From: a virus | Strand: one strand, 5' to 3' | Length of the DNA: 64,000 nt | Virus record (IMG/VR): IMGVR_UViG_3300018080_000112 | Location: 1 to 64,000 of that record | In this document: piece by piece, positions 1-64,000 of the stretch | Layout: each line of letters begins with the position of its first letter | How positions within the stretch are numbered: the first letter of the stretch is position 1 | Notes under the pieces: generated by a model | Database searches by the model: none | What the model was told of the DNA's origin: nothing | The model's input: the letters and a program-made list of their open reading frames with translations, nothing else | Program-made: the position numbers and the translations under genes

Positions 1-498
1 GCTACTATCCGCCTGCGCCTCGATGAAGTTCGGATATAAAAAGGTCTTTGTCGCCTTCTCTCCACATACCATACAGACAGCGTTCAACTTCAAAATCTTG
101 TCGGCTCGCGCCAGCAAGAACGGCATAGGTCCAAAGGGTTTCCCGCGATAATCCTGGTCAAGACCCGCAACAATGACCTGGATTCCCTGATTCGCCCACA
201 TCTCCACAGCGGACACAATCTTTGTGTCGAAAAACTGGACCTCATCGATCCCAATGACGTTTGTGTCTTCTGTGATGTGCTGTTCCATCTGGGATATGGC
301 GTTTACTCGAATGGAAGGAAAGGTTTGCTTCTGGTGTGTGACGATCTTGTCGTCTGCGCTGTACCGGTCATCTGCAGAGTGTTTGAAAGCGACCACTTTC
401 AGCTTTGCAATCACGGCTCTCCGTAGCCGCCGAATCAACTCCTCTGATTTCCCGCAAAACATAGGACCGCAAGAAACGACTAGACCGCACTTTGACAT
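1..498 (-). CDS. tdk: Thymidine kinase (runs off the window edge)
   Basis: Manual translation MSKCGLVVSCGPMFCGKSEELIRRLRR...IGIDEVQFF...VIVAGLDQDYRGKPFGPMPFLLARADKILKLNAVCMVCG. Shows the type II TK P-loop GPMFxGKS, DEVQFF and GLD motifs. Not in the ORF track because it has no stop in the window. Confidence 0.93.
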   Translation of the reverse strand, partial: MSKCGLVVSCGPMFCGKSEELIRRLRRAVIAKLKVVAFKHSADDRYSADDKIVTHQKQTFPSIRVNAISQMEQHITEDTNVIGIDEVQFFDTKIVSAVEMWANQGIQVIVAGLDQDYRGKPFGPMPFLLARADKILKLNAVCMVCGEKATKTFLYPNFIEAQADSS

Positions 499-526
499 TT
501 TTTTCCCTTTCCCCCGGACACAAAAA

Positions 527-838
527 CTACCACTCAACATCCTCAAAGGCTGTTGCTTTGTCCGGTTCCTTCTCTTGTTTGTAGATGATTTCGCCTTTGT
601 CAGTCAATCCCATGCGGACCCCTTCAGCCAACACAGCATATTGACCCTTTGGGAGAATACCACTTTCCACCCCTTCCTTCACAACTTTTTGCACATCTTT
701 CAACGCATAATCAGCGTCAAGTTCGAGGGGGTGCCACAGATTTGCGTTCTCCCCTTTCTCATACATGTGAAGCAACATGAATTCGGGTTCTACAGGTTTT
801 GTACCTTCAGGAACAGGTTTCTCTGTCAAGCTCGACAT
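527..838 (-). CDS. Hypothetical protein
   Basis: ORF in the packed minus-strand run. Confidence 0.6.
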   Translation of the reverse strand: MSSLTEKPVPEGTKPVEPEFMLLHMYEKGENANLWHPLELDADYALKDVQKVVKEGVESGILPKGQYAVLAEGVRMGLTDKGEIIYKQEKEPDKATAFEDVEW

Positions 839-1004
839 AATCGCCTCCTGTCGAAGGCTGACAAACTTGATATCGCAAATCAGAGAGATCCATTTCGCCG
901 CTCATCAAATCGAGCCAAAGCTCTTCTCTCTCTTCTTCGTTCTTCGTTATCAAGTCCAGCAACCGTTCAACTTCTTGTTTAAGATAAGCCATTTTGGAAA
1001 TCAC
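807..1004 (-). CDS. Hypothetical protein
   Basis: GAAGGAG RBS; lies downstream of a class B promoter motif. Confidence 0.55.
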   Translation of the reverse strand: MISKMAYLKQEVERLLDLITKNEEEREELWLDLMSGEMDLSDLRYQVCQPSTGGDYVELDRETCS

Positions 1005-1042
1005 TCCTTCAAGTGGGTAAATAGGAAACTACTTACCAACAC

Positions 1043-1065
1043 AAGGGCATGACTTTTTTCTGACT
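1043..1065 (-). promoter_or_regulatory. Class B repeated promoter-like motif AGTCAGAAAAAAGTCTTGCCCTC; other copies at 26773, 28120, 29411, 41645, 52585, 53402, 62145
   Basis: Eight near-identical 23-bp copies in one orientation, each upstream of a minus-strand gene start. Confidence 0.65.
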
Positions 1066-1076
1066 GATCTTACAAT

Positions 1077-1418
1077 TCAAATATCAGATGCCTCTCTTTG
1101 CGTCTTGTAGTAATTTTGACGCTCCCGGACCTCTTCTTTTGTGGCTCGCTCCCAACAGTCAACCACGGTCCATCCATGACTCCATGTTCCGTCATCCATT
1201 TCGACCTTGACCTTGTTTCCTGGTTTTGCAAACTTTTCTTTAACCCACGTGGTCAAGAAATACCAACCCCCTTTGTCAATGTTCTGTTTCTTCAGGCGAC
1301 ACTGAAAATAATATTCTGTCTTTCCAGGCATTTTCATCTCCCAAATACCGTCACCATGTACCTTCAAACAACATATCTTCCCACTCATCACGTACAGCTT
1401 GCAAGATGGGATGGTCAA
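1077..1418 (-). CDS. Hypothetical protein
   Basis: ORF track; true start may be internal. Confidence 0.55.
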   Translation of the reverse strand: MTIPSCKLYVMSGKICCLKVHGDGIWEMKMPGKTEYYFQCRLKKQNIDKGGWYFLTTWVKEKFAKPGNKVKVEMDDGTWSHGWTVVDCWERATKEEVRERQNYYKTQREASDI

Positions 1419-2058
1419 GAGCCTTTCCTTCTAACTCTGCAACAAGGTCACCAATCCGGGCGGTCAATGTGGCGTAATGCTCCGCAAAACAATACATCTC
1501 ACCAATCAACGGTGTTGTTCTTTCCGGTCTCAAACCACGACAAGAGGTTCGAACATGATTGCACACATTTTGAATTGTACCGCGTAACCGCGTGCGATAG
1601 CCTCCAAGCTCCTGGAAAGCTCTCGTTGCATACCTGGTGCTGTATCTCATTCGGTCACCCCGTATCGGGTCCGGGCGTAGCTCTACAGGCAAATGTCTAT
1701 CCAGCCGATGGTGGTTCAATGGGCGACCGTACTGAAAACACGCAGAATAGTTCTCGTGAAACTCTGCAACAATGGACTCTTCGTCTTGTGTTGTGGTTCT
1801 GCATGACGAGTCATGATATTCGAGAACAAGACGAGCCATCGACATGTATTCTGTAGGGAGACCGCGACCACGCTCGAACTCTCGCTCATAGCAATCCTCC
1901 AGGACCCCATATAGAAACAGAGCCAGCATCTCCTTCGACACGTACTCTGAATTGATTACGTGGTTGAACTCCATCTCCATCCGATGAGAGGACCCCTTAA
2001 TCGCCTTTTGGAGTCTCTGGTGCATCTTCCGGAGTACTTGAAGCTTTTTGTCGCTCAT
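1351..2058 (-). CDS. Hypothetical protein
   Basis: 235-aa ORF with GAGG RBS. Confidence 0.65.
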   Translation of the reverse strand: MSDKKLQVLRKMHQRLQKAIKGSSHRMEMEFNHVINSEYVSKEMLALFLYGVLEDCYEREFERGRGLPTEYMSMARLVLEYHDSSCRTTTQDEESIVAEFHENYSACFQYGRPLNHHRLDRHLPVELRPDPIRGDRMRYSTRYATRAFQELGGYRTRLRGTIQNVCNHVRTSCRGLRPERTTPLIGEMYCFAEHYATLTARIGDLVAELEGKALDHPILQAVRDEWEDMLFEGTW

Positions 2059-3061
2059 CCTCTTCCTCTGTGCGTTTTATGACGTGCTCACAGACCGTGG
2101 CAATATCTTGCACCGTCACCTGTTCCATCGCCCGTTCCATCTTGTCATGCATTGACTCGACCGGTTTCATCAACAGGTGCTGGTCAACAGCATTTGAAAG
2201 ATGATCGAGAGGTGTCTCTTGTTTCTTCTTCCACCCACCAACATAAACATGATCGAAGATGGCTTTTTGGAGACCCGCCAAACGGTCACGAGCTTGAACC
2301 CGTTCGTGTTTGTTTGCGCCAGAGAACGTCACAATGTCATCCATATCCTTGAGCGCCTGTTCAATACAGAACGCCAAGAACATCGCGGAGTCACCACGGA
2401 GGAAAAAACCAGGCCAATCCTTCTTGAACTCCAGCGCACCCGTCTCGACTCGCGGATGAATCTCAAAAGGCAACCGGCGCACATTTTGGACCGCAATCCT
2501 GTCTTTCCACTCCTGGCTGATCTCTTGCTTGAACTCCGGCTTCTTTTCTGCGCGAACATAGTCCACCTCTGAGAGTTCCGCGTCCACAACTCCCATACAA
2601 GTTTCGCAGTAATAGAACACCACAGATGCGTGTGTGTCGAAACAATCACAGCCGCTCTCTGTCTCCTCAATGACACCAGAAACATATGGCTCTTGATTCG
2701 CTACAATCTCCGTAATCAACGCAGAACACAACGCAGTACGACCACCACAAGCCGGACAAATCACGGAACTGTTCTCATGATCCACAATCTGCGGAGGCAT
2801 TGGGGCGGCTCGCTCTTCCTCTTCTAACAACGCCGCTCTTTGGACCTCGCGTGCTTGTTCAATCTCTTCTGGCGTGAACTTGCGAGCGTAGCCCAATCCG
2901 TCCAGTTCTTCGTTTGTGGGGTCAGAACCTGCATTTTCCTTTGTAGGTCTCTCATAACAAGAGTCATCCACAAGTTTCATCTCTCCCTCACTTATTACGG
3001 GAGGATGATCCATACAAGGGTTAGGACCTAACTCTTTCTCTTTCTTCTTCCCGTCGCTCAT
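1997..3061 (-). CDS. Hypothetical protein with CxxC motifs
   Basis: Start moved to MSDGKKK after AAAGGAAAG; contains CPACGG and CETC. Confidence 0.65.
   Translation of the reverse strand: MSDGKKKEKELGPNPCMDHPPVISEGEMKLVDDSCYERPTKENAGSDPTNEELDGLGYARKFTPEEIEQAREVQRAALLEEEERAAPMPPQIVDHENSSVICPACGGRTALCSALITEIVANQEPYVSGVIEETESGCDCFDTHASVVFYYCETCMGVVDAELSEVDYVRAEKKPEFKQEISQEWKDRIAVQNVRRLPFEIHPRVETGALEFKKDWPGFFLRGDSAMFLAFCIEQALKDMDDIVTFSGANKHERVQARDRLAGLQKAIFDHVYVGGWKKKQETPLDHLSNAVDQHLLMKPVESMHDKMERAMEQVTVQDIATVCEHVIKRTEEEDERQKASSTPEDAPETPKGD
3020..3032. promoter_or_regulatory. 13-bp palindrome GTTAGGWCCTAAC; perfect copies at 3020, 9011, 12837, 16810, 19141, 24371, 26799, 29473, 34223, 38795, 44338, 52019, 60938
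   Basis: 13 perfect copies, mostly at gene boundaries. Confidence 0.75.
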
Positions 3062-3071
3062 CTTCTTTCCT

Positions 3072-4409
3072 TTAGCCGGTTTTCTTGGGCATTTTGATTT
3101 TAAATGGTTGGTCACTGTACTCATACCCGTCATTCTTCTGGAGTGTTTTCAGATAGCGCGGATGGAAACCATCGACCGCTTTTCCATTGAGAGAACCAGA
3201 AACAGGTTTCAACATGAAAGATGGTTTTTGGCGAATCGTGATGCGACCTCGCCAGATTCCCTTCTTCGTTCCTTTCGTTACATCAGCTTTTACAAAGTCA
3301 CCCGTTTTGAACCCCTGACAAGCCTTGTTTCGAGTACGGTGAGCTTTCGCGAACCCGTGACTGTCTGGCTTGATCATCTTCCGGCTACCATGACCCATGC
3401 ACTTGATATACAGCGGCTTGACGCCGTTCGGTCGAAGATTATCAGGTGTGCTCGCGCCAACACAAGCGGCATCTTCCCAATGGGTCTTGCTCAGACCTCG
3501 CTTGATTCGATTGAACTTCGTGCGACCGCCAGACCCGCTTTCGAGAGGTAACCCGGTATCTTTTAGATGATTGAACAGACACCAGCGTGTTGAGTTGATC
3601 GCCGCCGCATCTCGCAAAGGAGCCTTCGCCTGTTTCAAGATCTTTTTGAGAAGGTCTGGTTTCTTTTTCAAGAACACTTTGATGTCCTTGTCACTCTTCC
3701 TCTTGTTACAAGGCGCACAGGAGAGCGTCAGATTCGAGATGCGATTGGTTCCACCCTTTGCCTTCGGTTGAATGTGTTCGACCTGTAAAGGGCGGTCTTC
3801 TTTCCCACAGTAGACACATTTGCGACCCCACTTCTCCAGGAGGTATTCTTTGACCTCGTACCCGTGGAGTTCGCCTTGCTGATATTCGACACCTTCGATC
3901 TCTGGGTTCTCCATCTTCTGGAAATCGAAGCTTACCAGTTCCATGCTGATTGCACCAACCGGAGCATACTTCATCAGCCGTCGTACCCACGTCATCGTGG
4001 TGAGGACCCGGTGCATCAAAGAAGGAGCCAGCCATCCTTTTGGTTTGGGTCTGTGTCGCCAGCGAGCCGGACGATACCTGGTCTTGCGAGCACGGCGATT
4101 CCGACGAACATCGCGGCGCTTTTTCATCTTGTCGGTGATTTGCCAGCCGCGATGATACAGAACAGCCGCCCAAACGATCTCACCGGTTTTGTCATCTAAC
4201 AGAACAATTCCGGTCTGTTTGCTACCGGGGTCAATTTTAATCCGAAGTGCCGGTGGTGTCTTTTCCTTGACTTCCTTTTTCATGATGATAGTAAAGGGGT
4301 AATAGCGCAACACCGCCGCCTTCCCGTCAGCCAGCAACTTCCTTCCTCTGCTTGGATGGCACGGATAAAGCGGGTTGCGCTCTGCATCTACGACAAAAAC
4401 TCGACTCAT
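3072..4409 (-). CDS. iscB: IscB RNA-guided endonuclease (RRXRR/PLMP, split RuvC, HNH)
   Basis: N-terminal VFVVDAERNPLYPCHP (PLMP domain), RuvC-I IDPGSK, Arg-rich bridge helix RRDVRRNRRARKTRYR, RuvC-II MELVSFD, HNH CVYC...EHIQPKAKGG..NL..SCAPCN, RuvC-III THWEDAACVG. Start set at MSRVF after a CAGGAG RBS. Confidence 0.95.
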   Translation of the reverse strand: MSRVFVVDAERNPLYPCHPSRGRKLLADGKAAVLRYYPFTIIMKKEVKEKTPPALRIKIDPGSKQTGIVLLDDKTGEIVWAAVLYHRGWQITDKMKKRRDVRRNRRARKTRYRPARWRHRPKPKGWLAPSLMHRVLTTMTWVRRLMKYAPVGAISMELVSFDFQKMENPEIEGVEYQQGELHGYEVKEYLLEKWGRKCVYCGKEDRPLQVEHIQPKAKGGTNRISNLTLSCAPCNKRKSDKDIKVFLKKKPDLLKKILKQAKAPLRDAAAINSTRWCLFNHLKDTGLPLESGSGGRTKFNRIKRGLSKTHWEDAACVGASTPDNLRPNGVKPLYIKCMGHGSRKMIKPDSHGFAKAHRTRNKACQGFKTGDFVKADVTKGTKKGIWRGRITIRQKPSFMLKPVSGSLNGKAVDGFHPRYLKTLQKNDGYEYSDQPFKIKMPKKTG

Positions 4410-4450
4410 CTCTGTGTTCTCCTGTGTGTATTTTGGACCCCGGTGTTCGC

Positions 4451-4834
4451 TTATTTCTTGTTCCACGGTTTGAATGTTGCGATGAACTCAAGAGAAGGAA
4501 ACGCCCCCTCGAAATGAAAAGCTCGGTCGTCAACAATCAAGACAGCCAGCGGTTTCTCAATGGGGAAAGAGATCTTCTCCAGTGCGGTTGTGGGTAGACC
4601 ATTGTCCAGCAACCATTTTTTCATCGCATCAATACCGCCTTCTTGTGCGTTTCTGGAAGAGAAGATACAGACCTCAAACTGGTCATCCTGACAGAGGTCC
4701 ATCAGCCATCGAATTGCTCCAGGAACCGGCGGGTCAGGAATCACGTCTGCGCCTTGCCACCGGGAGGAATACGAATGCAATACGCCATCAAAATCAACAG
4801 ATACTGTTTTCGCCATTTCTTTGATCTCCTTCAT
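4451..4834 (-). CDS. HAD-superfamily phosphatase-like protein
   Basis: VSVDFDGVLH motif I; IVDDRA motif IV. Confidence 0.75.
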   Translation of the reverse strand: MKEIKEMAKTVSVDFDGVLHSYSSRWQGADVIPDPPVPGAIRWLMDLCQDDQFEVCIFSSRNAQEGGIDAMKKWLLDNGLPTTALEKISFPIEKPLAVLIVDDRAFHFEGAFPSLEFIATFKPWNKK

Positions 4835-4850
4835 GTTGTCTCAAGTGGAA

Positions 4851-5318
4851 TCACCACTTACTTTGTTTCTCTCGCTTCTTCAGCGCTTTTGTCTTGCTGT
4901 TCTTTGTGACTTTCTTTGCTGGTCTCTCTATTTCGTTCGGTAACCCCTCCGGAAGAATCTCCTCAATAGCGGCGTCAAGAATCTCATCTGAAATAATCAC
5001 ATAGCTCGTAATATCCAGATGTAACCGCCTCATTCCCTCCAGTTCTCTGTTGTAGAACTCAATGGTCACTGGACCCTTCTTTTTCTGTATGGTGCAGATG
5101 CGCCAGCCGACCCGCTCAAATACCCGGCGGACGATATCGATAGCCCCCGAAAAAATGCGGCTTATCTCCCAATCCGTCTTGTAGACCATTTTTTCTTCGC
5201 CGTCATAGTTCTTGAGCAAATAGGCATCAATACGTTTGATCATCTCCTTCGCTTGACCCTTGGCATCATCTGAGATGTGATCAAAAGCTTCTCTGGGGGT
5301 TACAGGAACCATTACCAC
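4851..5318 (-). CDS. Hypothetical protein, tandem paralog 1
   Basis: PVTPREA start; ends KKREKQSKW. Confidence 0.7.
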   Translation of the reverse strand: MVMVPVTPREAFDHISDDAKGQAKEMIKRIDAYLLKNYDGEEKMVYKTDWEISRIFSGAIDIVRRVFERVGWRICTIQKKKGPVTIEFYNRELEGMRRLHLDITSYVIISDEILDAAIEEILPEGLPNEIERPAKKVTKNSKTKALKKREKQSKW

Positions 5319-5671
5319 TTACTCTCGCGCTTCTTTTTGGTCGCCTTTTCTCCACTATCTTCGGGATGTTCGGGGAAGTGCTCGTTCACAATCTTCTCGA
5401 ACACAGCGTCATAACTCTGGAGTAATGCCGCTTTTGTCACTCCGTTGGTGATCTCCCAGACCACAGCGGTCCAACCAGATCGCTTATAGATGACCTCCAC
5501 AGCTTCCTTTACGCCTGCAACAGGAGCCTCTTGACCAAGTGTTATGGTTATCCGACCAGAGCCGCTGTAGTCACTCAACAGCTTCTCATCAATGAGCTTG
5601 ACGAAGCTCTTGATCTGTTGCACCGCCTTATCTGAAAAATTTGTAAACGCTTCCATTGGTGTCACTGGCAT
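5312..5671 (-). CDS. Hypothetical protein, tandem paralog 2
   Basis: MPVTPMEA start; ends KKRESKW. Confidence 0.7.
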   Translation of the reverse strand: MPVTPMEAFTNFSDKAVQQIKSFVKLIDEKLLSDYSGSGRITITLGQEAPVAGVKEAVEVIYKRSGWTAVVWEITNGVTKAALLQSYDAVFEKIVNEHFPEHPEDSGEKATKKKRESKW

Positions 5672-5675
5672 GTCC

Positions 5676-6443
5676 TCACCATTTGCTCTGGCTCTCACGT
5701 TTCTTGAGCGCCTGTTGATGATCCACAGGTTCCTCCGGGTGCTCTCTTCCCCCCGACTTCTCGAACTCACCTTCTGGCAAATTCACCTTGAAGATCTGTT
5801 TGTCACTGACCAACTTGAACTTGTGCTTTGTATCTTTGCCAGTAGCCTCCCAGATCGCATCCTTCCAACCAGCTTCTATGTATTGTTTGATTACCTGATG
5901 GCGAGCGTACAATTTGAGCTTGCTGTACTTCTTTGGAATCTCATAAGTAATGGTGTGCTCTCCGTTGTAGTGTACCCTCAAATACTCATCAATGTTATTG
6001 ATTAGCTGTTTGATCTCTTGTTTCTCGTCATGTGACATAAATTTTGCCGCCTCTTCTGGTCCCACAGGCATCGGTAGTTCTCCTTTCTCCTCTCTTTCTA
6101 CATAAGGTAAACCAGACTCCTTTCTGAACTCCGCCGTCTCCCCTGGAGACATATGCATGTGTCTTGCTTGACCTATTTTTCCGTTACTCTTTTTCTGGAA
6201 ACCGTGGTTGATTCTTGTGTTGATGTCCAGTTTGATCACACCCACCAGCAATTCAATGTTTCCTTCTTCGTCTTTATTGGTCCGCAAGCTGGTGTACATC
6301 ATGGCTTGAACTGGCGAATGCATCTCCACTTCTTCGCCAGAAGGGAGAATCATATAAAGCAAGTCCCCAGCTACCGGGATGTAAATGCGCCTAAACTTTA
6401 CATGGACCGTATTGATCCACCTACACAAAACAAGTTCAGCCAT
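5676..6443 (-). CDS. Hypothetical protein; C-terminal half is paralog 3
   Basis: Internal MPVGPEEA preceded by AAAGGAG; ends KKRESQSKW. Confidence 0.65.
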   Translation of the reverse strand: MAELVLCRWINTVHVKFRRIYIPVAGDLLYMILPSGEEVEMHSPVQAMMYTSLRTNKDEEGNIELLVGVIKLDINTRINHGFQKKSNGKIGQARHMHMSPGETAEFRKESGLPYVEREEKGELPMPVGPEEAAKFMSHDEKQEIKQLINNIDEYLRVHYNGEHTITYEIPKKYSKLKLYARHQVIKQYIEAGWKDAIWEATGKDTKHKFKLVSDKQIFKVNLPEGEFEKSGGREHPEEPVDHQQALKKRESQSKW

Positions 6444-6447
6444 CGTG

Positions 6448-6930
6448 TTACTCTTCTTTTGGCTCCTCTGGTGTCAGGTAATCTTCACCTTGCGGAAACC
6501 AGAACTCTGGAATGTCCTCGATTTTCTTCTTTGCCACGACAGTCCGCCGGGACTGATAATGCACACTCACCAGTGCCCACCCGCGCCGAGAATCAGCAAA
6601 AGCATCGTGAAGTGATACCTTTCCCCCCAGAATGTCATCTTTCCGCTCTGGACTCACAGGAACATGCAAATACACATCCCGTTCCTGGTTGTGGTCAATG
6701 TGGACTGTGATGAAGACCTCTTTCATGCCATCAAGACGCGCACGACAGAAATACAATTGAGGACCGTCATACCAAACGATCATATCCGGGTCTTCTGGAT
6801 CTTTCGGAATCATCTCAAAGAACACTTTGTTTGAATCGTGGACCACTTCGTGGTTAAACATACTCACAACACCCGGTATCACGTGCATATCAATCTTCCT
6901 CCGCTCGCAAAGGACGCAAGCGTCGCTCAA
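6448..6930 (-). CDS. Hypothetical protein
   Basis: ORF in the minus-strand run. Confidence 0.55.
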   Translation of the reverse strand: MSDACVLCERRKIDMHVIPGVVSMFNHEVVHDSNKVFFEMIPKDPEDPDMIVWYDGPQLYFCRARLDGMKEVFITVHIDHNQERDVYLHVPVSPERKDDILGGKVSLHDAFADSRRGWALVSVHYQSRRTVVAKKKIEDIPEFWFPQGEDYLTPEEPKEE

Positions 6931-7285
6931 CCCACTTGTTCATTTGTTTGATGTTAAGTTCGACCGCATCTTGCAGTTCGTAGATATCGGCGGGACAATA
7001 GGACCCGTGAACACACAAATCCAGACAAACATCCCAGAGATAGCGAACCTTGTCTCGAAAGGTCCGTTCCCCTGTGATACCCTTCAGTTCAGACAAACGA
7101 GATGTGATGGAAAAGACGAGATCTGTCGCCTCTTGTGAATCTGTAAACACACACAAACGACCATCTGAATTGGTCAATTTGGATAGGTGGTCACATCTCC
7201 TTTCCAGGTACTCCAGCACAGCGCCGTATGCGCTCCCATAGGCATAGCGACTCATCGCCTTGTTACTTCTAAGTGGACTCCCCAT
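6890..7285 (-). CDS. Hypothetical protein
   Basis: AGGAGGAG RBS; lies downstream of a class A promoter motif. Confidence 0.65.
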   Translation of the reverse strand: MGSPLRSNKAMSRYAYGSAYGAVLEYLERRCDHLSKLTNSDGRLCVFTDSQEATDLVFSITSRLSELKGITGERTFRDKVRYLWDVCLDLCVHGSYCPADIYELQDAVELNIKQMNKWVERRLRPLRAEED

Positions 7286-7369
7286 TTCTCCTCCTGTTTC
7301 AAGTCTGTTAACCCTTTGTCTTAGCCATCTTCAAAGCTGTTGGCTTAATGCACGTCCTTCGGCTGTATC

Positions 7370-7404
7370 TATAGAGACACAAGTTTTGTCAAAAACGCAC
7401 CACT
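7370..7404 (-). promoter_or_regulatory. Class A bipartite promoter-like motif (A)GTGGT-N4-TTT-N9-TGTGTCTCTRTA; other copies at 12522, 14619, 17516, 19035, 24283, 27174, 34146, 39452, 48548, 60224, 63581
   Basis: 12 copies with an invariant 35-bp span, all upstream of minus-strand genes or RNA clusters. Confidence 0.75.
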
Positions 7405-7417
7405 AGAAATGAAAAAT

Positions 7418-7490
7418 AAGGCTGTTGACTGAAATTCGCAGGGATGAAGAAGGCTGTTGACTAACGCTCAATGACCCGGAAGGCTGTTGC
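7418..7490 (-). repeat. Short-repeat mini-array A (3 repeats, consensus GTCAACAGCCTT)
   Basis: AAGGCTGTTGAC on the + strand; period 30-32 nt. Confidence 0.75.
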
Positions 7491-7512
7491 TGTGGAATGG
7501 TATTTGTAGTTT

Positions 7513-7947
7513 TTAGTCTTCTATTTCCTCCGCCGCCATCTTTTTGACCCCCTTCATGTACTCGTTTCCGGGTTCAACGAAACCATCACGAACCAGTTGT
7601 TCGTTAACACAGACCAGTACGCCTTTTTGTCTTATCCAGACCATCGCTCGATAAATGGCGGTTGTATCTCGTTGGGTCTGAATATAGATCGTCTTGCCGT
7701 CAAGTAGACGGTAAACCGCGCCTTTTGCTTGTTCTTCCTTCTCTTGTTCTTTCTTGCTCTTGCTCTTAGCTTTCGATACTTTGATACCCCACAGCCGGAT
7801 AACCTCTTCTCGCTTTGTCTTCATGCCAAGTGACACTTCAACCTCAATAGTCTCGCAATCAATGACACGAAGAACCCGCGCTGTGTAGTGGTACATTTTG
7901 TCTGTGAACTCTTTGAGTTGAATCGTTCCCGGTTCCAATTCTTTCAT
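7513..7947 (-). CDS. Thermonuclease (SNase)-like protein, probably degenerate
   Basis: VLRVIDCETIEV, IRLWGI and VNEQLVRDG; the usual DGDT is altered. Confidence 0.65.
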   Translation of the reverse strand: MKELEPGTIQLKEFTDKMYHYTARVLRVIDCETIEVEVSLGMKTKREEVIRLWGIKVSKAKSKSKKEQEKEEQAKGAVYRLLDGKTIYIQTQRDTTAIYRAMVWIRQKGVLVCVNEQLVRDGFVEPGNEYMKGVKKMAAEEIED

Positions 7948-7967
7948 ACCCTGTGTTCTCCTATTGT

Positions 7968-8363
7968 TCAGAAATCAAATCCTACTTGTTTTGGCTTGCC
8001 TGTGTGCATCCGATGAACATAAACCTGCAATCCATAGCTCTTTGCAGTGGCGATCATGTTCATGGTTCCACGGCTCTGGTTGAACGGAACAGCAATCAAT
8101 GCGCCGCCACAAGGTTGACTGGATGCATAAACCGCCATCTCCTCATTACGCATAGGACCCGCTTGTTTTCCCCAATCCCTCCAGTTAGCTGGAAAGCGGA
8201 CCACCGGGATCTTGTTTTCCAATGCCCAACGCTCTCCCAATGAGTCTACACCAGGAGCCGCACCGGAAACAACTTTTGTGATTTCGAATTGTGAAAGAAG
8301 AATGGCGCGTTGAACAATCCAGAGATCTTTGAGGTGTCTACTTCCGGCGATGATGGTGACCAT
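7968..8363 (-). CDS. SLOG/YspA-like (DUF2493) protein
   Basis: IIAGSR, VSGAAPGVDSLGERWA, AGPMRNEEMA, SRGTMNMI. Confidence 0.8.
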   Translation of the reverse strand: MVTIIAGSRHLKDLWIVQRAILLSQFEITKVVSGAAPGVDSLGERWALENKIPVVRFPANWRDWGKQAGPMRNEEMAVYASSQPCGGALIAVPFNQSRGTMNMIATAKSYGLQVYVHRMHTGKPKQVGFDF

Positions 8364-8374
8364 GACGAACCCCC

Positions 8375-9004
8375 TTACAACGAAGAGCTTACTTCGTCCT
8401 CTTCGTCATCATCATCATCACCGTACAGATCCTGTTCCCACCGGCGTTTTGCTTCCAGAGCCTTCGCTTGTATGGTCTCGATATTCTGTCTCTCAGGTTC
8501 TCCGAAATCCAGAATACCGTCTTCATGCCAGATGCATCCAGATGGAACATCCACACCGCTGTAGAAGGTCAAGGAGAAGACCTCATCATGAGTCAAGCGG
8601 CTCTCTTCATCATCGCTGTAAAAGTTGAACATCAAGTTTCTACGGTACGGGTAGAACTCGATCCCGGCGTAATCTTCAGCCACTGCGTTCCAGTCAATCT
8701 GTTTGAAGGACATGAACCCGAGAGGACCGAAATCAACACCGTACTTAGCCAGGAACGAACGAAGCTCAGCAACCTCGCCTGGAAGAGTCAAGATGCGCTC
8801 GTGGTTCAACTTCGGTCGGTAGATGTAGGGGTACGCCCCTAACCAGTCCGGCTGTTCTGAGATGACCCACGCAAGCCATGCATCGCCGATACTGTACCAG
8901 AGTCCCCGTGGTTTGAAGTTGTCCGCGTTCACATCTGCGATGTTTTGGAATTGTAATTCTTCACTGCGGCTGTAGTGGATTCGTTCTAACTTGTTCATGA
9001 TCAC
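8375..9004 (-). CDS. Hypothetical phage protein
   Basis: KPRGLWYS and DVPSGCIW motifs; acidic tail. Confidence 0.65.
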   Translation of the reverse strand: MIMNKLERIHYSRSEELQFQNIADVNADNFKPRGLWYSIGDAWLAWVISEQPDWLGAYPYIYRPKLNHERILTLPGEVAELRSFLAKYGVDFGPLGFMSFKQIDWNAVAEDYAGIEFYPYRRNLMFNFYSDDEESRLTHDEVFSLTFYSGVDVPSGCIWHEDGILDFGEPERQNIETIQAKALEAKRRWEQDLYGDDDDDEEDEVSSSL

Positions 9005-9035
9005 TCCAATGTTAGGACCTAACCTTCAGTCAGGT

Positions 9036-9140
9036 TTCAGGCTGTTGACTTGCCTGGACTATACAATCGCGGCTGTTGACAAAGGGCACATAGCTACAAG
9101 GCTGTTGACTAAGCTTCATTATAACATCGCGGCTGTTGAC
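9036..9140 (-). repeat. Short-repeat mini-array B (4 repeats)
   Basis: GGCTGTTGAC ending at 9049, 9080, 9109, 9140. Confidence 0.8.
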
Positions 9141-9646
9141 TATAACAAATTCATTTGCTCTACAGGTCTGACGAAACCAAGGTGCTCGATCTGACATTTG
9201 ACCTCGTGAAATATTGCCGCTGCGACCTCTTTACGATGACAATGGTCTGGATTCCTCTCCAGACACATAAGCAAGACGGGATGTTGCTTCAGGAGGTTCG
9301 CAACCGCCTTCACGCCCGTATGCCAATGGTCTCCCTTCAGCCACGGTAGTTCCTTGTGTTCATTCCCCAGAATCTCATAGTGCTCGTACCAGGAAAATTG
9401 ACTCAGTCTCTCTTTGCGAAAATCAGGCTGATACTTTGACCACGGTTTGCGGCGAACATCAATCACACGCTTGATCCCGTGATTCATCACGATGGCTTGT
9501 AGCTCTTCCAGGTCCCGGCTCTGATAACCCCATGTGTACAGCATCGGAAGGTGTGTGATCTCCCGTGCAGTCGCTGAAAAAGAAATCAGCTTCTGTCCTG
9601 GTCTAGGCTTGCCGACCTGTGGTTTATTGCTTCCCTTGTTTGTCAT
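9140..9646 (-). CDS. DUF488 family protein
   Basis: LYTWGYQ, IDVRRKPWS, LMCLERNPDHCHR. Confidence 0.8.
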   Translation of the reverse strand: MTNKGSNKPQVGKPRPGQKLISFSATAREITHLPMLYTWGYQSRDLEELQAIVMNHGIKRVIDVRRKPWSKYQPDFRKERLSQFSWYEHYEILGNEHKELPWLKGDHWHTGVKAVANLLKQHPVLLMCLERNPDHCHRKEVAAAIFHEVKCQIEHLGFVRPVEQMNLL

Positions 9647-10112
9647 CGCCTTTGCTCTCTTCTTCTTGTATCTTCCGGCGCTCCTCCATGACGTAACTCT
9701 GACCAATGACCCCTTTGCAGAACGCCATGTTTGGACCTTCGTGGGGACAGAACATGTAACCTTCCAGCGGTCCCTGGAAACTCATAGCCCACTCATCTTT
9801 CCATTCTTCCTTGGGGCGGTCCACTGTCTTACCGTCCTTGAAATCATGCTTGAAGCGAAAAAAGACCAGCCCCACATAATCGTACTTTTCAGAGAGGTTC
9901 TTGAGACCAATCAACAACGCCTCCGCGTTCTGAGAATAGGGATATACGTCCGTTCCCAGAACAGAAGCAACCCACTTGTCCAGATCCGCACCAGGTCCAA
10001 TCTCTTCCAGCGTCTTGTCCGTCGTTGGACACTTCTGTTGTAACGCCTCTTTGACAAGATCTCGTTCTGGTCGTACATACAAGGAATCATCCGGGTTTGG
10101 GATCAAACTCAT
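9624..10112 (-). CDS. Hypothetical protein
   Basis: GAGGAG RBS. Confidence 0.65.
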   Translation of the reverse strand: MSLIPNPDDSLYVRPERDLVKEALQQKCPTTDKTLEEIGPGADLDKWVASVLGTDVYPYSQNAEALLIGLKNLSEKYDYVGLVFFRFKHDFKDGKTVDRPKEEWKDEWAMSFQGPLEGYMFCPHEGPNMAFCKGVIGQSYVMEERRKIQEEESKGDDKQGKQ

Positions 10113-10236
10113 AATTGTTCTCCTCTATTGAAAGAAACTCTGACAAGCTCTCAAAAGGAAAGCCAGAACCAGACACATTACAACGCAGATACAACCTGCA
10201 ATAATTTCCGGCTCTTTGTCTAACATAACCACTCCG

Positions 10237-10490
10237 TCAAGGCTGTTGATCGCTAAATATTCCCGTCATAACGGCTGTTGATCGGACACGTAGTTCAAAG
10301 CAAGGCTGTTGATGTTGCTTACCTTCTGACTCAAAACTGTTGATCCTACATTGGAACTAAAGTAAAAACTTGTTGCAGTTATCAAGCAACGCAAGAACTG
10401 CAAAAATTGCCATCAGTATGCCCCAAGCATACATCAGTTTCTTCATCACCTCATCAAACGGCATTTCGTCACCCATTCAAGGCTGTTGAT
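10237..10490 (-). repeat. Short-repeat mini-array C (4 phased repeats plus one at 10477)
   Basis: CTGTTGAT-type repeats ending at 10250, 10282, 10313, 10344, 10490. Confidence 0.7.
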
Positions 10491-10505
10491 GGCAACGTAT
10501 CTCCT

Positions 10506-11402
10506 TTACGAGGCTGGCGCTACGAACACCGCACCATGATATTGCCAGTCATACGCAATTCGACCGTCACCATAGAAGATCAAGGTTCGAATGTTGTCAT
10601 GATCCGGCTCAAGGGTCAAACAATCCGACAGACACACATTTTGACCCTTCACATCGTAAATGGTCGCGCCGTGCGACAATGTCATCAGTTTCGCATGATC
10701 CGAAGCACCGACCCAATGATTGACGAATGTCAGATCTGACTCGTCTGGCGCATTGTCTTCCACATACGCCGCCACCCGTTTGTTTTCGTGGTCATTCGTG
10801 GCGCGAATCGGTCGAAGTGTCAGTTGAGCCACCTTGTGCTCACGACAAAAATCAATCACCTCCCGAACCCGCTTGGCGCTGTCAACCATATCTCTGTGCA
10901 TCATGATACAAAGGCGAATCGAGAACTCGAACTGATGCAGATACTGAATGATCGGAAGCAAGCCAGGATAGTCATCACCGTAGATTTTTCGGTTGTTCTC
11001 GTTGTGGATATCCACAGCAGACAATGCGATGGTATCCAGACCATTCACGTACCAATCATCTAAAACACGGTCAGTCAAATCCACGTCACTTCGTCCGCTG
11101 ATTGCGAGCTTTCCGATCTGTTTTCCGTTCGTTTGCAACTCGATCAGCGGAATATCAGGATGCAGATGCGACAGGTAATCGGTGATCTCCTCCGGGTACA
11201 ACGTAGGTTCTCCTTTGCCGGTCAAGAGAGCCGTCGTTGTTCCTCCTAGCTTTGCCAGCCGAATCGCTTTCCAGAGGTTCCGCACATTGATCTCTCGATT
11301 GCGCGGTATCTCCTCATAACCGGTTTGTTTGGACACACAGAACGGACAAACCGCGTCACAAGCTTGTGTCCCGACCACCACGCTCAACGTTTGAATCTTC
11401 AT
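10506..11402 (-). CDS. Radical SAM protein
   Basis: CDAVCPFC (CxxxCxxC), TGKGEPTL, LQTNG. Confidence 0.9.
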   Translation of the reverse strand: MKIQTLSVVVGTQACDAVCPFCVSKQTGYEEIPRNREINVRNLWKAIRLAKLGGTTTALLTGKGEPTLYPEEITDYLSHLHPDIPLIELQTNGKQIGKLAISGRSDVDLTDRVLDDWYVNGLDTIALSAVDIHNENNRKIYGDDYPGLLPIIQYLHQFEFSIRLCIMMHRDMVDSAKRVREVIDFCREHKVAQLTLRPIRATNDHENKRVAAYVEDNAPDESDLTFVNHWVGASDHAKLMTLSHGATIYDVKGQNVCLSDCLTLEPDHDNIRTLIFYGDGRIAYDWQYHGAVFVAPAS

Positions 11403-11428
11403 CTTTGTTTCTCCCCTGTACTCTTCGG

Positions 11429-12190
11429 TTATCTGTTCACCGCCGGACCAATGTAGGTTCCGTGTGGGTCCTCATTTTCTTGCAGTTCGCGCCCAATATC
11501 CAGCATCAACTCCTGAAGGCTCTGGAAGATGCGAAAGACCTTTTCCAGCGGAAAATCCACATCCGCCAGCCGTTTCCGGGCGTCATCAGAGGCGCTATCT
11601 GTTCCCTCTGTTCCATGCAAAACCTTTGAGAGACCCACAAGCTGTTTGTTCAATCCAGGAATGTATCGGTCCAGAAGGCGCTGTCTGGCTGTTGAGTTAC
11701 CAAGGTCCGCTTCTTCAACAATGCGAGTCGCAACATGCAACCGGTCAGCGAAAGCGATGATCCATGTTTCGATGGACGTGTTGTCTTTGTCATACTCCTC
11801 CGCCATATCTGACAAATACAACGGAAGCTTCTCTTTGTGGTGCTCTTCTCGCATCATATCAAAAGAAGCTTGCTCCATCTTCTGGCGAAGGTCCAGGTCA
11901 TAGCGCTTGAACGTTATCACCAGGTCCCCAGAGATTGATTCTGGGAGGTCATGGAGGAGCGCAAGGCTCAAGAGCCGCCCTTTGTCATACGCGCCCGGAA
12001 ATAGCTCTTCCGCGATGATTAAGCTGTACAACGCCACATAGTAAGAATGTTCCGCCACATTGTCTTTGCGCCGGAACTTGAACGTCGCATATCGGTCCAC
12101 AAAAGCAAGGTTGTTCACACTCCCTCGGACCAGTGCGCGGAACAAATCTTTTCTCTCTCGATTCTCTTGTGCTTCTTTCTCACTACTCAT
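11429..12190 (-). CDS. HD-domain 5'-deoxynucleotidase (YfbR-like)
   Basis: NVAEHSYYVA, ALLHDLPESISGD, FADRL. Confidence 0.85.
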   Translation of the reverse strand: MSSEKEAQENRERKDLFRALVRGSVNNLAFVDRYATFKFRRKDNVAEHSYYVALYSLIIAEELFPGAYDKGRLLSLALLHDLPESISGDLVITFKRYDLDLRQKMEQASFDMMREEHHKEKLPLYLSDMAEEYDKDNTSIETWIIAFADRLHVATRIVEEADLGNSTARQRLLDRYIPGLNKQLVGLSKVLHGTEGTDSASDDARKRLADVDFPLEKVFRIFQSLQELMLDIGRELQENEDPHGTYIGPAVNR

Positions 12191-12473
12191 TTGATTTTCC
12201 CTTTATAGCTTGTGGTATTTCAGTCATTTCCTCTTTTCCCTTTATGGCGTTTGCAATTTCGGTCATACCTTCTCTGATTTGCTGCGCGGTTAGAACTCCA
12301 ACTTCTTCCTTTGTCATAGCTTGAACGAGCGCGACAACATTCTCAGGATTGTCGCGGGGATACTCGCACCCGAATTCACCAGAAAGGAGCAACACAGCAT
12401 GACGAAAATAGCGAGATACCGTATTTTCTGCATGGGTCTGAATGGCGTCACAGTTTGACCGAATTCTGTTCAT
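12183..12473 (-). CDS. Hypothetical protein
   Basis: GAGG RBS; follows a class A promoter motif. Confidence 0.55.
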   Translation of the reverse strand: MNRIRSNCDAIQTHAENTVSRYFRHAVLLLSGEFGCEYPRDNPENVVALVQAMTKEEVGVLTAQQIREGMTEIANAIKGKEEMTEIPQAIKGKSNE

Positions 12474-12591
12474 CTTCTTACCTCACCTGAAAATTTTAAT
12501 TTTGAACTCTCACGTTTCACCTATAGAGACACACTTTTTCCCAAAAGCGCACCACGGAATCTTAATTTTCTTTGATAATTATGAAGAAAGG

Positions 12592-12819
12592 TCAGTCGTA
12601 GTCGATGTAATCATCCAGCCCACGGTCTATCAGAATCCAATTCGGACAATCAAATTGTTCCTCTTCCCCTTCCGTAACCTCAAAGAGACCGTCACACTTG
12701 ATGAATGGAAACCAGGCGCGTTCTCCGTCTTCAAGCTCTATCAATGCTGATGCTTCCGTTGTTGCCACAACTTCCGCTACTTTCAATATTGTGCTTCCCT
12801 CATCTTCAAAGGACATCAT
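12592..12819 (-). CDS. Hypothetical protein
   Basis: GGGAGG RBS. Confidence 0.55.
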   Translation of the reverse strand: MMSFEDEGSTILKVAEVVATTEASALIELEDGERAWFPFIKCDGLFEVTEGEEEQFDCPNWILIDRGLDDYIDYD

Positions 12820-12967
12820 AACCTCCCTTGTCGAATGTTAGGTCCTAACTCACCGCCCAAAAAGGAAATGCCATCCAACCAAGATGGCATTCCACAAACG
12901 AAGGAGTCTCAGCAAAATGACAAACAGCCAAACTGACTGTCTTTGAACCGATGTGGTACGCACCGGC

Positions 12968-13348
12968 TCAATACAAAAAGGGCTTTTCCAGCCCAACCCC
13001 CAACCGTGAACAAACACACTCAAATTCCTTGTCACCCTTCTTATAAGACATGACACAGTATCGTGCTTCTGACAGGTCGTGGTAGGTGAGATCTTCAAAT
13101 CCATCTTGTTGCTGTTTCATCTCCAACCAATCATGTTCCTTCTCGAACCGCTGTCCAGGGGAAAGCTCTCCGAATCGTTCAAGATACTCATCTTTCTCTT
13201 TTCTCAATGCCTCTGATTGTGCTCTCAACTCTTTGATCTTTGTCTGCGCCTCTTTCTCGTCTTGTGAGGACCACAACAAACCTTCAATCCCGTCAAAATT
13301 AACACGCACAACCACAAAGGTCTCCACGAGTGTTGTATCTTGACTCAT
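12968..13348 (-). CDS. Hypothetical protein
   Basis: ORF in the minus-strand run. Confidence 0.6.
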   Translation of the reverse strand: MSQDTTLVETFVVVRVNFDGIEGLLWSSQDEKEAQTKIKELRAQSEALRKEKDEYLERFGELSPGQRFEKEHDWLEMKQQQDGFEDLTYHDLSEARYCVMSYKKGDKEFECVCSRLGVGLEKPFLY

Positions 13349-13351
13349 TCC

Positions 13352-13702
13352 CTAATAACCCCTGTCATGACCTTGGCGATCCCGGTTATATCGGATTTTA
13401 ACGATTGTCAACAATTGGACCGCCTCTTTTCGCAACTCAGCCAATCTCTCCTCCGCTATGGCTACGTTGCCAAGCAAGATCTCCAGAACGTTATGCTCGT
13501 TTCGTGCTCGCTGGCGACGCAACACACCACCAGCCCATTGGACTCGCTCAAGAGCATCCGCAACATCTTCTCCCTTCCGATAGAGAAGGTCATACATATC
13601 ATCAACAGGACCGCTGTTACTCAAAATCTCAACCTCTTCTGGTTCCTCGTGCCGGTTACGATGCTCTGGTTCTCGTTTGTCAGCCCCTGTCATTTTCGGC
13701 AT
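13352..13702 (-). CDS. Hypothetical protein
   Basis: ORF in the minus-strand run. Confidence 0.55.
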   Translation of the reverse strand: MPKMTGADKREPEHRNRHEEPEEVEILSNSGPVDDMYDLLYRKGEDVADALERVQWAGGVLRRQRARNEHNVLEILLGNVAIAEERLAELRKEAVQLLTIVKIRYNRDRQGHDRGY

Positions 13703-13973
13703 CCTCTCGCTTGATTGTAGCCTTCCAATAACGTTTGTGATTCTTGTACTCCGAAAAAACTTTTATCCGACTGTGTCCCTTCTTTCGAATGGATCGAAAC
13801 AACATACCAACCTGATTCGGTGTGTATGCGCTACTCAAAGCGTTCGACCATTCACCCCCACACATACAGGTCTCTTCCAGGTTCTGAGAGGTTAAATAGG
13901 TGAAGATTGCGTCACCATATAGCTCAGCCAGTTCCGTTGCTGGTCTCTCCGGGTCTGTGCTCAAGCGTGCCAT
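13680..13973 (-). CDS. Hypothetical protein
   Basis: ORF in the minus-strand run. Confidence 0.5.
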   Translation of the reverse strand: MARLSTDPERPATELAELYGDAIFTYLTSQNLEETCMCGGEWSNALSSAYTPNQVGMLFRSIRKKGHSRIKVFSEYKNHKRYWKATIKREDAENDRG

Positions 13974-14214
13974 CCTTTTGCTCCTCTGGGGGGTCCTCTC
14001 GTGGCGCTACTTCCTTTGTGTGCGTCAAGAAAATTGTTGCCAGTCTGTTCATTTCACCATACGCATCCCGGCGGTTCTTTGCAGTTTTGTACCAGCAACC
14101 CTGGTCATATTCGTAATCAGCGGAAAGTAGCGCGTCATTCAGCCGCTGATTTGACGGATCTGCAAAGACAGTGATTTTGTGATTCGTGATGATTGTAATT
14201 GTTTCGGGTTCCAT
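13924..14214 (-). CDS. Hypothetical protein
   Basis: ORF in the minus-strand run. Confidence 0.5.
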   Translation of the reverse strand: MEPETITIITNHKITVFADPSNQRLNDALLSADYEYDQGCWYKTAKNRRDAYGEMNRLATIFLTHTKEVAPREDPPEEQKDGTLEHRPGETSNGTG

Positions 14215-14912
14215 GTGATACGCTCCGAATCAAGAAAGGGTCTCTTTGGGTATAAGAAATATCACGACCTGAAGCAAGCTGAATTACGAGTCCAACAAAT
14301 CTATCCGCGCATTTGTCTTCTCTGTGGGAAACATAATCACACCAAAAATACGGGTCAGAGAATGCATCTCGGTGACTACATCTGTCTGTTTCTGCAAATT
14401 CTTGCACCAGAAGCTTTGTGTGGTTCCATGTGCAATCTGGCGCGTCTGTTTGGCGTAACCCATTCGAGCTAACTGTGAAGGTACTCGGATATCACAGCCG
14501 TCCGGCAACACCACATGAATTTGGGGCAACTGTAACGCATCTGTGGTCACAAACGTTATTTGATGAATTGGGAACGTCATTTCTTTGTCTCCTTGTGTTA
14601 CTCATTTTACCTCTGTGTAATAGAGACACATCAAAGATCAAAACGGAACCAGTAGACAATAAAAAAAGCCGGAGAAGGTTTGTCCTTCCCCGGCTCACTG
14701 CCAACTGGCTCGCTCTAGCCAGTCATCGTAGAGGTGTGTTGTCTGTCAAAACATGAACATTGTTTCCAGGATCTCGCATGCTTCCTTGATGCCGTCGTTG
14801 CATTCGAGATAGGTGCGAAACAATTCCCAGAGAACCAGGAGCACGACAATGACAAGAAGGACCAGCAAAAGCTTCCAGGCTGTTGACCGACTCATCACTT
14901 GCTCCTGTTATT

Positions 14913-15323
14913 TGGAGATGGCGGGATTCGAACCCGCGTCTTGAAACGTCGCTGTAAACGACTCTACGTGTGTAGTCAATCCTTCGTTTCCTTCACCACC
15001 AGAGTCATCAGATTGACAGATTCTCTGGTCAGCTACATCTCATAGTTTAGCCAGCACTAGCGAGATATTCCAGTCGCAGGCGATCTCGTGTATTTTTGCG
15101 TTTCCAGCAAGCCCACAAGCGAACTCACTGGACCCGTGGCGGTCACGCCGCCATTGCCACCGGTTGTTCCACCCGGTAATCCGCCATACTGACGACCTTA
15201 CCAGACGAACGATGTGATTTATTATCGTTGGCAGTTATCAAGTTTTCAGGTTTTTACAGAGCCTCCTGAACCTCTGACACGCATCGGATACCACTCCGCC
15301 CCAATCGATACCAAGTCATCCCC
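14913..15323 (-). ncRNA. ssrA: tmRNA
   Basis: 5' GGGGATG pairs with 3' CATCTCC-A, giving G3-U70. T arm GCGGGTTCGAATCCCGC. Tag frame 15232-15143 follows ATAACT and encodes ANDNKSHRSSGKVVSMADYRVEQPVAMAA*. Confidence 0.92.
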
Positions 15324-15421
15324 TGGAGCCGGAGAGCGGAGTTTCACCGCTATCTGTGATCTTTGGGGAGATCAACCCCCAACAGACTGTGCGCCGCTCA
15401 ACGCAGCAACAGCACTCCGGC
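15324..15421 (-). ncRNA. Atypical tRNA-like RNA with encoded CCA
   Basis: Acceptor GCCGGAG/CTCCGGC followed by TCCA; T-like arm AGCGG-TGAAACT-CCGCT; no canonical anticodon loop. Confidence 0.6.
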
Positions 15422-15425
15422 AGAA

Positions 15426-15560
15426 TGTCGAGTTAAGGTGAGAGTCAAACAAGTCGTTGTTCTACCACTAAACTATCCCCCGGTAAAATCGGGGGACCTG
15501 GATTCGAACCAGGGTCTACGGAGTCGCATTCTATCTGTAATGACTCTGCAGTTCTCGACA
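15426..15560 (-). ncRNA. YrlA-like Y RNA (terminal stem plus permuted tRNA-like domain)
   Basis: Outer stems TGTCGAG/CTCGACA and AGAGTCA/TGACTCT enclose a T arm (CCTGGTTCGAATCCAGG), a loop-closed acceptor stem and then a D arm (TAGTTTAGTGGTAGAAC). Confidence 0.7.
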
Positions 15561-15631
15561 AAGTGTGTATTCGTTTTTCAAAGATACCAAGCTATAGAAC
15601 CATACGAGGATCTACCATCTTCGGTTTGAAA

Positions 15632-15847
15632 TCAAGCCCCCGGAACACCTGTGTAATCGTAGTGCTGGTCACCACGACAGAAGTTCAGCGCATTTGCCAA
15701 CGCGGTGTTTGGGGGGTTTCCCATCGAAAGAAAAAACAAGGTCGCATCCTTCAGCCGCAAAACATCATTCTGTTCCGTTTCGAACGCATCCAGGTTTGAC
15801 TTCCATTCTTCGACCGTGATTCCTTTTTTCTCTTCTTCCTCGTTCAT
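15632..15847 (-). CDS. Hypothetical protein
   Basis: GAGGAAGG RBS. Confidence 0.55.
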   Translation of the reverse strand: MNEEEEKKGITVEEWKSNLDAFETEQNDVLRLKDATLFFLSMGNPPNTALANALNFCRGDQHYDYTGVPGA

Positions 15848-15908
15848 GATCTTTCCTTCCTCTCGGTTGTTGACAAAATCAAGGCTGTCAATCCTCTCGG
15901 TTTTTCAG

Positions 15909-16430
15909 TTACTGGTTCTTGTACAGACGGCTCTCCACGGGTTCCGTGGTATTGGAGTCCTGGTATCGACCTTCGTACTCTATCCCGGTATCACCACAAA
16001 CTGCATGAAAAGAGATCTGACAAATCCGTATATTAGGATAAATAATGACAGGATGCAAACAGGCAAGTTCTAACGTCCACCGACCCCGGAAACCAACATC
16101 ACCAAAACCAGCCGTGATGTGAACGAAGATACCTAAACGACCCACAGAAGAGCGACCGTCAAGGCGCGGAACCAGGTCCCGCGTCTCTGTGTATTCGTTC
16201 GTAGATGCCAGGTACAACCGCCCTGGTTCCAGCATGAGACCAGACTCCGGAATTGTTATGAGCTTGGTCTCATTCTGTCCCTTCGCATCCAGCGGAAACT
16301 GGTCATAGACCTTCAACTGGTTACTCAAAGAGAGGTTGTAGCTGTTCGGGTTCAGGTGCTCCTCTTCGAAGGGTTCAATGATAATGTCACCGCCAAGGCG
16401 TTTTCGGATTTCATCTCCTGAAAGAATCAA
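15909..16430 (-). CDS. dcd: dCTP deaminase
   Basis: NPNSYNL, GRSSVGRLG, AGFGDVGFRGRWTLE, RICQISF, GRYQ. Confidence 0.93.
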   Translation of the reverse strand: MILSGDEIRKRLGGDIIIEPFEEEHLNPNSYNLSLSNQLKVYDQFPLDAKGQNETKLITIPESGLMLEPGRLYLASTNEYTETRDLVPRLDGRSSVGRLGIFVHITAGFGDVGFRGRWTLELACLHPVIIYPNIRICQISFHAVCGDTGIEYEGRYQDSNTTEPVESRLYKNQ

Positions 16431-16795
16431 AATGGACCTCCGTACTTCGTCACAGCGCCGCGACCTCGACCACCCTGGTTTCTCTTTGCTGGCATTGGAG
16501 AAGCTTGTACTGGTGCTGGTGCTGGTATGAAAGAGTTGTCAAGAAATGCACTGTCTTGTTGCGGACCTTGTTCGCCTTGCAGCGTGTACTGTACTTCTTT
16601 GCTGAACACTACAACAGCATGTGTTTCTTGCACAAGAAAAATGTTCTCACCAGACAACGCTCCCATCTGGACCCGTTGGTTGATCCAGGTGCGAGCTTCG
16701 TCCTTGTCCTGGAACTCTGGATGGTTCCCTACTTTCTTGTATGTGGGGTCAAGACCACCGGCGCTATAAAGAATCTCAAGCTTCTTTTCAATCAT
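16427..16795 (-). CDS. Hypothetical protein
   Basis: GGAG RBS; overlaps the dcd start. Confidence 0.6.
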   Translation of the reverse strand: MIEKKLEILYSAGGLDPTYKKVGNHPEFQDKDEARTWINQRVQMGALSGENIFLVQETHAVVVFSKEVQYTLQGEQGPQQDSAFLDNSFIPAPAPVQASPMPAKRNQGGRGRGAVTKYGGPF

Positions 16796-16831
16796 GGTAA
16801 ATCTCCAAAGTTAGGTCCTAACATTCTAACA

Positions 16832-16924
16832 TTTCAGGCTGTTGGCGTAAGGCTGTCAACATGAAAGCTGATATCGTCTCAAAACGGTTGACTTAGGAGG
16901 ATCAGCATGTTCAAAGCTGTGGAC
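16832..16924 (-). repeat. Degenerate mini-array D, just downstream of the omegaRNA
   Basis: TCAGGCTGTTGGC, TCAAAACGGTTGAC, TCAAAGCTGTGGAC. Confidence 0.45.
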
Positions 16925-16959
16925 AAGGATTGAGGATAAAATTTTGCATCCCCCAAATA

Positions 16960-17256
16960 GGTGACCCCCGAAACGCTCAACAGCCAGATGACGTTCCGGG
17001 GGTCATTTGCTTAATCTAATAAGCCATCTCTGCGCCCTCTATGAGAGAACTAACAGGTGTTCGACCGGTGAAGGTCTAGTGAGCCTCGCCAATGCTAATA
17101 ATGCTTGTCACATGAGGTCGGTGTCAGTCAGTACGCCTTGAAGCACCCTGTGTTCCTTCCCCACGAAAGAGCCGGAAACTGGCTCGCGCATTCCGGGTTT
17201 CATGACAAAACTAGCGTAGTCCCCGAAGAGACTGAGGCTGGTCAACATCTGGCTGA
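16960..17256 (-). ncRNA. Stand-alone HEARO/omegaRNA scaffold lacking its 5' guide/GTCAAC strand, with an added 3' hairpin
   Basis: GTTGACCAGCCTCAGTCTCTTCGGGGACTACG..GTCATGAAACCCGGAATGCGCGAGCCAGTTTCCGGCTCTTTCG...TGACAAGC...CATTGGCGAGGCTCAC follows the HEARO motif order, including the GAGCC/GGCTC pseudoknot. Confidence 0.85.
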
Positions 17257-17267
17257 TAAAGAAAAAG

Positions 17268-17377
17268 TAGTGAGGGTAGGATTCGAACCTACATCTGCCG
17301 GTATTTTCACACCCGCCGACTTTCCAATCCGGATCAAGGGGGTCAGCATTACCTGACTCCTTTTAGACCACCTCACC
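17268..17377 (-). tRNA. tRNA-Ser(GGA)-like with an expanded D arm
   Basis: Acceptor GGTGAGG/CCTCACT; T arm GTAGGTTCGAATCCTAC; loop TTGGAAA; long variable arm; extra hairpin in the D arm. Confidence 0.6.
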
Positions 17378-17381
17378 TTAA

Positions 17382-17466
17382 TGGACCGTGATGGATCTGC
17401 ACCACCGACCTCCGAGAGTTTACCTTGCGGTCAGCCCCCGGCGCTCTACTGCTGAGCTAACGATCC
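17382..17466 (-). tRNA. tRNA-like gene whose anticodon arm ends in a GCAA-capped hairpin
   Basis: Acceptor GGATCGT/ACGGTCC; D arm GCTC-AGCAGTA-GAGC; T arm GGTGG-TGCAGAT-CCATC. Confidence 0.6.
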
Positions 17467-17602
17467 CCGTCCAGATGACTTGAAAACTTTTTATTCTTTT
17501 TTCAAACAACATGTATATAGAGACACACCCTACGTCAAAGTGTAACCACTTTTTTTTCAATAAAATTCCACTTTTTTATTCTCCCTTTGAAATCAACGAG
17601 TT

Positions 17603-17794
17603 TCAAGGCTGTTGACACCGGGCTAGTTGAAAAAAGGCTGTTGACTGCGATCTGCAAGACTCTCAAGGCTGTTGACAATGGGGAAATGCCCTTTCAAGGC
17701 TGTTGAGGGGGTGGCAAAGACCTGGCAAGACTGTTGATAGTTAGGTAGAGCGGGGGCACGGCTGTTGACCAGGATTAATGGACCGGCGGTTGAC
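17603..17794 (-). repeat. Short-repeat mini-array E (7 repeats)
   Basis: Repeat ends 17616, 17645, 17676, 17707, 17738, 17769, 17794. Confidence 0.85.
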
Positions 17795-17805
17795 AGAACG
17801 TAGAA

Positions 17806-18471
17806 TCAGAAATCGGTTTCTTGCATGTTGACCTGAACGACCTGTTTGACCGTCGCGCCGAACTTCTTCACCAGCCGGATAATGAAGTAATCACCACTTG
17901 GGAGTTCTCCCTTTTCCAGCCGGTTTTTGACCCATATGGTTGCTTCCGGGACACCAGGGAAGATCAGCGGATCTTCATCCGGTTCCACAACCGGGATCAA
18001 GATCTCGTCTTTGTATCTCGGAATCGGTTCTTCTGGGTTCGTTCCGCGCATCCGCTCCTCTGTGAGACCCAAGCTGAAAAGATGCTCGTCAAGAGGAAGA
18101 GAACGGTAGACCGTCACCTTCCCCAGAGAGCGACCCTTCTTCTTTGTCGCTTCGCCGTTCGCCTTTTTGGTTGTCTTTTTGGGTTCCTTCTCCGGAGGCG
18201 TGGACCCTTGACTTTGGGTCTCCGGTGCGGTCTCCTTTGTCTCAGTTGTAGATTCCGGCGAAGAACCTGTTCCCTCCTTGGTCTCGCCGGAGGTCTCACC
18301 TGTCTGTGGCGTCACCTTCTTGAACCCCGTCTTCTTTTTGCCAGCCGTCTCCGCTCCTGCAATCGGTTTTCCAGTTGGCATCGGTGCTTGTTTCACGTCT
18401 GGTTTGTCCTGACCTTCTTCCAAAAGTGATTGTTGGGTGTCTGGATCTGACATTCTTGTTCTCCCTTTCAT
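17806..18471 (-). CDS. Hypothetical protein with a low-complexity K/E/T N-terminus
   Basis: ORF track. Confidence 0.65.
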   Translation of the reverse strand: MKGRTRMSDPDTQQSLLEEGQDKPDVKQAPMPTGKPIAGAETAGKKKTGFKKVTPQTGETSGETKEGTGSSPESTTETKETAPETQSQGSTPPEKEPKKTTKKANGEATKKKGRSLGKVTVYRSLPLDEHLFSLGLTEERMRGTNPEEPIPRYKDEILIPVVEPDEDPLIFPGVPEATIWVKNRLEKGELPSGDYFIIRLVKKFGATVKQVVQVNMQETDF

Positions 18472-18484
18472 TGTTCATGACTGT

Positions 18485-18952
18485 CTACCAGTCAGCTTCG
18501 CTCATTCTTCGTGCGATGCTTCGTTTGAGCTTCTGTTTGTTTGTTAACTTCACCGCCGGTTTCGGTGGTTCCGGTGGTGGTTTCGGTGCGGCTTTTTTCT
18601 TTGCCACGGCTTTCTTCTTCTTTACAGCGGGTTTCTTTGGTTTTGGTGTCGCGCTTCCTGGATCTGGAAAGATGAGATCCGTTTGTGCATCGTACCGATA
18701 TTGTTTGTCACCGCTCCGTCCTAATTTCGCACGCACATTCTTTCTTGCATATTCGTAATCTTTTATGACCACAGTTCCGGTAGCACCAATCTTTCCGTAG
18801 CGAACTCGAACCTCTCCTGTTGTACCCGTTCCATAAACTTCCCAGAATTTGTTGTGCTTCCCGTTTTCATTGAGTAGACGAACCTTCCATTCTTCGCCCT
18901 TTGCGGCTAAATGCGCGGCTCCTTTCCATGTAACGTATGGTCTTTCCATCAT
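18485..18952 (-). CDS. WGR-domain protein with a basic tail
   Basis: HNKFWEV...VRVRYGKIGATG. Confidence 0.7.
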   Translation of the reverse strand: MMERPYVTWKGAAHLAAKGEEWKVRLLNENGKHNKFWEVYGTGTTGEVRVRYGKIGATGTVVIKDYEYARKNVRAKLGRSGDKQYRYDAQTDLIFPDPGSATPKPKKPAVKKKKAVAKKKAAPKPPPEPPKPAVKLTNKQKLKRSIARRMSEADW

Positions 18953-19174
18953 TCCGTTCCTTTGTGCTTCCTTTTACTTCCCTTGTGCTTCCTTCTGGTC
19001 AAGATCACTTGACCCGTCAACCCGACTGTTCACTTATAGAGACACATCTTTTTCCAAAGTGACACCACTATTTTTCATTTTGTGTCTGACGTGTGTCGCG
19101 TTGTGACATAGATGAGAAAAAAGTGGAGGGGGACCGAAAGGTTAGGACCTAACTATTCAGTATTCTACTTCTAA

Positions 19175-19834
19175 CTATTCAGAGAAAAGACCATCTTCAG
19201 TTTCGGTTTGCCAGGGAGGAACTTGTTGAATCGCAGCAAGCTGGTCTGTTCGCCTGTTTCTTAACAAGTTGACAAGGGTGCTTCTGGATTGTCGAAAATA
19301 GCGCCAGTATCGACGCATCAGTTCAATTGCTGTGTGGATGGGAATATCAAGTGTACTCTTGATTTGGAGAACCATCGCGCCGTCTCGCTCATCTCTCTCC
19401 AGGTCCACATACCAGTCACACCACCCATAATAGTAGTACGCATGCGCAAAAGCCTGTTTTGCACCTGTAAGAGGTCCGCGAAGCGCCGCCGCCACAAGAG
19501 ACACATGACCTTCGTCATTATCCCAGAGAAGGGTCTCCATCAGCCCTATGTGCAAGTACTCCAGCGCTTCAACGGATGCGTTGCCCTCCAGATACTTCGC
19601 CAGTACACCGAGAGCATACGTTATCATCCCACTTGTCTCTTTGTTCTCCGTGATCCGCTTCTGGAGTACCTGGAAAACGTAGTCATAAGCGAACCGGTGC
19701 AAGATCACATCTGGAACCTCATTCTTTAGGAAACGTTTGACCTTTAGCCGCTGATTGTCATCCATCTCCGGCATGTAGAAATAGGGTTTAACAATCATCC
19801 CCACACCCGCCCTGTGCTTTGAACATTCTGACAA
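19175..19834 (-). CDS. Hypothetical protein
   Basis: ORF track. Confidence 0.6.
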   Translation of the reverse strand: MSECSKHRAGVGMIVKPYFYMPEMDDNQRLKVKRFLKNEVPDVILHRFAYDYVFQVLQKRITENKETSGMITYALGVLAKYLEGNASVEALEYLHIGLMETLLWDNDEGHVSLVAAALRGPLTGAKQAFAHAYYYYGWCDWYVDLERDERDGAMVLQIKSTLDIPIHTAIELMRRYWRYFRQSRSTLVNLLRNRRTDQLAAIQQVPPWQTETEDGLFSE

Positions 19835-20340
19835 ATATCACACATGTTGCAACTCCGGCACTGCGGAGAGAGATCAAAATCACCGATCTTTTTTGGCGGA
19901 TTTGGACACCAGCCGTCACTTATATCCACTATGGGGGGAAACTCTGCACCATCCGCCCGCTTCGGAATCGGAGTCTCTTTCTTGATCACATGTTTGTACT
20001 TGCGGACCCCACGAAATCCTTTCATCTCTGGACCTTCCACAGTATAAAAGGGACCGCTCCGTTGAATATACTCTCCTGGTTGCCAAACCGCGCCCGTAGT
20101 CTCACAAACCCATGACCTCTGGCAATACCAGAGACCTACGATCTTCATCCAGCCGCGAACACGACCATTCCAGACAGTGAAGCATCGGTGACCGCCACAC
20201 ATATCTTTCGGAAAGTACCGGGTTCTGTAGTTGATAAAAGATTTACCGTCAGCCACGGCGATCAATTCAGCTTCGTAATCATCCCACCGCGTTGTTTTGG
20301 GGACCGTCACAATCCAATCTATCATGCTTTGTGGGTCCAT
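19795..20340 (-). CDS. Hypothetical protein
   Basis: Start moved to MDPQSM. Confidence 0.6.
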   Translation of the reverse strand: MDPQSMIDWIVTVPKTTRWDDYEAELIAVADGKSFINYRTRYFPKDMCGGHRCFTVWNGRVRGWMKIVGLWYCQRSWVCETTGAVWQPGEYIQRSGPFYTVEGPEMKGFRGVRKYKHVIKKETPIPKRADGAEFPPIVDISDGWCPNPPKKIGDFDLSPQCRSCNMCDICQNVQSTGRVWG

Positions 20341-20852
20341 TCTTTTTCCCCTTTCAGTCTCTTCATCACAGCATAAGCTGGTTGAAGGTCCTTCTCTGTG
20401 TGGATACTTCCGCCGGTGTTCAGGTCCAAATACCACTGAACCACAGCCAACGGGTCATCCAGGTCATTGACAAAGAACTTGAACCGGTGACGAATCGGGT
20501 TCAACTCATCTTCGAACTCGTAGATCTTTAGACCGAACACCGGGACGTTGCCAGCAAGGAAGGAAAGAACAGCCTCCAGGCGCTGTTTTCCATCCACCAA
20601 CTCCATCGCGGTATGTTCTCCGCGATGCCAGCCGGGAGCATTCCAGAAGAGATCACCTCCGGACATTCCACCCTTCATACGAAACTCCAGGTATGCGATC
20701 TGTTGTTCCAAGGTCCAGACGTACCCGCGCTGATACTCCGGGTCCAATTCAATAGGAACACCAAATCCCTCGAAATGGCGACGTATCGAGGTCCACGCCA
20801 CATCAATGCAATAGTTCGCCTGTGACATTCTGGGAATATCTTCAAATCTCAT
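20322..20852 (-). CDS. DUF262 (ParB-like/GmrS N-terminal) protein
   Basis: PEYQRGYVW, LVDGKQRL, LNTGG. Confidence 0.85.
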   Translation of the reverse strand: MRFEDIPRMSQANYCIDVAWTSIRRHFEGFGVPIELDPEYQRGYVWTLEQQIAYLEFRMKGGMSGGDLFWNAPGWHRGEHTAMELVDGKQRLEAVLSFLAGNVPVFGLKIYEFEDELNPIRHRFKFFVNDLDDPLAVVQWYLDLNTGGSIHTEKDLQPAYAVMKRLKGEKEWTHKA

Positions 20853-20861
20853 CTATCCCTC

Positions 20862-21281
20862 TCAATGAAACAACGAAGCGCTGACAGAACTCAGGTTCTT
20901 CTTCATCGCCTCGATTGCTTCCTCTTTTGTGGCTCCTTCTCCGCTGGCGAAGTTGTCACGGAAGTTCTCGTGGAACGGGTTGCAGTCGCATGCCTCAAAT
21001 TCTTCCTCTGTCATCATTGTCGAGCCAAACAACGCAAATCCGATACGAGCCTCAAAGACACCGTCTTTCTCTTGAACATGGACCTCTGTGGTGCCATCAA
21101 CGCCAACATCCTGACACATGAAGATCGAGATCTTGTCATCTTGCGCCGGTTCTTCTTCTGGCGTCACCTCTGCAGGTTTCTCTTCTGGTTCTTTTACGGG
21201 TCTTTCCGCTTTCGGTATCAAATCCCAACCTTTGATGCGGTTCATCTGTAACTCTCTTCCTTCTATTCTTGTTTCTTCCAA
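20862..21281 (-). CDS. Hypothetical protein
   Basis: ORF track. Confidence 0.6.
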   Translation of the reverse strand: MEETRIEGRELQMNRIKGWDLIPKAERPVKEPEEKPAEVTPEEEPAQDDKISIFMCQDVGVDGTTEVHVQEKDGVFEARIGFALFGSTMMTEEEFEACDCNPFHENFRDNFASGEGATKEEAIEAMKKNLSSVSASLFH

Positions 21282-21577
21282 CCCTCTAAAGAGGTCAAAT
21301 TGTTATACAACGCTGGCATAGGGAGTCCATCTGTATCCTCCGTTCCAGACCACCGGGTCTCTGGCATCATCAAAATTGGACCTTCCCACAACTCCACACG
21401 ACCACTGTTCTCCGGAAGAACAAGCGGACCTTGTTCGCTGAACACCACGCCGCTCATCAAAATCTTGTGTGATGGTCCTGGTGCTAGTCCCTTTGGCATC
21501 ACCACCATACGACCGCGAACTAAATGCCGGTTTGGTCTCTCATGTATCAGCGCCAGTAACTTCTCAGTGTCAGTCAC
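21263..21577 (-). CDS. Hypothetical protein
   Basis: GGAGG RBS. Confidence 0.5.
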   Translation of the reverse strand: MTDTEKLLALIHERPNRHLVRGRMVVMPKGLAPGPSHKILMSGVVFSEQGPLVLPENSGRVELWEGPILMMPETRWSGTEDTDGLPMPALYNNLTSLEGWKKQE

Positions 21578-22226
21578 TGGACACCTCCATCTTCTTCCAT
21601 TCCCATTGTTCTTTTGATTGTTTCCATTCCCACGTCACTGTACCGTCCTCGTGGCGGGTGAACTCACAGACGTATGTTGGCGGAATCTCACCTTCTGGTG
21701 TCACATCGAAGTGTGGTGATATTGCGTGATACTCGAACACGCGGCGCATCCACATCATCTCGCACCGGACCACGAGAACACCTTCCATTGACCGAATCAC
21801 ATCTTTCGGATTGTCCATCAAGAAAGCTTGAGAGATCTCAAACTTCCCAATGCGCCGGTGTATATCCTTGTACCGGTCCTCTGGCTTTTCTTGTGGCTCT
21901 TCCCCTTCCACAACAAGCTCAAGTTTCTCTGGAGGAACCAGACAAGTACAACCCTTTTGCATTGGATGCGCCTCTACAGGAACAATCGTGTGATGCACCT
22001 CGCACTTGTGCCACCAATGACCATTTTTGCACTTGGCGTTCCGCTTCATACACTTGGCGATAATCTCCGGCGGCTCGCCACATTCCGGACACAAATAGTC
22101 CTTGTACCTCTCTTTGCGAACCTCTGGATCTTTTCTATCTTTCTTTGCTTCGATCATAACCTTTCCCCTTTCCCAAATATCCGAGTTTCCCGTACTTTGT
22201 GAGCTTCGAACTGTTATTGACAGCAC
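21570..22226 (-). CDS. Hypothetical Cys/His-rich protein
   Basis: CPECG and CKNGHWW; start is likely internal (MIEAKK). Confidence 0.6.
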   Translation of the reverse strand: MLSITVRSSQSTGNSDIWERGKVMIEAKKDRKDPEVRKERYKDYLCPECGEPPEIIAKCMKRNAKCKNGHWWHKCEVHHTIVPVEAHPMQKGCTCLVPPEKLELVVEGEEPQEKPEDRYKDIHRRIGKFEISQAFLMDNPKDVIRSMEGVLVVRCEMMWMRRVFEYHAISPHFDVTPEGEIPPTYVCEFTRHEDGTVTWEWKQSKEQWEWKKMEVSSD

Positions 22227-22421
22227 ACTCCCACAATCCCATCAAAAATATCAGCACAAAATAAACCACCATAATCAACGCAAAAAGTTGTCCTGTCGAA
22301 AACTTTTTATCTGCATAAGACACATCACAGCGGATGAATAACACAAGCCACATCACAAAGGCGAACATCAGCGAGCTTACCAGCGACTGAATCAACACAT
22401 CTTTGATGGTCTTGATTGGTT

Positions 22422-22712
22422 TCATGATGAGCTTTCCTTCTTTTTGACTCCGCTTGTGAGAAGGTCGGCGATCATTCCAGCCGCATGTCGGGTTGATTCC
22501 GTGTAAGGATTGTCACCCCAATCCAGACTACGGTCATTCTTCGGTCCTTCTGGATTCTCGCGGTCATCATAACCACACTCACGACACACATGCGCTTCGT
22601 TCGCCATCTGTTTCAACTGTGCTTCTGATTTGCCGAGACCGGTCTTGTAACCGACGTATGAATAACTGCGCCCACACTCCGGGTTCGCACATCTGAAAAT
22701 ATATTGCTCCAT
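22422..22712 (-). CDS. Hypothetical zinc-ribbon protein
   Basis: CANPECG and CRECG. Confidence 0.6.
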   Translation of the reverse strand: MEQYIFRCANPECGRSYSYVGYKTGLGKSEAQLKQMANEAHVCRECGYDDRENPEGPKNDRSLDWGDNPYTESTRHAAGMIADLLTSGVKKKESSS

Positions 22713-22724
22713 TTTGTTCCTCTT

Positions 22725-22767
22725 TCAGGCTGTTGACTACATAGATACGCGCTTCAAGGCTGTTGAC
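22725..22767 (-). repeat. Short-repeat mini-array F (2 repeats)
   Basis: Repeat ends 22737 and 22767. Confidence 0.7.
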
Positions 22768-22784
22768 TTAACGTGATCTTAACT

Positions 22785-23111
22785 TCAAGCTGACGGTCGC
22801 TTCTTTGTCACATCCTGCACAACAGCGGAGAGCGCCGCCGTGCTGTTGCTGACCAGAAAAGAGATCCGGTCTGGACTCTCCGGGTCAACAACAACGAGCA
22901 AGGACCCCACATCGGTCTCAACCTTGTTGACCTCTGAGTGTTCCGGACCAACACGGGTGAACTTTTGTCCGGTGTGCTCCTCTGCATACTCCATAATCTC
23001 GCTGTGAAGCTTCAGATAGACCTCGTAACCCAGAAGAGCGATTGTTGGTTCTTCTCCGACCTTTTCAAAGAAGCTCTTCGCCGCCGTATTTATCTCTGTT
23101 CTCGTACTCAT
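22785..23111 (-). CDS. Hypothetical protein (paralog of 30500-31162)
   Basis: Shares LLGYExYLxL and VxDP..R.xFLV. Confidence 0.6.
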   Translation of the reverse strand: MSTRTEINTAAKSFFEKVGEEPTIALLGYEVYLKLHSEIMEYAEEHTGQKFTRVGPEHSEVNKVETDVGSLLVVVDPESPDRISFLVSNSTAALSAVVQDVTKKRPSA

Positions 23112-23124
23112 CTCCAGCCCTCTT

Positions 23125-23991
23125 TTATAATTGCATACCTTCGTATCGTTTCCGACCGTCAGCCGTAAGGTGATATTGTTTCTGGTTCTTGTCTTTTCGG
23201 AGCAACCCCTTGTCACAAAGAAGGTCAGCGGTGCTTTTCTCATGAAGAGCCAATGGTTTCTGACCCTTCTTTCCGCGAGCTAAGCCGCTGTCCGTCGTGT
23301 TGCCTCTTGCAATCCGGGTGAAGATGCGCCGCTGTCTTTCCGTCAGTGGATAGCGCTGGCTGATTGGGCGTTTGTCCTCTGGCTTTTCCTTTGCGCTCTC
23401 TTTGGTTGCGCTTGCCAGACCGGTGTTGCGGATCTGTTGGTATGCCTTTTCCACATCCCCATCATTGTTCGTCAACGCCTTGCTGCAAGCCAGCATGCTC
23501 GCGCCGGTTCGATCCCGCAATTCTTTGACCTTTTTAGATGGTCCGACTCTGGGCTTGCCAGCCGGTTTGGGGGTCGCTTTCTTTTCAGGACCGCCAGCCG
23601 TATCATCATCCGTAAGAGTCCCCTGGTTCACCTTTTCGCCTTTCGAGGACTCCTGGCTTGCGCCTGCACCCTTGTGTGTCTTCTCTGGCGTCTCTGGTGC
23701 GTTGTCGTCTGCATCCTGCACTCCGTCCACCACACCCTGTCTCTTTTGCTCCATGATGTTGATCGCATTCTTCACATGAACCACACAACGATGACAAAGG
23801 ACCACCTCGGTCAACTTCGGCTCGTTCAGGTCCCACTTGAGGTAAATAGCACCTTGTAGATACAGGTCTTCTCCAAGTTCTTCTGTAATCTTTACAGACT
23901 CCAGAAGATCGTTCCAGCTAAGCTGAACAGACTGGATTGTTTCGTTACAGCGAGCACAGTTCAATGACAGTGTGTACATCTTTTCGGTCAT
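23125..23991 (-). CDS. Protein with an EF-Ts N-terminal (UBA-like) domain and a probable C-terminal winged helix
   Basis: KVKELRDRTGASMLACSKALTNNDGDVEKAYQQIR matches the EF-Ts N-terminal consensus. Confidence 0.7.
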   Translation of the reverse strand: MTEKMYTLSLNCARCNETIQSVQLSWNDLLESVKITEELGEDLYLQGAIYLKWDLNEPKLTEVVLCHRCVVHVKNAINIMEQKRQGVVDGVQDADDNAPETPEKTHKGAGASQESSKGEKVNQGTLTDDDTAGGPEKKATPKPAGKPRVGPSKKVKELRDRTGASMLACSKALTNNDGDVEKAYQQIRNTGLASATKESAKEKPEDKRPISQRYPLTERQRRIFTRIARGNTTDSGLARGKKGQKPLALHEKSTADLLCDKGLLRKDKNQKQYHLTADGRKRYEGMQL

Positions 23992-24038
23992 GGTTTTCTC
24001 TCCCTACGGTCTCTTGACCTTCTCTTTGTTTGTTGCCT

Positions 24039-24260
24039 TCAGCTATCAGGGTCACCCGGAAATACACGCTCCCGATCTTCCAGCGGGATATTCAACGCCG
24101 CCAGAATCTGGCGTTTGGTCTTTGGTCGTGACGCCTCTCCATTTTCAATTCTTGTAATTGTCAGCACCGAAACACCCGCCTCTCTTGCAAGCTCAGCTTT
24201 CCCCAACAATCGTTCTTCTCGTACCTTCCTCAACTGGTTCTTTTCTTTCATCCTGATCAC
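24039..24260 (-). CDS. XRE-family HTH regulator
   Basis: LRKVREERLLGKAELAREAGVSVLTITRIENG. Confidence 0.85.
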   Translation of the reverse strand: MIRMKEKNQLRKVREERLLGKAELAREAGVSVLTITRIENGEASRPKTKRQILAALNIPLEDRERVFPGDPDS

Positions 24261-24382
24261 CTCCTAATACAACAGGCATACCAACAGAGACACATCTTTG
24301 TCTAAAAATGCACCACTTTTAGTGTAAATTTCGTGAAATAAGTGGAAATATCTACAAAGGAGGGGGAATAGTTAGGACCTAA

Positions 24383-25390
24383 CTATTTGACTTCATAACG
24401 ATCTCGTACCGCTTCCGCCACGGTATCACCACGCTCGAACGGCTTGACCCAATACAGCACCAGCTTGCGGTCATCACCCGTCCCTACCCAATAATGGTGA
24501 TCGTGACCACGGACCCAATGACGGCGCACCTTGATCCCCGTGGGGTCACCCGGCGAATAATTAAGCTTCACAGACGGCGCAACAACCGTGATGACAGCTT
24601 TGTTTGAGAGAAGATTCAAGCGCTTCTGAAGCTTGCTCCGCTTCCGGTCCTTCATCTTCTTGTTCTTGAGCCGAACCTTGATCTCCTTGATCTCTTCGCT
24701 GTTGTCATGCTTGACAGTTTCCGCATTTGTTGCATTGAGATAGAACAACAAGTTCAACACAATCCGCAACACAGCTTGAACACTATCTGGCTTGTTGAAA
24801 TCAGGAGAGAAATCTTTCAGGTACTCTTCCAGATCGTCTCTGTGATGGCTCAGCATAAAGTTGAAGTTACCGAAACCAGGAGAACCATCCAGCTTCTTTG
24901 TGATGATATGGAACATCACTCGCGGCTTGTCACCAGGTACGTCACGGCTGTTTTCTCGTATCACCTGGAAGTCACTCACATAAGCGCCGATAATACGGTC
25001 AGAGTCTAGTTCATCAGGACCCGCATGCAACAATAGATTCATGGACTCCGGGATCTGTACGTAAAATCCGGGATAGGGGAAGTTGATCGAGTCAATTGGC
25101 AACTTCGGAAGTTTGGTCATGTTCAACATCCAGGCGATATCGTGGCTTAGATGGAACACTTGTTGACCGTACTGTTGGAACTCATAAACGGAGTGACAAG
25201 CCATCACAAGGATACGCTGGAATTCAATACGAGAATCAAACATGTTGATCCAACTTTCGAGATTCCGGTCTGCAATAGCTTGCAAATAGGATGTGTAAAC
25301 AACGCCTGTAAGCGGGTCTTTTATAAATGTTTCATGGTGTACGTTTTGAGATATAGCCTGAATGTTCATAACAATCTCCCCTGATTGCAA
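24383..25390 (-). CDS. Hypothetical phage protein
   Basis: 335 aa; C-terminal RRHWVRGH motif. Confidence 0.7.
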   Translation of the reverse strand: MQSGEIVMNIQAISQNVHHETFIKDPLTGVVYTSYLQAIADRNLESWINMFDSRIEFQRILVMACHSVYEFQQYGQQVFHLSHDIAWMLNMTKLPKLPIDSINFPYPGFYVQIPESMNLLLHAGPDELDSDRIIGAYVSDFQVIRENSRDVPGDKPRVMFHIITKKLDGSPGFGNFNFMLSHHRDDLEEYLKDFSPDFNKPDSVQAVLRIVLNLLFYLNATNAETVKHDNSEEIKEIKVRLKNKKMKDRKRSKLQKRLNLLSNKAVITVVAPSVKLNYSPGDPTGIKVRRHWVRGHDHHYWVGTGDDRKLVLYWVKPFERGDTVAEAVRDRYEVK

Positions 25391-25456
25391 TAAATATTGT
25401 TTTTGAATCTCTTAACTACCAAGACGCATTGACTCGCGCAGATCTGACAAACTTTC

Positions 25457-26071
25457 TCAGGTTCCTACAATCTTGACACTGTAGGTTGTGTGCATTCCGT
25501 GACCTTTGCGACTCACGAGCATATCAAGACCGCTCTTCTTCTCTTTCTTGCACTTAACGAAGAAGTGAAACACCTTTGTCCACCAAGGACCATACTTACG
25601 AACCCGGAGAAAGAAGCGGTCAAGCTCACCATCTATCGCCTGTATTAGCGCCTGTCCTGTGACAAAGATATTGTCCTCTTCCTCGTACTTGTAGAAGCGC
25701 TCTCCTTCCGCGTCTGTGACGTATTGCGCTCGCTGCACATGGCAAACAAAGCGAGGATAGACCCGGAGACCATCAGCGCACATAGGACAAAGAGACGAGC
25801 CGATACACAAACACGCCTTGCCATCATAGAAATGTATGGGGACGAACTCAAACATATCATCTAAGCTCGTACACAGAAACCGAAACGGCGCTTCTGTGTT
25901 CGGCTTGACCATCACGAACTCTTTTCCTGGAAACAATTGACCAATCGTCTTCATCTCCAAACCACGGTACGTCAAGCTGGGGCGAGCCACCGGCTCTTTC
26001 CGCTCACCTGAGAAATCACTTTTCATTTTCTTGAACGCCATCTGTCTGTTCTCCCTGTAGTGAAAAGGCAC
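25457..26071 (-). CDS. Hypothetical protein (possible Zn-binding ssDNA-binding protein)
   Basis: H..C.C....CPMC and C-terminal RKGHGMHTTYSV loosely recall gp32-like SSBs; weak. Confidence 0.45.
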   Translation of the reverse strand: MPFHYRENRQMAFKKMKSDFSGERKEPVARPSLTYRGLEMKTIGQLFPGKEFVMVKPNTEAPFRFLCTSLDDMFEFVPIHFYDGKACLCIGSSLCPMCADGLRVYPRFVCHVQRAQYVTDAEGERFYKYEEEDNIFVTGQALIQAIDGELDRFFLRVRKYGPWWTKVFHFFVKCKKEKKSGLDMLVSRKGHGMHTTYSVKIVGT

Positions 26072-26098
26072 AAGGCAAGCCCCCCGCTTGCCGTCCTA

Positions 26099-26767
26099 TT
26101 ATTTCTTTGTTCGTTCCTTCAAGCCCTTATAACGCTTTTGTCCTTCGTCTGTCAGCACCACGCATTCGCTATGTTTGACGTACCGACACAAGCCCACATC
26201 GATCAAGTAGCTCACAATCTTGCTGTGTAGCTGTAGCCGCTCAACAGACATCCGGATCGGCTCATAGTCACCGACACAAGCCAGAATCTCGCGTTGTAGG
26301 GGTGTGAGAGGGTACTTGGAAGCATGCGCCGGGTTGCCCTTGGTGCGAACGACCCGGTCGCCGTGATCCGGCGCGTATTCAATCACAAAGACCTCATCCA
26401 GCCCAAGGTTCTTTGCAAACTGCGCCATGTAGTGCTTCTGACAGTCCACACAGTAACACTTCATGCTGGCGGGTCCGTTGCTGGAGTTGTGATAGACACC
26501 CTTGTTCTCCGCCTCGTTGAAGATGTGAAGGCGCTGTTCTTTGGTCATTTCCTTTTGATCTCGCTCATAGCGGACGGTTGCAACCACTTCGCCGCAGTTG
26601 TGGCAAACGAGACCAATGATCGGCTCTTTGTGATGCTTGACCCAGTCGCCAGAGCCAAGTTCGAGACCATCAATTTTGATGGGTGCGCTGTCTGGATCGT
26701 GGCGGTCTATGTTTTGATAAGTCATGATTTTGACTCCTTCGTGGAGGTTAAAAAGGTCAACTTGCAC
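26099..26767 (-). CDS. Hypothetical protein sharing N-terminal CxxC and C-terminal domain with 23125-23991
   Basis: YPLT..QR.I ... L.D.GL ... LT..G.KRY.G. Confidence 0.6.
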   Translation of the reverse strand: MQVDLFNLHEGVKIMTYQNIDRHDPDSAPIKIDGLELGSGDWVKHHKEPIIGLVCHNCGEVVATVRYERDQKEMTKEQRLHIFNEAENKGVYHNSSNGPASMKCYCVDCQKHYMAQFAKNLGLDEVFVIEYAPDHGDRVVRTKGNPAHASKYPLTPLQREILACVGDYEPIRMSVERLQLHSKIVSYLIDVGLCRYVKHSECVVLTDEGQKRYKGLKERTKK

Positions 26768-27207
26768 AGAACGAGGGCAAGACTTTCTTCTGACTCGTGT
26801 TAGGACCTAACTCACTTCCCATTCAGCTTGTACAGCGCACCGGCGGACCCGCCGAACAACAGGACACCCGCCACATTGAAACCATCAAACAAACGGCTCT
26901 CCGGGCTGTGACACAGCAACAAGAACCCCACAGCGAGACAACAAAACAACACAACATCAATCTTCTTCATCACACATACCTCTTTTTTTGCGCTTCCAGT
27001 TCCAATTGATCTGAACCTCATCGATGAACCCCAGAACAACCACGAACGCAATCAAGCGAAACAAATCCAACTTTCCATCCACCACACAAAACACCCACAC
27101 AAGCCCAACAAGACCCGCAACGGCTAACAGATACCCGAACACACTTTCAAACCTCATTACGTCACCTCTACCCAACAGAGACACACCTCAGAAGCAAATG
27201 ACACCGC

Positions 27208-27465
27208 TTAATAACAAACTTCTTTGACGTGGTCACACATGATTTTGTGTGCTCGTTCTTCGTAGCGGTTGTTGAAATTGTCGAAATCGTACATGAGACC
27301 ATCCCAATCACGCCTTTCGACCGCTGGACAAACCTGTTGAACCCGCGCCAGAATCTCATGGTAATTCATCCCCATTTTGGTCTGACAATAGGTTGCGATA
27401 TATCCAGCAACTTTGTGATCCTCTTGTTCCACCGCGATCTTGATCATCTTCTCAAACTGCGTCAT
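27208..27465 (-). CDS. Hypothetical protein
   Basis: AAGGAG RBS. Confidence 0.55.
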   Translation of the reverse strand: MTQFEKMIKIAVEQEDHKVAGYIATYCQTKMGMNYHEILARVQQVCPAVERRDWDGLMYDFDNFNNRYEERAHKIMCDHVKEVCY

Positions 27466-27732
27466 GTTCCTGGCTCCTTCTATGGGTTGACCATGTCTTC
27501 CAGTTCAGATTTGCGGAAACTCATCAAGGTCGCCGCAGAATAACCAAGGGAGAACTGATTGACGATCCGTTCCGCCAATGCTTTCTTGCTCCCGTCATCC
27601 TGAATATTCTCCAATATAACTTCCAGATACGCCTTCTTTTCCCGCTGGAGGTCGTTCACACTCAGGAATGCCGCCGTGCGCTTGTCCTGTAAAATCAATG
27701 TGATTAATTGCATCCGGGTCATGATCGGCTCC

Positions 27733-28071
27733 TTACGAGATTCGTGTGAAGTTCTCGAAACTCTCGACAAAAACGCCGTGGTATTGGCGAGTCAAGCCCT
27801 TCTCCATCTCACCATCGTAGACCTCGAAACGGAGGTCATAGAGGTCCAGCCCCTCATCCAGACCGAGAACAACCTGGATCATCGCGTTGAAGCTCTCGCC
27901 GCGAGCTTTGCGAGCGACGTAGCGAAGAAGCAACTCGCCTTCTTCGTTGTGAAGGGTGCGTTTGGGGTCGAACTTGAACTTGCGGTCTCGGTCATTGACG
28001 GGCGCGGTTATGGTTTTGGGAGCGATGCCACCCCATTGTTTCCGTGCGATTTGAAGTTGTATCTGGTCCAT
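27733..28071 (-). CDS. Hypothetical protein
   Basis: AAGGAG RBS; follows a class B promoter motif. Confidence 0.6.
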   Translation of the reverse strand: MDQIQLQIARKQWGGIAPKTITAPVNDRDRKFKFDPKRTLHNEEGELLLRYVARKARGESFNAMIQVVLGLDEGLDLYDLRFEVYDGEMEKGLTRQYHGVFVESFENFTRIS

Positions 28072-28140
28072 GTTCCTTGCTCCTTCTGGATGTTAAAAAA
28101 TCGACTGTCTTATATTTATGAGGGCAAGACTTTTTTCTGA

Positions 28141-28494
28141 CTATCTCAGCTTGACAGCTTGCAGCGCTTTGATCCGCATTTTGTACATCACAATCAACCG
28201 TTGCTTCTGGAGTCGCACATTGGCGAAGAGCTTCTTTGCGCTCTCTGCAAGCTCTTTGAAATCTTCCTTGGACATCTGCGCCTTGAACTGGTCTCGGTTG
28301 GCTCGCCAGCCAGCCGGAGAGAGATACAGGAACCCCATATCGCGACCGATCACCGGCTCATCTTTCGAAGAGATCTCCATGAACCACTCATCAGGAAGCT
28401 CAACCATCTTGTGTGTCGTGTGTTTGGTCTGCGTTGGAACCTGCAGACTCTTGAACGTCACCACATTGTTTTCCCAACCCTTCAGTATCTTCAT
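28141..28494 (-). CDS. Hypothetical protein
   Basis: AAGGAG RBS. Confidence 0.6.
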   Translation of the reverse strand: MKILKGWENNVVTFKSLQVPTQTKHTTHKMVELPDEWFMEISSKDEPVIGRDMGFLYLSPAGWRANRDQFKAQMSKEDFKELAESAKKLFANVRLQKQRLIVMYKMRIKALQAVKLR

Positions 28495-28506
28495 TGGTCT
28501 GGCTCC

Positions 28507-28833
28507 TTACTCTTCCGGGGGGAAAAGTTGTTTTTTGTACTGTTTGAGTTCCGCATAGGTGAAACCATCCGCTGATGAAACCAACGCTTCCCATGCTTCT
28601 TTTTCCACTGGCGGGTCACAGAATTCCGCGCCTTGCTGGACACGCTTCCAGACGCTTTCTGGACGGAGAACACCTTTGGCGACCAATCGACCGCTTTTGG
28701 TGTAGAAGTGCCAGAACCACGCCGCGAGCTTTGAATCCTTCGTTTTCCAGGCTCGTTCAATCACAGCATCCACAGGTGTCCGGATATCAGAATGTCTCAT
28801 GACGTGGCTCCTTCCGTCCTTTGGTTGTCTCAA
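28507..28833 (-). CDS. Hypothetical protein
   Basis: ORF track. Confidence 0.55.
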   Translation of the reverse strand: MRQPKDGRSHVMRHSDIRTPVDAVIERAWKTKDSKLAAWFWHFYTKSGRLVAKGVLRPESVWKRVQQGAEFCDPPVEKEAWEALVSSADGFTYAELKQYKKQLFPPEE

Positions 28834-28840
28834 CTGAAAA

Positions 28841-28917
28841 AGGAAACCGGGGATTTGAACCCCGCGAACCCGCCGCCGAAGCGGTGTTATTTCCTAGCCC
28901 CCCTTGAAACATCCCCC
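28841..28917 (-). ncRNA. tRNA-like element with a UUCG tetraloop at the anticodon position
   Basis: T arm CGGGG-TTCAAAT-CCCCG; hairpin CCGC-TTCG-GCGG; weak acceptor stem. Confidence 0.4.
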
Positions 28918-28927
28918 CGAACCCGAA

Positions 28928-29365
28928 TCAACCAAGTCCCTTTTCGGCGCAGACAGGACCGAGACCGAGGTTGATGCTCTCAGGGGTGGTCAAGGGGCGA
29001 CCGCAGCGACCACAGCGCCCTTCGTGGTAAAATTTGACGGACTCGGGAAGGTTACGGTCATCCATCAGGATGTTCCAGAACCATACGAAGGTTTTGGCGG
29101 AGCGAGCATCGCGACCGATTGTGCTTTTGGTGCCGTGGCGGTAATTGCCATCTGCGAAGATGGTTCCTAAGAAAGCGTAGTCAGAGCCGTTATCAGGACC
29201 GGTGAGAACCTGAACGAAGTGTGGAGAGTCTTCTTTGGGCTGATTCACGCGAAAGGTGAGGTGATTTCCGGTAGCCTTGTTTTCGAGAGTGAAGGTAGCT
29301 TTTCCGGCGCGGAGGAAATTTTTGATGGTTTCGTTGGCGGTAAGTTCGGCGCGTTCGGTGGTCAT
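28928..29365 (-). CDS. DUF6011-like phage protein
   Basis: CGRCGRPLTTPESINLGLGPVCA. Confidence 0.75.
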   Translation of the reverse strand: MTTERAELTANETIKNFLRAGKATFTLENKATGNHLTFRVNQPKEDSPHFVQVLTGPDNGSDYAFLGTIFADGNYRHGTKSTIGRDARSAKTFVWFWNILMDDRNLPESVKFYHEGRCGRCGRPLTTPESINLGLGPVCAEKGLG

Positions 29366-29525
29366 TTGCTTTCTCCTTCGAGAGTTAAAATTTTTGCGTC
29401 ACAAAATAACGAGGGCAAGACTTTTTTCTGACTCTGATCTTTTTGTGAGATCAAGCTGGAAGGAATCTGAAAGTTAGGACCTAACTATTTAGGGGCTGTT
29501 CTTCTAACTATAAGAAGGAGAGAGC

Positions 29526-30194
29526 TTAATTGGCGGGTGCGCTTTTCCGTAGTGTAACCTCGATCCCCATCCCCGCGTCACCTTGTTTGACTCCCACAAG
29601 CATCCTGGTTTCACCACCGCGTGGTTTTGTGCGGCTGACAAAGGAGTCCACTGCGTCTTGAAAGCAAACAAGCGCATCTTCGATCAAAGGGTCTACCACA
29701 TCCAAGAAATCGAGCGGCTGGCTTACTGGCGGACACTCACAACCATTCAAGCGGTTCTCCAGTGCATCCGCGATAATCTGGACCTGTTCTTTGATGAACA
29801 CCGTGTTCCAGCGGCTCTTGTTCGGGACCTTCGTTAGAATCACTTTTTGATTGTATGACTGGTAGCTGTAAACCTCTTCTTTTCGCTGGATGGGAAGGAA
29901 ACAGCTTGCGAAATCTGGAAAGATATCCAGCGACACAAGGCGGATCTCTCTGGGGTCTGAGCTAGGGTCAGACCCTTGTTCCTCCGGACGATTGTCAAAA
30001 GAATCCAGGGGACACCAATCCGGTTGCGGCGGCTCTTTATCTTCCTTCTCTTTGCGGGATACAATCGTTTTTTCGCCCACATCACAGGTCCAAATTTCAG
30101 GCGGGTCCGCATTCTGAAGCGGGTTCGAATAATCAGAGGAGATCTTCAGGTGCGGACATTTCTTGCATTCGTCAATTGGTATGTATCGGGACAT
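29526..30194 (-). CDS. Hypothetical protein (Cys motif shared with 37341-38102)
   Basis: CKKCPH...WTC...PDWCPLD. Confidence 0.6.
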   Translation of the reverse strand: MSRYIPIDECKKCPHLKISSDYSNPLQNADPPEIWTCDVGEKTIVSRKEKEDKEPPQPDWCPLDSFDNRPEEQGSDPSSDPREIRLVSLDIFPDFASCFLPIQRKEEVYSYQSYNQKVILTKVPNKSRWNTVFIKEQVQIIADALENRLNGCECPPVSQPLDFLDVVDPLIEDALVCFQDAVDSFVSRTKPRGGETRMLVGVKQGDAGMGIEVTLRKSAPAN

Positions 30195-30197
30195 TCG

Positions 30198-30512
30198 TCA
30201 ATCTCCTTTTCCGTCAGTAAGTAACGCTATTGTATCTTTCGTTGCTTGCTTATACAAGACCTCGTCACGGACCTCGTTACAGAGCGAAGAACAACACCCC
30301 GCGCCGAAAGCTGGAGAAGACCAAGAGCCAGGATCAGCGGCGATCTCGTCATACTTTCCGCAAAACCGTTGACCGAACTCATTCGGCTCACTCAAGAACC
30401 GACAACCAGAACCAAGCAAAACTACTTCGCCATAAGGACACGGACACCGCGAGCAACAATATCCGCACATCACACACTCAATTTTCAGAACTGGCTCGTT
30501 CATCCGCTGCAC
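30198..30512 (-). CDS. Cys-rich protein (YkgJ-like Fe-S/Zn cluster)
   Basis: CVMCGYCCSRCPC, CRFL, CGKY. Confidence 0.55.
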   Translation of the reverse strand: MQRMNEPVLKIECVMCGYCCSRCPCPYGEVVLLGSGCRFLSEPNEFGQRFCGKYDEIAADPGSWSSPAFGAGCCSSLCNEVRDEVLYKQATKDTIALLTDGKGD

Positions 30513-31162
30513 ACGACCGGATTGTCTAGTTCTCGATTTGCTTCTAATATCCGAGCTTCTTCACGAAAAGCTCGCAAGTTCACATGATACTCATCCATAT
30601 CAGACGCTGCGAAGAACTCATCCAACAAATCCTGAAAATCATTATCTGTTGTGGTCACAAAATGACACCCGCCTTCCGGGTGTTCTTGTTCCAAACCAAT
30701 CAAGGCGCGTGTTCGTAACAAGCTTACAAACTTCATAATTAGATCACGATGCCTGTTCATCTTGTCAACTTTTTCGTGCTCCGGAAACGTCACCTCTACT
30801 TCGTTTTCCTTGTTCTCCTCTTGAATCTTCTGGATCGCCTCTTGTACCTCTTTTGCTTGGTGTTGCGAAGAGAACTGGTTGTCTACCAGGAAGGTCAAGC
30901 GATGTTTGTGGTCCGGGTCTGCAACAACATCAAATTCACACTGGTCCAGTGCAAGACCCGTCAACGCCTTGCAAATATCAACCGAACCCACGTCCTTCCC
31001 CTCTTCCTGAACAGGAACCAGTACGCTTCGTTTCTCTTTCTCATACAGCCTCAAGTAGTACTCATATCCGAGCAAGAGACACTTCGGGAACTTACCCGTC
31101 TCGCCGATAAACTTATCAGCTTCATTTTCGATCAATTCGCGAACATCGATGCCTTCAGCCAT
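30500..31162 (-). CDS. Hypothetical protein
   Basis: Start moved to MAEGID after GGAGG. Confidence 0.65.
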   Translation of the reverse strand: MAEGIDVRELIENEADKFIGETGKFPKCLLLGYEYYLRLYEKEKRSVLVPVQEEGKDVGSVDICKALTGLALDQCEFDVVADPDHKHRLTFLVDNQFSSQHQAKEVQEAIQKIQEENKENEVEVTFPEHEKVDKMNRHRDLIMKFVSLLRTRALIGLEQEHPEGGCHFVTTTDNDFQDLLDEFFAASDMDEYHVNLRAFREEARILEANRELDNPVVCSG

Positions 31163-32126
31163 TTCCAGCCTCCTTTTTTCGGTCCCGGTTTGTCCAGGTG
31201 TCAACATTTGTTTTGTATTTCCCATGGTACGGACAATACTTGTGTCGATACCACTTCTTTTCGATCTGACCCGGACAGAAACAACCAACCTTTCTTGCTT
31301 TTTCCGTTCCAGGTTGTGGTCCGGGACCGCCAGCGCACTCATCCAGATAATCTTTGAATGATTCGCCGATTACATAAAGACCATCCCGGTACAGTTCCCC
31401 CAACTCAAGCATCAAAGAGAACTGTTCAACTCGCTCGCGGTGCTCCTCGTATTGCATCAACTTGAGGTATTTCTCGTATAGGTTGTTTCGATATTGGTTC
31501 TCCACCCATGAAACACACACCGGACACATCAGGTGTCCATACACGCCCACATAGATCCATTCGTGACAACGGTTCTTTGCGTCAACGCTTCCCTTTTCCA
31601 TTGGAGTTCCGCAGTACCGGCATGCGATAGGTCCCCCCAGACCACCCGCTGTGATTTGACTCCCATAGGTGCGCTCTTCATCTCCATACTTCGACACCCC
31701 GCAATAGATACAGGGGCTGTGACGCGGACCATCTTTGCTGTCATAGATACAGATCCCCAAAGGACTCTTTGCACAATTGTGGCGCACATCGTAATCAAGA
31801 CCCGTGTAGCCATACTTTTCTTCGCTGGTCGCCTCTACAAAGCGCAACACAAAATCTTCCCGCATGTTCTCCAGCAACTCGACCTGTAATTGTGCTTCTC
31901 CAATATCCGCGTCCAAGCTGGCGAGCACATCACCCGGCGCTGTTTCACCATGTTCTTGCAACATCCGAAGATACGCCGGGAAATCTTTCTTGATCTGGCT
32001 CCTGATCTTCCCCAGACCATCGTTCTTTTCTTTGTAGTTCAGCAACTCCAGTACCTGTTTGATATACTGGTAGTTGAACCGTGACGAGTTGTCTGTCATG
32101 TTCTTGTTCTCCCCTGTTCTCGTCAT
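31155..32126 (-). CDS. Hypothetical multi-Cys protein
   Basis: Several CxxC motifs. Confidence 0.65.
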   Translation of the reverse strand: MTRTGENKNMTDNSSRFNYQYIKQVLELLNYKEKNDGLGKIRSQIKKDFPAYLRMLQEHGETAPGDVLASLDADIGEAQLQVELLENMREDFVLRFVEATSEEKYGYTGLDYDVRHNCAKSPLGICIYDSKDGPRHSPCIYCGVSKYGDEERTYGSQITAGGLGGPIACRYCGTPMEKGSVDAKNRCHEWIYVGVYGHLMCPVCVSWVENQYRNNLYEKYLKLMQYEEHRERVEQFSLMLELGELYRDGLYVIGESFKDYLDECAGGPGPQPGTEKARKVGCFCPGQIEKKWYRHKYCPYHGKYKTNVDTWTNRDRKKEAGNG

Positions 32127-32127
32127 C

Positions 32128-32562
32128 TTAGTTCATGTCCTTCGGTAACTTCTCCGGTTTCTTGACCCCGTTTGTCTTCAACCGGAAATTCCAGTGGTCC
32201 TCATCCTCTTCTGTCATATCCCGCTCAAACTCGCCTTCAAAAGCGGAGTTACACAAGCAAGTACCCACGGGGATCTTCTGACCGTTTCGCTCTTTGTCAG
32301 GTTGATTGAAGATCTCTTGCATGTCGTCAATCAGGTTGTTGCTGCAAGATGAGCTACCTGTGAGAAAGAACGCGATGTTTTTTTCATCCCAGAACTCTGG
32401 AACCACCATTGGCAACTCAAAGCTGACCTTGACCAGCACAGTCTTCTTTCGACGCACGCATTCTTTCCCATGTTCACGCCCGATCTCTTGCCGACAGTAC
32501 ACACAGACCTTCGTGATCGGGTCCACTTCCTTCTCTTGTACCAACCAGGAGTCTTGTCTCAT
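32128..32562 (-). CDS. Hypothetical protein
   Basis: AAGGAG RBS. Confidence 0.6.
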   Translation of the reverse strand: MRQDSWLVQEKEVDPITKVCVYCRQEIGREHGKECVRRKKTVLVKVSFELPMVVPEFWDEKNIAFFLTGSSSCSNNLIDDMQEIFNQPDKERNGQKIPVGTCLCNSAFEGEFERDMTEEDEDHWNFRLKTNGVKKPEKLPKDMN

Positions 32563-32827
32563 TCTTTGTTCTCCTTTTCACATAACGGGTCTTGTGGATC
32601 TACAGGAAGATCCATATCCCCTCCGGCGCAACAAAGCATAGGTTTGCGATCAAAAAAACTACAATTATAACATCTGTATTTCCTATACAATTTTGAATCA
32701 TCCTCATGAGGGGGATTGTAAACAAAAGGTGGAACATCAAGTGTAGTATCCCATTCGAATTCATTCTTGCAATCACAGAGAGCACTGTCATTTTGACAAA
32801 GAAAGCAAATCCCTTCCCACTCTTGTT

Positions 32828-33574
32828 TCATTCTTTCACCTCATAATCACTACAGCCGCAATCCACACGCAACTTCCCATGAACCACACACCAGGGGTCA
32901 ACTTCTTCCAGGGGGTCATCTGAGTTGTTACATGCGCAAGCCGCCGCTGGTAAGTTATGAACGGGACAGACCTCGATATCCTCATCTTTGTAATAATCTT
33001 CGTTCTCCTTCTGAAGACGCGCTGTTTCCGTTTCCAGAAAGAGAATTTCCGGATCTTTTTCCTCAATAGCTTCCGCCACATCTTTGACTGTATCCAGTGG
33101 CTTTTTGAGCGGCGAACCTGGCGAAGGAACACCCATCAAGCGATCTGTCGGAAAATCAGCAAACTTTGTGAGGTCTGCATTTGGCGGATATTTTGGGGTC
33201 CACTTCCCCTCGACAGGTTTCTTTGTCTCCGCCTTGTCTTCTACAGGCTCAAACAGTGTATTGAACCAACCTTCGTTCATTCCGGGGGTCGCAAAACCAT
33301 CTTCTTTCACCGGCGGAGGGGGAACATTAAAGATACCCCTTCCTGGAACATCTACTGGAAACTCCGCGCCGTCTGGGATCTTGATCCAGACCTTGTAAAT
33401 CTTAATCCCTTTGGCTCTTGGATTACCACGCCCTGCAATCGTGCCCACGGCGTATTCGTATTGCTCCCCATATTTGAACCACGGCATGTTGCCACTCTCA
33501 CATATGCAACGAGCCGTCCTTCTCTCGCCAAAACCGTCCTCAAGAATGGACTCAAAAACACTTGCATCAGACAT
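32828..33574 (-). CDS. Hypothetical protein
   Basis: AAGGAG RBS. Confidence 0.6.
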   Translation of the reverse strand: MSDASVFESILEDGFGERRTARCICESGNMPWFKYGEQYEYAVGTIAGRGNPRAKGIKIYKVWIKIPDGAEFPVDVPGRGIFNVPPPPVKEDGFATPGMNEGWFNTLFEPVEDKAETKKPVEGKWTPKYPPNADLTKFADFPTDRLMGVPSPGSPLKKPLDTVKDVAEAIEEKDPEILFLETETARLQKENEDYYKDEDIEVCPVHNLPAAACACNNSDDPLEEVDPWCVVHGKLRVDCGCSDYEVKE

Positions 33575-33760
33575 GTTGTATTCTCCTTCGGATATTGCGC
33601 ATCAATAGACCATTGAAGCACCTGTCTTATGTGGTCATACTCCAGCTTACCTTCTGGGTTCTGGTGTGTTAGAACATAATGCTTATACACCTTTTTCAAC
33701 CACGCTAGATTTTCATCCATGAGTTGCTGATAAGCTCGTTTGTTCATCTGTGTTCCCATA

Positions 33761-34105
33761 TCAGCGACTCCCCAACTTGATTGTGGCGTCACCAAAGCAC
33801 CAAACATCCTTCTGGACCTCTTTCGGTACTACGATGAGACCCTTTTGTCGTTCTCCGCGCTCAAGCTCTTCTATACGCCTCTCTGCACATTCTAGGCGCT
33901 GTTCAACTTCCTTCAAATCTTTTCGTGTGACTCCGATGCAATTATCCAGGTCATTCGGGTCAATCACTTGTGTTTGAAGAACCGTCTCGCACCCCTGCAA
34001 CGGTAACCCTTCGAAAGACCGCGCCGATATACGCTGCATCAGAATCTTATTGTACTTTCTCAAGGTTGGATATCCGGGTTTTATACTTGATCCTCCGGCG
34101 GACAT
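33761..34105 (-). CDS. Hypothetical protein
   Basis: AGGAGG RBS; follows a class A promoter motif. Confidence 0.55.
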   Translation of the reverse strand: MSAGGSSIKPGYPTLRKYNKILMQRISARSFEGLPLQGCETVLQTQVIDPNDLDNCIGVTRKDLKEVEQRLECAERRIEELERGERQKGLIVVPKEVQKDVWCFGDATIKLGSR

Positions 34106-34230
34106 GCTCGCCTCCTGTCAAAATGGTTTCAATACATGACTCCCTTATAGAGACACATCTATTGTCAAAGTTGAACCGTTTGGGCTTGAAATAAAAAAGT
34201 AGAAGGGTAAGAAACGCTTGTGGTTAGGAC

Positions 34231-34992
34231 CTAACTTTTTTCCTGACTCCGTTTTTCCATCGCCTCAACAAAAGCATCCCACATTTCACGAAGCGGGATC
34301 TTCCAAGTCTCCCCCGTCCCCTTTTGCGAGAAGTACGGCGCTCCGTTGATCCCCCCGTGAACGTGACCAATCTTTGTTTCCCCGTCATCATCAAAAACCT
34401 CTGCGCCGCCCGTGAAAAAGGTCAGAATCCCCTCTGTATGCCTTGGTGACATCACCAGCTTCAATGGAACTTGAATCATGATCTCTTCATCTGGCGGACC
34501 CTTGATGCGCTCCTCATATGGAATACGAACCGGGTCCTCAAGATCGTCATGGTTTCCGTTGTCAACGTCCGGGCTGGTCTCTTCGATCTGTTCCTCTACA
34601 GGTTCCTCTGTTTCCTCTGTGGGGTTTTCTCTTGTCCGTGGTAGGTTGAGAGGATTCGCCGCTTTTGCGGCTCGCGCCAACTCCTCTTGTGACGCTTCGT
34701 ATCCATCTGGGTCCACAAAATGCCACCAAGCAATCGTACCGTCTATGTGTTCAAACAGAACCGCAATATCTGGCGGACCCGGTCGGTGGTCATGTTGAAA
34801 AGGGGGGTTCTTTGTCCATCCCAGAATAGTCCACCCCGCGCCGTGGTCCTCTTTTACCAAGCAAGGTTCTTTCCCCTCATTGAACCGCCACTTGATACGG
34901 AAAGGAGGCAACGGGCTTGCTGTGTGTGGTCCGTAGTTCAGGCGATTAAGCCGAGAACTATTAATCCTTTTTAATCCATCAAAAAGTAACAT
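34231..34992 (-). CDS. Hypothetical protein
   Basis: ORF track. Confidence 0.6.
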   Translation of the reverse strand: MLLFDGLKRINSSRLNRLNYGPHTASPLPPFRIKWRFNEGKEPCLVKEDHGAGWTILGWTKNPPFQHDHRPGPPDIAVLFEHIDGTIAWWHFVDPDGYEASQEELARAAKAANPLNLPRTRENPTEETEEPVEEQIEETSPDVDNGNHDDLEDPVRIPYEERIKGPPDEEIMIQVPLKLVMSPRHTEGILTFFTGGAEVFDDDGETKIGHVHGGINGAPYFSQKGTGETWKIPLREMWDAFVEAMEKRSQEKS

Positions 34993-35255
34993 CTTCTTTC
35001 CCCTCTCCCGTTATATTTTATGTTCTTATGTAGACCCCACCTTTCCACCAATTGAAAAACCTTGCATTTTTGGTTCGCTCACCCCTTTGTAGCAACTGGT
35101 ACAGACCCACAACTCTTGTTGAACCTGAGCCATCGAATCCACAGCCTGGTTCGATGGCATCCCCTGACCGACCATGATTTTCCGCAAAGGAACATTATGA
35201 CTGACGTGGTGATTACTGCACTGTGTGATCGCACACTTTCCGAACTTAACCCCGC

Positions 35256-36284
35256 TCATGCGTCACCTTCTCGTATCACCTTTTTGTATGCCCAAAACTG
35301 GCGCAGAACTCTCAGATACTCGTCTTGAATCTCACCAATCAAGACCGCATCTTTCTCCGGCGGAACATCATGAGCACCGTCTTCCGGGCTGTCCAAGACA
35401 ATCCCGAACTGAATAGGTTTCAACAGCCGCCAGAGTTCCTCATGTGCTTCTTTGTAGACAGGTCCATTGTAACGATATGGTTTGATATAGTCACGTCCTA
35501 AAGAACTCTCCTCTTCAAGATTAACATTGTATATTTTCAGGTCACAGATCAACTCTGTGATTCGAATTTGTTCCTTCGTGGGGTACTCTTTCGGTAATTC
35601 CTGGTTGTCCGGATTCACAACCTCCAGGCGCGGCTCCTCTTGCACTTCTGATTCCTCATTCAATCGCACATACGGAATCACAGGCTCGCGAGGCATCTTC
35701 TCCTCTTGTGTCGATGCCACACCATTCCCCTTCTTACTTTTCCGCGCTGTGTTCTCCTGGTACATCTTCTGAGCTTTATCCATGATGCTCGCGGCGTTCT
35801 TTGCTCGCTGTTCCTTTTTCTTCTCCCGCGCCATATGAGCCACAGAACCGGGAACCGCATCATCAGCCATCTTAAAGATTGACCGCCACACGTTATCATG
35901 CGCCGGATTACCACAAGAGTACGTTTCGACCGCATCATCCAGGACCTTCTTTTTGTGCTCCTCGATCTGTTCTTCGAACTCCTTTTTGATCCAGATGAAC
36001 GCATCAACGATCTCCCCCATCTTGAACTCTTTGCAGAACTTCGGAAAGTGACGCTTCAAGTTCATAATCGGGACCGCTCGAATAATTTTGTCCTCCGTAT
36101 CAAACTCCACACTACCAATCGGCACAACACCAACCGCCGAAAGCGGACCCGCATAAAAGACCATGATGATCTGCGATTTGAACCCCAGAAAGACGGGAAT
36201 CAACTCTCCGTTTGTCTCTCGCTGGAAACGCTCTTGTTCTGGTCTCAAATCACCAAACAACTCTTCGAAACTCTTCTCTTCCAT
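35256..36284 (-). CDS. Hypothetical protein
   Basis: 342 aa; GGGGAG RBS. Confidence 0.65.
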   Translation of the reverse strand: MEEKSFEELFGDLRPEQERFQRETNGELIPVFLGFKSQIIMVFYAGPLSAVGVVPIGSVEFDTEDKIIRAVPIMNLKRHFPKFCKEFKMGEIVDAFIWIKKEFEEQIEEHKKKVLDDAVETYSCGNPAHDNVWRSIFKMADDAVPGSVAHMAREKKKEQRAKNAASIMDKAQKMYQENTARKSKKGNGVASTQEEKMPREPVIPYVRLNEESEVQEEPRLEVVNPDNQELPKEYPTKEQIRITELICDLKIYNVNLEEESSLGRDYIKPYRYNGPVYKEAHEELWRLLKPIQFGIVLDSPEDGAHDVPPEKDAVLIGEIQDEYLRVLRQFWAYKKVIREGDA

Positions 36285-36494
36285 CTGTTACTTCTCCCCT
36301 GTGTACAGGTTTTCAATCAATTTCTATCGGAATACGGCGAACATTTCGGTTCTTTTTGCGCCGCTGTTTCCTCTTCCTCTTTGTCTGCGGATGTGTTGTG
36401 TGGTGCAACCACTCCTTTGGGATCTCTACGAGTTCGCCGCGCCGCATTCGGTAAAACTTGCCGTCAATTGAAATCAGTGTTCTCTTTCCCATTG

Positions 36495-37301
36495 TCAGAT
36501 ATCCAAACCAGCTTCTGTTGGGATCTGCAGCCCCACAACCTTCTTGATCGATTCTTTCCACTTGATTTTCGGGTGGTCCTTCAACTTCTCATACAGCGAC
36601 AAGATCCGCTCATCGGATTGTGATTGAAGAAGGGTCTTTCCCATCACCTTCATCGCGTGAGTAATCTCCACCCCGTTCCGCTGCAAGCGCTCCTCCAGCC
36701 GGTTCATCTTGCCGATCCAAATTGCATCGGTCACATAATCTTCCAGAGCGCTGACCGTTGCGAGCACCACATCTTCGACCACATCCAGCAAAGGTTCCAT
36801 CGATACAGAGGTTTTGAACCCCTTCTCAAAAGCAAAGCTCAAAGACTCCAGTCGCGACATGAAGGCGGGTGCGTTTGGTTCCCAAAAGCTCAGAACCTCA
36901 TCTAGCCCGGACCCGATTGTGAAGCGAAACAGAATCTGGTCTTTGTACTTCTCGCAAGCTTCGCACATTTCCCAGATCACATGGAGGTTTGGCTTGCTAA
37001 CCACAAGCACCTGGTTTCCAGCTTCCAACATGCGAACCAGCGGTGGTAAGGTATGTTCCAGGTTTGCCAGGGTGAAGTCATGCGTTGTGGGATACATAAT
37101 CGTCCCATCACGCAAACCAAAGACTCGCTTCGCCGCCTTCTCATTGACCTCTTCGTGGGTCCATGTTCCCGGCTCCTTCTGATTGAACCGAATTGCATTG
37201 GCGCAAGCGTAGCAATACAGGCAACCGTTGGCGCAACCTCTCATCACATTGAAGTTGCTGGATGCCCACTCCTTTGTCCCTGACACAGTTTTCTTGCTCA
37301 T
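36495..37301 (-). CDS. Radical SAM protein (SplB-like/DUF5131-like)
   Basis: GCANGCLYCYA, WEPNAP..R, SVSMEPLL. Confidence 0.8.
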   Translation of the reverse strand: MSKKTVSGTKEWASSNFNVMRGCANGCLYCYACANAIRFNQKEPGTWTHEEVNEKAAKRVFGLRDGTIMYPTTHDFTLANLEHTLPPLVRMLEAGNQVLVVSKPNLHVIWEMCEACEKYKDQILFRFTIGSGLDEVLSFWEPNAPAFMSRLESLSFAFEKGFKTSVSMEPLLDVVEDVVLATVSALEDYVTDAIWIGKMNRLEERLQRNGVEITHAMKVMGKTLLQSQSDERILSLYEKLKDHPKIKWKESIKKVVGLQIPTEAGLDI

Positions 37302-37340
37302 CTCGTATCTCTCTTTCCCTGACCTTATGCTTGGGTTCCC

Positions 37341-38102
37341 TTACAGGTTTTTGATGATTTCCTCAATGTACATCACAGCCCACTCCAGCCGGTTATCATA
37401 TGCGTCCTGCAACTCTTCGGCTGTAATGAATTCTTTCATCGCTTCCGGATCTTTGGCGGTCTTTCGATAGATTGGTGCTTCCGCCTCGAAACAGGAGTTC
37501 AGCCAGTTTTCAACTAGAATGTCCTGATGGTCCCTCACAACGGTCTCTTTGTGGAAAGGAATTGGGCGACCACTGTCATCTGTCAGTGGTTGAACAACAT
37601 GTGCTTCCAGATCCGCCAGATACTTTTCAAGGGACTCTCTCAGATCCTTTGGGCAATACGGCGCACAACCCCGGTACTTCGTCCCACAATCCACATCGTG
37701 TGTCCAGCGAAGCGGTGTCACATCTTCTCTGAAGTTATCCAGCGGACACCACTCCGGGACGCTCTTCGGCTCTTCGCTTGACCATTCAATATAGCCGCAG
37801 ATCTTCTTGTTTTCCATCGCACCACAGAGCCAATCCGAAGCACACCCGGCTCCTGGTGTCGCCACTGTGACCTTTTTCGGACAATTGGCGCAACTGATGA
37901 TTTTGATCACTTTGATAATAGATGGTTCTGGTGGTGTGGCATGTGTTGCCATCTTTCTTTGAATAGCGGCGAGGTTGTTGATAGAACCGACCTTTGTTCC
38001 GTGGTCTGGCAAGTTTTCATAGACCTCCAACAGATCTGTGATCAACTTCTCCATCTCTTTGAAGGCTTTTCGATCCGTATCCGTGTATTTCTTTTCCGTC
38101 AT
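37341..38102 (-). CDS. Hypothetical protein
   Basis: CANCP...WLC...PEWCPLD. Confidence 0.6.
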   Translation of the reverse strand: MTEKKYTDTDRKAFKEMEKLITDLLEVYENLPDHGTKVGSINNLAAIQRKMATHATPPEPSIIKVIKIISCANCPKKVTVATPGAGCASDWLCGAMENKKICGYIEWSSEEPKSVPEWCPLDNFREDVTPLRWTHDVDCGTKYRGCAPYCPKDLRESLEKYLADLEAHVVQPLTDDSGRPIPFHKETVVRDHQDILVENWLNSCFEAEAPIYRKTAKDPEAMKEFITAEELQDAYDNRLEWAVMYIEEIIKNL

Positions 38103-38119
38103 CTCCCCTGTTCCTTTCG

Positions 38120-38461
38120 CTATGTTTCTTCGGTTATGCGTCGATAGAAATCTTGCATGACCGTCTTGATCGCCTTTCTGAACTCTTCATGCTTCATGCG
38201 GTTATGTAATGTCTGAACAACTGGATGTTTCGATTGACGGGTCCAGTAATGCAACCAGTTTCCGTGTAGAATCTTGATTTCATCCGCTGCATTCTCAACC
38301 CCACGAACAAAGAACAAGACCTCCGCCAACTCCAGGATCAGAATCTCCACAATCTTGTAACCACCAAGCATCTCCGGTCTGTTGATTGCATACTGTATCT
38401 TCTCCAGAATCACAGCTTCGATCTTTTCCTGGTCAACCATCTTTCTTTCCGCCATCACCAC
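38120..38461 (-). CDS. Hypothetical protein
   Basis: ORF track. Confidence 0.55.
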   Translation of the reverse strand: MVMAERKMVDQEKIEAVILEKIQYAINRPEMLGGYKIVEILILELAEVLFFVRGVENAADEIKILHGNWLHYWTRQSKHPVVQTLHNRMKHEEFRKAIKTVMQDFYRRITEET

Positions 38462-38780
38462 CGCAAAGGGTCACCGAGCCGCCATCATGTAAAGACGGCT
38501 CTTGTTTCTCTTCCTCCGGCTCTTCGTCTTCTGGGAGAACTCCGATATGAGGAATCATCATGGCGTAAATCTCAGCTACCACTTGCGAAATCGTGTCAAT
38601 CGTCGCCTTGGTATCGTCTTTGTGGACGGCATGACCGATCAACAAGATCTCAACCACAGCAAGCAAGCCATAAGCAACCATCGCACCACCAATAGCAATA
38701 AAGAGATAGTGACTCCAAAAGATCCCGAGAAGGAGGAAAAAGACACCAAAAGCAACTGTACTTCGTTCAAGCATCATCAA
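38433..38780 (-). CDS. Putative membrane protein
   Basis: Two hydrophobic N-terminal segments. Confidence 0.6.
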   Translation of the reverse strand: MMMLERSTVAFGVFFLLLGIFWSHYLFIAIGGAMVAYGLLAVVEILLIGHAVHKDDTKATIDTISQVVAEIYAMMIPHIGVLPEDEEPEEEKQEPSLHDGGSVTLCGGDGGKKDG

Positions 38781-38809
38781 CTCCTATTTGCTAGGTTAGG
38801 TCCTAACTA

Positions 38810-39487
38810 TCAGACAAAAAGTTGTGGCTCATCAGATTCGGAGATCATCTGTAACAGTTTGACAATCAAAGAGGTCACAAACAGCCCTCTCCCGTCATCA
38901 GAGCCGTCTTGGAAACACTCTTCATCAATTGCATGCAAGTGATCCAGAACATGCTTGATCCGCGCTTTTGCGTGCTCCTTTCCGTGTTTGACCTCCAGAG
39001 TGCGATGGAACACACCCGCCAGCATCTCCAGGAGCGCTTTGGCGTCACCCACGAGACGGTCCAGATCTACCTCTCCAGCAACGCTGACATAAGAATTGGG
39101 GGAAATATCGGAAGGAAACATCTCCGGCGCTTCTGGCGGCTCCTCCGTTGCTTCTGACACAACCTCCGGCGAAACATCCGCACCGATCTCATCCCCCATG
39201 ACCAGATCATCTTCGAGACCTGGAACCATATGCATCAACATCTCGAATTTCTCTTGCAAGAGGTTCATCTCGCAACGTCCGCAGAGAACGACCCCTTTGT
39301 TGACACAGGACAAACACAAAACCGCGCCGCAATCATCACACTTCGGGAGATCCTCATCTGAAACATGAGAAGGAATCTGTGTGCGACAACCTGAAGCATG
39401 ACAGAGAACTCGATAGCTCATTCTTTCGCCTTTCGCTAAAATGTTTCTACCTACAGAGACACATGTTTTACGGAAGTGTAACCACAA
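38810..39487 (-). CDS. Hypothetical zinc-finger protein
   Basis: Multiple CxxC motifs; start is likely MSYRV. Confidence 0.6.
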   Translation of the reverse strand: MWLHFRKTCVSVGRNILAKGERMSYRVLCHASGCRTQIPSHVSDEDLPKCDDCGAVLCLSCVNKGVVLCGRCEMNLLQEKFEMLMHMVPGLEDDLVMGDEIGADVSPEVVSEATEEPPEAPEMFPSDISPNSYVSVAGEVDLDRLVGDAKALLEMLAGVFHRTLEVKHGKEHAKARIKHVLDHLHAIDEECFQDGSDDGRGLFVTSLIVKLLQMISESDEPQLFV

Positions 39488-39498
39488 GAAATGATTTT

Positions 39499-39786
39499 TC
39501 AGAATACTTTGTGAGGACCCCCCAGGACCCGCTCATCTTCTTCTATCCCAAAAATGGTGTCAAAGGTAACCTTGACTTTTCCGACCACTTCGTCACAGGC
39601 ACGACAAACAGCGTCCTGAGTGATGCTGTCGCGGCTCTGTTCTGTCGTTCCGTTCTTTCCTGATACCTGGAACGGCTCGTGTTTGCAAAGCGGACAGGAG
39701 CCATCTACGTCAACCCTTTCGGCGGTCGGAAATTTCAAACTACCGTCCCGGACCTCATCTTCTCCGATGTGAATTGTGATCTTCAC
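39499..39786 (-). CDS. Hypothetical zinc-ribbon protein
   Basis: CPLC and CRAC. Confidence 0.55.
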   Translation of the reverse strand: MKITIHIGEDEVRDGSLKFPTAERVDVDGSCPLCKHEPFQVSGKNGTTEQSRDSITQDAVCRACDEVVGKVKVTFDTIFGIEEDERVLGGPHKVF

Positions 39787-39797
39787 CAGACACCTCC

Positions 39798-40181
39798 CTA
39801 CTTTCGTTCTTCCGGGTCACCACAAAACAGACAACCATCCCGCGCCGGATCATTCACAGTGTCATATACACAAGCATTGACCGGCGACGGACCACACTCG
39901 TGATACTCGCTGAATTCGATATTTGACTCGTCCGCCGGATAACGCAGCGTCTCTTCTTTGTCCGCCTTGTACTTGCGCCACTCATCAGAGTCCACAACAA
40001 GCTCAAGACCAATTCCTTCCGCCTCCGACTCGTACTCGTGCTGTTGTAATTCCAGCCGCTCAATAGACTCCTGTACCGTATGAGCACACTCCCGCAAGCG
40101 AGCATGTTCCGCAAGCTTCTCGTCGTATGTCAGCTTCTTTCTTTTCCTCATCCGTTCGTTCTCCTTCTTGTTCTCCGTCAC
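39798..40181 (-). CDS. Hypothetical protein (C..SP...C.YD motif family)
   Basis: CGPSPVNACVYD..DP...CLFCGDPEER. Confidence 0.6.
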   Translation of the reverse strand: MTENKKENERMRKRKKLTYDEKLAEHARLRECAHTVQESIERLELQQHEYESEAEGIGLELVVDSDEWRKYKADKEETLRYPADESNIEFSEYHECGPSPVNACVYDTVNDPARDGCLFCGDPEERK

Positions 40182-40331
40182 GAGCTAACAACTCCAAAAA
40201 GACCGCTCTTTTCTCTTCGTTGCTCTTCGTGACCATCATCACGTTATAAAAATACTCGATTTGATCTTCCTCTTTGGGGTCAACTCCGTACCGCGCCGCG
40301 ATCTCAGCATAGACAAACATACCTGTCGGCA

Positions 40332-40610
40332 TCAGCTTGCTCCTTTCTTGAGTTCCAACGCTGATTGAAACCTCGCCATGATTTCCTGGCTTGTTCCAGA
40401 CGATTCCAGACAAACCAGCATAATCTTCGCTTCTGTCAAGTTGCGAACCCGACAGTTGCGACCATCTTCCAAGGTCGCACGACCCACCCGGTTCGATTGC
40501 TTTTCGAAGTGTCCTATCTCACAGGTCCAGAACATACCGGAGACCTTAGTCATCTTGAGTTCTTTCGCCCGGTCCAGAACCTCTTGCGGCGTCAAAGCTG
40601 TCGCAACCAT
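40332..40610 (-). CDS. Hypothetical protein
   Basis: AGGAGG RBS. Confidence 0.55.
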   Translation of the reverse strand: MVATALTPQEVLDRAKELKMTKVSGMFWTCEIGHFEKQSNRVGRATLEDGRNCRVRNLTEAKIMLVCLESSGTSQEIMARFQSALELKKGAS

Positions 40611-40863
40611 GACGACCTCCTATCTGTTCGGGTAAACAATCCACTTTCGGAGGCGATAGCGAGACCCGCCTTCATAAGACGTAAGGATGAACCATTCGCC
40701 GTCACCGACCTCCGGAATACGATCCGGGTTGTCTTTCAGCCACTGTTTGACGGCTGTGATGTTCTTGAGAATTGTGGTCTCAAGATGTACATCCTTCGAT
40801 GGAAAGCTTGTCTTTCCGCCATTCATAACCTTCATCACAGACTCCTCTTTTTGCAGGTTACAA

Positions 40864-40961
40864 AGTCGAAGCGGGGAGTTGAACCCCGAAACCAGGACCG
40901 CTTTGGGTACACACATTCCTGACTACGGTTGATCATGCCTTAGCCACCCGGTTAATCGACC
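40864..40961 (-). ncRNA. Degenerate tRNA-like element
   Basis: Acceptor GGTCGA/TCGACT; T arm CGGGG-TTCAACT-CCCCG. Confidence 0.35.
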
Positions 40962-41113
40962 GCGAATCTTTCTCCGGGTACGGTCACACACTCCTCTTTG
41001 GAGCGTGCGGTTTATGTGCTGGTTGCTCTTCCGTCTGAGCCATCGACAAAAGTGTTCGTCACGACCATGGCGAGGTCAGAATCTATGATTAAGAGACGAA
41101 CACTGCGATCAAT

Positions 41114-41629
41114 TTATCGAGCTTTCTGGACCCACACAGCGCTGTTGAGCTTGCGAGCCAGTTGCTTTTCCGTCATGGGGCGAAGGTCGCTGGTGCTACC
41201 GACCGCGAACCGAACTCCGCGAGCCGTATCGACCTTGAACAACGTGACCGTCTTGTTGTCTTTGTTGGTCACATCCACGCCGCCCTCTTCGAGCCATGCA
41301 TCCAGAACCTCGCGAGAGTAAGGCTGGCTGTATTCAGCGATCCGCGCCAGATGACCTTCGTGCTCATGTTTCCCGCCTTGTGCGTCATCCCGGCAACAAC
41401 CCGCGAGACCCGCGACCATCAGCCCGTTTGTGCTGACGTAACCAAGTTGGCTGTTACCGATCCGGTCGCGGTATGCGTTGATTTTGATGCCTGTAAGAGC
41501 ACAAACACCATCGTATTTCGCTTCAAAGAAGGTCAGGCTGTAACGGTTGTCTTTTTTGTCCGTAAGGGCTTGCGAGAAACGTTCGATGGTATTCATTGTC
41601 TGGCTCCTTTTGCCGTTCGAGAAAATCAA
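41114..41629 (-). CDS. Hypothetical protein
   Basis: AAGGAG RBS before MNTIE; follows a class B promoter motif. Confidence 0.6.
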   Translation of the reverse strand: MIFSNGKRSQTMNTIERFSQALTDKKDNRYSLTFFEAKYDGVCALTGIKINAYRDRIGNSQLGYVSTNGLMVAGLAGCCRDDAQGGKHEHEGHLARIAEYSQPYSREVLDAWLEEGGVDVTNKDNKTVTLFKVDTARGVRFAVGSTSDLRPMTEKQLARKLNSAVWVQKAR

Positions 41630-41694
41630 TGCGCTTGAAAAAATGAGGGCAAGACTTTTTTCTGACTGTGATCTGAATCAGACTGGAAAGGGAA

Positions 41695-42039
41695 TTACTC
41701 TTTGGTATCAGATACCAGGAGGGAACCGACAGCAACGGGATCTGGGATGGCAATCTGAACATTTCCCACGCGGGTCAACACATAACAGCGCCAGTTGCCA
41801 GTTTCTTGCTGATCATCTCCGAACTCAATAAGGGTGTCCTGGAACTCATACCTGGCATACCCAACCGCCATCAATTGCAGGAACAACAACTCAAGCTCGT
41901 CCGGGTCCACATAATGCAGGTTGCGCCCGAAGATGCTCTTGATGACCCACTGGTCTCCTTTGAAGACCATCAACAACACATCATATTGCTCAACCAGCTT
42001 ATCAATTGTATTTTCGTCAAATATAGCACAGTCCGTCAT
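41695..42039 (-). CDS. Hypothetical protein
   Basis: ORF track. Confidence 0.55.
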   Translation of the reverse strand: MTDCAIFDENTIDKLVEQYDVLLMVFKGDQWVIKSIFGRNLHYVDPDELELLFLQLMAVGYARYEFQDTLIEFGDDQQETGNWRCYVLTRVGNVQIAIPDPVAVGSLLVSDTKE

Positions 42040-42051
42040 CTCAGCACTCCC

Positions 42052-42687
42052 TTAGAAAGTAATAGTTATCTTTGGTTTCACAAAAGAGAAGACTCGGATG
42101 TTTGTGGGGAGATAGCCTTGCGACATCAGTTCATTTGAGTACTGAATCGCATCCTCTTTCTCATCAAAACCCTGCGCCTTGTCGAAAGCACCATCTGTGT
42201 TAATAGCGACCACAAGCACATCTTTTGACGCCAACATTTCACGAATAGAGCTATCAAGGTCACTCTGGAGATTGCTCAGGTCCCCCACAGAAGATGCAAC
42301 CGTCTCCTGAGACTCGTCATACATCGCACGAGACTCCACTCGTGATTTGTATGTTCCTTCTGTCAAAGCGGTTGTAACAGCCCACTGACCTCCGTATTGT
42401 GTATCTTTGACAACAATCAATTTGATAGGCATAGGCAAACCATTCAGGTCTGTTGGTTCCAGCGTCGCCACAAAGTCATGTTCGCCGCCGGAGATTGGCG
42501 GATAATGTTCCGCTGGCATACCCTTCTTGTGTTCTTCGATAACAGCTTTCGAAATAATATCACGCAACCATCCATCCGAATGTTGCGCTGTTTTGTCCCC
42601 GTCCCCATTTGAATGAACCCTGGAAATCTCCCGAAGCTTCTCTAACGGATGTGTACCAATTGAAACTGGATAGCTATGCGTCTTCAT
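42052..42687 (-). CDS. Hypothetical protein
   Basis: GAGGAG RBS. Confidence 0.65.
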   Translation of the reverse strand: MKTHSYPVSIGTHPLEKLREISRVHSNGDGDKTAQHSDGWLRDIISKAVIEEHKKGMPAEHYPPISGGEHDFVATLEPTDLNGLPMPIKLIVVKDTQYGGQWAVTTALTEGTYKSRVESRAMYDESQETVASSVGDLSNLQSDLDSSIREMLASKDVLVVAINTDGAFDKAQGFDEKEDAIQYSNELMSQGYLPTNIRVFSFVKPKITITF

Positions 42688-42738
42688 CTTGTTCTCTCCT
42701 CTGTGTCTGTTCTATTCCCTTACTTACCGCGTAAGGAC

Positions 42739-43200
42739 CTAATCTTTCAGAAGGACCGCCATTTCTTCGAAATAAATCTGGACCTCATACAAACCAGCGC
42801 TGTGACCGTACTTCCACGCCAGAGACCACAACTCCGCGAGCTTTGGGTGCAAAGTCAAGCCATGCTTCGCCGCGAGGTCATCCCGGAACTTGACCCGCAT
42901 ATCACGGTCCCCTTTCTCATGATCCTTGAGCGCTTCGTTGAACGCTTGTTGATCGAAACTGTCATTGACAGTGAACCCCTTCTCTTTGTACTTTGCTTTT
43001 ACGATTGCAAAGGTTGAGTCCGGTTCTTTCGAGTCCACCGCAAGGCTAAACTTGTTCGCCCCGTGGTCTATGACTTCCTGAAATGACAAATTGGGGTCCA
43101 CAACACGACCGTCCTTCCAGATGTGATAGATCCGGTGGTCACACTTATTCGGAAACGGTTTCGGGTTCTTATACTTCTTCAAATCCTCTTTTGTGAACAT
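42739..43200 (-). CDS. Hypothetical phage protein
   Basis: C-terminal AWKYGHSAG motif. Confidence 0.65.
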   Translation of the reverse strand: MFTKEDLKKYKNPKPFPNKCDHRIYHIWKDGRVVDPNLSFQEVIDHGANKFSLAVDSKEPDSTFAIVKAKYKEKGFTVNDSFDQQAFNEALKDHEKGDRDMRVKFRDDLAAKHGLTLHPKLAELWSLAWKYGHSAGLYEVQIYFEEMAVLLKD

Positions 43201-43221
43201 TGGGTCCTCTCCTATTACTTA

Positions 43222-43851
43222 TTACCAGCGGCTGTATGATTCCCGCCGAATAATTCTTTTCACCTGATCTCGACTCCAGGAGTCTTGCCAGTCACATCGC
43301 CGACCAAACCGGCGGTGTAGCTTCTTCATCTGTTCGTAGTTTCCAGCACAGATATCGTACCAAATGTCATGCCAGACACAATCCCAGCGCCGTCCCTTCT
43401 CCGGTTTCCAGGTCAGCGCATCTTCTTGGCGGATCTCAAGCTTATCTCCGAACCTCTCAAGATAGGTCGGCGCTACCAGGTCAATCACGTCCTGAGACTT
43501 CTCTATAACCAGGACAGAGGTGACCTCTTCTTTACGAGCCACAGCTTGCAAACACATGCCGATTCCCAGACCATGAATCAACACATCTCCCTGAGCTTGC
43601 CAGATAAAATCGAGATGGTCCTTGATCTCCGCCGGAGTATCAGACATCACAACTTCATACAAACCACGTTGCGGTCCACAGAGCCTCGTGTACGTCCCTT
43701 GTGGCACCGGGCGCAAACCGTCTTGTAAAAGAGATGCAAACGCAGTTTCTGGTCCTACATCAAACTTCTCCACACACCAGTTGTTTTTCTTACCGTCCGG
43801 GATATCCACCTGATACTTGTGGAACCATCGTTCTTTCTTCTTTTGTGTCAT
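43222..43851 (-). CDS. Class I SAM-dependent methyltransferase (spermidine-synthase-like)
   Basis: VMSDTPAE, VLIHGLGIG, VIEKS, EDAL, WHDIW. Confidence 0.8.
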   Translation of the reverse strand: MTQKKKERWFHKYQVDIPDGKKNNWCVEKFDVGPETAFASLLQDGLRPVPQGTYTRLCGPQRGLYEVVMSDTPAEIKDHLDFIWQAQGDVLIHGLGIGMCLQAVARKEEVTSVLVIEKSQDVIDLVAPTYLERFGDKLEIRQEDALTWKPEKGRRWDCVWHDIWYDICAGNYEQMKKLHRRFGRRCDWQDSWSRDQVKRIIRRESYSRW

Positions 43852-44010
43852 TGAACTCTCCACAGCATGTTGTTGTTTCTCAGTCACCACAGCCCCCACC
43901 ACAACCACTGCAACTACTACAACCACCGCCGCCTCCTCCGCCCTTTCCCCCGCTGATTGCCCCGGCTAGTCCACAAAGAATTGCAATACCGATAAAAATC
44001 CAAAACCACG

Positions 44011-44319
44011 TCATCGAACACCCCCTGGAACAGAAGCATCTGAGGTGAGAAATATGCTTAGAAGTTTAATGAATTCCAAACTTTGTTCTTCATCCATCAG
44101 GTATGAATCTGGCTTTTCCAGTCCCTTCCACCAAACCAGGATTGTGTAAAGGTCAACATAAGCATCTTTTTCACTGACCTCTTCTGTGGTCTCCGGTTGA
44201 CCTACCACATCCACACGATTTGTTTCTCTACTAGAACGAGCCGAACGAACATCCGACAAAACGATATGTTCCTTCCCTCCCACATCTTTTCTACTAAATG
44301 AAAAAAGTCCCTGTTTCAT
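44011..44319 (-). CDS. Hypothetical protein
   Basis: ORF track. Confidence 0.5.
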   Translation of the reverse strand: MKQGLFSFSRKDVGGKEHIVLSDVRSARSSRETNRVDVVGQPETTEEVSEKDAYVDLYTILVWWKGLEKPDSYLMDEEQSLEFIKLLSIFLTSDASVPGGVR

Positions 44320-44369
44320 CTCTCAAAACTCCCAATTGTTAGGTCCTAACTTTTCAAAGCTACGGACGA

Positions 44370-44798
44370 TTACCATTCACTCCTGGACGCTCTCTTTTCG
44401 AGCTTGGAGTGCTTCTTTTTCGACTCCGCCTCTTTCTCTTGCTCCTTTCTCTCCTGGATAGTTACGATCCACTTAGGGCGCTCTTTCATCCAGTCTGTCT
44501 TTGTGTACTTTTCCCACTGATTATTTGTGGGCTGTGTGAAAATCTTCAGATACCACCAGACATAAGACACAGCTAACACATAAATCGAATCATCAACTTC
44601 TTCTCGCTGTCGCCTCAAACACTCCGGGTCCACATCCATGGCACCAGCCAATGTTTCAAGTTCAACACGAACTCCTGGTCTTCTTGAAATTCCAGCTTTG
44701 TGAACTTTATCTCGTATCTGTTCTTTCTCAGCCAACAAGATGGTCTGTACCATCATCAAGAACTGGTTGTAATAATCTGTTGGCGAACTGATATTCAT
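44370..44798 (-). CDS. Hypothetical protein
   Basis: Ends EKRASRSEW. Confidence 0.6.
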   Translation of the reverse strand: MNISSPTDYYNQFLMMVQTILLAEKEQIRDKVHKAGISRRPGVRVELETLAGAMDVDPECLRRQREEVDDSIYVLAVSYVWWYLKIFTQPTNNQWEKYTKTDWMKERPKWIVTIQERKEQEKEAESKKKHSKLEKRASRSEW

Positions 44799-45127
44799 CT
44801 CTCCGCCTTTTCGACTACCCCGCTTTCCAGGTCAACCCAACCAATGAATCCATAACGCCATCCCAACCCAGCCGGAGAATCCGGTATGCGACCCGGCGGC
44901 TCTTTGAATGTATTCTGTGAACCTACGGCAAGGAATTGCATATGACCCACGTTGACCGAATCAAGAGCCATATTTTGATATACAGCCCAACGGGTATCTT
45001 CGTGGTTATACGGCGAGGTTTTCATCTCTTCGAGCGTCTCTGGCTCGACCTGTAGCGTCTTCTCTCCCATCTTATTCTCCCCTGTTACTTCGTTGTTATC
45101 TTTTCCTGAACTTCCTCCCCTTGTCAT
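44795..45127 (-). CDS. Hypothetical protein
   Basis: ORF track. Confidence 0.55.
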   Translation of the reverse strand: MTRGGSSGKDNNEVTGENKMGEKTLQVEPETLEEMKTSPYNHEDTRWAVYQNMALDSVNVGHMQFLAVGSQNTFKEPPGRIPDSPAGLGWRYGFIGWVDLESGVVEKAER

Positions 45128-45330
45128 CCAACCACAACACGGGAAGATTCTCCGGACCCTTGTCCTGAATCATCAGGTCATAATCCGCCGCAAGCGTCAT
45201 CACACCCTCCAGAGTCAACTGAAATGTGTAGATAGAATCTTGCTGGACCGCTCGCGGATGTGGTGGTTTATTCCCCATCCAATGACAAACCTGAAATTTC
45301 ACCATGGCTTTTCCTATCTTAGATTCTCAA

Positions 45331-45541
45331 AGTAAATCCCCATGTATATGGGGAATACTCCAACTCGCTGTCAGAGAAGATCTCCTTGACCGGAATATCC
45401 CCATGTATATGGGGAATACAGCCACAACCGTAAAATGGTGCCAAATAAACATGGAATATCCCCATGTATATGGGGAATACGGTCATCAAGGAGACGAGCG
45501 AAATCGAGCTTGCGGAATATCCCCATGTATATGGGGAATAC
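45331..45541 (-). CRISPR. CRISPR array 1: 4 repeats GTATTCCCCATATACATGGGGATATTCC and 3 spacers of 33 nt
   Basis: Repeats at 45331 (degenerate terminal), 45392, 45453, 45514; period 61; type I-E-like palindromic repeat. Confidence 0.95.
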
Positions 45542-45687
45542 TCTTCTTCTGTTCACCACGCTGTTTCGTATTCCTTTACACATGGATTTTACTGCTTCAC
45601 AGGCTATTGCCGTTAACGGTCTTACATAAGCCTCCACAGTCAGAACCGTCATATTCAGCCGGTTATAGAACTTAATACTCATCTTCT
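45542..45687 (-). ncRNA. TnpB reRNA-derived tracr-like RNA, copy 1
   Basis: AACCG-GCTGAATATGA-CGGTT..CTGTGGAGGCTTATGTAAGACC..GCCTGTGAAGCAG resembles IS605 tnpB right-end RNA. It is followed by the anti-repeat CCATGTGTAAAGGAATAC (45568-45585). Confidence 0.8.
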
Positions 45688-46835
45688 AAAACAGTGACGC
45701 CTTTTTGTTTTAAGATAGACGCCGCTTCTTTCCTTATGTTGATTGCTGCATTGATGTCGCGGTCATGTTTTACACGACAACAAGGACAGGTCCAGTTTCG
45801 AACAGAAAGAGGGAGTTTGTCTAACACCTCGCCGCAAACATAACAAGTTTTGCTGGAAGGAAAAAAACGATCAATTTTCACAAGGTGACCGCCGGTTCTC
45901 TGCATCCGCGTCTCAATTCTAGTTCCAAAAGCGCCCCAACTGGCGTCTGCAATCGCCTTTGACAATTTTCTGTTCTTTTGCATGTTCTTTACTTGCAAGG
46001 TTTCCAATCCCACAGCTTGTACGTCTTTCAATGTTGCTGCAATCATCTGGTGTTGATATGTCTCTCGCTTATTTGCAACCTGTGCTTCTCTCTTTGCGAC
46101 AACAATACGAGCCTTTTCTTGGTTTTTTGACCCCTTCTTCTTTCTGGAGTATTTGCGCTTCTTTCGCCGTAAATTATCTTGCGCTTTCTTCAAGAACTTA
46201 GGATTGTCAACCTTCTCTCCCTCAGACGTAATGAACAAGTGAGTCAAACCAAGGTCAAGACCCACAACATCATCAACTTCCGTTAATTTTTTCGGATACT
46301 TCAAACCATCATCAATCAACAGAGACATGTAATACTTAGCTGTAGAAGCTCTTTTTAGTGTACATGTCTTTATCTTTGCGCCGTCTGGAATATTGCGATA
46401 AACATTTGCCTTTACCCATCCGATCTTTGGAATCCAGACCCGTTTATAATCATCTGATACACGAACACCACAAGGATATCCTGCAGACTGACAATGGTTA
46501 CTTTTTTTCTTGAATTTTGGAAAATTGGCGCGTCCTTCAAAGAAGTTAACAAACGCACGATGGAGATTCATAACAGCCTGATTCATCACATCACGCGGCG
46601 CTTTTCGTAGCCACGGATTCTTTTTAATCAAGTCATTCAACCGCCGCATCATGCTATGTGCGTCTACTTTGACCCGCAAACGAATTTTTTCACCCGTGAA
46701 AGGAGATTCTTTATAGATCATCTTTCGCCATGCCAGCATATTATTAAATACCCAGCGTGACACATCAAAATGGTCCTGGAATTTCAATTTTTGTTCCTCT
46801 GTTGGTTTCAGTGGAACTTTGATTCCATACATCAT
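45672..46835 (-). CDS. tnpB: TnpB (IS200/IS605 OrfB) RNA-guided nuclease, CRISPR-associated
   Basis: HTH_OrfB-like N-terminus, FPKFKKK, RuvC triad GLDLGL / GLETL / HDRDINAAINI, and Zn ribbon CYVCG..CPCC. Start MMYG follows GGAGGAG. No tnpA nearby. Confidence 0.95.
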   Translation of the reverse strand: MMYGIKVPLKPTEEQKLKFQDHFDVSRWVFNNMLAWRKMIYKESPFTGEKIRLRVKVDAHSMMRRLNDLIKKNPWLRKAPRDVMNQAVMNLHRAFVNFFEGRANFPKFKKKSNHCQSAGYPCGVRVSDDYKRVWIPKIGWVKANVYRNIPDGAKIKTCTLKRASTAKYYMSLLIDDGLKYPKKLTEVDDVVGLDLGLTHLFITSEGEKVDNPKFLKKAQDNLRRKKRKYSRKKKGSKNQEKARIVVAKREAQVANKRETYQHQMIAATLKDVQAVGLETLQVKNMQKNRKLSKAIADASWGAFGTRIETRMQRTGGHLVKIDRFFPSSKTCYVCGEVLDKLPLSVRNWTCPCCRVKHDRDINAAINIRKEAASILKQKGVTVLEDEY

Positions 46836-46873
46836 AATCTTCGATCTCCTCCGGTTACAAAAGCACATAAAAC

Positions 46874-47084
46874 CTTATATCCCCATGTATATGGGGAATA
46901 CCTCAACCCTTCATCATCTGGGTCAAAGAGTAGGGGAATATCCCCGTGTATATGGGGAATACTCGCCGATTGGCCTGTGTGGTGAAGTCAAGTCGGGAAT
47001 ATCCCCGCGTATATGGGGAATACTTCCTGGTCCACTTTTTGTTCCTCTCGCTGGTCGGAATATCCCCGCGTATATGGGGAATAC
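46874..47084 (-). CRISPR. CRISPR array 2: 4 repeats GTATTCCCCATATAC(GC/AC/AT)GGGGATATTCC and 3 spacers of 33 nt
   Basis: Repeats at 46874 (degenerate), 46935, 46996, 47057. Confidence 0.95.
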
Positions 47085-47230
47085 TCTTCTTCTGTTCACC
47101 ACGCTGTTTCGTATTCCTTTACACACGGATTTTACTGCTTCACAGGCTATTGCCGTTAACGGTCTTATATAAGCCTCCACAGTCAGAACCGTCATATTCA
47201 GCCGGTTATAGAACTTAATACTCATCTTCT
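47085..47230 (-). ncRNA. TnpB reRNA-derived tracr-like RNA, copy 2
   Basis: Direct repeat of 45542-45687 with 2 substitutions; anti-repeat CCGTGTGTAAAGGAATAC. Confidence 0.8.
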
Positions 47231-47938
47231 TAAACGACCACACCAGGTGCAATACTGTTGACCATACTCACCGGGCGCTCGACTCTTGACCCAACTGTGA
47301 AATCGTCCTGGAACAGGATGGTTCGAACACACCTCGTTATCACAAGGGAAAAAATCATCCACTTTTTCAATTCTTTCCTTCCAGGTCCCATCTGGCTGGA
47401 GTTCCTTGAACACACGCTTTCCTGGCTTGCCTTTAGGTTGTTCAATAGATGCCACCACAGCATCCACAATCTCCGCGTCTTCCATAGGTTCCGTATTCTC
47501 AGCCAGACCAGAAAACGGGTCCGTGTCTCTCGACAAACCGCCGGGTCGGAAATCAAGAGGCATCTGCACCTCTGGCGGCTCGCGGTCTCCAAACAACTCT
47601 CGAATAGGAGCCAGGACCTCGTTAATGTGTGGGCGCACCGCATCTTCCGCTTCACGTAGCACTTGACGCGCCATATCTGCAACTTTCAGGTCCTTGTCTC
47701 CCGGCGGAAACTCACCGCGCCGAGAGAGGCGCTTATAAGCCGCAACAATAGGTTCATCACCGGAAGGGTCTTCTGGTACTTCCCACAACGACAAAGGTCT
47801 CTTAGGAGACTCTGGCGGCTCAATTTTGACCTGTTTCGGTCGTATGAAACGCAGATCAAACTCATCTTTGCCTGTAGAGATCTCATTCATCTCCTTCACC
47901 AGGTCTTCAATCAAAGAACCACTTCTGTTCCGACTCAT
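47222..47938 (-). CDS. Hypothetical protein with a C-terminal Cys/His motif
   Basis: ORF track; its stop codon lies inside the duplicated segment. Confidence 0.6.
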   Translation of the reverse strand: MSRNRSGSLIEDLVKEMNEISTGKDEFDLRFIRPKQVKIEPPESPKRPLSLWEVPEDPSGDEPIVAAYKRLSRRGEFPPGDKDLKVADMARQVLREAEDAVRPHINEVLAPIRELFGDREPPEVQMPLDFRPGGLSRDTDPFSGLAENTEPMEDAEIVDAVVASIEQPKGKPGKRVFKELQPDGTWKERIEKVDDFFPCDNEVCSNHPVPGRFHSWVKSRAPGEYGQQYCTWCGRLRR

Positions 47939-47951
47939 CTCTCAGGCTCCT

Positions 47952-48323
47952 TTAGCAATCCAGCGGCTCTTTTGTGAAAAGCAAAACCATTGGCGACTCC
48001 GCTCGCTGTTCTTGCAAAAGCTGATGCAAGACCAGAGCCATAGCACCAGTAAAGACAGGGGGACCAATAAGCTCTCCACACTCATCCACTACATCTTCAC
48101 AAAGCTCATCCAACCGTCGCTGAACACCCTTGATCAATTCTTCAGCTTCGTCCTCTTCCTGGAGTTCTCTCAAGTACACATGAGAAGCACCCAACAACAA
48201 CTTCAAGAGTTCTTGTCCCTCATCCAGGATCTTCTCAATGTCCAGCGCACCGTCATCCAGAGAATACTTGTCAGTCACCTTGTTGTCTTTCATGATCACT
48301 TCTCCGCACCGAAAACGATGCAC
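47952..48323 (-). CDS. Hypothetical protein
   Basis: ORF track. Confidence 0.55.
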   Translation of the reverse strand: MHRFRCGEVIMKDNKVTDKYSLDDGALDIEKILDEGQELLKLLLGASHVYLRELQEEDEAEELIKGVQRRLDELCEDVVDECGELIGPPVFTGAMALVLHQLLQEQRAESPMVLLFTKEPLDC

Positions 48324-48525
48324 TCTTTGTTTTGCCCACAGTCACTTCATGGTCACCCACCGGTAAAGTCTGACCAAGCTTGGTTATCTTCCGCTGGTCA
48401 ACCGACACAGCGCCTTGTGCAAGCAATCGCCGGGATTGGCTTACACTCTGCGTCAAGCCAATTTCACGAAGCATCTGTTCAAGTATCTGGTCTTCTTCGA
48501 ACTCTTTCTTTTCTTGTTCTGTCAT
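48271..48525 (-). CDS. Stand-alone S4 RNA-binding domain protein (TyrRS C-terminal-like)
   Basis: LREIGLTQSVSQSRRLLAQGAVSVDQRKI...VTVGK. Confidence 0.7.
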   Translation of the reverse strand: MTEQEKKEFEEDQILEQMLREIGLTQSVSQSRRLLAQGAVSVDQRKITKLGQTLPVGDHEVTVGKTKSASFSVRRSDHERQQGD

Positions 48526-48594
48526 CGTAGAACCTTTCGTTGATGTTAGTAGAGACACACCTTTTTCCAAAGCTCTACCACTAAAAATTCAAAA

Positions 48595-49098
48595 TTATGG
48601 TTTTGGTTGTGGATCATCCCCCCACAACAGATCCGCCGCCTTCTTGATGTTCTCTTGATGTTTCTCCGGTGACCAGTCCTTCTTCTTTCTGGTAATCGGG
48701 TCAAACCAGTCCACACGAAACAGAGAGTTCAACAACATGGCGAGAACAGAACCTTCCTTCTCCGACAACAACAAACGGTCATGAAAAAACCGCAACATTT
48801 TTTTCATCAACCCGTGTGATGGTTCGTCAATTTGCTCGTATAGCTTATACAGCGCATCAGCATCCACCAATAACGACATCGCAGATGATTGCAGTTTTCC
48901 AGACTCCGGGTCTGGCGGAAGCAAGATCGGAACAATCTTGTACGTCGCATTGTCCAGCCCCCGCGAGCCATCCGCGCCGCGATACTCCCGATCCATCCAA
49001 GCAAGCGCATCCTCCGGGCTATCAAACAAACACCGCCGTCCGTGATCGGGTCCGTCATGACCCCAGACACCCTTCCATACCAGCAATAGATACTTCAT
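48595..49098 (-). CDS. Hypothetical protein
   Basis: AAGGAG RBS. Confidence 0.6.
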   Translation of the reverse strand: MKYLLLVWKGVWGHDGPDHGRRCLFDSPEDALAWMDREYRGADGSRGLDNATYKIVPILLPPDPESGKLQSSAMSLLVDADALYKLYEQIDEPSHGLMKKMLRFFHDRLLLSEKEGSVLAMLLNSLFRVDWFDPITRKKKDWSPEKHQENIKKAADLLWGDDPQPKP

Positions 49099-49965
49099 CT
49101 CGCTCTCCTTTTAGGACCCTATTGATAATAAACACTCTGATCTGGAGAACTAAAGCTTTTGTTTTTCATGAGAATCTCTCTCCAGAATCAAAGTGTTTAT
49201 TTTAGGCTGTTGACTTACCTCTGAATAACAGTCAACCCCGTTCCGTAACACAGACTCCAGGGGGACCAATCCGCCCAATATGCGTCAAGATTTTGATCTT
49301 TGCCTTTGGCGGTTTGGCAAACCCATGCCAGCGCTGGTGGATCTTGCTCAGAACATCCTCTTCGCTCATACAAGCCTCATCTGTGAACTTGTAGCCGCGC
49401 CCTTTTGTGTTCTTCCAGACATGCAAGCCATCATGACCTTCTTTCAACAGACACCGGGTTCCAAACATCCCATGACGGGATTGACACTGTTGATCTGACA
49501 AGCGAGCTTGCTCTTCCTCCTGGTACTTCCCTTTCCAGTTCTCCGGCGTACCTGGAACAAACTGTTCACAGGTCTCACAAACATGACCATTCCCTTCCAT
49601 ATCCCCCATCACAGGACCCGCACAAGTCAAAACTTGGTTCAGCGGTGGTCCCCCCGTCATACGCTCCCCCGTGAAAAAGGGAGACATTCGACAAAACCAT
49701 CGGCTCGGTAATGGTGCGCTCATATCCTCACTCCTGTCTAAAAATGCGTTTGAATTGTTCAAAGGAAATGATGTCGCCAGCTTGCGGACCCACATGGAAA
49801 CGAGATTTGAGAATCTTGACCATCCCGTTGTCATCCAGTGCGCAGACCTCCGCTTTTGCGACAATCTCATAAGAGCCGCCAACATCCACATCTGTGATCT
49901 CTTTCAGCGGTTTGTCTCTTGCAGATTGTCGTAGATCAGACCTGTTCAATAGTTTGAGCGCCATC

Positions 49966-50382
49966 TTATTTCCTTTCCTTGAATGTATGTGGTTTGTCTT
50001 TCTCCGGTACGATGTGGATTTGATAGTTTCCACGATGTGGCGGAGGCAAGAACACACGGATCACGTCATAGTGTTCCGAAAAGTGTTCGCCGCTCGCTCG
50101 TAAGCTCTCTGTGTCAAAATGAATCCGTTCCAGCAACTCCATCAACAAGCCGCTGAGACGCATTGAATCAGTGATCTTCATCTGATGTTCGTAGGGGCGG
50201 ACCTCCGCGATATCCTCACAGAACTCATCCATCTTCTCTTGAAGTGCAGCTTCGCGCTCTTTGAGACCCGCAAGCTCTCGCTCTTTGTGGCGAATCTCTA
50301 TCTCCATCATCTCGATTTTGTAGCGCTGTGTTCGTATTTCCTGCGCCAAGTGCTTGGAGGTCCTGTGTAATAGATTGATCAT
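49966..50382 (-). CDS. Hypothetical coiled-coil protein
   Basis: ORF track. Confidence 0.55.
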   Translation of the reverse strand: MINLLHRTSKHLAQEIRTQRYKIEMMEIEIRHKERELAGLKEREAALQEKMDEFCEDIAEVRPYEHQMKITDSMRLSGLLMELLERIHFDTESLRASGEHFSEHYDVIRVFLPPPHRGNYQIHIVPEKDKPHTFKERK

Positions 50383-50611
50383 GACTTCCTCCCTTCAAAG
50401 AACTGCGACCACTCTTCCAGGTCTCGTTTGACGCAATCAAGAGCACCAGAGTGCCGAAGAGCGCCGCGTAGCTCACCATCCGAGAAGTAGGTCTGAGCGG
50501 TCTCCAGAATCGCCGTCACGATGTTCTGACGGTCTCCTGTGAGGGGATGCGCCTCCATGTGTTGCTTGAACTGTTCTTGAATGGCTTGCAGAGTCTCTTG
50601 ATCAATCATGA

Positions 50612-50965
50612 TCACACCTTTGGTTGATAGTGTTGACAGTTGCAGAGTTCGCCTTCTCCGACCTTCTTCACACAGCCTTGATCCCAATGCGCCACCTTGC
50701 GATGTCCACACTCCGGACACCATTCGTAACCCATAGCGCAAGGACGGGCGCAGATACCGAACACCGTAATTTCTCCCCCGCTCCCTAGCCAGCGGCGTAC
50801 CAGATCGTCACCCTTCCAATGACTCGGCATCTTCAATTGACAGCGGTCCAGCCCGGTCCCAATCTCGACACATAAAGCGTTCGCCGGTCGTCTCTCTGTC
50901 TCCATCGCGAGGCGATATTGACATGTGTTGGCGAACTCACTGAAGGCTTGCGCATCTGGTTTCAT
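50612..50965 (-). CDS. Hypothetical Cys-rich protein
   Basis: ORF track. Confidence 0.5.
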   Translation of the reverse strand: MKPDAQAFSEFANTCQYRLAMETERRPANALCVEIGTGLDRCQLKMPSHWKGDDLVRRWLGSGGEITVFGICARPCAMGYEWCPECGHRKVAHWDQGCVKKVGEGELCNCQHYQPKV

Positions 50966-51189
50966 GACTCGTCATCCTCATCTTTATACGGCGGGGCGAT
51001 CTGCAAGTGAACCAACCCCACTTCATCCGGCTCTTCGTCCGTATATTCCACCAGACCCAACTCTTCATCTGGAAACTTTTCCGCCATGAAAGTATGAGCA
51101 CACGCGGTCATCTTCTCGATCATCTCCCGCGCCAGCGCTTCCTGGTTCTCGGGAAAGTAGAGATAGAGTTGAAACAGCTTGTCTTCCAT
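50962..51189 (-). CDS. Small acidic protein, tandem paralog 1
   Basis: Similar to the next two ORFs (F.E...HLQI.P). Confidence 0.65.
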   Translation of the reverse strand: MEDKLFQLYLYFPENQEALAREMIEKMTACAHTFMAEKFPDEELGLVEYTDEEPDEVGLVHLQIAPPYKDEDDES

Positions 51190-51416
51190 CAGTTTGACTC
51201 CTCTTCTGGAACGATTTGAAGATGCATAGAACCGGTCTCTTCGCTCTCGTGAAAGGTCAGTGTTAGCCCGTCATGCTCTGGGTTCTTCATCTGTCCACTA
51301 AACACCGGGTCTTCGAACTTGGAGAGGGCATACTGAACCAGGTCATACACCAGTTGGTCACCGGGTCCGCTGTGCTCCTCCGAGAAGCAAACATGGATCT
51401 GAACTGTCCTCTCCAT
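51189..51416 (-). CDS. Small acidic protein, tandem paralog 2
   Basis: CFSEE...YALSKF...HLQIVPEEES. Confidence 0.65.
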   Translation of the reverse strand: MERTVQIHVCFSEEHSGPGDQLVYDLVQYALSKFEDPVFSGQMKNPEHDGLTLTFHESEETGSMHLQIVPEEESN

Positions 51417-51661
51417 CAGCTTGACTCCTCTTTTGGAACGATCTGCAAGTTGATTGCTTCGTCTTCATCCCTGTGGAAAACCAGCGCATGACCTTCGTTC
51501 TTTTTGTGCGCCGCTGGACCCTTGAACTGAGAGATGGCATAAGCAACCGTCTTGCGAACCAGGTCCTCACCAAGCTCGTTCTGTTCCTCAGAGAAACAAA
51601 TGTTGATCCGAATAACCTTGTCTTCCATCAGCTTGACTCCTCTTTCAAGAGCTTTCGGCAA
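51416..51661 (-). CDS. Small acidic protein, tandem paralog 3
   Basis: CFSEE...YAISQF...NLQIVPKEESS. Confidence 0.65.
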   Translation of the reverse strand: MPKALERGVKLMEDKVIRINICFSEEQNELGEDLVRKTVAYAISQFKGPAAHKKNEGHALVFHRDEDEAINLQIVPKEESS

Positions 51662-51999
51662 ACATCCGCGCCATACTTACGATGAAGGTTGTCTCGGTGC
51701 TTCCGGTTCTGGTTCTGATCCCGCTCAACTCGATAGCGCTCTTGTTGGACCTCATACAACCGCTTTTTCAGAATCTCCTCCTTCTCACGAGCCTCATCCA
51801 GATCCTTCTGACTGGTCAAAGATCGACTCATCAACGCGGAGTACTTCAGAGCAACCGCTTGTTCGATCTCGTCCTTCTCCTCCGCGTGATCCTCTGTGAA
51901 CCCCCACGCCGGAACATGGCGCATCTTCCACTGTTGAACCAACTCTTTCCAGCGCTTGTGCTTCTCTGTGACCAGCTTTGTATAACTGATGTTTTTCAT
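51628..51999 (-). CDS. Hypothetical coiled-coil protein
   Basis: ORF track. Confidence 0.55.
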   Translation of the reverse strand: MKNISYTKLVTEKHKRWKELVQQWKMRHVPAWGFTEDHAEEKDEIEQAVALKYSALMSRSLTSQKDLDEAREKEEILKKRLYEVQQERYRVERDQNQNRKHRDNLHRKYGADVCRKLLKEESS

Positions 52000-52047
52000 C
52001 GTTTCGTCTCCCGCTGATGTTAGGTCCTAACCCCGTGTGTTCGTGTA

Positions 52048-52533
52048 TTACTTTGCTTCCATGATCTGTTGCTGGCGGTCCTCGCTCCATCCCGCCGGGT
52101 AAGCCTGCATGGTACGATGAACCAGCTTTTGGGGGAGATCTTCGGCGAATTCAGCAAAGACACCTTCGAGGCGCTCTTTCAACTCGACAACCCGCTTGTG
52201 GGCGCGAATCTGCGCGTCAATGTAAGGTGCGTATCCCTCGAAGTGTAGCTTGGCGACCGCCTCTTGACCCGTCTCAGTCAGCCGGAAGTAATTAGCGATC
52301 TTTGTGGGGGAGGAGAACTTGCCAGCCTTGAACTCAATCAAGCCGCGTTTGGCGAGAGCTTTCAACGTAGAATCGAGCATCCAGCTTTTCCGACCATGCC
52401 ACAGACCAGGATGAACATGCGTAATCTTGAGAACGTCACGCATGGGTTCCGACAACTTGTGCGCCTTCACGGTGCGCTCGATATGGTTGTGATAAAGCTC
52501 TCGTTTTTGCTGCAGATAATCTTGAAAACTCAT
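52048..52533 (-). CDS. Hypothetical winged-helix-like protein
   Basis: TLKALAKRGLI..FRLTETG. Confidence 0.55.
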   Translation of the reverse strand: MSFQDYLQQKRELYHNHIERTVKAHKLSEPMRDVLKITHVHPGLWHGRKSWMLDSTLKALAKRGLIEFKAGKFSSPTKIANYFRLTETGQEAVAKLHFEGYAPYIDAQIRAHKRVVELKERLEGVFAEFAEDLPQKLVHRTMQAYPAGWSEDRQQQIMEAK

Positions 52534-52606
52534 GACCTGTTCTCCTGTGTCGGTCGGTTACAAAAAAGGAACGCTTAATCAGATGAGGGCAAGACTTTTT
52601 TCTGAC

Positions 52607-52870
52607 TCACCCGGCGAACAACTTTTTGACCAAAGAGCGCCCCTTCTCTGTCAGTGAGAACCCCGGAAGAATACGACTCTCGTGTTTTTCAATCATCCCG
52701 CGCCGAACCAGCGCTTGCACTGTTACTGTCGATGTGCGAACAGGGATCATAATCCAGCCATTCGGATAGCTGTGACCTAATTCCAGAAGCTCAACCATGA
52801 ATTTTGACAGCTTGTTTTCTTTCTGAATTTCCGGGTTCATAACAACCTCCAATATTGTTCTGTGAATCAA
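52607..52870 (-). CDS. Hypothetical winged-helix-like protein
   Basis: TVQALVRRGMI..FSLTEKG. Confidence 0.5.
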   Translation of the reverse strand: MIHRTILEVVMNPEIQKENKLSKFMVELLELGHSYPNGWIMIPVRTSTVTVQALVRRGMIEKHESRILPGFSLTEKGRSLVKKLFAG

Positions 52871-53493
52871 CCACGAAACAGCGCATCTTGCGCCGGTTCA
52901 AAGGTCGCGGAAGCATCCCAACAAATCTCTGCACAGACCAGATTCCCACGCCGTGACTTGAACTTTGGTGCTCCGCACTCTTCGCAATATTCCGTCTGGC
53001 GAACCGTCCCGTACACATCCCGCATGGTGTCTAATGTGCGCTGTACAATCGCCACGATGTGACCCGTACGATTGATCCGCTTCGTGCTTGCAAGCCCCTT
53101 GTCGCCTCTTGCACTGTGATACACAGCGCAGATCTTGATTGAATCCTGAGCGCAAGAGCGAACGGTGTATGTATTGGCGCGAATGGTCGAATAAACCAGC
53201 ACCTCTACATTATCCATCCCGTGAACCATGCGACCATAAACACGCTCGCGGCTCTTCTTATCTACCTTCTGATCAAAACCAGATTCGACCAGCATACGAT
53301 GAAGGGCGACCGCCAGCTTGCCCCTGTCTGCGCTGTCATGCGGTTTGTATCGGTTCGACATGTTCTTGCTCCCTGGAAAAAATAAATGACTCAACCAAAA
53401 CGAGGGCAAGACTTTTTTCTGACTGGATCGGATCGGCGGGTTATCGGTCTTCTGGCTCGCAACAGAACAAACAAACCTGGTACTCTGGATCAT
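52867..53493 (-). CDS. Hypothetical protein with a C-terminal zinc ribbon
   Basis: Start is likely MSNRY, after a class B promoter motif. Confidence 0.6.
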   Translation of the reverse strand: MIQSTRFVCSVASQKTDNPPIRSSQKKVLPSFWLSHLFFPGSKNMSNRYKPHDSADRGKLAVALHRMLVESGFDQKVDKKSRERVYGRMVHGMDNVEVLVYSTIRANTYTVRSCAQDSIKICAVYHSARGDKGLASTKRINRTGHIVAIVQRTLDTMRDVYGTVRQTEYCEECGAPKFKSRRGNLVCAEICWDASATFEPAQDALFRG

Positions 53494-54079
53494 TCAGCGG
53501 ATCAAAGACGCAAACACCAACAGGACTCTCGGAACAACTCACATCAGAGTCCACAAGGTCATCGGGGTCCGGCTCGATCTCCCAATCCTGATATCCCACA
53601 TAGTCCTTCCAGCTATCAGAGTTGACCACAGCTTCCTTCAGGAGGTCATACAACTGTCGCTGGACCCCCTTTACAATTTCCAGACCCCGCTGATACCTGT
53701 TCTTGTAGTTCATCTCGACAGCGCCGTCTCCGTTGCTCCTGGACCCCTCTTCGAACACCTCAAGACCTATCGGCGACAAACGATAGTAACCAAACCCCTT
53801 CTCTTTGTTCTCTTCCACATAACTAAGCTGTTGCAGAAACTTGAATGTGCTGTGTTCCCCGTTGACCAACATCACAACTTGAAGACCATCCGCTTCGTTC
53901 AGCCGCTCCATCAATGACCACATCTGTGCTGTGATGACCCGAATACCACCCCGGTCAAAAACTCGTCTTACTCCGTCACCCGTCTCCGACATCTTTCTTT
54001 CCTTTCTTCCTCTTGTGGCGGTACACAACATGTTCGTTCTTGTACTTCTGCGGGTCCGCCAACTCTTCCCCATGTGCAA
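53441..54079 (-). CDS. Hypothetical protein (C..SP...C.FD motif family)
   Basis: CSESPVGVCVFDPLNDP...CLFCCEPEDR. Confidence 0.55.
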   Translation of the reverse strand: MHMGKSWRTRRSTRTNMLCTATRGRKERKMSETGDGVRRVFDRGGIRVITAQMWSLMERLNEADGLQVVMLVNGEHSTFKFLQQLSYVEENKEKGFGYYRLSPIGLEVFEEGSRSNGDGAVEMNYKNRYQRGLEIVKGVQRQLYDLLKEAVVNSDSWKDYVGYQDWEIEPDPDDLVDSDVSCSESPVGVCVFDPLNDPEYQVCLFCCEPEDR

Positions 54080-54175
54080 ATCTGTAGTGGATCAACAACG
54101 CCGCTTCATCCGTCCGCCAGACCTTGCAACGCGGACATTCGTAATAAGTGATTTCGTGGCTCTCTTGTCCCTTGC

Positions 54176-54904
54176 TCATCCCGAAAACAACCCCTCTTCA
54201 CCTTCCTCTTGCCATTGTTTTGTGACCCCTACCAAAGGCATATCTTTTCCTATGATCTTCTTCACCAGATGATCCGTCACATGATCGTACAGCCTGTCTA
54301 CATCTGGTTGTCCAGGATCACGGTCCACTCCATCCTCCGCTGTGTAACGCCACCGCAATTTTTCGAAATCATACAAGATGATCTCTTCATTGTACGCCTT
54401 CCCATTGACCTGAAAGACCGCCATCAGCGTCTCCCTGGCACACCAGGCAATCACCGGTATATCTCGCGTTCGAAACTTCACCATCAACACCAGCTTGTTC
54501 CCGTCTTCTCGACACTCCTCCAACGTCAACCCGTGCATTCTCAGCTTGTTCTCAAACTGCGCCGTGATCTTCCGGGTGGAGATAGGTCGCCACATACGCC
54601 CCAACCCGTTCCGGAGACACCGCTTGCAGACCCGATACCCCCCTGGTCTTTCCTCTGGGGTCCAAACCTGGTCACCCGGTCGAAAAGCACGGTTTCCGTC
54701 GCACCACAGCGGTTGCCACACTCTCTCTACGTTGAACTCTTTCGGAATGTACGGACCCCAATACGAACCGATGTGAAGAATATCCCCCTTACTTCCCCGT
54801 TGTTTCACAAATACCATCTCTTGTTTGTTCATCTCGCAATCCCCTGTAACAGCATCATATATGCTCCCGCCAAACCAGCGGAACCTCTTCCACACAAACG
54901 CCAC
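54176..54904 (-). CDS. Hypothetical protein
   Basis: ORF track. Confidence 0.6.
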   Translation of the reverse strand: MAFVWKRFRWFGGSIYDAVTGDCEMNKQEMVFVKQRGSKGDILHIGSYWGPYIPKEFNVERVWQPLWCDGNRAFRPGDQVWTPEERPGGYRVCKRCLRNGLGRMWRPISTRKITAQFENKLRMHGLTLEECREDGNKLVLMVKFRTRDIPVIAWCARETLMAVFQVNGKAYNEEIILYDFEKLRWRYTAEDGVDRDPGQPDVDRLYDHVTDHLVKKIIGKDMPLVGVTKQWQEEGEEGLFSG

Positions 54905-55196
54905 GACAAAACATCAACGTACCCGGAGAAACCGGTATATCTGGATAACAGCGCTTCGCGAACTGAATCAGTTGCTTGTAGAACGCACTTTGCTTGTCCA
55001 TATCCTCCGGGTGTTGCGCATCATACTCAGCTTCCCATTGGCGCAAGTCATCCAACAAAGAACCCCACTTGTCCCGCAACTCAAACGCCAACTCCCGATC
55101 TATCGTTGCATAGAAGTGCATACAGGTCTCGTAATCGTATCCGTTCACCAGATAGACCACCGGTCCACTTACGTCTGTTTCTTTCTTGTCCATCAC
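54855..55196 (-). CDS. Hypothetical protein
   Basis: ORF track. Confidence 0.55.
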   Translation of the reverse strand: MMDKKETDVSGPVVYLVNGYDYETCMHFYATIDRELAFELRDKWGSLLDDLRQWEAEYDAQHPEDMDKQSAFYKQLIQFAKRCYPDIPVSPGTLMFCRGVCVEEVPLVWREHI

Positions 55197-55388
55197 CAGC
55201 TACCCAAAACGCTCTTCAATTCCATCACCGAAATCGAATCCGAAGCGATCTCCTCCGGATAAATCATTCCATCACCCTGGTACATCAACTTGACATTCAA
55301 GGACTGACTCGACATACCACCCTTGTCCAATGAAATCTCCAGTGACAAACTCCGAAAAGCGCTCTTTATCGCTTCTTCCACTTCGTGC

Positions 55389-56570
55389 TCATCCATCTTG
55401 TGCCTCTTTATCTTCCGCAAAGAGGTCTTCCACAGGACAGTCAAACAAAGCAACGAGTGCCTTCTTATGTTTGTCCGCGACTTTACGAGATAATCCGCGT
55501 TCGATTATCGAAAGTTGTCTTGTGGAAATGCCTGTGTGAAAAGTAACTTCGTCCAAAGACATACCGGTTTCATTTCGAATCTTCCGCAGCATCGGGATAA
55601 TGATCTTCGGCAAGCCTTCCTTTCTCGGTATGGTCGGTTTATTCATTTTGTTCTCCTTCCTTGATTTCTTTTTTACAGATTTCTTTTTATGAGATTCTTC
55701 AATCCCGCTTCCTAATCCCCACCTTTGACGATTATCCGGCTCTTCCCACAAACCACCAGCCCCAGGATGAGCCAAAGAAGAAGATGCAACATCACAAGAG
55801 ACACACAAAAAGACCTCTTTGTTGCTGTTCCAAATCAAATGGTCGTCTTGCTCATCCTCCCCACAATACCAACATTTGAAAATTCGACCTCGCGGCTCTC
55901 CATCTTCCTTTGTCATCGGTCGCTTATATGTTTCAACCGCTGCGTCATTCATAATTGTCAAATCACTTACCTGGTCATCCAGCGAACAAAACAATGACTC
56001 GTCTGATACAAAGGGCTTTAAATATTTTGATCGTGATGGATGACGAATCTTGCGTAATGCTCTCGCTCCGACCTGATTGACTCTTCCAGCACCAACACCA
56101 AGAGACTCACCAATCTCTCGCTCCGTTTTTCCAGCAATAAAATAACTTCTTAGAATAAACGCCTCTTTCGGCGACAATGTATCCAATACTTTCTCGATTT
56201 GACTACGTAACTCCAATTTATCAAAAACCTGGTCTGGCGAACTCAACAAGCGCTCCTGGTGCCCCGTTAACATCGGAACTATCTCATCCTTGTTCAGCTT
56301 CGAGCGAATCACGTTCTTCTTTATATCCATCACAGCATCTGGAAATAGTTCCTTCAGAGATACGTGATAGAAATCAGCCAAAGCAACCGCTGCAACACGC
56401 CACACCCCGCGCTTAGTAACCGGAGAAACCTTCAAAAGTTCTAGTTCCGAATAAGACGCCACTGAAACACCCAGAAGACAAGACAACTCTGGTATTGTCA
56501 AACCTAACTTCGTCCGTCTCTCCTTCAGCAAATTACTCCGAATACGGATCTCAACTTCAAGCTCTTTCAT
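55389..56570 (-). CDS. HTH + sigma70 region-4 + XRE-HTH protein (C-terminal HTH may start separately at 55646)
   Basis: LDTLSPKEAFILRSYF..TEREIGESLGVGAGRVNQVGARALRKIRHPSRSKYLK is RpoD region-4-like; XRE-type HTH motifs at both ends. Confidence 0.75.
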   Translation of the reverse strand: MKELEVEIRIRSNLLKERRTKLGLTIPELSCLLGVSVASYSELELLKVSPVTKRGVWRVAAVALADFYHVSLKELFPDAVMDIKKNVIRSKLNKDEIVPMLTGHQERLLSSPDQVFDKLELRSQIEKVLDTLSPKEAFILRSYFIAGKTEREIGESLGVGAGRVNQVGARALRKIRHPSRSKYLKPFVSDESLFCSLDDQVSDLTIMNDAAVETYKRPMTKEDGEPRGRIFKCWYCGEDEQDDHLIWNSNKEVFLCVSCDVASSSLAHPGAGGLWEEPDNRQRWGLGSGIEESHKKKSVKKKSRKENKMNKPTIPRKEGLPKIIIPMLRKIRNETGMSLDEVTFHTGISTRQLSIIERGLSRKVADKHKKALVALFDCPVEDLFAEDKEAQDG

Positions 56571-56886
56571 GAGCTACCACCACCGGCTCATCCAACACGA
56601 CCTCATCACGAGCCAGAATGAACATGTGGACGGGAACGGACTCCTCAATACCGTCACGCATCATCGATGTGACGCCCAAAGACTGTTCTTTGTCAATTCG
56701 CCACCCCTGGTTAAACAGCGTTTCCAGTTCATCGGCTCGCTCTTTCGTCCCGTGCTCCCCTTGGTAACGACCCGCATAAAACATGAAAACCTTGTACTTC
56801 TTCTTTGTAATCTGTTCCATCTTCCCTTCACTCCTCTTGTTTCTCTTGTTGCTCTTGTTCCAAAACGTCCTCAAAGAACCTCGCAT
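56557..56886 (-). CDS. Hypothetical protein
   Basis: ORF track. Confidence 0.5.
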   Translation of the reverse strand: MRGSLRTFWNKSNKRNKRSEGKMEQITKKKYKVFMFYAGRYQGEHGTKERADELETLFNQGWRIDKEQSLGVTSMMRDGIEESVPVHMFILARDEVVLDEPVVVAHERA

Positions 56887-57151
56887 CTACCCGCGACACA
56901 AACGCCAATAGCGATTTGTGCATCTTGTAGCTCTCCAACAAATCATCCCACTTGCGCATCCAGTCCAAAATCCCCTCTTCCGTCACACAGCACATCTGTT
57001 GCCACAGCGCCAGCAAAGTGAACTCCTTGAAAAACTCCTTTGGTAAACCACCAAACTCATACTCCCGCTGAATCTCCGTCACCATCTGCAATACATACGT
57101 CCGCGCATACTTCCGCCGCAACATCAAACGCTGTGTCTCACTTATATCCAT
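56828..57151 (-). CDS. Hypothetical protein
   Basis: AAGGAG RBS overlapping the end of array G. Confidence 0.6.
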   Translation of the reverse strand: MDISETQRLMLRRKYARTYVLQMVTEIQREYEFGGLPKEFFKEFTLLALWQQMCCVTEEGILDWMRKWDDLLESYKMHKSLLAFVSRVDARFFEDVLEQEQQEKQEE

Positions 57152-57164
57152 CGAACCGGCTCCT

Positions 57165-57364
57165 TCAAGGCTGTTGATCTCTCTACAGAAATACGCTCAA
57201 GGCTGTTGATGCGTCTGTCCAAAGTGGGCGCGGCGGTTGACATTAGACTCCTTTTTCTACCTGGCTGTTGACTCGTGGGAATACCGCTTCAAGACTATTG
57301 ATCCCTCGTCTCTGATTTTTCAAGGCTGTTGACAAGGACAAATCAATGACGCAAGGCTGTTGAT
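57165..57364 (-). repeat. Short-repeat mini-array G (7 repeats)
   Basis: Repeat ends 57178, 57210, 57241, 57272, 57302, 57333, 57364. Confidence 0.85.
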
Positions 57365-57394
57365 ACCCTTGACGATCCCACGTGGATATTGCTC

Positions 57395-57850
57395 TTATAC
57401 CCTCGGATCTCTCCGCGCTACAGGAACCTCCAGTCCCTTCTCAATGTAATACGCCAGCACACCCTCCGCGACCTTACCCAACTCCTCTACAGCTTCCCCC
57501 GGTGTCTCTCCTGTTTGACTGCATGCGCTGTGACCGAAATCCGGTAGCCACGCCAACCAATAGCTGTCTTCACCGTCCTCCATCCACTGCAAAGAGACCG
57601 GATACAACCTCAAAATCTCATCACCCGTTAACTTCTCCCCGTTGTAAGGGTGCGTACTTTCCGGACATAGCGGCTTGTACTTACCAAAATTGTAACGGTC
57701 ATTGTAGTGCTGCATCGCCGCCGCCCACGAAAGCGCCTCAAAAGACTCTACATGCTTCCGATCCACACCAAAAGCTAAATCCTTCTGTGTGTGATTCTCC
57801 GGGACCAAACCAGCATCACCGTCCGCCGTCTCCCATATCTCAAATTTCAT
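57395..57850 (-). CDS. Protein with a C-terminal HicB-like domain
   Basis: YPVSL...WLAWLPDFG..CSQTGETPGEAVEEL......LEVP. Confidence 0.65.
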   Translation of the reverse strand: MKFEIWETADGDAGLVPENHTQKDLAFGVDRKHVESFEALSWAAAMQHYNDRYNFGKYKPLCPESTHPYNGEKLTGDEILRLYPVSLQWMEDGEDSYWLAWLPDFGHSACSQTGETPGEAVEELGKVAEGVLAYYIEKGLEVPVARRDPRV

Positions 57851-57861
57851 CTCTCTTCTCC

Positions 57862-58156
57862 CCAGGCTGTTGACCTCGAAACCGTCTCTGGTTCAAGACT
57901 GTTGACTTTCTGAAACACTGAAACAAAGCTGTTGACCCTTGTGAGATATCTTTTCAAAGCTGTTGACCCTCCGAAACCTCATAGCCCAAGGTTGTTGACA
58001 TTTCGTCTCTTACGCAAACAAAGCTGTTGATATCCTCGATAACGGTTCTCAAGGCTGTTGATCTCTCCACAGAGATACGCGCAAGGCTGTTGACTATCTG
58101 CAGGTTGTCGCTCAAGGCTGTTGATTTCGCCAATGACGGAACTCAAGGCTGTTGAC
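57862..58156 (-). repeat. Short-repeat mini-array H (10 repeats)
   Basis: Repeat ends from 57874 to 58156; period 30-32 nt. Confidence 0.9.
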
Positions 58157-58169
58157 ACAGACAGGAGCT

Positions 58170-58586
58170 TCACAGCTTCGATACATCCGTCACCACCACA
58201 TCATCTCCCTTCAGATCTGTCCGACAAACGACACGCGGTGACACACCTGCAAACTTCTCCCGATACTCCCGTATAACCGGCGAATCCAACTCCGGATAGA
58301 TCCCGTGAATGTTCCAGAACCCTACATTGTCCGACTCTTTGCGGAACTCTCCGTACAACCCGTAACTCATCTCGATCACCAGGTCACCCTCCGGCGATAC
58401 GTCAGCATCTAAGAACGCCTGCGCGATCACCTCGTGAACTCGATACTTCTCCTGGTTTGTCTGGCTCATCTGACTCATCTGGCTTTTTTGAGAAAATTCC
58501 GATTGTCCGGAAGCGTCTCCATGATCTCCGTCACTTGCTTCAAAGACAACGGAAGATAGTTGTTGTTGTCCACTCCAACATCCCAT
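58170..58586 (-). CDS. Hypothetical protein
   Basis: Start is likely at MSQ near 58480. Confidence 0.5.
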   Translation of the reverse strand: MGCWSGQQQLSSVVFEASDGDHGDASGQSEFSQKSQMSQMSQTNQEKYRVHEVIAQAFLDADVSPEGDLVIEMSYGLYGEFRKESDNVGFWNIHGIYPELDSPVIREYREKFAGVSPRVVCRTDLKGDDVVVTDVSKL

Positions 58587-58993
58587 TGTTTACCAACAGG
58601 AGGCAAACCGCCGTGACTGTGACCGTACAGTTGCCAACTGTTGTAATGAGAAAGACCCCAAACTCGCATCGCGTAATGACAAACCACAATGTGCTGACCC
58701 GAAAGCTTCTTCTCCCAGATCTCATGTGCTGTCTTGTCCAACCACTGGTCGTGACTACCGCGCAAAAAGATGTGCGTCCCGTTCAGAGCCTCCACATACC
58801 TTTGCGCATCTTCGCCCCGTCGTAACGTGAAATCACCAGCATGCACCACAATGTCATTGTCCGTGACCACGCTGTTGTGCAAACGAGCCAACTCCACATC
58901 CATCTCCTCCACCGTCGCAAACGGACGGTCACAGTACTTGATGATGTTCGTGTGTCCGTAGTGCTCGTCCGCTGTGAAAAAATATGTGCTCAT
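58475..58993 (-). CDS. Calcineurin-like metallophosphoesterase
   Basis: ADEHYGH, AGDF, RGSHD, YGHSH, DVGVD. Confidence 0.9.
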   Translation of the reverse strand: MSTYFFTADEHYGHTNIIKYCDRPFATVEEMDVELARLHNSVVTDNDIVVHAGDFTLRRGEDAQRYVEALNGTHIFLRGSHDQWLDKTAHEIWEKKLSGQHIVVCHYAMRVWGLSHYNSWQLYGHSHGGLPPVGKQWDVGVDNNNYLPLSLKQVTEIMETLPDNRNFLKKAR

Positions 58994-59011
58994 CCCCGTA
59001 TCTACTCCGTT

Positions 59012-59271
59012 TCAAGACTGTTGACCTACCTAAAGAACTCAAAAAAGGCTGTTGACGATACATACTTACCTTTTCAAGACCGTTGACCCTGTTATTACGG
59101 GCAAAAAGGCTGTTGACCGTACCCGTCATGAAGCTCAAGGCTGTTGACACCTTCGCTGTTCCGCTCAAGGCTGTTGACAACGGTTTAGCCTTTTCTCAAG
59201 GCTGTTGACTATCAAGATGAGACAATCAAGGCTGTTGACTTGGACTCCCGACATCATTCAAGGTTGTTGAC
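59012..59271 (-). repeat. Short-repeat mini-array I (9 repeats)
   Basis: TCAAGGCTGTTGAC-type repeats ending at 59025, 59056, 59087, 59117, 59148, 59178, 59209, 59239, 59271. Confidence 0.9.
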
Positions 59272-59293
59272 TCAGGTGAAACTCCTAACGTCA

Positions 59294-60247
59294 TCAATCT
59301 AACATCCGCTCTAACTCACGTACACGCTCTTGTAACGACGCTCGACCACGAGCCATCACTCCCATCAACTTCCAATACACGTCATGCAAATGATCCGGCA
59401 ATAACTCGCCTTCATCCAACTTACGACCGTCTACATGAAAACCTCCCGGCGATACACGCAACTTCTCCACCTCTGAACCATCATCCGCCAAGATCACAAA
59501 TATCAGGTCCTCGACAGCACCACATCCGTCCAAAAAATCACACATCGCTCGATACACCCGCTTGTCATGCGAACTGTGTACCTTTAAACCCCAAGTCTTA
59601 TCCTCCAACAAAACGTTGTCTGCACAGAAACCGTCCGTACCAACCTCCAACACCACGCGCTCTCCCACCTTCCGCACACGACCATCAGCACCCTCCTTCT
59701 CCACCGGTAATAGAAATCGGACACGATTGCTCTCGCCAACCCCGATCTTCACACCTCCAGACCCCACAACTACTCCCACCGCGTGACGCTCATCATCGAA
59801 ATCACTCCACTGTGCGCCAGCTTCCACTACAAAACCACCACTTCGATCCAACACCCCTGACCCCGCTTCGACCCCGCCTTCCTCACCGGACCCCACAGCG
59901 GAACTCGACCCCGACAACTCACGCGACTCCAACCACTCGTAATACCCCTCCACCAAACATCGAAACTCCACCGGCGTTACCAACAACGCCTCCTCCCTGT
60001 CCGATACAAAAATTCCCTCCTCCACAAATGACTCCGCAGATTGATCCGTCACATACGGTCGCGTGTCCCCTACCTCATCTCGATAATCCGACCAAACTCG
60101 ATCACCACTCACACGCATCACAAACGAATGACCCTTCCCACGTCCACCCCAAACCTGTCCTACCTCCACACGCTGTACCATCTCCCCTACGCTCCTTTCT
60201 ATTTCCCATCCCAAACGTTCACTTATAGAGACACAACTTTTTTCCAA
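59294..60247 (-). CDS. Hypothetical Val/Gly/Glu-rich protein
   Basis: Start is likely MVQRV, after a class A promoter motif; strongly G-rich coding strand. Confidence 0.55.
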   Translation of the reverse strand: MEKSCVSISERLGWEIERSVGEMVQRVEVGQVWGGRGKGHSFVMRVSGDRVWSDYRDEVGDTRPYVTDQSAESFVEEGIFVSDREEALLVTPVEFRCLVEGYYEWLESRELSGSSSAVGSGEEGGVEAGSGVLDRSGGFVVEAGAQWSDFDDERHAVGVVVGSGGVKIGVGESNRVRFLLPVEKEGADGRVRKVGERVVLEVGTDGFCADNVLLEDKTWGLKVHSSHDKRVYRAMCDFLDGCGAVEDLIFVILADDGSEVEKLRVSPGGFHVDGRKLDEGELLPDHLHDVYWKLMGVMARGRASLQERVRELERMLD

Positions 60248-60349
60248 ATGTAACCACTACACCCATCATGAACCTATACACCAAGATTTTACCCCGCACA
60301 TATACACCCCCCTCTAACAACACAGACAAACACAGACCCACTTTCGCTG

Positions 60350-61295
60350 TCTCAATTTTTTCTCTGAAAAACTGACGCCAGAAATAATACATGACTTTTT
60401 TATCCAAATTTTTCTCAGAAAAATGTAGACCTGTTTCTTCACTGTAATTTTTCTCTGAAAAACTGAATTCCCACTAGGGGATACCTTACGATCTGCGTTT
60501 TGTAGTTTGGATAGGGGGGGGCATAAATCGCCGCCGAAAGTCGCCAAAAAGCGACCTAATCAGCGATCTGCGGCGCGTTCTCTGGTGCATGCGGCTGGCG
60601 GCTGGCGTCTCGTCCCTACATGCGTCCTTGCTATTCATTTACACGTTGTCGGCACATTCGCAAACGGCTCTGTATATACGTGTCTCTGGCAAAAGCCCCT
60701 AGCTGTTCAGATCAGCTTATCAATATGAGCTTTATGATACGGCGCAGATGATCGGCGCAACTTGTCAATATGGGCTTTATGATATGACCGTTATGATACG
60801 ACGCTTTTGCAAAACGCTCTGTATGACAACTTGTCAATATGGCGTTTATGATACGGGCTTTATGATACGGCGCTTTTCATAGAGGGCTTTATGATATGGC
60901 GTTTATGATACGGTCGTTTTGGCGACACACAAAAAATGTTAGGACCTAACCCCAAGGCGCTTCCCCTGGCATGACTTTTGACGGCGGTGAAGTACTGAAC
61001 AACTGACCGAAATTCCGAAGTACTGAACAGACCTTGGAAATCTGAGACTACTGAACAACTGACAGAAAAACGGACGGCGCGACTCCGGCGAAGAATCACT
61101 GAACAACTGACCGAAATTCGTCCGTCCAATTCCTACGCCGGACGTAGGTCAAAAAAAGCGCGAAGTCTTTTATCTCGTAGGGGGAGATTTTTTACCCGAA
61201 GTGACCTAAGTGATTGAAAATACTACGGCGAGATTTTGGCGAGATTCCGCGAGATTTGTAGGACGCGGAGCGGCTCTTGACACTGAACAGAACCG
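60350..61295. repeat. Repeat-rich non-coding region (candidate origin or terminus)
   Basis: TTTTTCTCTGAAAAACTGA x2, TTATGATAY about 7 times (60731-60911), ACTGAACA(ACTGAC) x5 (60992-61290). Confidence 0.55.
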
Positions 61296-61296
61296 A

Positions 61297-61503
61297 CTAG
61301 TTGCTTTGCGGCTTGCCTAGCAACGGACAACCGGCGGCGCACGGCATCTCGGCGCAGTCCAGATCATGCTCCGCCTGATACTCTTCGGGGTCCACATCAT
61401 CACCAAGGATTGGCGCGGCGTGATCCCGACAAGCACCTTCAGCCGATTCCTCTTGTGCAGCGCAGTGACGATCCCACGCCTCTACGTTATGATCGTAGCT
61501 CAT
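61297..61503 (-). CDS. Hypothetical protein
   Basis: GGAGG RBS. Confidence 0.5.
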   Translation of the reverse strand: MSYDHNVEAWDRHCAAQEESAEGACRDHAAPILGDDVDPEEYQAEHDLDCAEMPCAAGCPLLGKPQSN

Positions 61504-61506
61504 TGG

Positions 61507-61698
61507 TCAACCTCCATTCTGGCTTGCGTTCTCCGCTTGCTCTTGGTCCTCTTGTTCCAGTTCCTTGGCAAGCTCAACACACTCCTCCAAGGGGTCCTCA
61601 ATGGCATAACACGCGGCGACAGGGTCATAACCGCAAGAGACCTCTCCGACCTTCTCCGCGATCCACTCTAGCTTTTCTCGTAGCTTTTTCGCCTTCAT
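61507..61698 (-). CDS. Hypothetical protein
   Basis: GGAGG RBS. Confidence 0.55.
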   Translation of the reverse strand: MKAKKLREKLEWIAEKVGEVSCGYDPVAACYAIEDPLEECVELAKELEQEDQEQAENASQNGG

Positions 61699-61701
61699 CA
61701 G

Positions 61702-62121
61702 TCAACCTCCAATCCATTCCGGCTTGAGTTCTTCGGGAATGAAGTCTTCCAGAAACACATCCCACGACCCGTCATCGTACTGACGTTCAAGGATGTAGCT
61801 GTTGGGTCCAAGGACCTTGAAACGAAGCGTCGTGTCCGCCGGAGGGTTCTCTGTGCCGAGATATCCCCACTCCTCCACGTGGTCATTCTCCCAATGATCC
61901 ATAAGCTCGCCAAGGGTGAAGGTCTGCGGCTCCTTCTCAAACGACTCAAGGTGCTCGCACTGTTCCTCGAACTCTCGATCCGCTTCGGGCTGATACAGCG
62001 CTTGGCGTTGCTTGCTATGCTCATCCAGTAGCTCGTTGGCGGTCTTGTGATGCTCGACAAGCATCTTCGCTTCGCCCGGTTTCAGTCCATCCCAGAAATT
62101 GCTCATTGTCCAATCCTCCAA
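61702..62121 (-). CDS. Hypothetical acidic protein
   Basis: Follows a class B promoter motif. Confidence 0.6.
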   Translation of the reverse strand: MEDWTMSNFWDGLKPGEAKMLVEHHKTANELLDEHSKQRQALYQPEADREFEEQCEHLESFEKEPQTFTLGELMDHWENDHVEEWGYLGTENPPADTTLRFKVLGPNSYILERQYDDGSWDVFLEDFIPEELKPEWIGG

Positions 62122-62165
62122 TCCGCAAAGGGTTACACTAGATCAAGGGCAAGCCTTTTTTCTGA

Positions 62166-62684
62166 CTACTCTTCAAGCTCTTGCCACTGCAGCACACAAG
62201 GTCCGCCGCGCTCGAAAACAGGTCGCGGAATGGTCGCAAAGATCTTTTCCTGGAACATCATCTCGTCTACTTTGCGCGGACCAGGATCAAGGGTCAGTGA
62301 GTACATCCCGATCATAAAGACCTCGTTGGGGTAACGGGTCTCGAAGATCTGAACAGTCTCCGCCCCGCTTGTGACGTACCCAAACCGGCGGATATCCTCA
62401 AAGGCAATCGAGGGATAATAGCCACGCGGCTCTTTGGCGTAGTTCAGCTTGCCGGGGTCCGGGCTATCCAATAACAGCCTTGCACATTCCTTGAAGTACA
62501 ACCGCCGCTGGATCTGTTTCGCCGCTACGTACCCTTCATCTGTCAAGGTCCCGTGGGAGTCCAGCAAGCCACGGTTCTGAAGTGCTTGGACCTTTTGCTT
62601 GTGGAAGGACGGCTTGACCTTCCAGCCCTTCGAGCGGAGCACCAGCACCGCAAACAACTCTTGTCCCCTGTTCAGCTTTTTCAT
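62166..62684 (-). CDS. Hypothetical protein
   Basis: ORF track. Confidence 0.6.
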   Translation of the reverse strand: MKKLNRGQELFAVLVLRSKGWKVKPSFHKQKVQALQNRGLLDSHGTLTDEGYVAAKQIQRRLYFKECARLLLDSPDPGKLNYAKEPRGYYPSIAFEDIRRFGYVTSGAETVQIFETRYPNEVFMIGMYSLTLDPGPRKVDEMMFQEKIFATIPRPVFERGGPCVLQWQELEE

Positions 62685-63115
62685 GTATCTGTTCCTTTCG
62701 CCGGGTTCGTGATATCCCGGTAGATCTCGAAAGCTTTCCGAACCACTTCGGATTGGTCGCCCGGTACGGCTCGCACAACGGTCTCAAACAGCGCATCACT
62801 GTCGTCTTCATCATCACACTCAAAGATATCTTGATCGTGCTCATAGGACCAGTGACGCCCCGTGTTGTGGTCATAGATGTTGATCGTATGACACTTGCCA
62901 GGGAGTTCCAGATCATAGACGTAATCCGTAACATCTGCAAAGGTCTCGAAACCATGAAGGACGGCGTCAGCCTTCAGAGCGCCGTTCACAAATTCGGTGT
63001 TGCCTGTGCTGAAAAGGTACAAAGTAAACCCTTGAAGCTTCGTCATTTTACCATCTCCCGTTGTCTGTTTGTCTGTCCTACTTAGCAAGACGTTAGCCGT
63101 TTCGAGATCTGACAA
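62681..63115 (-). CDS. Hypothetical protein
   Basis: ORF track. Confidence 0.55.
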   Translation of the reverse strand: MSDLETANVLLSRTDKQTTGDGKMTKLQGFTLYLFSTGNTEFVNGALKADAVLHGFETFADVTDYVYDLELPGKCHTINIYDHNTGRHWSYEHDQDIFECDDEDDSDALFETVVRAVPGDQSEVVRKAFEIYRDITNPAKGTDT

Positions 63116-63221
63116 GGTTTCTGAAAAAGTTAGAAGCGAAGCACCTAAATAGTTAGAAGCGAAGCGCTGAAATAGTTAGGACCTACCCTTTTGGTCCGAT
63201 CTTCGCCAATCCTAACCAATC

Positions 63222-63593
63222 CTAGTCTTCCAGCAAGGGAAGCTTTTCGATGAATGCAACGGTCTCCGGAAGCGCTGTAAGCCACTTGCGCCGATAGTAG
63301 ACCTTCCAGCCCAAAGTGAGATCTTCAAGGGCACAGAAGGACGCTACAAAGGAACCGTACCAGCGAACATGTTCGGCGGTCTTGTGCTTCGGGTCCGCCT
63401 GATAAATAACCGGGTTGCCGGTACACTGCGACCGGACCTTCTTCAAGTTGTCCAATCCCGTAATCATATCGTGGGCGCGGGTCGCTTCGTGAATGAGTTC
63501 CGGAACAAATTGGGTCTTGCCTTGTTTCTGGTTCGCTTGCAATTTCATCGATCCCGCTCCTACTTCGTTAGGGTCCTGTTGGTAGAGACACAC
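63222..63593 (-). CDS. Hypothetical protein
   Basis: Start is likely MKLQA, after a class A promoter motif. Confidence 0.55.
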   Translation of the reverse strand: MCLYQQDPNEVGAGSMKLQANQKQGKTQFVPELIHEATRAHDMITGLDNLKKVRSQCTGNPVIYQADPKHKTAEHVRWYGSFVASFCALEDLTLGWKVYYRRKWLTALPETVAFIEKLPLLED

Positions 63594-63596
63594 TTT

Positions 63597-63869
63597 CTAG
63601 CAAAGTGCATCCAGGTAGCTCAGAGAAAACTGTTGTCCGTCCACCACAATCTGATCAATATCAAACGGCGCATGGTACACAACACAGCCACGGCGGACCA
63701 GCTTAGCCAGATTACGAAGCTTCGTTGTGGGCTTGCGCTGGTAGTTCACACAAACGTTCGCCGTGAATCCCAATCCCGCCGCGTTCAACTCCTGAACCAA
63801 TTCCGCCTTCGAAGATGCCTTGCGTCGTTGCCTTGCCATTGTTCCAATCCTCCGCTTGTCTGGGGTCAC
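63597..63869 (-). CDS. Hypothetical protein
   Basis: ORF track. Confidence 0.5.
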   Translation of the reverse strand: MTPDKRRIGTMARQRRKASSKAELVQELNAAGLGFTANVCVNYQRKPTTKLRNLAKLVRRGCVVYHAPFDIDQIVVDGQQFSLSYLDALC

Positions 63870-64000
63870 CTTTCGGCTCCTCCGGGTCTATTGTTGTCTG
63901 TTTGTGTTTCCGTGTCTTGTCGTGGCTCTCTCAGCCATTGATTGCTTCCAGAATGCGAACCTTCAAAGAGAGGTCATACCAGATCTCGTAACCGAACCAG

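Follow-up and report, generated by a model that had tools for sequence, protein, structure and literature searches.

A phage TnpB gene flanked by two omegaRNA-like scaffolds with short repeat arrays: a candidate CRISPR-like targeting module

Layout of the locus and identity of the TnpB protein

The window, that is the whole stretch of DNA analysed here (64 kb), corresponds to the first part of a 143,941-bp IMG/VR virus record for which CheckV estimates a completeness of 89%. The elements of interest all lie on the minus strand and follow each other, in order of transcription, as scaffold 2, linker, array 2, tnpB, scaffold 1, linker and array 1. Their positions are listed below.

47111..47235, minus strand: scaffold copy 2, omegaRNA-derived and tracr-like; covariance-model match at 47230-47090 (37 bits, E 7e-9)
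47128->47111, minus strand: anti-repeat of scaffold 2, its last 18 nt, carrying an A->G change
47199->47194, minus strand: candidate pseudoknot loop 6-mer of scaffold 2
47085..47110, minus strand: linker, copy 2, 26 nt separating anti-repeat 2 from the first repeat of array 2, identical to copy 1
46874..47084, minus strand: array 2, four 28-nt repeats starting at 47084, 47023, 46962 and 46901 (each running to the start minus 27), with three unique 33-nt spacers
45672..46835 (46835->45672), minus strand: tnpB, 387 aa, with a ribosome-binding site upstream
45568..45692, minus strand: scaffold copy 1; covariance-model match at 45687-45547 (40.2 bits, E 8e-10)
45664-45660 / 45648-45644, minus strand: stem 1 of scaffold 1, whose loop (45659-45649) contains the candidate pseudoknot 6-mer 45656->45651
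45640-45636 / 45595-45591, minus strand: stem 2 of scaffold 1; stems 1 and 2 are the covarying helices of the relatives
45585->45568, minus strand: anti-repeat of scaffold 1, 18 nt forming the scaffold 3' end
45542..45567, minus strand: linker, copy 1, 26 nt, whose only other copy in the phage is the copy 2 linker
45331..45541, minus strand: array 1, with four repeats of 28 nt and three unique spacers of 33 nt

The scaffold, the 26-nt linker and the first repeat together form a duplicated unit of 180 nt whose copies are 97% identical, the second one spanning 47235->47056. Scaffold 1 (about 125 nt) begins some 20 nt upstream of the tnpB stop codon, and a gap of just 38 nt separates array 2 from the tnpB start codon. 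An ENA contig (L009) that was assembled independently shows the identical arrangement; the collections searched contained no second variant of the locus. The tnpB gene is single-copy in the phage record. The whole 144-kb record was searched for a Y1 transposase (tnpA), cas1 and cas2 and yielded none of them; a recognisable left end is lacking as well. A previous sequence-only reading had reported a TnpB followed by an reRNA-like scaffold and repeats, with no tnpA, cas1 or cas2 in the window: the elements it named are indeed all found where it placed them, on the minus strand, and the absence extends from the window to the entire record. The record also encodes a phage-type DNA polymerase and an SbcC-like nuclease. 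It yielded no match to the Terminase_6C and HK97-capsid Pfam families, and comparison of the locus with phages by blastn gave no match.

The 387-aa protein displays the Pfam domains HTH_OrfB_IS605, OrfB_IS605 and Cas12f1-like_TNB and scores 281 bits with the NCBIfam guided_TnpB model (family cut-off 100). It aligns end to end and without insertions with the ISDra2 TnpB (E 1e-48). Its RuvC D/E/D residues correspond to D191/E278/D361 of this enzyme and are invariant in the alignment of relatives, and the zinc finger (CxxC...CxxC) is present with its cysteines in place with respect to ISDra2. The best fold matches of the AlphaFold model (pLDDT 86) are the TnpB proteins of ISFba1 (8iaz) and ISDra2 (8h1j), with TM-scores of 0.76-0.80 on both lengths; LaTranC, Fanzor2 and Cas12f rank below these and show lower target coverage. 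The protein is a plain, intact IS605-type TnpB.

Its relatives are distant. The nearest of the 5.8 billion proteins searched is 47-48% identical, a search of 400 Gammaproteobacteria returned only relatives at 35-40%, and no close relative was found in IMG/VR by means of peptide patterns. In a FastTree phylogeny of 127 relatives, the query is placed on a branch of 0.91 (median 0.15) within a well-supported clade made up of IS605 TnpBs that lack arrays; a Y1 transposase neighbours one of them. In this tree the lineage stands apart from the other relatives found next to arrays, of which there were no more than these. The sequence-only reading had described a 387-aa TnpB with an intact RuvC triad, which the D-E-D alignment with ISDra2 bears out, and a probably recent and independent system: the separate lineage agrees with the second of these terms, whereas 'recent' finds no support in the protein, with its long branch and an identity of at most 48% to any known TnpB. 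Two loci considered as kin, L046 and L057, were set aside; they possess arrays but an intact omegaRNA devoid of anti-repeat, and belong to a different clade.

The scaffold RNA and its contacts with the repeat

The structure of the scaffold was approached through an alignment of 24 relatives from which the query was left out. RNAalifold identified two strongly covarying helices in this alignment, stem 1 and the long-range stem 2, and the covariance model R1 was derived from it, hence from the omegaRNAs of array-less relatives exclusively. In the window as well as in the 144-kb record, R1 matches only two places, namely both scaffolds (E 8e-10 and 7e-9). Since a model built from the relatives without the query recovers just these two sites, the scaffold is truly homologous to omegaRNAs. 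The query retains stems 1 and 2, the latter with a compensatory A-U pair where the relatives have C-G. Conserved blocks located at the 3' ends of the relatives' tnpB genes are also present in the query, and nhmmer gave weak but positionally consistent matches to these same ends. In the relatives the omegaRNA overlaps the end of the reading frame, whereas in the query the frame ends earlier and the RNA lies behind it. A search of Rfam gave no family match.

In ISDra2, a terminal stem (stem 4) connects the tracr-like and crRNA-like halves of the RNA, and the bases -5 to -3 beside the guide pair with the stem 1 loop (PMC10097598). Both contacts have a counterpart here. The anti-repeat occupies the position held in the relatives by the 5' arm of the terminal hairpin (stem 4), and pairs with repeat positions 1-7 and 11-19 through 16 pairs, one of them G-U, interrupted by a 2x3 internal loop. 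The energy of this duplex is -19.9 kcal/mol, whereas 2000 shuffled repeats average -13.0 (sd 2.6) and 26 of them (1.3%) do at least as well; on its own, the energy is only moderately unusual. The second contact involves GAAUAT (45656->45651), located within the first hairpin's 11-nt loop and exactly complementary to repeat positions 22-27. By simple arithmetic, the chance of finding the complement of a given 6-mer in an 11-nt loop is about 0.15%. With a repeat of 28 nt, the six paired bases stand at -8 to -3, in the register of the relatives and of ISDra2.

The same pseudoknot can be followed among 30 relatives, where loop and tail pair starting at -3 and covary between clades (GAAC:GUUC, GAAU:AUUC, GAAG:CUUC, GACA:UGUC, GGCUG:CAGUC and GGCAG:CUGUC). 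An unrestricted test of this pairing did not discriminate and a loop-anchored test was used in its place: none of 5000 tail shuffles matched the observed score, a result inflated by the relatedness of the sequences, although the pairs fall into at least six different sets. According to these comparisons, the repeat provides both the 3' arm of the terminal stem and the pseudoknot strand.

Folded together at minimum free energy, the scaffold, linker and repeat 1 of copy 1 form an anti-repeat:repeat hairpin with the linker as its loop. The repeat itself folds into a 7-bp hairpin, and an alternative conformer is therefore possible. Because the scaffold, the linker and repeat 1 fold as one hairpin, the first repeat-spacer unit may be viewed as a natural single guide, while later units would require pairing in trans. 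Several claims of the sequence-only reading can be appraised at this point. The reRNA-like scaffold that it had placed directly after tnpB coincides with the R1 match at 45687-45547; the 18-nt arm pairs with the 5' part of the repeat as it had proposed, with the 16 pairs described above; and the loop GAATAT (45651-45656) is the exact complement of repeat positions 22-27. Its notion of a split reRNA holds for the division into anti-repeat and repeat seen at the sequence level, but not for unit 1, which is physically joined in cis as one hairpin.

The linker raises the question of another reading, according to which the locus is a decayed and immobile IS605 remnant, its TnpB being endowed with a fixed guide (the 26-nt linker or spacer 1) and its repeats being tandem debris of the right end that guides nothing. 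The lack of tnpA and of a recognisable left end agrees with such a remnant, as do the identity of the linker in both copies and the scaffold tail that precedes it, which ends in AC like the tails of the relatives. This tail, however, has no complement in the stem 1 loop, whereas the repeat tail forms six pairs in the correct register. The linker was rejected as a real guide on that account, the tail before it having no pseudoknot partner. The spacers, for their part, are unique, fixed at exactly 33 nt and unrelated to each other or to the phage, a pattern that slippage cannot produce. The long branch, moreover, carries an intact gene, and the borders of the scaffold are precisely those of the duplicated module. 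A decayed remnant is thus quite unlikely in our estimation.

Variation, probable growth and possible origin of the arrays

Both arrays display an exact period of 61 nt (28-nt repeat and 33-nt spacer) with three spacers each. Either array closes with a repeat whose 3' end has degenerated, and precisely within the pseudoknot strand; the last repeat of array 1 contains a hairpin followed by a U-run resembling a terminator. Two substitutions distinguish the scaffold copies, and one of them is the A->G change in the anti-repeat. In scaffold 2 this change restores the pair with a T->C change present in repeats 1-3 of array 2. The duplex of scaffold 1 amounts to -19.9 kcal/mol with its own repeats and to -15.5 kcal/mol with those of array 2, while scaffold 2 reaches -20.9 to -21.3 kcal/mol with its own. 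At the same time, the changes in the array 2 repeats weaken the internal hairpin of the repeat from -10.5 to -8.6. The compensatory support for the anti-repeat pairing is limited to this one event.

It can also be asked whether the pairing is regulatory and does not form a guide: it might serve in transcript processing or termination, in controlling how tnpB is translated, or as a decoy RNA directed at the CRISPR system of the host. Phage repeat-mimic RNAs inhibiting CRISPR are known, array 2 stops shortly ahead of the tnpB start, and the terminator-like last repeat of array 1 would suit such a role. The pseudoknot complementarity in the exact omegaRNA register would nevertheless be left unexplained, and so would the unique spacers of fixed length and the whole omegaRNA core kept in both copies. 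A purely regulatory function appears very improbable.

The repeat variants of array 2 form a nested series. Starting with the distal repeat, they read ATGG, ACGG, GCGG and GCGG, namely the ancestral form, one change, two and two. Copying of the proximal repeat would account for this series with two mutations, while a static array would need five. The six spacers, on the other hand, are all different and unrelated to each other, beside scaffolds that are 97% identical. The arrays were therefore presumably filled after the duplication or independently of it, and unrelated spacers together with nested variants suggest spacer turnover and growth at the scaffold-proximal end. This turnover is deduced from one genome, since the locus has no second variant in the collections searched.

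The format of the arrays is that of type I-E. The repeat geometry is the one of the E. coli K-12 type I-E array, with 5 nt, a 16-nt hairpin of the form CCCC...GGGG and an 8-nt handle beginning with AUA; 16 of the 28 repeat bases are identical, and the 61-nt period is exactly that of E. coli K-12. More generally, the features of a type I-E array (repeat of about 29 nt, Cas6e-type hairpin, spacers of about 32 nt, 61-nt period) are all found, and virus-borne mini-arrays without cas genes are known. The arrays might accordingly be type I-E-format mini-arrays that feed the Cascade and Cas6e of the host, with TnpB using at most the cis-linked unit 1 and the scaffold doubling as a leader. The same repeat was not found beside type I-E cas genes, however. 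A search with the repeat frame revealed no array in one genome each of 185,579 species (GTDB), in JGI metagenomes or in IMG/VR: the latter two collections gave no match, and the single genome match is not an array. The supposed leader is an omegaRNA rather than an AT-rich leader, the handle deviates from that of E. coli at two positions, and the array 2 changes weaken the Cas6e-type hairpin yet are compensated in the anti-repeat. Furthermore, the omegaRNAs of the relatives contain a CCCC...GGGG-type terminal hairpin followed by the pseudoknot strand. As they share the GGGGA and pseudoknot-strand ending of the repeat, descent from an omegaRNA would explain much of the type I-E likeness, part of which can thus be inherited. 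Arrays serving mainly the host Cascade are an unlikely explanation.

The sequence-only reading had suggested a search of the spacers for protospacers with a common 5' motif. This search came back empty in all four sources: the phage itself gave chance matches only (at most 14 nt), and no protospacer was found in cultured phages (E up to 10), in IMG/VR using 20-nt seeds of all six spacers, or in plasmids.

Proposed mode of action and comparison with known systems

In our judgement, the locus probably serves a large phage as a CRISPR-like targeting module built on TnpB. The observations above comprise the homology of protein and scaffold, complementary stretches that stand in the omegaRNA register, a compensatory substitution, nested variants and the absence of tnpA, cas1 and cas2; beside them, a course of RNA processing, ribonucleoprotein assembly, cleavage, spacer uptake and targeting can be proposed. 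A transcript in the sense of the operon would contain two omegaRNA-derived scaffold copies, each with a short array behind it, and the scaffold would act as a tracrRNA. Pairing of its 3' anti-repeat with the 5' two-thirds of the repeat would rebuild the ancestral terminal stem of the omegaRNA, and pairing of the first-hairpin loop with the last bases of the repeat would rebuild the pseudoknot adjacent to the guide. The 33-nt spacer would thereby be placed as a TnpB guide and matching DNA cut beside a TAM. The first repeat-spacer unit of each array would guide in cis and the later ones in trans. New spacers would be joined at the scaffold-proximal end, probably through host enzymes because the phage has none of its own. 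The host itself or rival mobile elements would be the likely targets; precedents for a conflict with other mobile elements exist in Cas12r (bioRxiv 10.64898/2026.04.20.719267) and CauTranC9 (bioRxiv 10.64898/2026.03.27.714800).

A more specific proposal may be put forward tentatively, and we hold it to be possible rather than probable. The phage TnpB would be made adaptive at the cost of the host: the type I-E format of the arrays would let a host type I-E Cas1-Cas2 insert new spacers at the scaffold-proximal repeat, and unit 1, as an unsplit omegaRNA, would represent the earliest stage of splitting, in which an array has grown onto an intact single guide. If active, the 387-aa protein would be among the smallest array-guided nucleases. 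The locus would also offer a single-guide design made by nature, each part of which has a counterpart to be compared directly in the transposon relatives, as well as a test bed for the passage from omegaRNA to tracrRNA and crRNA and for the borrowing of host type I-E adaptation by a phage.

Compared with the TnpB proteins of ISDra2 and ISFba1 (PDB 8h1j, 8exa, 8iaz; PMC10097598), the likeness covers protein size, domains and catalytic residues. It extends to the plan of the RNA: stem 1, whose loop takes part in the pseudoknot, comes with stem 2 and a terminal stem, and the guide follows a pseudoknot strand that occupies -3 and the positions upstream of it. The domain set, the RuvC triad and an omegaRNA at the 3' end of the gene, which define a TnpB, are all present. 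The locus does not reside in a transposon, however, as it has neither tnpA nor transposon ends, and its omegaRNA leads into an array instead: 26 nt replace the loop of the terminal stem, and the 3' arm of this stem is found again in the array repeats, where the guides differ.

Cas12f (type V-F) shares the two repeat:anti-repeat contacts, that is a guide-adjacent pseudoknot and a long stem (PMC10097598). In sequence it resembles the query weakly (E 1e-4 to 1e-5). Cas12f proteins are larger and act as dimers, and many of their loci include cas1/cas2.

TranC systems are transposon-CRISPR intermediates (Jin et al., Cell 2025, doi 10.1016/j.cell.2025.09.004), and are described further in PMC13565253, PMC13639567 and bioRxiv 10.64898/2026.03.27.714800. 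According to these accounts, TranC arose several times from IS605 and IS607 TnpBs by a functional split of the right-end RNA. As portrayed there, TranC combines an effector of the TnpB lineage with an adjoining small CRISPR array and no adaptation genes, a combination that is found at the present locus. The division of the ancestral right-end RNA into a tracr-like part and repeat-derived crRNAs is encountered here at the sequence level. Some TranC members are both TnpB-sized and phage-borne, as is CauTranC9 (bioRxiv 10.64898/2026.03.27.714800). The differences are that the repeats measure 28 nt, against lengths of 32-38 nt given in the literature for TranC clades 3, 9, 11 and 20; that two scaffold-plus-array modules flank the gene; and that the first repeat is still linked in cis to the anti-repeat. 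LaTranC, the sole TranC sequence compared, is larger (478-575 aa) and gives a partial match to the 387-aa protein that is not close. In its organisation the locus is TranC-like, and it belongs to a lineage of its own.

The Cas12r-CRISPR system of the Thermus Lalka phages (bioRxiv 10.64898/2026.04.20.719267) likewise associates a phage TnpB-derived nuclease with an adjacent short array and no adaptation genes. Its array is also alike, with type I-E-like repeats of about 29 nt, spacers of 31-33 nt and growth beside the effector side, and its authors propose the Cas1-Cas2 of a type I-E host system as the machinery that loads the spacers (bioRxiv 10.64898/2026.04.20.719267). Cas12r nevertheless measures 564 aa and uses a crRNA alone, without tracrRNA, whereas the present protein has 387 aa and a complete omegaRNA scaffold with an anti-repeat is kept, in two copies. 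The defining traits of Cas12r, an effector of about 564 aa served by crRNA only, are thus absent. Activity and targets have been demonstrated for Cas12r, while the present locus is known from its sequence. As the step from transposon to CRISPR has already been published with TranC (2025) and Cas12r, this locus is of value as a further, well-resolved lineage and not as a new principle.

Borders of the module

In the relatives of the phage TnpB (sequences L010-L102, examined at their tnpB 3' ends), the last 20-30 codons of tnpB are overlapped by the omegaRNA core, and the stem-1 loop covaries with the last bases preceding the guide, the two forming a pseudoknot with its anchor at -3. The start of the duplicated module coincides almost exactly with the start of the omegaRNA model. 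The upstream border also carries an ORF, for which Pfam and PHROG were both searched and returned no match, and array 1 has a hairpin in its last repeat:

47222-47938, minus strand: 238-aa ORF, with its stop four codons into scaffold 2
45337-45354, minus strand: hairpin with a U-rich run behind it, formed by the fourth, degenerate repeat that concludes array 1

This final repeat resembles an intrinsic terminator that may close the module.

Other genes of the phage

The following genes were recorded in the window and in the sequences L104 and L105:

3072-4466, minus strand: 464-aa ORF, very strong match to PHROG 'HNH endonuclease' (474 bits)
43222-43926, minus strand: phage-type methyltransferase
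55389-56570, minus strand: phage-type sigma-factor-like protein
L105:16312-19797, minus strand: phage-type DNA polymerase
L104:11970-13979, minus strand: SbcC-like nuclease

The 464-aa ORF can be read as a possible IscB, and the phage may therefore possess a second RNA-guided nuclease. The large ORFs at 126-144 kb of the phage record gave no PHROG match, and the Pfam families for terminase (Terminase_6C) and HK97 capsid were searched for in this record and not found.

TnpB relatives adjoining arrays

In two sequences with TnpB relatives, tnpB lies directly behind an array:

L046:893-1148: array-adjoining locus of a TnpB relative
L057:30-213: array-adjoining locus of a TnpB relative

Both proteins share about 37% identity with the phage TnpB and are placed in a different clade. 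Their arrays display repeats of 38-39 nt with a period of 71-73, the omegaRNA is intact and retains its own terminal hairpin, and no clear anti-repeat was seen at either locus. These loci may be similar to clade 9 of the TranC systems, the published transposon-CRISPR intermediates, or may alternatively be IS insertions beside arrays.

Follow-up and report, generated by a model that had tools for sequence, protein, structure and literature searches.

A phage-borne TnpB with two scaffold-array units, probably a TranC-like system derived from a canonical IS200/IS605 TnpB

A 144-kb phage genome hosts, in an accessory insert of about 2.15 kb, what is probably a TranC-like system that arose from a canonical IS200/IS605 TnpB. 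TranCs are described as intermediates between transposons and CRISPR systems (Jin et al. 2025, Cell 188:6283, cited in PMC13565253 and PMC13639567), and the 2025 work places in them the step where a transposon guide RNA splits into a tracrRNA and a crRNA. The locus lies in the first 64 kb (the window, which is the whole stretch of DNA that was analysed) of a 143,941-bp IMG/VR virus record that is estimated to be 89% complete. Two features of TranCs are found in it: a TnpB-like effector is encoded beside arrays, and the omegaRNA is split and furnished with an anti-repeat, the split being predicted in silico from the sequence.

All of the genes around the locus are on the minus strand; along it, in the 5′ to 3′ direction, come P0002, scaffold 2, array 2, tnpB, scaffold 1, array 1 and a 69-aa ORF. 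P0002 (47222..47938) is a flanking phage gene with a product of 238 aa and no family, the last four codons and stop of which lie inside the duplicated segment described below. The tracr-like scaffold copy 2 (47085..47235) has at its start 20 nt left over from the 3′ end of tnpB (47216-47235) and contains anti-repeat 2 (AAUCCGUGUGUAAAGGAAUAC, 47111..47131). It is followed by array 2 (46874..47084), which ends 38 nt upstream of tnpB (45672..46835, 387 aa). Scaffold copy 1 (45542..45692), also tracr-like, overlaps the tnpB stop codon and contains anti-repeat 1 (AAUCCAUGUGUAAAGGAAUAC, 45568..45588), and array 1 (45331..45541) begins 131 nt downstream of the gene. Both arrays consist of four 28-nt repeats and three 33-nt spacers, with an exact period of 61 nt. 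The 69-aa ORF (45096..45305), to which no function was assigned, lies within a segment that is absent from related phages.

Judged by its domains and residues, the phage protein is a full-length, catalytically intact TnpB. The 387-aa product matches PF12323 (HTH_OrfB), PF01385 (OrfB_IS605, RuvC) and PF07282 (zinc-ribbon TNB), all above their cut-offs, and it scores 281 bits with NF040570, the NCBIfam model of the TnpB subfamily, for which the cut-off is 100. An alignment with ISDra2 TnpB spans the full length of the phage TnpB (E ~1e-48). The RuvC D-E-D residues D194, E278 and D360, together with C331, C334, C350 and C353, occupy columns that are invariant, the phage TnpB included, and that align with the ISDra2 catalytic motifs. 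The phage tnpB is without a C-terminal tail, which its relatives encode in the omegaRNA region. A Cas12 identity found no support among the NCBIfam models, as Cas12f2 and C2c8 reached 38.6 and 79.4 bits against cut-offs of 450 and 350. Similarity to LaTranC (PDB 9jfq) is confined to residues 258-389, i.e. the C-terminal ~130 (E 1.7e-29). The best relative in a set of 5.8 billion proteins has 47% identity, and no close relative of the nuclease was found in IMG/VR. The 144-kb record (89% complete) contains one match to PF07282, hence a single TnpB copy, and no match to PF01797, the family of the Y1 transposase TnpA.

The evidence that carries our reading concerns the 151 nt downstream of tnpB, which by structural homology is the conserved multi-stem core of the omegaRNA of this TnpB family. 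Rfam has no family for the scaffold region at either threshold, and a blastn search with the scaffold against 160 homolog loci matched the coding part only. The homology of the scaffold is visible only through structure. The regions downstream of the closest homologs have in common a 95-nt module, made up of a nested multi-stem domain, GAAGCC, a terminal hairpin of 7-8 bp and a AGCAGUCAC tail at the transposon end. The structure of this omegaRNA 3′ module covaries, with compensatory double changes in 14 of its 25 pairs. A covariance model (R1) was built from the omegaRNAs of 15 homologous transposon TnpBs, with the phage sequence left out, and searched against the 64-kb window. It returned exactly two matches, which are the two scaffold copies: 45648->45534 for copy 1 (43.5 bits, E 3e-10) and 47191->47077 for copy 2 (41.6 bits, E 1.1e-9). 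Neither copy has lost any stem of the multi-stem domain, and the outer helix is compensated, ACUGU/GCAGU in the phage standing against CCCAU/GUGGG in the homologs. A first-pass annotation, made from the letters of the window, had called this region tracr-like; the model matches bear this out and trace the scaffold to a TnpB omegaRNA, with the anti-repeat at the 5′ arm of the hairpin.

It is at the terminal hairpin that the phage parts company with its relatives. The 21 model positions of this hairpin have become 46 nt in the phage, and these contain the anti-repeat plus a linker. The ...AGUCAC transposon end is absent from the phage scaffold, where repeats follow instead, and the phage tnpB ORF ends ~24 nt before the omegaRNA module, whereas homolog ORFs run into it. 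After the outer helix the relatives have AAG, a 5′ arm (CCUCGCC), a loop, a 3′ arm (GGCGGGG), a 9-nt tail and then the guide. In the same place the phage has AAAAU, CCAUGUGUA, AA, GGAAUAC, a 27-nt linker, a repeat and a spacer, the repeat being composed of GUAUUCC-CCA-UAUACAUGG-GGAUAUUCC. From this order of elements, the anti-repeat sits where the relatives have the 5′ arm of their terminal hairpin, the repeat gives the 3′ arm and the 9-nt tail, and the spacer is in the position of the guide.

The terminal hairpin has in this sense been opened, with its 5′ arm as the anti-repeat of the scaffold, its 3′ arm and 9-nt tail as the 28-nt repeat, and a 33-nt spacer at the guide position. For the mechanism, we propose that repeat 1 would fold back in cis over the 27-nt linker, which would yield a natural single-guide RNA, while later repeat-spacer units would pair in trans with the scaffold, in the manner of a tracrRNA and a crRNA. 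The scaffold and repeat-spacer RNA would load TnpB, and the complex would cut matching DNA next to a TAM. Competing phages or other mobile DNA would be the likely target.

The scaffold-array unit is present twice. Aligned on the minus strand, 45542-45687 and 47085-47230 (146 nt) differ at exactly two positions, and both include the last codons of tnpB, as the first-pass annotation had noticed; GAAGATGAGTATTAA is present in both copies of the cassette. Copy 1 has G at site A (45625/47168), where copy 2 has A; at site B (45583/47126), which lies within the anti-repeat, copy 1 has A and copy 2 has G. The wider homology, 45513-45692 against 47056-47235, extends over 180 nt with five differences, two of them in repeat 1. 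Since the homology begins ~20 nt inside the 3′ end of tnpB, a vestige of the last codons is found in copy 2 with no gene before it. The G at site A belongs to a GUAA loop and is kept in 14 of the 15 homolog omegaRNAs as well as in copy 1, so the A of copy 2 may weaken that copy.

An assembly artefact, a worry attached to the duplication when it was first noticed, is ruled out by three independent assemblies that have the same two-copy structure and the same alleles. These are an ENA contig (L009) with one mismatch in 3284 nt, located inside tnpB, a JGI contig (L176), and the Logan contigs of run X1, which bridge tnpB to array 2. A C-to-T at 47126 in Logan contigs of X1 and X3 was considered as a variant and rejected; it comes from a short collapsed-repeat contig and is read as the assembler's choice of allele.

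The two arrays have no spacer in common, all six being different, as annotated. The repeat cores were also read correctly in the first pass. In array 1 the core is ACATGG in all four repeats (reading ...UAUACAUGG...), and in array 2 the cores run, from the scaffold outward, ACGCGG, ACGCGG, ACACGG and ACATGG, with the distal repeat still ATGG. Both arrays close with a repeat whose 3′ end is degenerate. After the last repeat of array 1 there is a T-rich, terminator-like tract.

How well do the anti-repeats fit these repeats? The CCAUGUGUA/UAUACAUGG helix of copy 1 includes one G-U wobble. The match between this anti-repeat and its repeats that had been pointed out therefore holds as pairing, but not as nine Watson-Crick pairs. 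A second helix of 7 bp (GGAAUAC/GUAUUCC) lengthens the duplex, and the anti-repeat and repeat are thus predicted in silico to form a helix of 9-10 bp and one of 7 bp. In the RNAfold minimum free energy structure of copy 1 the anti-repeat is paired with repeat 1; for copy 2 the repeat's own hairpin is preferred, and single-sequence folding is for this reason not decisive. Taken alone, the energy of the duplex ranks within the top 1.2% against shuffles and within the top 2.8% against genome windows. The argument for a scaffold:repeat duplex rests on position and homology, not on energy.

Position 17 of the repeat (U) has its partner at base 3 of CCAUGUGUA. In array 2 this position is C in the three repeats nearest the scaffold, and the facing base of anti-repeat 2 (47126) is G, so a U-A pair became C-G. 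The change of A16 to G in the two most proximal repeats of array 2 keeps a G-U pair, and a G-U also lets anti-repeat 2 pair with the distal ATGG repeat. The G-U at repeat position 13 has been left uncorrected. Anti-repeat 2 is compatible with all four repeats of its array, three of which mismatch anti-repeat 1. In the same register, the duplex energies are -22.0 kcal/mol for tracr 1 with ATGG and -21.6, -23.4 and -23.0 kcal/mol for tracr 2 with ATGG, ACGG and GCGG, respectively. The non-cognate pairs of tracr 1 with ACGG (-19.5 kcal/mol) and GCGG (-19.1 kcal/mol) lose 3-4 kcal/mol, with a shifted register. At the same time the hairpin that the repeat can form by itself loses stability, going from -10.5 to -8.6 kcal/mol. 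With duplex energies kept and the hairpin weakened, the changes preserve intermolecular pairing and not intramolecular pairing. The A-to-G in anti-repeat 2 matches the U-to-C in its repeats, so each scaffold is predicted to pair best with its own array.

In these models a functional tracr:repeat duplex is a reasonable reading. The claim that covariation supports such a duplex stands in so far as the A-to-G restores a Watson-Crick pair and cognate energies are kept, but the covariation is a single event. Template switching at the DNA level, in the quasi-palindrome of the anti-repeat and repeat 1, could give a matched change without selection. This bears on the better of two alternative explanations, in which the locus is a relic, neutral or in decay, whose duplication, variants and matched change came about with no selection on the duplex, e.g. 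by template-switch repair (the partners are 27 nt apart) or by chance. Such a relic would be in keeping with there being only one matched change, with the alteration of a conserved nucleotide at site A of copy 2, with direct repeats that are recombinogenic and a tnpB that has been lost repeatedly, and with static arrays for which no targets were found. Nevertheless, tnpB is intact and has all of its catalytic residues. Furthermore, one of the 2 differences in 146 nt is the sole substitution that restores pairing; by our estimate, the chance that one of two substitutions in ~150 nt restores this pair is ~0.004-0.009. A long template switch would also have 'corrected' the G-U at position 13, and the fit of anti-repeat 2 to 4/4 repeats of its array, where anti-repeat 1 is mismatched by 3/4, speaks against neutral drift of the pair. 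We therefore regard a relic as improbable.

The other alternative, that these are host-type mini-CRISPR arrays (class 1, I-E-like) which exploit host Cas proteins, with the 146-nt segment as their leader and an accidental link to TnpB, is very improbable: it draws on a 28-nt repeat, 33-nt spacers, a 61-nt period and a CCCC...GGGG hairpin with a handle of 8-9 nt, which we take to resemble type I-E repeats, on distal repeats that are degenerate as in leader-polarised arrays, on the natural occurrence of forms with the scaffold and array 1 but without tnpB, and on the lack of cas1 in the phage record, yet what would be the leader is a TnpB family's conserved omegaRNA core, the anti-repeat falls exactly where the terminal hairpin has its 5′ arm, a compensatory change has no reason to arise in a leader, and the repeat pattern has no exact match elsewhere in IMG/VR or JGI contigs.

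Returning to the TranC-like reading, the arrays themselves may hold some record of how they were built. The first-pass annotation proposed that they grew from the tracr-proximal end. The nested series of ATGG, ACGG, GCGG and GCGG and the degenerate distal repeats are consistent with this proposal. Along with the 61-nt period and the unique spacers, they also fit integrase-type addition at the proximal repeat. The exactness of the period and the uniqueness of the spacers suggest that a host-supplied, integrase-type machine added the spacers. As the oldest spacers are not shared between the arrays, probably no more than the scaffold and a single repeat was duplicated, unless the old spacers have been lost.

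A further proposal, that spacers continued to be acquired after the duplication, found no support. The stretch is contained in eight runs from six studies, with material from sediment (2018) and seawater (2021). In every contig that covers them, the arrays match those of the window without a difference, and are thus static between the 2018 sediment and the 2021 seawater. No match to PF01867 (cas1) was found in the 144-kb record, and no protospacer was found; the lack of turnover, of cas1 and of protospacers together leave ongoing acquisition unsupported. The genes cas1 and cas2 are also absent from many miniature and phage-borne systems. In the search for targets, BLAST with both arrays against GenBank phages gave chance matches only, and within the phage genome itself neither a nucleotide nor a peptide comparison gave a second match for the spacers. 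For the 22-nt seeds of spacers S1.1, S1.2, S2.1 and S2.2 a scan of IMG/VR gave no exact match, nor did one of the JGI metagenomes for the seed of S1.1. A 25-base repeat pattern likewise has no exact match elsewhere in IMG/VR or in JGI metagenome contigs.

Related phages help to delimit the element. Three of them (L179, L180 and L181), with 66-79% nucleotide identity in the flanking genes, have a homolog of P0002 and then, within 30-80 nt, a homolog of the gene at ~45070. Everything between 47236 and ~45090 is missing from these phages, which indicates that the whole 2.15-kb block, the 69-aa ORF included, is an accessory insert. The left junction lies directly after TGGTGTGGT, at the first bases of the duplicated segment, and the P0002 homologs of L179 and L180 end there.

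The two direct copies may also account for variation within the population, as they could recombine to give variants without tnpB and array 2. Contigs of X2 and X4 fuse 45583 to 47127, and have P0002, one scaffold and array 1, but neither tnpB nor array 2. Two joined forms have different junctions: both have A at site A and ATGG in repeat 1, while site B is A in one (L178) and G in the other (L177, an ENA k141 contig). In X4, tnpB is uncovered by contigs, which is a contig gap only; the evidence for forms without tnpB is the joined contigs. Recurrent homologous recombination between the direct copies, looping out a 1543-nt unit, is the simplest reading of these sequences; the reverse event, in which such a unit integrates, and a point mutation at site B are possible alternatives. 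Such naturally occurring deletions mark the arrangement as unstable. That variants without tnpB exist in nature implies either that the system is dispensable or that the orphan cassette does something else. Static arrays, the tnpB-less variants, a covariation that is a single event, a duplex energy that by itself reaches only the top 1-3% of shuffles and genome windows, site A of copy 2, and the fact that no cas1 or protospacer was found all count against a TranC-like reading.

Where does the locus come from? The omegaRNA is unsplit in the closest TnpB relatives (at most 47% identity). The omegaRNA model gives 95 bits with L171 (47% identity) and 74 bits with L172 (45%), both of which have the terminal hairpin and the ...UCAC end, and in another close relative a Y1 TnpA lies beside tnpB on the same contig. 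Just one of the 160 homolog loci (L020) has an array beside tnpB, and the sequence of its repeat is unrelated. Given that the nearest relatives are unsplit and that the repeat was not found elsewhere in IMG/VR or the JGI metagenome contigs, the split appears to have happened locally and independently, within a TnpB clade that is otherwise ordinary. In terms of its sequence, the locus would be an independent and young transposon-CRISPR intermediate of TranC-like kind. We offer more tentatively a fuller history, one that is possible though doubtful, in which the array grew out of the terminal hairpin of a still-canonical omegaRNA and was extended by a host integrase, the two duplicated tracr/array pairs are becoming mutually incompatible by drift, and the nuclease gene between them is repeatedly looped out. 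Were this true, the locus might conceivably be among the youngest observable births of a CRISPR-like system.

Such a locus is of use in several ways. It shows the split of a guide RNA with little else changed, as the protein is unexpanded, the omegaRNA core is still recognised by the model, and the nearest relatives are unsplit. The natural pair of anti-repeat/repeat alleles makes the importance of the duplex testable by a simple swap. The locus could also help to address how a phage array without adaptation genes obtains spacers of exactly 33 nt. In addition, a compact nuclease of 387 aa with a short, two-part guide may interest tool developers.

A canonical TnpB has a single omegaRNA at the 3′ end of its gene, which finishes at the right end of the transposon, and the guide follows directly. 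The phage locus resembles the canonical IS200/IS605 TnpBs (ISDra2; PDB 8h1j, 8bf8) in its domain set, its catalytic residues and a covarying omegaRNA core at the 3′ end of the gene. It differs from them in that it is a single copy without a Y1 TnpA or an ...AGUCAC right end, and in that the terminal hairpin has been opened and its 3′ half multiplied into arrays. With the miniature type V systems Cas12f and Cas12n it shares an effector of RuvC and zinc ribbon, a predicted tracr:crRNA duplex, a 5′ handle derived from the repeat and a 3′ spacer. Unlike these, the phage TnpB is without an expanded REC/WED, and there is no cas1, cas2 or cas4.

The closest likeness is to TranC. As TranCs are described in the cited accounts, the effector is of TnpB size without domain expansion and the omegaRNA (or reRNA) is split into a tracrRNA and a crRNA, a split that in the phage is predicted in silico. 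According to the same accounts, the tracr also lies between the effector and a short array (3-5 repeats), and adaptation genes are not adjacent; the phage locus agrees in each of these points. A phage-borne precedent, CauTranC9, is described in a 2026 preprint (bioRxiv 10.64898/2026.03.27.714800), and, going by that description, it shares with our locus both the phage setting and the absence of an ISDra2-type C-terminal tail. There are also differences. The phage repeat is 28 nt, compared with the 32-38 nt reported in these sources for TranC clades 3, 9, 11 and 20. The similarity of the phage TnpB to LaTranC is C-terminal only, in contrast to ISDra2 TnpB, which is similar over the full length. 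Unlike TranC, the nearest relatives of the phage TnpB are canonical transposon TnpBs with unsplit omegaRNA, and the phage tracr-plus-array unit is duplicated, with diverging anti-repeat/repeat alleles. The kind of system is thus already published as TranC, including one phage-borne example; what the present locus adds is an independent lineage with 28-nt repeats, a duplicated scaffold-array unit with matched alleles, and natural recombinants that have lost the nuclease.

Over 3284 nt, the window and L009, an independent ENA contig with the same two-copy structure, differ by a single base, at window position 46745 within tnpB. The block that carries both cassettes and tnpB also hosts a 69-aa ORF, which lies directly after array 1 (45096-45305, minus strand). 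This ORF is missing at the syntenic site in related phages, and no family match was found for it. Its role could be that of cargo, or it could assist the TnpB-array system as an accessory factor. In L179, a related phage that lacks the insert, the intergenic stretch standing in its place contains TCAACAGCCTTGA (L179:2130-2145).

At the end of array 1 (45337-45354, minus strand), the degenerate last repeat forms a hairpin that is followed by a T-rich tract, and together these scored as intrinsic-terminator-like. The array 1 transcript could end at this predicted site. Elsewhere in the window, also on the minus strand, the phage encodes a full-length tmRNA gene (14912-15323; 133 bits) and a 110-nt tRNA-like gene (17268-17377) that at 33 bits is barely over the cut-off.

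Array and omegaRNA features were also seen around another viral TnpB (372 aa, 37% identity), in regions 1950-2450 and 3635-3714 of the homologous locus L020 (IMGVR_UViG_3300010281_000249). Here the array, with four repeats of ~38 nt each and spacers of ~34 nt, is located immediately upstream of the TnpB gene. A normal omegaRNA module is found downstream of the gene (19.8 bits) and an omegaRNA-like hairpin remnant ~190 nt ahead of the array (13.4 bits). This system may be akin to the phage TranC clade 9 of a 2026 preprint, which has 38-bp repeats.
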